The notes under the pieces were generated by a model. That model ran no database searches, was not told the origin of the DNA, and saw only the letters and a list, made by a program, of their open reading frames with translations. Shown here in pieces: positions 1 through 30,609 of a DNA stretch of 30,609 nucleotides. The stretch lies in IMG/VR virus record IMGVR_UViG_3300016265_000403, positions 1 through 30,609 of that record. One strand, 5' to 3'. Source of the DNA: a virus. Taxonomy: Duplodnaviria > Caudoviricetes. Each line of letters begins with the position of its first letter. The stretch's first letter is position 1. The translations under genes were made by a program, and so were the position numbers.

Positions 1-246
1 GAATGGGATTTTGATATGTTAGCAAATGAATGGGATGAATTAGAATTAGATGATTGGGGTCTAACAATAGTTAATAAATCAAATATTGATTTAGATTCAT
101 TTTTTGAAGACACAGAAACAAATAAAGCAGAAAAGGCTAAATTAATATTAGAATATACAACAGATGAAATAGAATTAATAAAAAATGAATTATTAAAATA
201 TGGAACAACATATGAAGATGCAGTTAAAAAACTTTTGAAATTATGA
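1..246 (+). CDS. C-terminal part of a probable ParB/Srx-like N-terminal-domain protein (5' truncated by window edge)
   Basis: Frame 1 is open from base 1: EWDFDMLANEWDELELDDWGL resembles the segment that follows the ParB-N domain in phage ParB-like proteins. The stop overlaps the next ATG (ATGA). The domain itself is outside the window. Confidence 0.5.
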   Translation, partial: EWDFDMLANEWDELELDDWGLTIVNKSNIDLDSFFEDTETNKAEKAKLILEYTTDEIELIKNELLKYGTTYEDAVKKLLKL

Positions 247-974
247 AAATATATTTGGCTGGGAGTGGATGGAATAGAACTTGTTGGGAAAATTTTAATT
301 TTTATGATTTCTATAGATTAGAAAGTTTTGTTTATATTAAAGGTGAAGAAAAAAATATTCATAAGTATAAATCGTTTTTGTTAGATAGTGGAGCATTTAC
401 TTTTATGAAAAAAAAGAAAGGAAACATAGATTGGGATGAATATATTGTTAGTTATGCAAATTTTATAAATACTTATAATGTAGAAAATTTTTTTGAATTA
501 GATATTGATAATATTGTTGGAATTAAAGAAGTAGAAAGATTAAGAAATAAATTAGAACAATTAACAAATAAACAAAGCATACCAGTATGGCATAAAAGTA
601 GAGGTCTTGATTATTGGAAAGAAATGGTTAAAACTTATAAATATGTTGCAATTGGTGGAATTGTAACAAAAGAAATAAAACCAGAACAATATGACATATT
701 TATTCATTTAATTAATATAGCAAATAAAAATAATTGCAAAGTTCACGGATTAGGATTTACAAATCTTAATGGATTAAAAAAATACAAATTTTATTCGGTA
801 GATAGCACCAGTTGGTTAAGCGGTAATAGATTTGGATGTGTTTATTATTTTGATGGACAAACAATAAAAAAACAATTAAAACAAAAAGGTCAAAGAGTTA
901 AAACAAAAGAAACGGCAATAAATAATTTTAATGAGTGGAACAAATTTGTAAAATACGCAGATAACAATTTATAA
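243..974 (+). CDS. dpdA: DpdA-like DNA-guanine transglycosylase (TGT fold)
   Basis: TGT-type motifs LLDSGAFT, ELD, IPVWH, YVAIGG, KVHGLG and YSVDSTSW; directly upstream of queC-queD-queE-folE. Confidence 0.75.
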   Translation: MKIYLAGSGWNRTCWENFNFYDFYRLESFVYIKGEEKNIHKYKSFLLDSGAFTFMKKKKGNIDWDEYIVSYANFINTYNVENFFELDIDNIVGIKEVERLRNKLEQLTNKQSIPVWHKSRGLDYWKEMVKTYKYVAIGGIVTKEIKPEQYDIFIHLINIANKNNCKVHGLGFTNLNGLKKYKFYSVDSTSWLSGNRFGCVYYFDGQTIKKQLKQKGQRVKTKETAINNFNEWNKFVKYADNNL

Positions 975-982
975 AATAACAA

Positions 983-1648
983 ATGAAAAAAGCAATAATA
1001 TTATTAAGTGGAGGGCAAGATTCAACAACTTGTCTTTATTGGAGCAAAAAACATTTTAAAGAAATATATGCAATTGGATTTGATTACGGACAAATGCACA
1101 TAAAAGAATTAGAACAAGCAAAAAAAATAGCACAAGACGCAAATGTAGAATATAAAATATTTAATGTTAAAAATTTATTAGCATCAAGCAGTTTAACAAA
1201 ACACACAAATCATAACGATAAAAGTTATATTAATACAGAATTACCAGCGTCTTTTACAAGTGGGAGAAACATATTGTTTCTATCTATTGCTGGAAGTTAT
1301 GCAAGTGAGTTAGGTATTAATGATATTGTTATGGGAGTATGTCAAACCGATTATTCTGGTTATCCAGATTGCAGAAGAACAAGTATTGATGCAATGCAAA
1401 ATGTGTTATCACTTGCTTATGGAAATGGCGATTTTAGAATACATACGCCATTAATGTATTTGACAAAAGCAGAAACTTGGAAAATAGCAAAAGAATTAGA
1501 TTGTTTAAATGTTATTATAAATGATACATTAACCGATTACAATGGGAATGATACAAAAAACGAATGGGGAATGGGAACAAATAATAATCCAGCAACAGAA
1601 TTAAGAATAAAAGGATATTACGAAGCAAAGAAAAACAATTGGATATGA
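983..1648 (+). CDS. queC: 7-cyano-7-deazaguanine synthase QueC, variant without Zn-binding cysteines
   Basis: PP-loop LSGGQDSTT, FDYGQ, GRNILFLS, YSGYPDCR, TPLMYLTKAE. The C-terminal Cys motif is replaced (see findings). Confidence 0.92.
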   Translation: MKKAIILLSGGQDSTTCLYWSKKHFKEIYAIGFDYGQMHIKELEQAKKIAQDANVEYKIFNVKNLLASSSLTKHTNHNDKSYINTELPASFTSGRNILFLSIAGSYASELGINDIVMGVCQTDYSGYPDCRRTSIDAMQNVLSLAYGNGDFRIHTPLMYLTKAETWKIAKELDCLNVIINDTLTDYNGNDTKNEWGMGTNNNPATELRIKGYYEAKKNNWI

Positions 1649-2049
1649 TAATTGAAAAAAAATATCATTTCTATGCCGCACATAGAAACAAACAAGCCGA
1701 TAAAAAATGTGGAAGAATACACGGACACACCTATGAAATAAAATGTTATTTTAAATATAACAATATAAACGAAGGAGGTATAACTTGTTTGTTTAGTGAC
1801 ATTGACAAATTAGTAGAACCAATAATAAAAGAACATTGTCATTATTTGTTGTTATATGAAAAAGACCCATTAGTAGAAATACTTAAATTAGCCAACGAAG
1901 AATTTAAAATTGTTACATTTGAAACATCAGCAGAAAATTTAAGCGTTTGGTTATTTACAAGAATAAAAAACGAAACACAATTGCCCATATTTAAAATAGA
2001 ATTAGCAGAAACAAAATCATCTAATGTTATTTATGAAACTAAAAATTAG
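1645..2049 (+). CDS. queD: 6-carboxy-5,6,7,8-tetrahydropterin synthase QueD
   Basis: FYAAHR...CGRIHGHTY, TSAENL and ET motifs of the T-fold PTPS/QueD family. ATG at 1645 overlaps the queC stop (ATGA). Confidence 0.88.
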   Translation: MIIEKKYHFYAAHRNKQADKKCGRIHGHTYEIKCYFKYNNINEGGITCLFSDIDKLVEPIIKEHCHYLLLYEKDPLVEILKLANEEFKIVTFETSAENLSVWLFTRIKNETQLPIFKIELAETKSSNVIYETKN

Positions 2050-2632
2050 CGAAATTTTTTATTCCCTACAAGGTGAGGGAGCAAGAATAGGAACACCAAC
2101 AATCTTTATAAGAACAAGCGGATGCAAAACAAAAAACGCTTGTTATCAAATGGGAATTAAGTGCGACACAGAATTTGAAAGCGGAAAAGAAATGTTATTA
2201 CAAGAAATAGTTGAATGGATTGATAACAATGCTCAAGGATGTAAACAAATTACTTGGACTGGTGGAGAACCATTAGACCAATTGACAAGTGAAATAACAA
2301 AATATTTTAAAGATTTAGGTTATTACCAAGCAATAGAAACATCTGGATTGCATCCAATAATAGATAACATTGATTTTGTTTGTGTATCTCCAAAGGTAGC
2401 AGAACACATAATAAAGAAAAACTTTACGCAAGTAAACGAATTAAGATATGTTAGGCATTCTGGACAACAAATACCAGAGCCATCAATAAAAGCAGAACAT
2501 TATTGGATTTCTCCTCATTCGGATGGATATACAATTAATACGCAAAATTTAAAACATTGCATAGAATTATGCTTACAAAATCCAAAATGGAAATTATCAG
2601 TACAGACACACAAATTATGGAACATATTATAA
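2033..2632 (+). CDS. queE: 7-carboxy-7-deazaguanine synthase QueE (radical SAM)
   Basis: [45 protein letters not shown]. The cluster-binding Cys are spaced CX5CX6C. Confidence 0.9.
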
Positions 2633-3435
2633 CTTGGAAAGAAATATTGTTAAGAGCAAATAATCTTGACAAATCGTTAAAATACTATGGTGTTCCAAGA
2701 GGTGGGCAACCAATTGCGGCATTATTAAATCCAGTTGATACACCAGAAGAGGCTGACATAATAATTGACGATTTAATAGATAGTGGAAGTACAAGAGAAT
2801 ATTACATAACAAAATATAAGAAACCATTTATTGCATTGTTTGACAAACAAACAGAAAAAGAATTACAAAACAAATGGTTAATATTTCCTTGGGAATTAAA
2901 CGAACAAAGTCCAGAGGAAAACATTAAAAGAATATTACAATACATTGGCGAAGACCCAAATAGAGAGGGATTAAAAGATACACCAAAAAGATATTTAAAA
3001 TTCTTAAAAGAATTTTTGAATCCACCTCAATTTAATTTTACAACATTTGATGCAGAGGGAACAGACGAAATGATAATACAACGCAACATTCCCTTTTATT
3101 CATTGTGTGAACACCATATTGCACCATTCTTTGGAACTGCCGATGTAGCATATATTCCTAATGGAAAAATAGTAGGATTGTCAAAGTTAGCAAGATGCGT
3201 TGATTTGTATGCAAACAAATTACAAAACCAAGAAAGAATAACAACACAAATTGCAGAACGATTAATGCAAGAGTTAAATCCAAAAGGAGTAGCAGTAAGA
3301 TTAACGGCTCAACATTTGTGTATGTCAATGAGAGGATGCAAAAAACATAACACAGAAACAACCACAACCAAATTACTTGGATTGTTTATGACAGAACATA
3401 TGGCGAGAAACGAATTTTTGCAAATGGTTAAATAA
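2617..3435 (+). CDS. folE: Fusion of a type I phosphoribosyltransferase (Gpt-like) domain and GTP cyclohydrolase I
   Basis: N-terminal half has [17 protein letters not shown] (PRPP loop) and WLIFPWE. C-terminal half has [30 protein letters not shown] and HLCMSMRG. It is one open frame; ATG 2617 was chosen because it overlaps the queE end. Confidence 0.9.
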
Positions 3436-3494
3436 CAAAACACAAAAAGCAAATAACAATATTTGTAGTTATACACCATAATAACACAAACAAA

Positions 3495-3896
3495 ATGCCC
3501 AGCAATAATCCCAATGTTATGAAGAACCTTGCTCCAAAATGGGAGAAAGGCAAAAGCGGTAATCCAAAAGGCAGACCACCAAAAATGGAAACAATATTAA
3601 AACAATACTTTTTGGATGAACACCAAATGAAATTGACAAAAGGACAAATGCAAGATGTTATCAAAAACCTATTGTCAAAAACAAGAGCAGAATTAGTTGA
3701 ACTTGCTAACAATGACCAGTTGCCTTTTTGGATTTCAATGATAGCACAAAAAGCCAACAGAGATTTTAAAAAAGGTTCTGTGCATTTGTTAGATGTGTTA
3801 TTTGACAGAGTTTACGGCAAACCAAAAGAAGAACAAGAAACAAATGTTATAGTAGAACAACCATTGTTTTCGCCATTAAATCCGAATGGAGAATAA
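3495..3896 (+). CDS. Probable terminase small subunit
   Basis: N-terminal WEKGKSGNPKGRPP motif (DUF5681-like) and DRVYGKP; overlaps the start of terL. Confidence 0.65.
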   Translation: MPSNNPNVMKNLAPKWEKGKSGNPKGRPPKMETILKQYFLDEHQMKLTKGQMQDVIKNLLSKTRAELVELANNDQLPFWISMIAQKANRDFKKGSVHLLDVLFDRVYGKPKEEQETNVIVEQPLFSPLNPNGE

Positions 3897-5076
3897 GTTT
3901 CGTTATACAACTGCAATTGACAAAATCCGAAGAATGACCGCCAGAAAGAAAGTCATTCAAGGAGGAACAAGTGCAAGTAAAACATTTGGAATATTAAGCG
4001 TATTGATTGAAAAAGCAACGCAGAATCCTAACACAGAAATATCTGTTGTTAGCGAATCCATACCACATTTACGGAGGGGTTGCATAAAAGATTTTATCAA
4101 AATAATGAAATCTACAAATCGTTTTGTAGAATCACGCTGGAACAAAACATTATTTACATACACATTCCATAACAATAGTTACATTGAATTTTTTTCGGTT
4201 GATACGGAGGGAAGATTACGAGGTGCAAGAAGAAATGTGTTATTTGTCAATGAGGCTAATAACATAACATTTGAAGCATACCAACAATTAGCCATCCGTA
4301 CATCCGATGAAATTTATTTGGACTACAATCCATCAAGAGAATTTTGGGTACATACGGAAGTGTTACCAGAACCAGATTCTGAATTGTTAATTGTAACATA
4401 TCTTGACAATGAAGCGTTACCACATAACACATTTCTTGAATTAGAAGAACGCAAGAAAAAGGCTAACACAAGTTCGTATTGGGCAAACTGGGTTCGTGTT
4501 TACATCTACGGACAAATCGGAATGCTCCAAGGAACAATATTTGATGACTTTGAAATGGTGGATTCAATTGATGTTACCAATTCAAAATTTGTAGCATTTG
4601 GCTTGGACTGGGGATTTGCACAAGACCCAACGGCATTGGTTGCTATTTATCGTAACAAAGATGAATTGTACTTACACGAATTGTTATATGATAAGAATTT
4701 GACAAACCAAGACATTGCATCCAAATTAAAATATTATAACATTAGTCGGTCTTTTGAAATTGTAGCCGATTCAGCAGAACCTAAATCAATTGAAGAAATA
4801 CGCAGATTGGGTTATAACATTGTACCAGCAAAAAAAGGTGCGGATTCAATAAGAAATGGAATTGACATTTTAAAAAGGTATAAATTGAAAGTAACAAAAG
4901 AAAGTGTCAATCTAATAAAAGAATTTCGGTCATACACTTGGGCAACGGATAGAGATGGTAACACAACTGGTGTGCCTATTGATTCATTTAACCATTGTTG
5001 TGACGCAATACGATATGTAGCATTAAACAAACTTGGTGTTACTAATTCTGGTAAATACACAATTTTAAACACTTAA
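3886..5076 (+). CDS. terL: Terminase large subunit (PBSX/SPP1-like)
   Basis: Walker A-like QGGTSASKT, Walker B LFVNEAN, coupling motif LDYNP, and nuclease motifs GLDWGFAQDP, ADSAEP and NHCCDAIRY. Confidence 0.93.
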   Translation: MENKFRYTTAIDKIRRMTARKKVIQGGTSASKTFGILSVLIEKATQNPNTEISVVSESIPHLRRGCIKDFIKIMKSTNRFVESRWNKTLFTYTFHNNSYIEFFSVDTEGRLRGARRNVLFVNEANNITFEAYQQLAIRTSDEIYLDYNPSREFWVHTEVLPEPDSELLIVTYLDNEALPHNTFLELEERKKKANTSSYWANWVRVYIYGQIGMLQGTIFDDFEMVDSIDVTNSKFVAFGLDWGFAQDPTALVAIYRNKDELYLHELLYDKNLTNQDIASKLKYYNISRSFEIVADSAEPKSIEEIRRLGYNIVPAKKGADSIRNGIDILKRYKLKVTKESVNLIKEFRSYTWATDRDGNTTGVPIDSFNHCCDAIRYVALNKLGVTNSGKYTILNT

Positions 5077-5082
5077 CACAAT

Positions 5083-5748
5083 ATGAAAATTATTCATTAT
5101 TACCACATCCTTTGCAACCCAAATACCAACATAACACATTTGCTTGTGTTACAACATATGAACGCAATCTGTAATTATGGGCTGGTTTCTGTGTTAGATG
5201 AAATTCGTATTGGTCTTGTTGGCTTACCAGAACAACGCAAGATTGTAAAAGAAATGTTGCAACAATCAATGGTAAAAGACAAGATAAAAATTGTAATAGA
5301 ACGGCAACGAGCAGACGAGCATATAACATTACAACATATGCACAACGCAAGTCAAGAAGAAGAATGTTATTATATCTATGGTCATACCAAAGGAGCATAC
5401 CATACGCATTTCTCAAATCTTGTTTGGGTTCGGTCAATGATATTCTATAACATTGTTGGATGGGGCAAAATGTTAGAAAAACTTGAAAACACCAAAATAG
5501 ATTGTGCTGGTTGTTTTTGGCTAACAAAAGAAGAATATCCAGAAATACTAAAATTTGACCCAGATGGAACACCATTTTTTGGTGGTAACTTTTATTGGGC
5601 AAAATCAAGTTATGTTAAAACATTGCCTATTGTTCCAAAGCAAGACAGATACAAAGCAGAACGATGGATTGGATTAAATGACCCAAAGATTTATTGCATT
5701 CAAGGAGGTCATCCAGAACATTTGCAAAACCACATTATAACATTTTAA
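5083..5748 (+). CDS. Hypothetical protein, possibly glycosyltransferase-related
   Basis: Motif string YIYGHTKG...W...M...W...FFGGNFYWAK...RYKAERWIG; first gene of a tight three-gene block with an acyltransferase and a GT-B enzyme. Confidence 0.4.
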   Translation: MKIIHYYHILCNPNTNITHLLVLQHMNAICNYGLVSVLDEIRIGLVGLPEQRKIVKEMLQQSMVKDKIKIVIERQRADEHITLQHMHNASQEEECYYIYGHTKGAYHTHFSNLVWVRSMIFYNIVGWGKMLEKLENTKIDCAGCFWLTKEEYPEILKFDPDGTPFFGGNFYWAKSSYVKTLPIVPKQDRYKAERWIGLNDPKIYCIQGGHPEHLQNHIITF

Positions 5749-5749
5749 A

Positions 5750-6370
5750 ATGAATAATAACACAATCCATCCAACGGCATTTGTAGACCGCAATGTAGTG
5801 TTAGGAAAAAACAATTACATTGGACCATATTGTTACATTACTGGTAATACAATTATTGGTAACAATAACCGATTTGAGGCACATTGTTCTATTGGAACAC
5901 AAGCCGAACACCGAGAATATATGGGCAATAATCCAGAAAAAATATCTAACAAAGTTTACATTGGGAACAATAACATTATCCGAGAATTTGTAACCATCAA
6001 TGCTGGTACAAAAAGTATGACCTCAATACGGCATAACAATACATTGTTGCGAGGCTCACATATTGGACACGATGTAACAATAGAAGACAATTGCAACATA
6101 TCTTGTAACGCTTTGATTGGAGGACATTGTTATATTATGTCTGGTGTTAATCTTGGGTTAGGTTGCATAATTCATCAATTTGTAAAGATTGGAGCGTATG
6201 CAATGATTGGAATGGGTGGTGTTGTAACAAAAAATAAAATGGTGTTTTGTGGAGAAATGTGGTACGGCAATCCAGCAAAATTCCAATCTTTAAACCAAAT
6301 AGGCATTTCAAGAAATAATATAACACAAGAACAATTATTGGAATTAAACCAACGATATATTAAATTATGA
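5750..6370 (+). CDS. LpxA-like hexapeptide-repeat (left-handed beta-helix) acyltransferase
   Basis: IHPTA start, repeated [IV]GxNNxI hexads, IREFVTINAGT, catalytic-type HIGHD, and GNPAK...LNQIGISR. Shorter than cellular LpxA. Confidence 0.85.
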   Translation: MNNNTIHPTAFVDRNVVLGKNNYIGPYCYITGNTIIGNNNRFEAHCSIGTQAEHREYMGNNPEKISNKVYIGNNNIIREFVTINAGTKSMTSIRHNNTLLRGSHIGHDVTIEDNCNISCNALIGGHCYIMSGVNLGLGCIIHQFVKIGAYAMIGMGGVVTKNKMVFCGEMWYGNPAKFQSLNQIGISRNNITQEQLLELNQRYIKL

Positions 6371-7260
6371 AAGTTTTAATTGGTTGTTTGTCATTTAAGA
6401 ATTTAACTGGTGCAGAATACTATTGTTATGAATTAGCAAAAGAATTGTTAGAACAAGGCAACGATGTAACATTAGTTGCTTATGAGGTAGGACAACCATT
6501 GTTATCCAAGGCTTGGGAGATAGGTTTAAAAGTTTACAAGATGCAAACATTGGTTGAAGCAATGCGGATACCAAATAGCACCATAACACCAGATGTAATC
6601 CATACGCAACATCAACCAGTAACGGAAACGCTTGTAAATCTATTTCCAGATGTTCCCAAAGTAACAACAATCCATTCCGAATTGTTGGACATTGAACAAC
6701 CAATATTACACGAAAGCATAAAACATTATATTGCTATAACACCAAATGTCAAAGAACATTTGTGTAACACAACATCAATCCCCAAAGACCAAATAACAAT
6801 TGTTGCAAATCCAATAGATGGAAAACGATTTAACACCGATAACACAAAAGACGATGGGTATATTTTGTTATGTGGGTCAATAAATTATTTGCGTATTCAA
6901 ATGTTAGAAAGTATTGCAAAAATAACAAAAAATCAAAAGCGGCAATTAATTGTTGTTGGTAATTTGTTTGAACAAAAAGCAATAGAAATATTAAAACAAA
7001 AACACATAACACAATTTAACGAAACAAACGATATAGAACGCTATGTTAAGAATTGTCATATGACTTGTGGATTGTATTATGGTAGAGCAATAATTGAAGG
7101 ATGGTTATGTGGTAAATCGGCATATGGGTATGATGTCGGATTAGATGGTGTTATACAAAATTGTAACATTTACCATCCACAAACAATACCAGACATTGAC
7201 AAATTTTTAACGCAAAATGTAACAAAACAAATTGTTGCTATTTATAATCAAATAAAATAA
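6367..7260 (+). CDS. Glycosyltransferase, GT-B fold (GT4-like)
   Basis: MKVLI...TGAEYYCYELAKELLEQGNDV, PDVIHTQH, TIHS, NPID, and C-terminal GRAIIEGWLCGK. Confidence 0.8.
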   Translation: MKVLIGCLSFKNLTGAEYYCYELAKELLEQGNDVTLVAYEVGQPLLSKAWEIGLKVYKMQTLVEAMRIPNSTITPDVIHTQHQPVTETLVNLFPDVPKVTTIHSELLDIEQPILHESIKHYIAITPNVKEHLCNTTSIPKDQITIVANPIDGKRFNTDNTKDDGYILLCGSINYLRIQMLESIAKITKNQKRQLIVVGNLFEQKAIEILKQKHITQFNETNDIERYVKNCHMTCGLYYGRAIIEGWLCGKSAYGYDVGLDGVIQNCNIYHPQTIPDIDKFLTQNVTKQIVAIYNQIK

Positions 7261-7266
7261 CACAAA

Positions 7267-7824
7267 ATGAAATTAACGCAATTGACCATAGAACAATTTC
7301 AGCAAGTTGCTAACATTGAGTTTACGCAAGAACTGGATATGTTAGACAAGAAGATTGGTGTTATATCCGTAGTGGACAAAAAATCATTGGATGAATTATA
7401 CAAAGAACAACCAATGTATATCCACAAACGATATACCGAAATCATAACACAATGGAACAGATTACCAGCAATAATCTTCAAGACAAGATTTAAGGCTGGT
7501 AACAAATGGTACAAGCCAATATTGTACACAGACCAATTAAACGCTGGTCAGTTAATTGACTTGATGTCTTATAACACAAGCAATGAACAAGAACTTGTAA
7601 AAAACTTGCATAACATAATGGCTACATTGTGTTGTGAATGCAAGTTCTACAAATGGTTTCCAGAAAAATATACATCTGCAACACATAAGCAACGAGCAGA
7701 ATATTTGTTACAGAATGCAAAGATTAAAGATGTTTGGGGAGTTGTCAGTTTTTTTTTGTTGAGTTCCGAAAGTTACTTGAAGGCTTTACAGACATATTCC
7801 AACAACAATTTGAAGAAGATGTAA
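7267..7824 (+). CDS. Putative tail assembly chaperone (gpG-like)
   Basis: Ends shortly after a T9 slippery run (VSFFL) that opens into an overlapping -1 frame ORF; lies ahead of the tail genes. Function is inferred. Confidence 0.5.
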   Translation: MKLTQLTIEQFQQVANIEFTQELDMLDKKIGVISVVDKKSLDELYKEQPMYIHKRYTEIITQWNRLPAIIFKTRFKAGNKWYKPILYTDQLNAGQLIDLMSYNTSNEQELVKNLHNIMATLCCECKFYKWFPEKYTSATHKQRAEYLLQNAKIKDVWGVVSFFLLSSESYLKALQTYSNNNLKKM

Positions 7825-8039
7825 CAGAAGATGAAACACAAGACAATGGGCAAGGCATTGATTTGTTATCACATTATGGATGGTTGTTAGTGGTGTACCA
7901 AATGGCTAACAAGGATATGTTACGCTTTAAAGATGTCTATGAATTGTCGGCATTAGAGTTTTTAAACTATGCCGTTATGTTAAATGACATCAAAAAGCAA
8001 GAAGAATGGGATTTAAGAAATTCCATTAATAACACATAA
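7734..8039 (+). CDS. -1 frame extension of the 7267 ORF (gpGT-like C-terminal part)
   Basis: Only a weak TTG start precedes the slippery run. The frame has an acidic linker followed by a folded-looking segment (HYGWLLVVYQMA...LEFLNY) and fills the gap to the 8070 gene. Confidence 0.6.
   Translation: MGSCQFFFVEFRKLLEGFTDIFQQQFEEDVTEDETQDNGQGIDLLSHYGWLLVVYQMANKDMLRFKDVYELSALEFLNYAVMLNDIKKQEEWDLRNSINNT
7749..7757 (+). other. Candidate programmed -1 ribosomal frameshift site (T TTT TTT)
   Basis: AGT TTT TTT TTG in the 7267 frame. A -1 slip reads ...SFFFVEFRKLLEG... through to TAA at 8039. Confidence 0.65.
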
Positions 8040-8069
8040 CACTAATTTGACAAAAGCGTATTTGACATT

Positions 8070-8723
8070 ATGTTAGATTTCAAACTAAAATTAAAGGTCA
8101 AATCTGGTGGAGTATTGACAGAAAAAGATTTTGAATCATTAAAGGATATTGGTATAACAACAGAACCAAGTTCCAATGATTTAGACGAAGATGTAAAAAC
8201 AATTGCTAATTTTGTCAAAGAAGCAATTGACAAAATGAAAAGTGAATTGTTATCACAAAAAGCATACACATCACGCAGAACATTAATCCAAGGCATTAAG
8301 CCGTTACCAATTGTTGCTAACAAACAAAAAATTGTTATAGCAATTGTTGCTCCATATTATTGGGATTTCATCAACGAAGGTGTAAAAGGAAAGTATAACA
8401 CAAAACAAGGTGCAGAAAAATCGCCATATCAATACGGAGATAAAGCACCACCAGTAAAAGCAATGTTGCAATACATCAAAGCAAAACCATTGCAAATTAG
8501 TGTTACACCAAGAACAAAGAATGGTAGGGAGATGAAAGTAACAAAACGAGATATTGCAAAACAGACAAAACGAGCCGCATATGCAATGAGCCGTAGCATT
8601 CAAGCAAATGGTATTAGGGGAACACATTTTGTCAATAACACATTAACAACACAATTTGTAGAAGAATTTGAACAAATAATGTTAGAAAGATTTCAAAAAC
8701 GAGTAACAATAAAAATTAAATAA
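8070..8723 (+). CDS. Putative virion morphogenesis/tail-completion protein (HK97 gp10-like)
   Basis: Basic protein with APYYWDFINEGVKG, PP...I..K and AYAMSRSIQANGIRGTHF patterns; located in the tail block. Confidence 0.5.
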   Translation: MLDFKLKLKVKSGGVLTEKDFESLKDIGITTEPSSNDLDEDVKTIANFVKEAIDKMKSELLSQKAYTSRRTLIQGIKPLPIVANKQKIVIAIVAPYYWDFINEGVKGKYNTKQGAEKSPYQYGDKAPPVKAMLQYIKAKPLQISVTPRTKNGREMKVTKRDIAKQTKRAAYAMSRSIQANGIRGTHFVNNTLTTQFVEEFEQIMLERFQKRVTIKIK

Positions 8724-8725
8724 CA

Positions 8726-10030
8726 ATGGCTTTAACAATTTTAACAGAACCACAAATAGTAACACCAGCATTAAATCCAGAGGTGTACATTGTTAGCAGT
8801 ACAATAGCCGCAACGGCAAACCAATTTCGTTACATATGTGATGTTAGGGATTCAACTAATTCAGTTGTAACACGATTAAAAGCCGATAGGGATACAAAAA
8901 TGATAACAAGCATTCCAAGTGGTGTTGGTTATTTTGATGTATCAACAATTGTTAGGACATTAATTGTACCAACAAAACAAGGAATAAATTTAACTGGATT
9001 TAGGAATACTTTATCCCCAAACGCAGTATCATCTTCATATAGTGTTGTGTTAGGAGAACAATACATTGACAATTTAACAAATCCACCAACAATCATTACA
9101 ACTGGTTTGGTTACTGGTTCAACGAGGTATGCCGTGTTTGGTCAATTGTCGCAAATGGAATATACGGATTTTTCTATGTGGACAAATCGGTTTCCAGCGT
9201 TAGGAGGTGTTTCACCATCAAATTTGCCGTTATGCACTTGGCTAACAAAATATGTATATTCCGATACATACGATTATTTAAGTGTTGGACAAGACCCAAG
9301 TTCTGGCGATGCGTTTCCGTATGCAAGAATAACATATTATGACCAATACAATACGCAATTAAGACAATATTATGTTACTGCTGGTGCAGCAACAACTTTT
9401 AATGCAGTTGTTAAAACATTTGGTTCTGGACCATTAAACATTAAAGCATTAACATCTGGACAATGTTCCGATGGACAAAGTGGTGTTACCAATTTCCCAG
9501 ATTACGAAGGAGGAAATTATACAATAGAATTTGGTTATGTTACATCTTGGACAAAACCAGCAAAATATGTTATACGCAGTTGTACACCATACAAAAAAAT
9601 AGGGATTTGGTTTGAGAATAAATATGGTGTTTTTGAATCGTTTTATTTTGCGTATAAAAATAGGCAGTCAATAAATGTTGCAAGAAATACATATCTACGC
9701 AATGTTAGAAAATTAAGAGCAACAACTGCTGGTAATGCAAATGTATTTGAAGAAACAAGTACAACAATTTATAGCGGTAACCAAAAAACATTATGGAATT
9801 TAAATTCAGCAATCTTAACAGAAGATGAATATACTTGGTTGCAAGAAATGATAGATTCGCCAATGTGTTGGTTGGATTTGTCGCAAATTTATCCAACAAT
9901 AAGTTTGATATCTTCGCAAATTGATTGTGTTATAAACAACACAGATTACAATTTAATTAAACGAGCAAATGACAAGCAAAGGTCATTAAACATTCAAGTA
10001 CAAGAAGGTTTTGTAAATAACATTTTATGA
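8726..10030 (+). CDS. Putative tail structural protein (distal tail/baseplate-like)
   Basis: 434 aa, rich in T/S/G/Y and beta-type sequence; C-terminal WFENKYGVFESFYF...LNS...WLQEMIDSP; coupled to the next tail gene (ATGA). Confidence 0.5.
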   Translation: MALTILTEPQIVTPALNPEVYIVSSTIAATANQFRYICDVRDSTNSVVTRLKADRDTKMITSIPSGVGYFDVSTIVRTLIVPTKQGINLTGFRNTLSPNAVSSSYSVVLGEQYIDNLTNPPTIITTGLVTGSTRYAVFGQLSQMEYTDFSMWTNRFPALGGVSPSNLPLCTWLTKYVYSDTYDYLSVGQDPSSGDAFPYARITYYDQYNTQLRQYYVTAGAATTFNAVVKTFGSGPLNIKALTSGQCSDGQSGVTNFPDYEGGNYTIEFGYVTSWTKPAKYVIRSCTPYKKIGIWFENKYGVFESFYFAYKNRQSINVARNTYLRNVRKLRATTAGNANVFEETSTTIYSGNQKTLWNLNSAILTEDEYTWLQEMIDSPMCWLDLSQIYPTISLISSQIDCVINNTDYNLIKRANDKQRSLNIQVQEGFVNNIL

Positions 10031-12912
10031 GCAGTATCCAAATAAAAATTTATCCATTAAACGATTCTAACCAAGAAGTCCAATACGAATTGGATTTAAT
10101 GGGAGAATTGGATATTGCCGTAACATATGCTATTGATGACATTGAGGACATAACAAAACGCAAAGCATCATTTAGCAAAACTATAACAATACCTAATACA
10201 CAAGAGAATGCACAAGCATTCAAATTTGCGTATAACATACAATCTTTTGCTGGTGGATTTACTCCTAACAAAAAAATACGATGTGTTGTAGTGCAAGATG
10301 GGATTGAGATATTCCAAGGTGTTTTGCAGTTATTGTCAATATCAAAAATAAGCAATAACATATCTTACGAATGTTCTATTTTTTCCGAAGAGATAGATTT
10401 TTACCAAACGATAAACAATAAATTGTTATCGGATTTGTCTGGATTAACGGCAATGAATCACGCACCAACAAGTGCAATTGTAGAAAATAGTTGGACAAGT
10501 GGTCATTTAAGCGGATATGTTTACGGATTGGTTGATAACTATGGTGCAAACGATGTGTTGCAACAAAACATAACAATGCGAGTGCCTTGGTATAAATTCA
10601 CTCCATCCGTTTATGTCAAGCATTTAATTGATTTAATATTTAAAGAATCTGGATACACATATGAATCCACATTTTTTAACACAACATTTTTTAAATCTCT
10701 TGTTGTTCCGTATTCTTTGGATAAGGCTGGAACACCAACAACTGGGTTTAATTCTTATGTTGGAGCAACTGGAACAATATCAATACCCAATTATCCATCC
10801 CAAGTATGTGTTAGTGGAACAATAAATCAAAAGAAACGCATTCCGTTTAATGTAGATAATACTGGTATCTTTTACGATAGTTCTGGATATTGGGTTGCAT
10901 CTTCTAATGTGTTTGTAACACCAAATAATGGAGTAAATAGCATATGGGATTTTAGTGCTAAAATCACTCCGTTGTTTAGAAATAACACAACAATGGCAAA
11001 TATGTATTTTGCAATACAAAAAGTTGTTGGAGCAACACAAACAAATCCAGTTGTACCAAATACTTTGTATTCAAGAGCAATGCAATGGGATACTCCATTT
11101 TATGTTAATTGGACTAACATAACATTAGAACCTAATACTATTTATGAATTTGTAGTTGGATTTCAACCAACAACAACACCAACGGCAACAATTGGATTGG
11201 GAGGATTGTTACCAAGTGGATTACCAGATACATCATTAGTAATAAAAGGTGTTGAAGTTTTTGACCAATACGATTTTAAAAAGGTAGTACCAAAAGACAT
11301 CAAGCAAGTTGATTTAATACAAGATTTGCAAAAGATGTTTAATTTGTACATAACACAAGACAGACAAAATAGCAAGAAATTATACATTGAACCTTGGAAA
11401 GATTATTACGATATTGGTAACAACGCATTGGATTGGACAACAAAAATTGATGAATCAGCAGAACAAACAATAACAAATGGTTTGTCAAACAATGTTAAGA
11501 ATGTAATATTTAGATACAGACAAGCCAATGATTATTTGCATAAATCTTACAAGCAATTGTATCCAACAGATGAGGCTGGATATGGTGGTATTGATGCCGA
11601 TTTAGAAAATTATTACGGAAAAAGTAGCCGTATAACAGAACTTAAATGTGCAACAATAATTCCAGCGACATTTCAAGGAGCAATACCAGTTTCCAGAACT
11701 TGGGATTATGATGGGGCGGCAGTATCTGCTAACATTAAACCATTGGAATGTGGGTACAGAATTGCACAATATAATTTTATATCATCTATAACATTTGAAT
11801 ATTTATACAATCCAACAAATTATGTAGATAAATATTTGCCGTTTATTTCTCATACAGATAGACCATTAGACCCAACAATAGATTTAGCGTTTGGAATGCC
11901 CAAACGCATTTTTTACAATGCACCAAATGTTAGTGGAAACATATTGTACACAAATAACAATTTGTATAATGTGTATTGGAAAGAATACATTGAAGAAATA
12001 ATGTCCACAGATGCAATGACATTAACGGCATATGCGTTGCTAACACCAAAGGATATAAACAATTTAAACTTTAACAAATTAATATTCTACAAAGGAATAT
12101 TGTTTAGATTAATTAGCATTGAAGATTACATTTTAGGCAAACAAAAAACGGCTAAAATAACATTGCGTAGAGTATTGGGATTACCAAAATTTAAATCAAC
12201 AACGCTAATTTCAATAACAAATGAAACACCAGCAATTAAAGTTTCCGAATCTGCAAATGCAGTAAAAGAATATAGACCAGTATTGGGAGGCAGAATAATA
12301 CCAATAACACAAGGTTTAGTTGGCTCAACTTGGGAAGGAACATATAACCCAACAACAATTTATGCACCAACGGATATTGTTCAATTAAACGGACAATCTT
12401 TTATTGCAAAAGATTATGTGTATGGTGTTACACCAACAACATTTGCAACGGATTTTTGGACATTAGTTGCGGCAAAAGGAGCAGATGGAGCAAATGGTGC
12501 AGATGGTGTTAGTGGTTCGGATGGTGCAATTAGTGGAAGATGGATTTACGATTCAACTTATAATGGTAATCCATCACAAACATATTTTCAATCCGATGAC
12601 CCAGATTGGAGTAATATTGGTAAATTTTATTTAAACCAAACAGAATATGAAACGGCATCTTCCTTTATTGCTTATTTCCAAATAATGCAAATGTATGTAG
12701 GCATTCCAGTAGATGTCTATTTAGAAATACAATGTGTTTCAACAAATGCACTAAAACAAAATAAAGCGTTGTATTTGGTATATGGTGTAACAGATGTTGG
12801 TGGTGGAATATGGGAAATAGTGGTAGGAGTTCAACAAAAAAATGGAACGCCACAAGCAAACAAAATTCACGCATTTAAATTTCTTGCAATGGGTGTTCTT
12901 ACTTGGGCATAA
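10027..12912 (+). CDS. Large tail tip/hub protein with C-terminal CBM-like, collagen-like and terminal domains
   Basis: 961 aa. N-terminal DI.DITKRKASFSKTITIP and QKMFNLY...LYIEP motifs; WEGTYNPTTIYAPTDIVQLNGQSFIA module; GXY repeats KGADGANGADGVSGSDGA; adjacent to tape measure. Confidence 0.65.
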   Translation: MSSIQIKIYPLNDSNQEVQYELDLMGELDIAVTYAIDDIEDITKRKASFSKTITIPNTQENAQAFKFAYNIQSFAGGFTPNKKIRCVVVQDGIEIFQGVLQLLSISKISNNISYECSIFSEEIDFYQTINNKLLSDLSGLTAMNHAPTSAIVENSWTSGHLSGYVYGLVDNYGANDVLQQNITMRVPWYKFTPSVYVKHLIDLIFKESGYTYESTFFNTTFFKSLVVPYSLDKAGTPTTGFNSYVGATGTISIPNYPSQVCVSGTINQKKRIPFNVDNTGIFYDSSGYWVASSNVFVTPNNGVNSIWDFSAKITPLFRNNTTMANMYFAIQKVVGATQTNPVVPNTLYSRAMQWDTPFYVNWTNITLEPNTIYEFVVGFQPTTTPTATIGLGGLLPSGLPDTSLVIKGVEVFDQYDFKKVVPKDIKQVDLIQDLQKMFNLYITQDRQNSKKLYIEPWKDYYDIGNNALDWTTKIDESAEQTITNGLSNNVKNVIFRYRQANDYLHKSYKQLYPTDEAGYGGIDADLENYYGKSSRITELKCATIIPATFQGAIPVSRTWDYDGAAVSANIKPLECGYRIAQYNFISSITFEYLYNPTNYVDKYLPFISHTDRPLDPTIDLAFGMPKRIFYNAPNVSGNILYTNNNLYNVYWKEYIEEIMSTDAMTLTAYALLTPKDINNLNFNKLIFYKGILFRLISIEDYILGKQKTAKITLRRVLGLPKFKSTTLISITNETPAIKVSESANAVKEYRPVLGGRIIPITQGLVGSTWEGTYNPTTIYAPTDIVQLNGQSFIAKDYVYGVTPTTFATDFWTLVAAKGADGANGADGVSGSDGAISGRWIYDSTYNGNPSQTYFQSDDPDWSNIGKFYLNQTEYETASSFIAYFQIMQMYVGIPVDVYLEIQCVSTNALKQNKALYLVYGVTDVGGGIWEIVVGVQQKNGTPQANKIHAFKFLAMGVLTWA

Positions 12913-12957
12913 TAACAAAAAATAAATAAAAATAACATAAAATAAACGCATATAACA

Positions 12958-15210
12958 ATGGCTAAAAAGAACGAAGTAATAGCAGAATTTGGTGCAGAGG
13001 ATAAAAGCAGTAATGCAATCCAATCGGCAAAAACAAGGCTAAAAGAACTAAAGCAAGAGATGACCGCATTGTCTATTGCTGGAAAACAAAACACAGACCA
13101 ATTTAGGGCATTAGCAAAAGAGGCTGGTGAATTAAATGATACAATGGCTGATGTTAGCCAAACAATAAAAAATGTTGGTAGTGATACAAAAAATATAGAA
13201 GTATTTAGTGAAGCAGTTAGAGGGATTGCGGCTGGATTTGCAATTGCCCAAGGAACTGCGGCATTGTTTGGAGAAGAAAATGAAGAATTGCAAAAGACCT
13301 TGGTTCAAGTACAAGGTGCAATGGCTTTGTTAAATGGTGTTACTGAAATTAGTAATTTGTTACAAGCCGAAAGCCAAGTAATGATTAAGGCAAATGCTAT
13401 TGCCTTGGGATTGTATAACGGCATTTTGCGTATTACTGGAACAACTGCGGCAACGGCAACAATATCTTTAAGAGCATTTAAGATTGCTTTGGCTACAACT
13501 GGTATTGGTGCATTGGTTGTGGGTCTTGCATATTTTGTTGAGGCAATGAATAAAGCCAATAAAGCAACAAAAGATGCAACAAAAGCAAAAGAAAAATTTG
13601 AAGATGTAAAATCAAATTCCGAAGCAAGGATTAAATCGTTTGATAATGAAACGCAAATTATTGTTAATAATCTAAAAATTAGAAATGCAAGTGAAATAAC
13701 TATTGCAAACACAATAAAAGATAGAATAAGATTAAGAAATATTGAAACAAAACAAATAGTACAAACTAACATTGATGAAATAAATAGGTTAAGAGAATCG
13801 GTAAAAGAAGAAATAAAAGCAATACAAGATAAAAAAGAAGCACAAGTTAAATTTATTGAATGGGAAAAAACATATGGTAAACCACAAGTTGGTAGAGGTG
13901 GAGCAATTATAGGGCAAAGAAATCCGTATGCAGATGCACGAGTAAAAGATGTAACAAAAGAACAAGAAAAAGTAAATGAAGTTAATAAACAAATTCAAAA
14001 ATTATTAAATGAAAACATACAATTAAATCAGCAAATGGTTATAACCAGCCAAGAGGCAACGCTTGGTGTTCAAAATGCTATAAAAAATGCTAATAAAGGA
14101 ACGGCTGATAGTGCTAAAAAGAATTTGGAAGATGTTAAAGAATTTATAGAACAAGCACAACAAACAATTAGAGATGCTAACAAAACAGAATTAGAACAAG
14201 AATTAAATGCAATTGATGACCGATACAAAGAAATTGCAAAGAAAGTTGTTAAAAATTCGGATGAAGAAAAACAATTAACTGAATTAATAGAAAAAGAAAA
14301 AGAAGCAGTAAGAGAAAAATACAGAATTATACAAAATGAGAAATACACAGAATTTTTAAAGCAACAAAATCTTGAATTAAAAAAGGCTAACAAAGCAGAA
14401 TTAGAACAAGCCATTATTGATGTTGAAACACAATTTGAAGAATTATTAAAAGCCTACAAAGAAGGTAGTGAAGAAAGAATTGCGTTAGAAAAATTGTTAC
14501 AAGAAAGATTAGCCGCAATACGGAAACAATATGCAGACAAACAAGCAATAGAAGACAAAAAGAATCGTCAAAAAGAATTAGATGAATTTGGTGAGTATAT
14601 GGGCAATTTAATTGAATCAATGAAAGAGTTTCAGCAAAAAGCGAAAACTAACACATTTGATTTGTTGCAAACTGCTACAACATCTGTCTTTGGAGCAATA
14701 GACGATATTATAACATCAACTGCTGGTAAATCGGAAGCGGCACAACGCAAAGCATTTGAACAAACAAAAAAGTTTGCATTAGCGGAAACGATTATTAGCA
14801 CTTATGCGTCTGCTCAAAAGGCATACCAATCACAACTTAATTTGTTACCAGATTCGCCAATACGAGCCGCAATAGCGGCTGGTTCGGCAATTGTTGCTGG
14901 TATTGGAAGATTTATTAAAATTCAAAATACACAATTTGAATCTCCATCTATGTCTGGTGGTTCATCGGCAACTGGTGGTGTTAGCGGAGGATTAAGCGGA
15001 TTAACTGCACCACAATTTGGTGGAGGTTCAACAAGTCCAAATAATTCGTTGGGCAATTTGTCAAATCCAAATACTGGTAACAATGCCCAAAACATTGTAA
15101 ACAATCAAAGTCAAGCACAAACCATTAGAGCCTATGTTGTTGAGCGAGATATAACACAAACTAACCAACGCATCCAACGGCTACAAGAATTTGCAACATT
15201 GGGCAATTAA
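12958..15210 (+). CDS. Tape measure protein
   Basis: 750 aa, A/E/K/Q-rich coiled coil with hydrophobic stretches (FKIALATTGIGALVVGL) and a C-terminal G/S/N-rich linker ending in RAYVVE.DI. Confidence 0.82.
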   Translation: MAKKNEVIAEFGAEDKSSNAIQSAKTRLKELKQEMTALSIAGKQNTDQFRALAKEAGELNDTMADVSQTIKNVGSDTKNIEVFSEAVRGIAAGFAIAQGTAALFGEENEELQKTLVQVQGAMALLNGVTEISNLLQAESQVMIKANAIALGLYNGILRITGTTAATATISLRAFKIALATTGIGALVVGLAYFVEAMNKANKATKDATKAKEKFEDVKSNSEARIKSFDNETQIIVNNLKIRNASEITIANTIKDRIRLRNIETKQIVQTNIDEINRLRESVKEEIKAIQDKKEAQVKFIEWEKTYGKPQVGRGGAIIGQRNPYADARVKDVTKEQEKVNEVNKQIQKLLNENIQLNQQMVITSQEATLGVQNAIKNANKGTADSAKKNLEDVKEFIEQAQQTIRDANKTELEQELNAIDDRYKEIAKKVVKNSDEEKQLTELIEKEKEAVREKYRIIQNEKYTEFLKQQNLELKKANKAELEQAIIDVETQFEELLKAYKEGSEERIALEKLLQERLAAIRKQYADKQAIEDKKNRQKELDEFGEYMGNLIESMKEFQQKAKTNTFDLLQTATTSVFGAIDDIITSTAGKSEAAQRKAFEQTKKFALAETIISTYASAQKAYQSQLNLLPDSPIRAAIAAGSAIVAGIGRFIKIQNTQFESPSMSGGSSATGGVSGGLSGLTAPQFGGGSTSPNNSLGNLSNPNTGNNAQNIVNNQSQAQTIRAYVVERDITQTNQRIQRLQEFATLGN

Positions 15211-15824
15211 TGTTATTTAACGATATGGATTTTCCAGTTTACAAAATGACAATTGACGAACTAACAGAGGGAGTGCAATATGTTAGTTTGGTTGATTTAC
15301 CAGCAATTGAAAAGCCTTTCCAAGCGTTTGACAAACAGACAACACAAAGGTTTAGGGAAACAAACGAACAACGAGTATTGTCTGGTCCATTAATGTTAGC
15401 AGATGTGCCTATTTATCGTGAGGATTCATCTTATGGTCAGTATTATGTTGTGTTTGACAAAGCAACAATACGCAAGATTGTCCAAAAATATTTTAAGCAA
15501 GGCAACCAACATAATGTCAATGCGTTCCATAACACCGAATTGGATGGTGTTTTTATGTTTGAATCTTACATAATTGACAAAGCCAGAGGCATTAACCCAC
15601 CAATTGGATATGAAGATGTAACGGATGGGTCTTGGTTTGGTTCGTTCAAAGTTGAAAATGAGGAAGTTTGGGAAAACAGAAAAGCATTTACTGGTTTTAG
15701 CGTTGAGGGTTTGTTTGGCATGAAACCAGTAACAACAGATTTAGAATTGTCATTTAACGGCTTATTGACAGATTTAACAGATTTTTTGCAACATTTACAC
15801 AAAACAAATAATTATAACAAATGA
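15210..15824 (+). CDS. Putative prohead protease (XkdF-like serine peptidase)
   Basis: VSLVDLPAIE, GPLMLAD..IYR, NAFH, ESYI, GSWF and TGFSVEG; directly upstream of scaffold and capsid genes. Confidence 0.75.
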   Translation: MLFNDMDFPVYKMTIDELTEGVQYVSLVDLPAIEKPFQAFDKQTTQRFRETNEQRVLSGPLMLADVPIYREDSSYGQYYVVFDKATIRKIVQKYFKQGNQHNVNAFHNTELDGVFMFESYIIDKARGINPPIGYEDVTDGSWFGSFKVENEEVWENRKAFTGFSVEGLFGMKPVTTDLELSFNGLLTDLTDFLQHLHKTNNYNK

Positions 15825-16438
15825 TGAACTTAAAAGAATCAATTGAAGCCTTGCGTTCAACTCTACGCAGTTTCACAACACAACAAAAATTTGCCGATTA
15901 TAAATTGGCTGATGGTACTACAATCCGTATTAATGGGGATTTGGTTAATGGTGCAGAAGTGTTTGTTGTTACGGACACGGAAGTTTTACCAGCACCAGAT
16001 GGGGAACACACCATTGAGGGTGTTGGTGTTGTTAAAACAATGGGTGGTAGAATTACCGAAATTGTTGCAACACAAGAACCAATTGTTGAAGAACAAATGG
16101 AAATTACCCCAGAAATTGCAAGTGAGGTTACCGAGGAAATTGCTGGTGGATACCCAGAACTAACACCAGATGTTGTTGAAGAAATTGTCAAAAAACATTT
16201 GGTTGCAATTATGGAAGAACTTAAATTGGCTTATGCCGAAATGGGAACGATGAAAGAGAAAATGTCATTGTTTGCAACACAGATTAATTCCGTAGTGGAC
16301 ATTGTGGAACAAATTGGTAACGAACCATCTGCACCACAAAAAGTAACAACAAACGCAATCATTGAAAGCAAAAAGACAACGCAAGAACAAAACTTTTCAC
16401 AAGTAGCAGAAACACTTAAAAAACTCAAATCTAAATAA
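15821..16438 (+). CDS. Putative capsid scaffolding protein
   Basis: Acidic protein with LADGT and PAPDGEH motifs and a C-terminal helix; sits between protease and capsid genes. Confidence 0.55.
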   Translation: MMNLKESIEALRSTLRSFTTQQKFADYKLADGTTIRINGDLVNGAEVFVVTDTEVLPAPDGEHTIEGVGVVKTMGGRITEIVATQEPIVEEQMEITPEIASEVTEEIAGGYPELTPDVVEEIVKKHLVAIMEELKLAYAEMGTMKEKMSLFATQINSVVDIVEQIGNEPSAPQKVTTNAIIESKKTTQEQNFSQVAETLKKLKSK

Positions 16439-16459
16439 ACAATCTAAACACAAAACAAA

Positions 16460-17392
16460 ATGGCTTACAATTTTGGAAACCTTTCCGTTTACACGGAACA
16501 AAACAGATTGCCTTTGATTACCAAAGCAATCTTTGATGCTCGTAGTGCAAAATATTTTACTCCCCAAGTTGGGATTAAAAGTTCTGCCGCATTGAACTTG
16601 ATGGACACAACGCTAACACTACAAAGCGGAGCGTCTTGTGGTTACACATCAAGTGGTACTACCACATTGAGTAACAGAGTATTGTCCGTTGGGCGAATGA
16701 AAACACAAGAAACATTGTGTCCAAGGGAACTGGAACAATACTGGATTCAAACTCAATTGTTGGCTGGTTCAAACCAAGGAGATGAATCCATCCCATTTGA
16801 GCAACAATTTGCTGAATTGAAGGTAAAGAAAATTGCGGCCGCAATGGAAACCGCAATTTGGTCTGGTAACGCATATTTTTCTGGTATTATTAGTTTGCTA
16901 ACTGCGGCTGATTTGACTGGTTCTGTTGTTAGTGCTAATACTGCGAATGTTGCTACTATTACAACTGGTAACATTATCGACATCTTTAACACTATTTACG
17001 AAGCCGTACCAGCCGCAATTATTGGTAGAGATAACTTGGTTGCATTCTGTGGTTGGGATACTTTCCGTACTTTGTGCAATGCCGTAGTAAATAAAAACTA
17101 CTTTAATTGGTATCAAGACCCTAATGCACTTGCAAACGGAGAAGTGTTATATCCAGGAACTACAATGAAAGTTGTAGCAGTAAATGGTTTGAATGGTAGC
17201 ATTGCTTCCAAGCGACATATTGTTGCAACACATACTACAAACTTGTTTTACGGAACGGATTTGCTTTCGGATGAAGAACAATTTAACATTTGGTATTCAA
17301 AAGACAACGATGAAGTCCGTACCCAAGCCGCTTGGAAGGCTGGAGTGCAAGTTGCCTATGGAGATGAGATTGTTCGTTGGACACAAGCGTAA
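16460..17392 (+). CDS. Major capsid protein
   Basis: 310 aa after protease and scaffold; GIKS..., LCPRELE, E..IWSG and NLFYGTDLLSD motifs; composition and position typical of an HK97-fold capsid protein. Confidence 0.8.
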   Translation: MAYNFGNLSVYTEQNRLPLITKAIFDARSAKYFTPQVGIKSSAALNLMDTTLTLQSGASCGYTSSGTTTLSNRVLSVGRMKTQETLCPRELEQYWIQTQLLAGSNQGDESIPFEQQFAELKVKKIAAAMETAIWSGNAYFSGIISLLTAADLTGSVVSANTANVATITTGNIIDIFNTIYEAVPAAIIGRDNLVAFCGWDTFRTLCNAVVNKNYFNWYQDPNALANGEVLYPGTTMKVVAVNGLNGSIASKRHIVATHTTNLFYGTDLLSDEEQFNIWYSKDNDEVRTQAAWKAGVQVAYGDEIVRWTQA

Positions 17393-17407
17393 TTAAGTTA
17401 TAACAAT

Positions 17408-17962
17408 ATGTGTACCCTAACAAGTGGCTATTCTCTGGGTTGTTCAAGGAACAATGTTGGAGGAATGAAAACAATTCGCATTGCGAATTTTAACACAACT
17501 GGTTCAGTAGCCGTAACAACTGCAAATGTTGTTACTGCTATGACTGGGTATGCAAGTGCTGGTACTGGTGGTAACAATGCTTTCTATACATACAATTTGA
17601 CCAAGGCAACATCAATGTTCAAGGAAACAATTGTTGGTAGTATGGAAAACGGAACAACATTTTTCCAACCAGAAGCGACATTTGTTATTAACAAATTACA
17701 GACCCAAGTGCGAAATCAAATGGCTTTGTTAGCACAAGGACAATTGGTAGCAATTGCGGAGGATAGGAATGGAAGGTATTGGTTGTTAGGAATTGACAAT
17801 GCTTTGGATTTATTGACTGGTACACAAGATTCTGGTACTGCGTTTGGTGACCGAAATGGTTATGCGTTTACGCTTACTGGGATGGAATCCAGACCAATGT
17901 TAGAAGTATCTGGTTCATTGTTAGCAACAATTACAAGTACCACAACAATGGTTGGTGCATAA
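17408..17962 (+). CDS. Putative major tail (tube) protein
   Basis: 184 aa, T/G-rich; C..NVGG, ENGTTFF, EDRNG.YWL.G and GTAFGDRNGY..TLTG.E; follows the capsid gene and precedes a strong hairpin. Confidence 0.6.
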   Translation: MCTLTSGYSLGCSRNNVGGMKTIRIANFNTTGSVAVTTANVVTAMTGYASAGTGGNNAFYTYNLTKATSMFKETIVGSMENGTTFFQPEATFVINKLQTQVRNQMALLAQGQLVAIAEDRNGRYWLLGIDNALDLLTGTQDSGTAFGDRNGYAFTLTGMESRPMLEVSGSLLATITSTTTMVGA

Positions 17963-18014
17963 GACCAAAGTAGTGTTATATTTGTAAGGTTTTTCATTCA
18001 TAATTTAGTGGGTT

Positions 18015-18050
18015 ACAGAGCCTCACCAGAAATGGTGGGGCTTTGTTATA
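18015..18050 (+). terminator. Stem-loop after the capsid/tail-tube genes, probable intrinsic terminator
   Basis: ACAGAGCCTCACCA-GAAA-TGGTGGGGCTTTGT: 14-bp stem with two G-U pairs and a GAAA tetraloop, followed by an imperfect U-rich tail. Confidence 0.7.
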
Positions 18051-18054
18051 TTTG
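18047..18054 (+). promoter_or_regulatory. Candidate Bacteroidota -7 promoter element (TAnnTTTG)
   Basis: TATATTTG 18 nt upstream of ATG 18073, with a second copy at 17977-17984. No clear -33 element. Confidence 0.35.
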
Positions 18055-18072
18055 GGCAAATTATGTTATAAT

Positions 18073-19146
18073 ATGAGAGTTTGCATTTGTTACAATGTTC
18101 ATCCAACTGGTTGTAGTTATTATCGGTTGGAAATGCCTAATGCGTATATTGCTGATAATTACCCAGATGTGGATTTTGTTAGCACAGACAATTTGCTTAA
18201 TTTGTCAAAAGAGCAATTAGAAGGCATTGACATTTTCTTGTTTAATCGGTATTGGTTGTTAGGGGATGCAGAAGATATTGTCAAAATGTATGATGGGTTA
18301 AGGCAATTGGGAGCAAAAATTGTGTTAGATATGGATGATTTTTGGTCATTGGAAAGTGGTCATCCAATGTATGCCGATTATACAAAAAACAAAACGGATG
18401 AAAAATTAAGGCAACAAATGAGGTTAGCAGACCACATTATAACCACCACAACACATTTAGCAGAAAAAATATCTGTGTTAAATAAGAATATAACAATACT
18501 GCCTAATGAACCATACGAGAAATACGAGCAGTTTATTCCAGACCCAAACCAAGAACAAGAAAAAGAATTGACAAAATTTGGTTGGTTTGGTGCGGCACAA
18601 CATACAGAAGACATTGAATTAATGCGTGAATCAATGCAATCGTTGTGTTATGATAACACATTAAATAATCGGTATCGTTTGTATTTGGCTGGTTGGAATG
18701 AGCCTAATCCAATCTATGAGGGATATGAAAGAGTATTTAGTAACAACCATCAAAACCCAAATTACGGACGCATTAAAGCGGCTGATATTTATTCTTATGT
18801 TAGTGGATACAACTTTGTAAATGTTGCACTTGCACCATTAAAAGACACAAAGTTTAACAAGTTAAAATCCGAATTGAAAATCATTGAGGCTGGATGGATG
18901 AACAAAGCCGTAATTGCATCTGACATTATACCATATTCCGATGTTATAACGCATAATAAAAACGGCATATTGATACCACAACACAAGCGAAGCGGATGGT
19001 ATAAAGCAATGAAAGCCTTAATTAATGACAAAGCAATGCGTATTGAATTGGCTAACAATTTAACACAAGACATTAAACGCTTGTTTGACATCAAGAAAAC
19101 TGGTCAAAGAAGATACGAATTGTATAAGCAATTGACAGAAAATTAG
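18073..19146 (+). CDS. Glycosyltransferase, GT-B fold (GT4-like)
   Basis: GCSYYRL.MP, VLDMDDFW, ADHIITTT..LA, LPN, FGWFG...H..D, and VALAPLKDTKFNKLKSELKIIEAG...VIASD. Confidence 0.82.
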   Translation: MRVCICYNVHPTGCSYYRLEMPNAYIADNYPDVDFVSTDNLLNLSKEQLEGIDIFLFNRYWLLGDAEDIVKMYDGLRQLGAKIVLDMDDFWSLESGHPMYADYTKNKTDEKLRQQMRLADHIITTTTHLAEKISVLNKNITILPNEPYEKYEQFIPDPNQEQEKELTKFGWFGAAQHTEDIELMRESMQSLCYDNTLNNRYRLYLAGWNEPNPIYEGYERVFSNNHQNPNYGRIKAADIYSYVSGYNFVNVALAPLKDTKFNKLKSELKIIEAGWMNKAVIASDIIPYSDVITHNKNGILIPQHKRSGWYKAMKALINDKAMRIELANNLTQDIKRLFDIKKTGQRRYELYKQLTEN

Positions 19147-19183
19147 TAACATTTTGTCAAACAAGTATTTGCAATAAAAGGCA

Positions 19184-19537
19184 ATGTTATACCTAATAAC
19201 AAATAGTGTTAATACAATTAATGTTACTTGGTTTGAACGGCAAAGGTCTGGAACAAAATATTTGTTGGAATTAACAAGTTTATCTTCTAATGAGCCAACA
19301 AATATCTTAATAACAAAAAGCACTAACCTAACCACAAAGCCAGACCGATACGATAGGTTTCAAATAACAATACCAGACCTACTTGAAGGCACTTACAAAT
19401 ACATAACATACGATTGCACAAACGGAATTAACGATGCAACTGGTGTTGTGGAAACTGGTATTGCTTATATCCAATTAGAAGAAGGTAACACAAAAACATA
19501 TCATCAAGATATAAATTACAAAGAATATGCAAATTGA
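19184..19537 (+). CDS. Hypothetical virion-associated protein
   Basis: 117-aa ORF with a beta-rich pattern, overlapping the portal start. Confidence 0.5.
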   Translation: MLYLITNSVNTINVTWFERQRSGTKYLLELTSLSSNEPTNILITKSTNLTTKPDRYDRFQITIPDLLEGTYKYITYDCTNGINDATGVVETGIAYIQLEEGNTKTYHQDINYKEYAN

Positions 19538-21806
19538 CAAAAAACAAATTGTCCAAAAGTTTATGCAATGGTCTGGTATTGAGCATAAAGTACCAATTAT
19601 GCTTGATAACAAAACTGGTAAATACATAACCTATGGTCTTAACAATGAATATCCATATTATTTGTTGGATATGTACCGAAGGAGTTCCAAACACAATGCA
19701 ATTGTAAATGGAAAAACAAATTACATTTTCGGCAAAGGATGGCGAATAACACAAGAATCTACATTGGAAGATGAAGCAGTTTATAACAAATTTTTTAACA
19801 ACGCATCCAACGATGAAGATTTAAACGATGTTACAGAAAAACTAATATTGGATTTGGAATTGTTTAATGGTTTTGCTCTTGCAATTACTTGGAGTAAAAT
19901 TGGAACAATACATAGTTACGAGCATATTCCGTTTGAAAAGATTAGGGTAAATCGTGATAAAAAAGGATTTCAAATTGCTACTTGGTATGATGAGTTAGGC
20001 AATCAAATGTTTCCACAAGAAAAAGACATTGAGAAAATAGAATGCTTTGATTCTAACAATAGACAAGGAAGGCAATTATTTTATTATCGTGTTTATTCGG
20101 CTGGTGTTAAACATTATCCATTACCAGAATATTTGGGTGGTTTGGCTTGGATTGAAGCGGATGTAGAAATAGCCAACTTTCATAACAATAATTTGCGTAA
20201 CAATTTTTGGGGCGGCTATCTTATTAATTTTAACAACGGCATTCCAACACCAGAAGAACAAGAAGAAATTGAACGGCAAATAAAACACAAGTTTTCTGGT
20301 ACAGATAACGCTGGTCGCTTTGTGGTAACATTTAATGATGATAGCAGTAAAGCACCATCATTGTTACCGCTTACTCCATCGGATATGGATAAGCAATTTT
20401 CTATGTTAAATGATGCAGTCCAACAAGAAATTTTTATCTCCCATCGTTGTACCAATCCATTGTTATTTGGTGTTAAAACCGAAGGACAATTAGGTGGAAC
20501 AACGGAATTAGTTGCATCCTATGAAATATTTAAATCCGTTTATGTAGATGACAGAGTGCAGAAAATAGAACGGATTATTAATTACATAGCATCTTTTAAT
20601 GGTGTTACAACATTAGAATTAATTCCAAAAGAACCTATTGCACAACAACTTTCCGAAACGGCATTGTTACAAGCAATGACAAAAGAAGAATTGCGTGAAA
20701 AGGCTGGATTGCCAGAAATTGAAACCAAGCAAGAATCAAGCGTAAAAGATGTTATTGAAGCCATTAATTCGCTATCCCCATTGGTTGCTAACAAAGTATT
20801 GGAATCAATGTCACCAAATGAAATTAGGTCATTAGTATCGTTGCCTCCAAAAACCGAAGGAGAAGTTATTGCTAATGTTGATGTTACAACACAAGTAAGT
20901 CCAGAACCAACACAAGAACAAGGATTAATTTCAAACGAACATTTACGCAAATTAAGTGGTAGAGAATACCAAAATCTTATGAGAATAGTTAGACAATACA
21001 ACCAAAACAAAATAACATTAGACATTGCTAAAACAATGCTAACGGCTGGATTTGGATTGAATGAAATAGAAATTAACACAATATTGGGCATCCGTGAAGA
21101 GCAACAATTTAGTGTTGTCAAAGGTGGTCAAATTGAATGTGTTTGGGGGGAAAAAGAATACCAAGTGTTAAATCAACTTGGTATGAAACTTGGTAAAAAT
21201 GCCGAAGATTATATTGTGTTACACACAAAGCAATTACCAGTTATTGGAGAAATGGAAGATGTAGAAATGAAATTAGATAGTTACAGATTGTATGCGTTTG
21301 CTGAAATGTCCGTAGAAGATAAAGAATTGGACAAAAGAATATTAGCACATCATAAGAAATATCCAAACGCTGGAGCAAAAGAAATTGCAAGAGAATTAAA
21401 TGTTAGCGAAGCAAGAGTAACAAAGCGTATTGCTTATTTGGTTGATAACAATAAATTTCCGTATCAACAAGAGGTTGAACGCAAAATTAAAGACAAGCAA
21501 CAACCAAAAGAAGAAGAAAAAGTTATTGAAACAATGTATAAATACGAATGGCGAAGTGGAGAATTTGATGATTCCGATTTGGTAACATCAAGAGCATTCT
21601 GCCGTACAATGATGAATTTGAGCCGTGCTGGTAAGGTTTATACAAGAAAAGACATTAACGCAATATCCGATGTTATGGGATATAGTGTTTGGAACAAACG
21701 AGGCGGATGGTACACCGAAGCAAATGGTACACATTCGCCAAGTTGCAGACACATTTGGGAACAACAATTGGTAATCCGTAAAGGCAAAAAATTAATTGCA
21801 CTATGA
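19527..21806 (+). CDS. Portal protein with long C-terminal extension
   Basis: First ~400 aa show portal-like motifs (SSKHNAIVNGK, YPLPEY, NFHNNN, FSGTDNAG, H..TNPLLFG...GQLG). They are followed by helical, HTH-like and Cys/His-containing segments. Confidence 0.8.
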   Translation: MQIDKKQIVQKFMQWSGIEHKVPIMLDNKTGKYITYGLNNEYPYYLLDMYRRSSKHNAIVNGKTNYIFGKGWRITQESTLEDEAVYNKFFNNASNDEDLNDVTEKLILDLELFNGFALAITWSKIGTIHSYEHIPFEKIRVNRDKKGFQIATWYDELGNQMFPQEKDIEKIECFDSNNRQGRQLFYYRVYSAGVKHYPLPEYLGGLAWIEADVEIANFHNNNLRNNFWGGYLINFNNGIPTPEEQEEIERQIKHKFSGTDNAGRFVVTFNDDSSKAPSLLPLTPSDMDKQFSMLNDAVQQEIFISHRCTNPLLFGVKTEGQLGGTTELVASYEIFKSVYVDDRVQKIERIINYIASFNGVTTLELIPKEPIAQQLSETALLQAMTKEELREKAGLPEIETKQESSVKDVIEAINSLSPLVANKVLESMSPNEIRSLVSLPPKTEGEVIANVDVTTQVSPEPTQEQGLISNEHLRKLSGREYQNLMRIVRQYNQNKITLDIAKTMLTAGFGLNEIEINTILGIREEQQFSVVKGGQIECVWGEKEYQVLNQLGMKLGKNAEDYIVLHTKQLPVIGEMEDVEMKLDSYRLYAFAEMSVEDKELDKRILAHHKKYPNAGAKEIARELNVSEARVTKRIAYLVDNNKFPYQQEVERKIKDKQQPKEEEKVIETMYKYEWRSGEFDDSDLVTSRAFCRTMMNLSRAGKVYTRKDINAISDVMGYSVWNKRGGWYTEANGTHSPSCRHIWEQQLVIRKGKKLIAL

Positions 21807-22390
21807 ACAAGGCATTATTCATAACAGAAAATACATTGATAGAAAATTCTATCATTAACGAAAATGTATCTTATTCAATGATAAGACCAACCATTGTTAA
21901 GGTACAAGAAATGCGTATCCAACCAATTTTGGGTTCTGCGTTGTATAACGAAATTGTAACACAAGTTAAAACAACACCACAAGTAATATCTGCACAAAAT
22001 GTTACATTGTTGCAAGACCATATTCAACCAGCAATTATCCAATGGTTATATTATGAATTACCATCTGTGTTATCTTTTCGTTTTGTCAATAGGGGAATGG
22101 TACGGCAAACAAGTGATAACACAACTCCAATGTCAATTGAAGAAATAGTTAAATTAACAGATAAAGCGTTGAATGATGCTGAATGGTATTCGGAACGCAT
22201 TACAAGGCATTTGATGGAAAACAGAACATTGTACCCATTGTGGAATAATCCACCAGCACAATTGGATACCATTTACCCAAATATGACTAATTACAATGCT
22301 GGGATGGTGTTACGCAGAAACACAAGGAGAGGAAGTTGGGGAATGGATTACCCATACAATTATGGTAACACAATTTGTAAAGAATGCTAA
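21803..22390 (+). CDS. Putative head-tail adaptor/connector protein
   Basis: Coupled to the portal gene (ATGA); helical protein with QEMRIQPILGSALY and AEWYSER..RHL. Confidence 0.55.
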   Translation: MNKALFITENTLIENSIINENVSYSMIRPTIVKVQEMRIQPILGSALYNEIVTQVKTTPQVISAQNVTLLQDHIQPAIIQWLYYELPSVLSFRFVNRGMVRQTSDNTTPMSIEEIVKLTDKALNDAEWYSERITRHLMENRTLYPLWNNPPAQLDTIYPNMTNYNAGMVLRRNTRRGSWGMDYPYNYGNTICKEC

Positions 22391-22432
22391 CAATGGGAGT
22401 GCATAAAACAAACATTATCAAACTAAAAAAAT

Positions 22433-23005
22433 ATGTGGAATCAAATAAAGAATGCGTTGTTACAGATAGCAAACAACCATCCTCAATTAAACGCATTCGG
22501 AACTGGGAGTCCATTAGACATCGGAACACATAACACAATTAATTTAAGAACACCAAACAGAGAAAGATTGCAATACCCATTGTTATTTATTGATGTTCAA
22601 AATGTCAATGTGGACAATGAAGAAATGATTGCATTTAATTTCAATATGTTGGTATCGGATAAAGTTGAATCTGGTAAAATCAAAAATGAAATTGTTAGTG
22701 GTTCGGTTTATTCTTGGATGAATAGCGAAGACGAAGTTTTAAATGATACATTGTTTATTGGCTTGGATATTATTAGTGCCTTACGCAATGACCCAACATA
22801 CAATTGGGAATTTTTGGAATCCAGCAATGGACAAAGGTTTGTGGAGGGAGGGGAAGATGTTACGGCTGGATGGAGTTTTGGGATAACATTAAATGTGCCT
22901 TATCCAAATGTCATTGGAGGCTTATCCCCAGCCGATACTTGCATTACACTTGGTAATGGTATTGGTGGTGGTGGTGGCGGTGGTGAATTACCACAAGAAG
23001 GTTAA
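22433..23005 (+). CDS. Putative tail terminator/head-tail joining protein
   Basis: Acidic protein with YPLLFI, L.DT..I..DI and AGWSF motifs and a Gly-rich tail; follows the adaptor gene. Confidence 0.45.
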   Translation: MWNQIKNALLQIANNHPQLNAFGTGSPLDIGTHNTINLRTPNRERLQYPLLFIDVQNVNVDNEEMIAFNFNMLVSDKVESGKIKNEIVSGSVYSWMNSEDEVLNDTLFIGLDIISALRNDPTYNWEFLESSNGQRFVEGGEDVTAGWSFGITLNVPYPNVIGGLSPADTCITLGNGIGGGGGGGELPQEG

Positions 23006-23012
23006 TTTTGCA
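23003..23012 (+). promoter_or_regulatory. Candidate Bacteroidota -7 promoter element upstream of the holin-like gene
   Basis: TAATTTTGCA matches TAnnTTTG and lies about 25 nt before ATG 23036. Confidence 0.35.
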
Positions 23013-23035
23013 ACAATAATTAAAATACAATATTT

Positions 23036-23269
23036 ATGTTTAGACGAAACAAAAAACAACAGACAAAAGAACCTAAATTAAATCTTATGCAATCAGCAGT
23101 TATTGCCTTATTGAGGCACATCTTGACATTTATTGGTGGAACAATTGTAGCCAAAGGCTTGATGTCCGAAGAATTAATGCTTGAATTAGTTGGTGGATTA
23201 ATAACAATTCTCTCAACTGGTTGGATGTTCATTAGCAAATTGAAAGGCAAAGATGAAGTTGCTAAATGA
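23036..23269 (+). CDS. Putative holin (two transmembrane segments)
   Basis: Hydrophobic segments AVIALLRHILTFIGGTIVA and LVGGLITILSTGWMFI with a charged C-terminus; close to the endolysin. A second in-frame ATG lies at 23087. Confidence 0.6.
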   Translation: MFRRNKKQQTKEPKLNLMQSAVIALLRHILTFIGGTIVAKGLMSEELMLELVGGLITILSTGWMFISKLKGKDEVAK

Positions 23270-23531
23270 CAATATTCTAATTGTTCTTGCAGTTGCGTTA
23301 TCCAATGTTATTACTTGGATGGCGAAAGGATATATTGACAAAGATTCTGTTAATGTCAAACAAGCCAAAGCCGTTTTGGAAATGTGGGAAACAACGGCAA
23401 AGGCACAAGAAAGAGAAATAGCAGAATTAAAGAATCAATTAGGGGAACTCAATAAAAAGATGGTTGAAATGCAAAAGCATATCAACAAATTGGAAATTGA
23501 GAATCAACGCTTGAAAAAGAATACGGATTAA
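23253..23531 (+). CDS. Membrane-anchored coiled-coil protein (lysis accessory candidate)
   Basis: N-terminal hydrophobic ILIVLAVALSNVITW followed by a heptad coiled coil; located between holin and amidase. Confidence 0.45.
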   Translation: MKLLNDNILIVLAVALSNVITWMAKGYIDKDSVNVKQAKAVLEMWETTAKAQEREIAELKNQLGELNKKMVEMQKHINKLEIENQRLKKNTD

Positions 23532-23953
23532 GTTGTTGGTGTTTTAGCAACATCATACAAATAACCATATTCTTTTTCTGCGTCAAACCTTGGACAAGCC
23601 TTTGCGACATTGGGAAAATCCCTATGCCCAATAATTTTTGCGTTTGGGTATTTCTTTAACCAATGCAGTAATACACCAGCAATTGATTTGCGTTGTCCAA
23701 TTGTTCGGTCATCTACATCTTTACCACCAATATAACACAAGTGTAAGCAAACGGAATTATAACCTTTAACACCATTTGTTATGGATTCTTCTGGTGCTAA
23801 ATCAACAATTGTTCCATCTGCTTTAATTATTTTATGATAGCCAACGGCTTTCCATTTTAACGCAGTTTTCCAATAACGCTTAATAGAATCAATACTTGTG
23901 TTATGTGGTGTTGCCGAACAATGACAAACAAGGTATTTAATGGTTCTGCTCAT
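23528..23953 (-). CDS. N-acetylmuramoyl-L-alanine amidase endolysin (T7 lysozyme/Amidase_2-like)
   Basis: YLVCHCSAT, GYH..I..DG, KGYNS...CYIGG and IIGHRDF...KACPRFD; the His/His/Cys Zn ligands are present. Confidence 0.92.
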   Translation of the reverse strand: MSRTIKYLVCHCSATPHNTSIDSIKRYWKTALKWKAVGYHKIIKADGTIVDLAPEESITNGVKGYNSVCLHLCYIGGKDVDDRTIGQRKSIAGVLLHWLKKYPNAKIIGHRDFPNVAKACPRFDAEKEYGYLYDVAKTPTT

Positions 23954-23983
23954 AATTAGAAATATGCAATTGACAAAATTGTG

Positions 23984-24193
23984 TTATTCTTCTGGATTAA
24001 GTAATGCAAAGAAATAATCTTGGTCGGTTAATTTATAATTAGCAATATCAATTGTGGTTTTATGTGGGTTAAAACCTAAATTGTTTTGACATTTGCGAAA
24101 TGCCCACAACAACTTATGATTGTTGTCTAATTCTTTTTGTGTTATTGCATTCATCAACATCAATAACATTTGAAGATACTTGGTGTCTTGCAT
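23984..24193 (-). CDS. Hypothetical protein
   Basis: 69-aa ORF tightly packed in the minus-strand operon. Confidence 0.55.
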   Translation of the reverse strand: MQDTKYLQMLLMLMNAITQKELDNNHKLLWAFRKCQNNLGFNPHKTTIDIANYKLTDQDYFFALLNPEE

Positions 24194-24196
24194 TGT

Positions 24197-24358
24197 TTAT
24201 CCGTTTAAATGTTTGGCTACAATAATTCTTCCGTACAATTCCCAATTGATTGTGAATGGTTTGATTGTTTCGGAATGGTCTGGTTTAATTAATTTGGTAA
24301 CAGATTTTGCAATGTATTTTTTCCATTGCGTAAAATTGGTTTCTGGATTGGTTTTCAT
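24197..24358 (-). CDS. Hypothetical protein (53 aa, MKTNPETNF...)
   Basis: ATG at 24358 overlaps the TGA of the VRR-NUC gene, and the ORF fills the gap exactly. Confidence 0.55.
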   Translation of the reverse strand: MKTNPETNFTQWKKYIAKSVTKLIKPDHSETIKPFTINWELYGRIIVAKHLNG

Positions 24359-24684
24359 AAGTGTTTTTTTAATAGGTTTAAAAATTGTTGTTGAGTTCGG
24401 ATAATAACATAAGTGTAACCAAATGCAGTTACTTGTTGTTCCCATTGTTTTTGCAATTCGGATTGTTTGCCTTTTTCAGTTTTGAACTCAATAAAGACAA
24501 TGCCGTTTCTGGTCAATAAAGACATATCAGCAACACCAGAAATTAAGCCAATGGCTTTTAAATGGTATCCGTTTTTTGCACTCCTTGGGTTGTTGTAATT
24601 CAAGAACAACAATCCGTGAAGATTTGGGTACAATAGATTAAATAACCTAACGCATTCTCTTTGTAACAAATATTCTTTGGTCAT
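24355..24684 (-). CDS. VRR-NUC domain nuclease (PD-(D/E)XK)
   Basis: GLISGVADM, VFIEFKTEKGKQSELQKQWE and G..Y.IIR; ATG 24684 is coupled to the dnaB stop. Confidence 0.85.
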   Translation of the reverse strand: MTKEYLLQRECVRLFNLLYPNLHGLLFLNYNNPRSAKNGYHLKAIGLISGVADMSLLTRNGIVFIEFKTEKGKQSELQKQWEQQVTAFGYTYVIIRTQQQFLNLLKKHL

Positions 24685-25955
24685 TGTGCAAATGCTTTTG
24701 TGTATTCTAATTGACAAACAATTCTTGTGTTACCTAATGAGCCGTTTCTGTTTTTGCGTATTAGCACCTCCATCGTGTTAATGTTGTCAATTTTTTCTTG
24801 ACCAGTCATATATTCCGATGGTCGGTAAACAAATACAACTTTGTTAGCATCAAATTCCAATTGTCCAGTTTCACGCAAATCCGATAATTGCGGTCTATGG
24901 TCTGGTCTTTGTTCCGTTTGCCTTGACAACGAAGAAACAACAACGCCAAACACATTGTGCCGTTTACAAATTGCTTTAATTGCTTTGCTAATGTTTGTGT
25001 ATTGTTCCGTTTTGCCTTTAATTAAATCGTGTTGCATTGGAGAAATTAACTGGAAATAATCCAAGTAAAAACCAACAATGCCGTACCTTGCTTTTAATCT
25101 TACAATTTCCGATTCTATGCGTTCAATGTTTGCAGTAGGTAAATCCACAATGTGCAACGGCTTATTTTTTAATTGGTCAATGGTAATGCCCATTTGAGTA
25201 AATTGCTCATTGGTAATTCTATTGTATGGGTCAAGAAATGCGTGACCATCAATAGAACACAAATTAGAACAAATGCGTTGCATTAATTCTTCCGTTCCCA
25301 TTTCCATTGTTATGAATGCAATAGGCACATCATTTAACGCTTGGTTTAATGCCCATTGCAAAGCCAATAAAGTTTTGCCCATTGCTGGTCTTCCACCAAG
25401 TAAAATAAATTCGGTTGGTTTAAATCCAGTAACCACATAATCAATTGGGCGAATGTATGTCTTATAAATGTGAGGCAATTTTTTACCAGACATAACATTG
25501 TTTAATTCCACCAAATAATTGACTGACAATTTATGTGCCGTAATATCGGATGGTTCTAACAATGTGTTATTAATTTCGGTCATTTGACTAAAAGCAGTTC
25601 CAATATCTATTTCACCAGTAAATAATGATTGCTTTAATTTATTAATTTCCCTTTGCTTATGCAAATCGTTTAAATCGTTTGCGTAAATCTTCCATTCGTG
25701 TCCGTAATAAATACCATCCGTATAACTAATCATTGTCGGCAAATCAATATTTAATTTGTCATCAATAATTTGTTTACCAATGGTCGCAATATTAATTGGT
25801 AGATTTTTGTTATACACTTTCTTTATTGCTTGAAATACTTGTTTGCGTTCCGCAGTAAATAATTCTTCGTGTAACAAAGGCACAATGTCATCCGTTGTAA
25901 CATCGGATAATAGAATGCCCAATAAGCGTTGTTCAATAATGGTATGGTTCTTCAT
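24681..25955 (-). CDS. dnaB: Replicative DNA helicase, DnaB family
   Basis: Walker A GGRPAMGKT, TMEM, LDYFQLI, SSLSR, RPQLSDLRETGQLEFDA and KNRNG. Confidence 0.95.
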   Translation of the reverse strand: MKNHTIIEQRLLGILLSDVTTDDIVPLLHEELFTAERKQVFQAIKKVYNKNLPINIATIGKQIIDDKLNIDLPTMISYTDGIYYGHEWKIYANDLNDLHKQREINKLKQSLFTGEIDIGTAFSQMTEINNTLLEPSDITAHKLSVNYLVELNNVMSGKKLPHIYKTYIRPIDYVVTGFKPTEFILLGGRPAMGKTLLALQWALNQALNDVPIAFITMEMGTEELMQRICSNLCSIDGHAFLDPYNRITNEQFTQMGITIDQLKNKPLHIVDLPTANIERIESEIVRLKARYGIVGFYLDYFQLISPMQHDLIKGKTEQYTNISKAIKAICKRHNVFGVVVSSLSRQTEQRPDHRPQLSDLRETGQLEFDANKVVFVYRPSEYMTGQEKIDNINTMEVLIRKNRNGSLGNTRIVCQLEYTKAFAQ

Positions 25956-26562
25956 CTTGTGGTTTTTGGTTTAGTAGGTTTGTGGTTAATTCATCGTTCC
26001 ACCTTTTGTTGTTAATGTAGGTGGAAGGCATAGGTACATATTGAATCGGTGTTTGCGAAAACAAGCGTTCAATGTTATCAATAGCAAGTTGTTGTTCATC
26101 GTTTGGTAATTTCAAAAACAATTTATTTGCTAATGCTTTGTTTTGTTTCTTTGGGTACGATGACCAAAATGTATCAAACAAAGTTGCATCAATTTCCGTA
26201 ACAATAGTCTTAACTCTTTTTGCTTTGGTGGATTCTGCTGGTTGTTTGTTCCATCGTTTTTCAGCAGATTTTTTACCGCCCAATGACAAGCGTTCTTTGA
26301 CAGAATAAATTTCCGCAATTTGAATATCCAGAAATTTTATAACAATAGATTCGCCATTGGTTTCAACCATATTTAGTTTAAGCAATGTTGGGAAATGTCC
26401 ATCCGTTTCCAGTTCAGCGTGAGCAATTGACATTTGACATTCGTTGTTCCAATAAATGCAACACAAACGCAAAAAGGCAATTTGCACATCCGAACTTTGA
26501 CGGCTAATTCTGCCCATCATCCAATCCGATGGGCAGAATTTAAACCAAGTCAATGATTTCAT
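25933..26562 (-). CDS. Putative replication initiator (YdaU/DUF1376-like N-terminus)
   Basis: WFKFCPSDW...AFLRLCCIYW, GGKKSAEKRW, and C-terminal FDTFWSSYPKK...PSTYINNKRWNDE; directly upstream of dnaB. Confidence 0.7.
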   Translation of the reverse strand: MKSLTWFKFCPSDWMMGRISRQSSDVQIAFLRLCCIYWNNECQMSIAHAELETDGHFPTLLKLNMVETNGESIVIKFLDIQIAEIYSVKERLSLGGKKSAEKRWNKQPAESTKAKRVKTIVTEIDATLFDTFWSSYPKKQNKALANKLFLKLPNDEQQLAIDNIERLFSQTPIQYVPMPSTYINNKRWNDELTTNLLNQKPQDEEPYHY

Positions 26563-26583
26563 AGCCGACAAATGTAACACAAA

Positions 26584-27399
26584 TTAAAACGGCAAATCCG
26601 TTTCCATTTTGTTTAAGGTTGAACCTTGGGATTCTACAATAGGCTTATTAGGCGTTTTAACGGCTTGTACGGCATTATTTTTTTCCGTTGGGGTGGTTAT
26701 ACTGCCGTTAAAATATTCTTTCCCAGATTGCCCAATTTTAAGCCACAAAGCGACCTCTTTTAAATGGGTTACTCCATCAATTTCAATGGCTATTGTGCCT
26801 CTTAAATCTGGATGCTTTTCAGCCTTTTTTTGGTTGTGGTGTAAAATGATTGTGTTTGGTTTTTGAACAAATGAATTTTCCATAAAATTTAATTTTAAAT
26901 TTTGTTTAGGTTGTTGTAAAAAGTTAGGTTTGAAAATTGTAAATGATGAAATTTTTTGAATGCAATCTTTAATCGGTAAATAATATACAACGGATTTGTT
27001 CATTGGCTTTGTATATGGTTTGTATTTGTCAATATTTAATAAAAACCAGTCCAATAATTCTTTCCGTTTGTAACACAAGAAAACAGAATTAAATTCTTGG
27101 GCAATGTAAACTGCCTTTCCAAAAATCCATCCATCATAACCAGCGTTGTTTTTGTATTCAATCGTAAAGCAATCTTCAACATAAAATTCTGGATGGTCTG
27201 GATTTGTTTTCTGTCCTTTGATTTCATAACCCACATCGTTTATAAAAATGTCAATGTGGTCTTTTATATCTTGGTCTTGCGTTGGCTCACGAATGCGAAT
27301 ATTCTTCATTTGTGTAACAATTAACTTTTTAAATTCAACTGCTACACGATTACCACGCAACAAGTCCAATTGATATTGGTGGTTAAAATCGGTAAACAT
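26584..27399 (-). CDS. PD-(D/E)XK-like nuclease domain in frame with a C-terminal SSB-like (DUF736-like) domain
   Basis: N-terminal QDIKDHID...YEIKGQK...IEYKN..G..GW. From the internal ATG at 26883: KHPDLRG...VALW...GKEYFNG...DLPF acidic tail. Confidence 0.6.
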   Translation of the reverse strand: MFTDFNHQYQLDLLRGNRVAVEFKKLIVTQMKNIRIREPTQDQDIKDHIDIFINDVGYEIKGQKTNPDHPEFYVEDCFTIEYKNNAGYDGWIFGKAVYIAQEFNSVFLCYKRKELLDWFLLNIDKYKPYTKPMNKSVVYYLPIKDCIQKISSFTIFKPNFLQQPKQNLKLNFMENSFVQKPNTIILHHNQKKAEKHPDLRGTIAIEIDGVTHLKEVALWLKIGQSGKEYFNGSITTPTEKNNAVQAVKTPNKPIVESQGSTLNKMETDLPF

Positions 27400-27401
27400 T
27401 G

Positions 27402-27620
27402 TCAATTGGTTTGTTCATTGTTAGCAAGATAATACAAATGGTCATTAGTGCATTCAATAGAATGCCCATCTTTTTTTAAGTCTTGTAACAAACGATAACA
27501 AGTTCTCCAATTAATTCGCAAACTAATTGCAATGTCTTTAATGGACATTGGAGTTTTTTCAATTAAACAAATGAAATCAATTTTAGCGTTCTTTCGTTTT
27601 TGTTCGGATTTATTTAACAT
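27402..27620 (-). CDS. Small winged-HTH DNA-binding protein
   Basis: MSIKDIAISLRINWRTCYRLLQDLKKDGHSI followed by a beta-wing ending in YY. Confidence 0.7.
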   Translation of the reverse strand: MLNKSEQKRKNAKIDFICLIEKTPMSIKDIAISLRINWRTCYRLLQDLKKDGHSIECTNDHLYYLANNEQTN

Positions 27621-27624
27621 AGTG

Positions 27625-28104
27625 TTATTTTTTAAAGGTTATTGCAATGGATTGTTTAGTGATTTTTGGTGGTACAACTGGTACGATTTCGCCTCCATCT
27701 GTATCCGTAATTTGGACTGATGGATTTTTAAACGCAAGTTTTAAAAGTTCTTCACGCTCTTTAACTTTTGCTTTTAATTCGCAATACATTGGGTCGCTAT
27801 CGTAATTAGGTGTATTAAATCGTTCACGCAATTTAGCCGTTGCCGTACTAAATTCCAATTCGTTGTTATGACCTCTGGTTGTAATTTCTTCAATCACGGC
27901 TTGTTCGGTTTCGTCTATAATTGTTTCCAGAATTTTCATAATTGCCTTGCAACGCATATGGACATCTATGGCTAAATAATCACCATCCATAACTTGATTG
28001 ATTATAAAATTAGCCAATTCATCCATTTCCGTTTTTGTCGGAATTTGGTCTTGCGTAACGGATGCAATTGATGGAATTAATTCAAAAGATTGTTTAGTTT
28101 TCAT
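27625..28104 (-). CDS. Hypothetical protein of the recombination module
   Basis: 159-aa helical ORF; its start shares base 28104 with the stop of the annealing-protein gene. Confidence 0.6.
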   Translation of the reverse strand: MKTKQSFELIPSIASVTQDQIPTKTEMDELANFIINQVMDGDYLAIDVHMRCKAIMKILETIIDETEQAVIEEITTRGHNNELEFSTATAKLRERFNTPNYDSDPMYCELKAKVKEREELLKLAFKNPSVQITDTDGGEIVPVVPPKITKQSIAITFKK

Positions 28105-28625
28105 TAGTTAGAAATTTTAGATTGTAGGTCAATTAAATTAGTTAAATACGCAATACCTTTTTGGTATCGTTCAATGGTAAAGTTAGCCGTATTGGAAAAC
28201 TGCCTTGCCGTTTCTGGGTCAAGTTGTGCTAACAAAGAATTGTATTGTTCACTTGCTTGGATGAACTCTTGCTTTTGTAAGGCATTTGTTACATCTTCGG
28301 CACTTGCAATACTAAAATCTTCAATTGCAATTCCACAAATTGTCAATGCTCTACCAATTGCCGATGTTTCGCAATTTTCCACATATGATGTTTTATTAAT
28401 CATTGTGGATTGCTTGGTTTCGTGAGCGTGACCAGTTGCTACAATGCGACCATCTGTGTTACGGATTACTGCCCTAACGCAACAATGCTCTGGTGTAAGG
28501 TCTATAAATTCCGTTTCAATAGACCAACCTTTGTATTCTTCATTGTTACGGAAATAGGCAAGTTTGTCGGATACCATTACATAATCTTTGCCTTTGATGT
28601 TGATAGTTCTAAATTTAGTTTTCAT
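28104..28625 (-). CDS. Putative single-strand annealing protein (Rad52/Sak-like)
   Basis: INIKGKDYVMV, WSIETE, IVATGHAHE and INKTSYVENCETSAIGRAL; lies upstream of the SSB-like and replication genes. Confidence 0.6.
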   Translation of the reverse strand: MKTKFRTINIKGKDYVMVSDKLAYFRNNEEYKGWSIETEFIDLTPEHCCVRAVIRNTDGRIVATGHAHETKQSTMINKTSYVENCETSAIGRALTICGIAIEDFSIASAEDVTNALQKQEFIQASEQYNSLLAQLDPETARQFSNTANFTIERYQKGIAYLTNLIDLQSKISN

Positions 28626-28651
28626 TGGTTTGTTTTTAATTGTTTAAATGA

Positions 28652-28879
28652 TTAATCGTTTAATTGTTCATCTGCTCCCAAACCAGTAAAAAACCAGCGT
28701 GAAAAAAGCAAACTAAAATTGAATACATTTGCTGGTGTTGGTTCAAATGGAATGGTAATTATTAATTCATCCACATCATAACCATTGTTACCATCTGCGT
28801 ATTCAAAAGGTATTTCGTTTTCGGTAAGGAAATCAGTTAAGCCGTATGTATCGGCAACTAAAATTTTGTAGTCAAGCAT
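28652..28879 (-). CDS. Hypothetical acidic protein
   Basis: 75-aa ORF with an AT-rich start context. Confidence 0.55.
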   Translation of the reverse strand: MLDYKILVADTYGLTDFLTENEIPFEYADGNNGYDVDELIITIPFEPTPANVFNFSLLFSRWFFTGLGADEQLND

Positions 28880-28904
28880 AATTTAAAATTTATGGGTTAA
28901 ATGA

Positions 28905-28937
28905 AATAAAAAAAGGCATTGCTAAATACAATGCCTT
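28905..28937 (-). terminator. Intrinsic terminator-like hairpin
   Basis: Minus strand AAGGCATTG-TATTTAG-CAATGCCTT followed by TTTTTATTT. Confidence 0.7.
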
Positions 28938-28978
28938 ACAAGTGGAATTACTCTTTCTTTCATAGTTGTGTTATTTAA

Positions 28979-29212
28979 TTAACCAAAGCATTCGGAATAA
29001 TACGCTTGTGCTTCTTCGTCTGGGTCGCTACCATCGGCATATAAATCGTATGGTGCATAAGGAGTGCATTTGTAAATGTGCAACCATTTACCAGTAGATA
29101 ATTGAAATGGAGGCATTTCAGCAATTGCGTATTTATACAATTTAAATACAATGTTTGAATTCAATGTTTCGGAATCCGTTATGTGCATAATGATTCGGTT
29201 ACTATTCTTCAT
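28979..29212 (-). CDS. Hypothetical protein
   Basis: 77-aa ORF overlapping the end of the upstream ORF. Confidence 0.55.
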   Translation of the reverse strand: MKNSNRIIMHITDSETLNSNIVFKLYKYAIAEMPPFQLSTGKWLHIYKCTPYAPYDLYADGSDPDEEAQAYYSECFG

Positions 29213-29663
29213 TGTCTTGTAGTTTAAAATTATTTAAATCAACATCGAATTCTTTTTTGTAATATTCTTCCACATTAAATCCATCATCATTATATGATTG
29301 CTTAAATGAGGTCAAAACATCATTAGCCGTTTTGTATCTAAATGCGTAAACATATTCTTTTGGTTCAATTTCATTATCGTAACAAAAGTCAACAAAATTC
29401 CTAATGTCGCTAATGACAAAATAACTCCTACCATCCGACCAAAAGTTAGATGAGTCGCAATCCCATTTAGCCAAATCAGCACACGAATGTGGGGTAATAG
29501 ATATTCTTGATATGATGTTGCTAAAACACCAATCGTTCCCATCGCAATCAGCACCAACGCCAATAACCCAATGCAACGCTAACACATTTCCAAAATTTGG
29601 AGATGATGGGTTGTGGTCTATCAAGATGCGACCAATGTAGTTATGCGAATTTTCGTTTTTCAT
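29202..29663 (-). CDS. Hypothetical protein
   Basis: 153-aa ORF, acidic and rich in aromatic residues, with an ATG start. Confidence 0.65.
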   Translation of the reverse strand: MKNENSHNYIGRILIDHNPSSPNFGNVLALHWVIGVGADCDGNDWCFSNIISRISITPHSCADLAKWDCDSSNFWSDGRSYFVISDIRNFVDFCYDNEIEPKEYVYAFRYKTANDVLTSFKQSYNDDGFNVEEYYKKEFDVDLNNFKLQDNEE

Positions 29664-29689
29664 TGTTATAAAATTTAGTGAGTTTAAGA

Positions 29690-29959
29690 TTATTTACACA
29701 ATTTAAGAATGTCTTTGATTTCGGCTTTAATGCGTTTTGCCGTTTCACCTTTCCAGCCTTGTGCATTGGATAAGAAGTAACGCAATACGGATTCAGCAGA
29801 ATCAAAATAATAACTATCGGTAATCCAAGTTAATTGTTGCATTGCCTCCCAATATGGCTTTGCGTATGGGGACATATTCCCCCAATCCATTTCAATATCA
29901 TCTGCAATAGAACGGATTGGTCTGTGGTTTGGAAATTGTTTTGGTGTTAGGTCTTTCAT
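29690..29959 (-). CDS. Conserved-looking small phage protein (MKDLTPK...)
   Basis: RPIRSIADDIEMDW...AKPYWEAM...YYFDSAESVLRYFLSNAQGWKGETAKRIKAE resembles a recurrent phage hypothetical family. ATG 29959 is preferred to the longer ORF. Confidence 0.65.
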   Translation of the reverse strand: MKDLTPKQFPNHRPIRSIADDIEMDWGNMSPYAKPYWEAMQQLTWITDSYYFDSAESVLRYFLSNAQGWKGETAKRIKAEIKDILKLCK

Positions 29960-29969
29960 TGTTTTAAAT

Positions 29970-30194
29970 TTATATTGTGGTTTTGTTTGATGTTGTGTTA
30001 GGAAAAATGGATAAATGATATTGTTTGTGGTATTTATGGGTTGTAAAAAATCCATCCGTAAACTCAAATTGTTTGACAGATTTATAACACATATCGCCAT
30101 TATAAATGGTATGTCCAGTTAATGGACAAACTGAATTGCGTTTTGCAATTCCCTCAATTAACGCAATGCGTTGGTTAAAATATTTGACTATCAT
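29970..30194 (-). CDS. Hypothetical protein (MIVKYF...)
   Basis: ATG at 30194 follows a hairpin and a CAAAC-repeat leader; AKRNSVCPLTGHTIYNGD motif. Confidence 0.5.
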   Translation of the reverse strand: MIVKYFNQRIALIEGIAKRNSVCPLTGHTIYNGDMCYKSVKQFEFTDGFFTTHKYHKQYHLSIFPNTTSNKTTI

Positions 30195-30215
30195 AATTGG
30201 TTTGGTTTGGTTTGA

Positions 30216-30253
30216 ATGAAATAAAAAGGCAGTACCCATTTCTGGATACTGCC
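30216..30253 (-). terminator. Intrinsic terminator-like hairpin
   Basis: Minus strand GGCAGTATCCA-GAAA-TGGGTACTGCC followed by TTTTTATTTCA. Confidence 0.75.
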
Positions 30254-30270
30254 GTAACAATAATTAATAA

Positions 30271-30582
30271 TTAGGCTTTAAAAATATGTGTCCAATATTG
30301 CATTGTGTATTTGTCCGAATGCGAAATTGGTAATGGATTTGCAATCAAATTATAACAATCTTTAACGGCATTTGCAAACGGCTCACAATTGACAGAATAC
30401 CAAAAGAAATCATATGGTAATTCCATATAATCGGTATTGCGTATTAAATATTTGAGAAATACATTTACCGAATGTCCAGTAACATCAATGTTTGGTTTGT
30501 ATTCATTAAGCGTATTTTGTAACAATGCCTTAATTTCTGGGTCTTGTTGTTCACTAATTAACGGAATTAACTTGGTTTTCAT
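30271..30582 (-). CDS. Hypothetical protein
   Basis: 103-aa ORF followed by the hairpin at 30216-30253. Confidence 0.6.
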   Translation of the reverse strand: MKTKLIPLISEQQDPEIKALLQNTLNEYKPNIDVTGHSVNVFLKYLIRNTDYMELPYDFFWYSVNCEPFANAVKDCYNLIANPLPISHSDKYTMQYWTHIFKA

Positions 30583-30609
30583 TGTTTCGAATTTGTCAAG
30601 TTCATAACA

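Follow-up and report, generated by a model that had tools for sequence, protein, structure and literature searches.

A loop-less phosphoribosyltransferase domain fused to FolE in phage DpdA clusters, a putative guanine scavenger

What does a phosphoribosyltransferase (PRT) domain do on the GTP cyclohydrolase of a phage DNA-modification cluster? The question arises from a window that spans an entire virus record (30,609 bp, 33% G+C, CheckV completeness 97%), whose sequence is present in freshwater, sediment and aquatic metagenome runs; RNA runs contain just 0.08–0.14 of its words. All five genes of the phage DpdA 7-deazaguanine system (dpdA, folE, queD, queE and queC) lie in the window, with the PRT domain at the start of the FolE-coding gene:

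1..246, + strand: C-terminal part of a conserved upstream gene, truncated where the contig begins
243..974, + strand: DpdA DNA transglycosylase (phrog_887; motifs DSGAF, ELDID, VHGLG and SVDSTSW; not DpdA3-like)
983..1648, + strand: QueC (preQ0 synthase)
1639..2049, + strand: QueD (CPH4 synthase)
2024..2632, + strand: QueE (CDG synthase), overlapping the start of the fusion gene
2617..2901, + strand: Gpt/XGPRT-like type I PRT domain without loop II (R28, D51, D52, D55, T59, K77, W87, P91, W92, E93)
2902..3435, + strand: FolE (GTP cyclohydrolase IA), in frame with the PRT domain; first helix at residues 99–109

The gene at the left edge corresponds to one that precedes dpdA in 55 of 83 loci, and its homologue in locus L190 carries a ParB N-terminal domain; 3′ of the fusion gene lie a small terminase, putative and named from its position, and the large terminase. 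The phage likely swaps some DNA guanines for a protective 7-deazaguanine, with dPreQ0 as the predicted product. Its genome encodes a replication initiator and the helicase DnaB. A scan of 44 ORFs of the window, a 97%-complete genome, turned up no polymerase, kinase or RNR, which leaves a nucleotide-level route without visible support, and a search of the window for nucleotide-tailoring enzymes (GMP reductase, UbiD, Nudix and kinases) found none. Amid the terminase and virion genes are an LpxA-like hexapeptide acyltransferase (E 5e-45 to TIGR01852, under the cut-off) and two GT4 glycosyltransferases (5083–7260 and 18043–19146, + strand), which possibly act in virion or DNA glycosylation.

The fusion gene (2617..3435, +) is a single open frame of 272 aa, from an ATG at 2617 to a stop ending at 3435, with an alternative in-frame ATG at 2587. 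A preliminary description had read it as a roughly 95-aa type I PRTase, like xanthine-guanine PRTase, running without a stop into a full FolE, and both parts of that reading were borne out. The FolE half matches PF01227 (E 1e-64, residues 100–271), scores 200 bits against TIGR00063, above the family cut-off of 181.6, and keeps the zinc-ligand motifs CEHH (164) and HLCM (233). Contigs from all four runs of other studies (four studies) cover the junction and differ by substitutions, never by indels, and one of them runs unbroken across 2400–3600. Together with the fused relatives described below, these indel-free contigs rule out a frameshift or assembly artefact at the junction.

Identification of the PRT half came from its fold, its motifs and a family profile. 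Residues 1–95 alone had no Pfam match, a weak match to the PHROG ‘phosphoribosyl transferase’ (E 0.006) and weak phmmer matches to XGPRT; the PRT family profile matches XGPRT chains at E 4e-6. Against the Gpt equivalog NF006613 the domain scores 22 bits and fails the curated threshold of 138. AlphaFold modelled the full fusion with a pLDDT of 94.1 and the PRT domain alone with 97.2. With the full model, FolE alone appeared among the Foldseek matches listed; with the PRT domain model, the best match was XGPRT (E 2e-5, TM 0.79), which was also the best solved fold in VIA-align (Z 9.7, rmsd 2.6 Å, 95 residues aligned), followed by two archaeal purine PRTs within 1 Z of it.

The domain carries the motifs GVPRGG (25–30), an 11-residue stretch at 49–59 and WLIFPWE (87–93). 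We mapped its residues onto an enterobacterial Gpt read from record OR845500; OR845500.1 and OR850930.1 are short ‘phage’ records with an identical enterobacterial gpt, probably host DNA. Gpt R37/G38/G39 correspond to R28–G30, D88/D89 to D51/D52, D92 to D55, T96 to T59, K115 to K77, W134 to W87 and P138/W139/D140 to P91/W92/E93. The PRPP-binding loop and the 6-oxopurine pocket residues (D55, K77, W87 and E93) are thus all retained, where we assume purine-pocket roles for Gpt Lys115, Trp134 and Asp140 and take Gpt D92, our D55, to be the equivalent of human HGPRT D137. Across 147 distant representatives (50% clustering) the active-site residues are 83–100% conserved: D51 in 147/147, D52 in 146, D55 in 137 (plus 5 Glu), T59 in 146, K77 in 121/146, W87 in 139/143, P91 in 140/142 and E93 in 139/141. 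In 120 close fusions D51, D52, K77 and W87 are present in all and D55 in 119. The median dN/dS, from 63 non-independent pairs of 61 sequences, was 0.088 for the PRT domain and 0.023 for FolE, and the PRT domain is under purifying selection (dN/dS ~0.09).

One element is missing. By hand count, 18 residues separate the RGG motif from the PRPP-loop strand, against 46 in Gpt, and the spacer ranges from 18 to 36 across the family; about 28 residues are absent relative to Gpt, including the flexible catalytic loop II, a deletion that the label ‘minimal’ in the preliminary description had overlooked. Since deletion of only seven loop-II residues lowers the kcat of T. cruzi HGPRT by 380–840-fold (PMC9536471), any catalytic activity of the loop-less domain is, by analogy, probably slow.

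The fusion proved to be widespread in phage genomes. Searches returned 336 fusion-length proteins matching the PRT domain, with PF01227 in all 120 listed, and in a first IMG/VR scan 79 of 80 loci were fused, the other being cut by a contig end. We pooled 186 viral and metagenome loci (L001-080, L084-145, L190-194 and L306-344), leaving aside cultured records and the weak matches L345-347, which have longer PRTs. The pool reduces to 115 distinct proteins, of which 109 are fused, five stand alone and one is truncated, close kin being over-represented because similarity to the query was how the loci were found. Among the 47 loci flanked by 4 kb or more on both sides, queE was found in 47, dpdA in 46, folE in 46, queD in 41 and queC in 26, and queries for dNMP kinase and RNR matched none; the one locus without a dpdA match contains an ORF with a DSG motif, possibly a divergent DpdA. 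Cluster partners vary, with Gat-QueC in phage NP1 and QueF in L312. Among cultured phages, 32 records carry the PRT domain, annotated solely as GTP cyclohydrolase or not at all. In the three checked, NP1, VpKK5 and ply2008005c, it is fused and inside que/dpdA clusters, and the fusion also sits unannotated in PaMx25, JG012 and Quinobequin-P09. Three fusions (P0265, P0271 and P0290) contain an intein inside FolE, two of them with an HNH endonuclease.

When 1.84 billion representatives were searched with a profile, 1,284 matched at E 0.001 or better, including ordinary PRTases at the weak end; among the 150 matches listed, 28 had a full FolE, 24 a partial FolE and 98 no FolE match, some of these being fragments. 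A tail resembling the first FolE helix (residues 99–109), the part of FolE that stand-alone PRT forms retain, was seen in 36 of 38 hand-picked stand-alone representatives. Stand-alone contexts rest on few loci, as single-protein scans with these forms mostly returned fused ones. In L190 a stand-alone PRT at 8031-8429 precedes a different, 216-aa FolE that is 39% identical to that of the window; in L306 one is flanked by queC and a dpdA2-like gene, the latter directly after it, and the 16-kb locus gave no folE match; and in L335 both the PRT and the FolE that follows carry the FolE-type helix. L335 (G406) is a 170-kb virus contig in which the stand-alone PRT directly precedes folE and then oxidoreductase, glycosyltransferase and dpdA2-like genes. 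P0293 has the loop-less domain joined to a second, full PRT domain in place of FolE, and a cluster look-up of ten representatives (nine stand-alone forms and P0293) returned no names. On a quick tree that leaves 84 of 133 forks open, fused and stand-alone forms are mixed within a single clade (SH-aLRT 99), and fragments made by contig ends or frameshifts may account for some of the ‘alone’ rows; this mixing suggests that the PRT domain was split from FolE repeatedly.

Six PRT queries against 50,697 cultured records recovered the fused lineages together with phiST-like, immuto, Brevundimonas, Campylobacter and PA5oct-like phages, and annotation, search or literature places deazaguanine genes in one representative of each of these five non-fused groups. 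The other matches were two short records identical to host gpt, Salmonella hpt, two unannotated faecal records and phage PIP. FolE was found in 395 cultured-phage records, and each query matched just 20–44 records; in the Escherichia records, 41 of them with FolE, the sole PRT match was one 2.3-kb host-like gpt fragment. A Gpt-like gene is present in all three phage groups reported to replace guanine fully, those of phiST, immuto_2-6A and CP220 (PMC10516641). The Gpt-like proteins of these three phages and of MaInes and MIJ3 fall outside the fused clade. In phiST and MaInes the gene adjoins a dNMP kinase and RNR, in MIJ3 it lies beside queE and a dpdA2-like gene with folE 58 kb away, and the Campylobacter-phage record F379 is annotated ‘purine phosphoribosyltransferase / queuosine biosynthesis protein’. 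MaInes, where RNR, dNMP kinase, folE and gpt stand side by side, is a candidate fully G-replaced phage; its unannotated gene MAINES_00850 (L252:2862-3662, −), between queE and the polymerase, resembles immuto DpdA3 weakly and at the N-terminus only (E 2e-5). The dpdA2-like gene of MIJ3, a PA5oct-like jumbo phage (L254; LR588166.1:130529-131335; MIJ3_00158), is unannotated and lies 3 kb from gpt-queE.

Which base the domain might use can be approached by comparison with TubE, a demonstrated CDG-PRPP transferase of a purine-PRT family (PMC6112128). We collected TubE-like proteins through queC and PRT searches of 301 and 401 Streptomyces genomes, recognizing them by cluster layout and gathering 30 of 33 PRT matches as loci. 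All 24 of the strongest Streptomyces PRTs have DD-x-x-G at the N7-facing position and mostly Arg or Asn at Lys115, a signature that comes from mutually related proteins, not 24 independent events, and from a set that does not contain TubE itself. Of 17 TubE-like loci with a wider region, 16 have queD, queE, folE or queC close by, and in six the tblastn order gives the tubercidin layout (QueD-QueE-FolE-GMP reductase-PRT-UbiD-Nudix, in agreement with the tub table), five of these being partly confirmed by Pfam (GMP reductase, UbiD and a 168-aa Nudix). The six weakest, housekeeping-type Streptomyces Gpt-like proteins all have DDVADTGKT and Lys, with no que genes nearby at the three loci checked. 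The phage domain keeps Asp55 and Lys77, against Gly and Arg in the tubercidin-cluster PRTs, and the N7-facing Asp is also kept by the Gpt-like proteins of phiST, immuto_2-6A, CP220, MaInes and MIJ3. In human HGPRT the PRPP-loop Asp comes within 2.8 Å of N7 (PMC11089518), and a carboxyl or nitrile at C7 would be expected to clash with such an Asp. The phage PRTs also form a clade separate from the TubE-like one (SH-aLRT 99, quick tree). A primer scan of GTDB genomes for tubE gave 43 matches, and the two Streptomyces ones, once translated, were not tubE. The Streptomyces loci L291, L292 and L294 hold queD-queE-folE-PRT clusters that are candidate deazapurine nucleoside pathways, the L292 cluster continuing with a thymidylate-kinase-like gene, a radical SAM gene and a DegT aminotransferase, and in L300 a reverse transcriptase (6913-7854, +) lies within a queC-queD-queE-folE cluster with a glycosyltransferase, a radical SAM gene and a Gly-type PRT.

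We hold it to be somewhat probable that the PRT domain is a slow guanine PRTase that clears the guanine ejected by DpdA and returns it to GMP. DpdA would insert preQ0 into phage DNA, ejecting guanine, and the loop-less Gpt-type domain would remove it by converting guanine and PRPP slowly to GMP. Each modification by DpdA ejects one guanine, and free guanine is readily put back by bacterial DpdA, whose insertion of [14C]guanine reached levels consistent with preQ0 insertion (PMC10164549); removal of guanine would stop futile G-for-G exchange and raise the modification level. Phage CAjan carries 25–28% preQ0 (PMC10484667), and if the 25% is borrowed for the window, about 2,500 of its 10,193 G would be released as guanine per genome copy. 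Because dpdA is found in 46 of the 47 well-flanked loci, QueC in only 26, and partners vary, the common denominator appears to be the ejected guanine and not one deaza base. Guanine salvage would fit the conservation of the purine pocket, the close association with dpdA and the occurrence of independent Gpt-like genes in other deazaguanine phages, and survival of the domain apart from FolE in L190 and L306 would favour it. Guanine could also re-enter the GTP pool drained by FolE, and as the step from GMP to GTP depends on host kinases, no channelling into FolE is implied; the ‘closed recycling loop’ feeding GTP to FolE that was first proposed is thus overstated. Fusion would provide co-expression and probably an oligomer scaffold. 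Several points count against a guanine scavenger. Loop II is deleted and the domain scores far below the Gpt cut-off; it is dispensable, most of the 395 FolE-bearing cultured records having given no PRT match; and a role that no such phage could do without is contradicted by the preQ0 level of CAjan and by the Escherichia FolE records, which lack a phage PRT match. Hosts, moreover, usually have salvage enzymes of their own.

The main rival, which we consider somewhat unlikely, is a non-catalytic sensor of GMP and PRPP (or ppGpp) that tunes FolE so that preQ0 synthesis spares GTP. PRT folds serve as regulators in PyrR and PurR, and a sensor would account for a family that has lost loop II throughout and kept invariant ligand-binding residues, for the fusion to FolE in 109 of 115 distinct proteins and for stand-alone forms that mostly lie just before folE and bear the FolE-helix-like tail, as do both neighbours in L335; that tail would also fit a FolE-docking role. 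A partner of FolE is hard to reconcile with L306, where the PRT sits beside a dpdA2-like gene with no folE match, or with L190, where it persists beside an unrelated FolE, and the separate gain of loop-bearing Gpt genes by phiST and MaInes points to a need for the reaction itself. Binding of guanine or GMP without useful turnover, as a sink or product buffer, or salvage of xanthine or hypoxanthine for general purine supply unrelated to DpdA, seems improbable to us: Gpt relatives take several 6-oxopurines, to judge from the names of solved structures, and loss of the loop suggests poor catalysis, but stoichiometric binding poorly matches the estimated guanine release, and the near-exclusive tie to deazaguanine clusters would be unexpected for general salvage.

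The preliminary description had offered as its second alternative that the PRT ribosylates a 7-deazaguanine base to a nucleotide, allowing a pre-replicative route alongside DpdA. The base would be CDG, preQ0 or ADG, the reaction would resemble that of TubE, and it could serve such a route or detoxify the base. Beyond the TubE precedent on CDG (PMC6112128), this is favoured by the Gpt-like genes of all three fully replaced groups, by the dNMP kinase and RNR that adjoin those of phiST and MaInes, and by the ADG nucleoside seen in CP220-infected cells (cited in PMC10516641). It is nevertheless unlikely on the sequence comparisons, and we give it a low probability, because the Asp is kept where all 24 TubE-like proteins have Gly and no polymerase, kinase or RNR turned up among the 44 ORFs scanned; Lys77, the separate clade and the lack of kinase or RNR matches in all 47 related loci also speak against it. 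A vestigial or purely structural appendage would fit the many FolE phages without the domain and the absence of a Pfam match, and is very improbable given a dN/dS of 0.09, the active-site residues held invariant in 147 distant representatives and retention of the domain after its separation from FolE.

Taking guanine scavenging further, we propose tentatively, as a possibility of some weight, that these proteins are catalytically competent loop-less minimal purine PRTs and provide phage DpdA systems with an overlooked ‘guanine pull’ step, in which Gpt-type guanine removal, gained several times, helps to set the extent of G replacement and may be the missing factor in the failed E. coli reconstitution of the 100%-replacing DpdA3 systems. 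Competence of the loop-less domain may then come from the FolE scaffold or through the FolE-derived helix. If true, the fate of ejected guanine is an unrecognized step in a well-studied phage anti-restriction pathway, one that bears on how modification levels from 0.1% to 100% arise; a 95-residue PRTase without a supposedly essential loop would be a natural test of that loop’s role, and the Asp/Gly position is a simple candidate predictor of purine versus 7-deazapurine PRTases. Cultured carriers (NP1-like phages and VpKK5) make the fusion directly testable.

The PRT–FolE fusion is real and widespread, and as a variant it is apparently undescribed. The PRT domain goes unmentioned in the main text of Hutinet 2019, Cui 2023, Olsen 2023 and PMC10164549, and no phosphoribosyltransferase turned up in that of PMC6884629, PMC10516641 or PMC10484667; the PMC10516641 supplement has just two HHpred rows with the term, both unrelated. 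No description of the fusion came up in the papers covered by a full-text literature search; Crippen 2019 (J Virol) or a 2024 MMBR review may treat the Campylobacter-phage PRT.

Among known systems, Gpt/XGPRT (PDB 1A95-1A98, 1NUL, 4JLS, 6KP5; NCBIfam NF006613) share with the phage domain the fold (Z 9.7, rmsd 2.6 Å over 95 residues), the RGG loop, the DD-x-x-D-[ST]-G-x-T PRPP loop and the equivalents of Lys115, Trp134 and PW[DE]. The phage domain has 95 aa against 152, the roughly 28 residues removed including loop II (SSYDHDNQR), and, unlike Gpt/XGPRT, it comes either fused to FolE or with a FolE-like helix as a cap. The 7-deazapurine PRTases TubE and ToyH are also Gpt-like, encoded beside folE, queD and queE, with the same WxxFPWE end, but they have a long loop II, Gly at the N7-facing Asp and mostly Arg or Asn at Lys115, whereas the phage domain carries Asp and Lys at these positions and belongs to a separate clade. 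The stand-alone Gpt-like genes of phiST, immuto_2-6A, CP220, MaInes and MIJ3 resemble it in their deazaguanine-phage setting and N7-facing Asp; the immuto protein is shortened too and encoded directly before folE, whereas those of phiST and MaInes retain loop II. With the known phage DpdA clusters the window shares all five genes, for FolE, QueD, QueE, QueC and DpdA, and the PRT domain is an addition to them.
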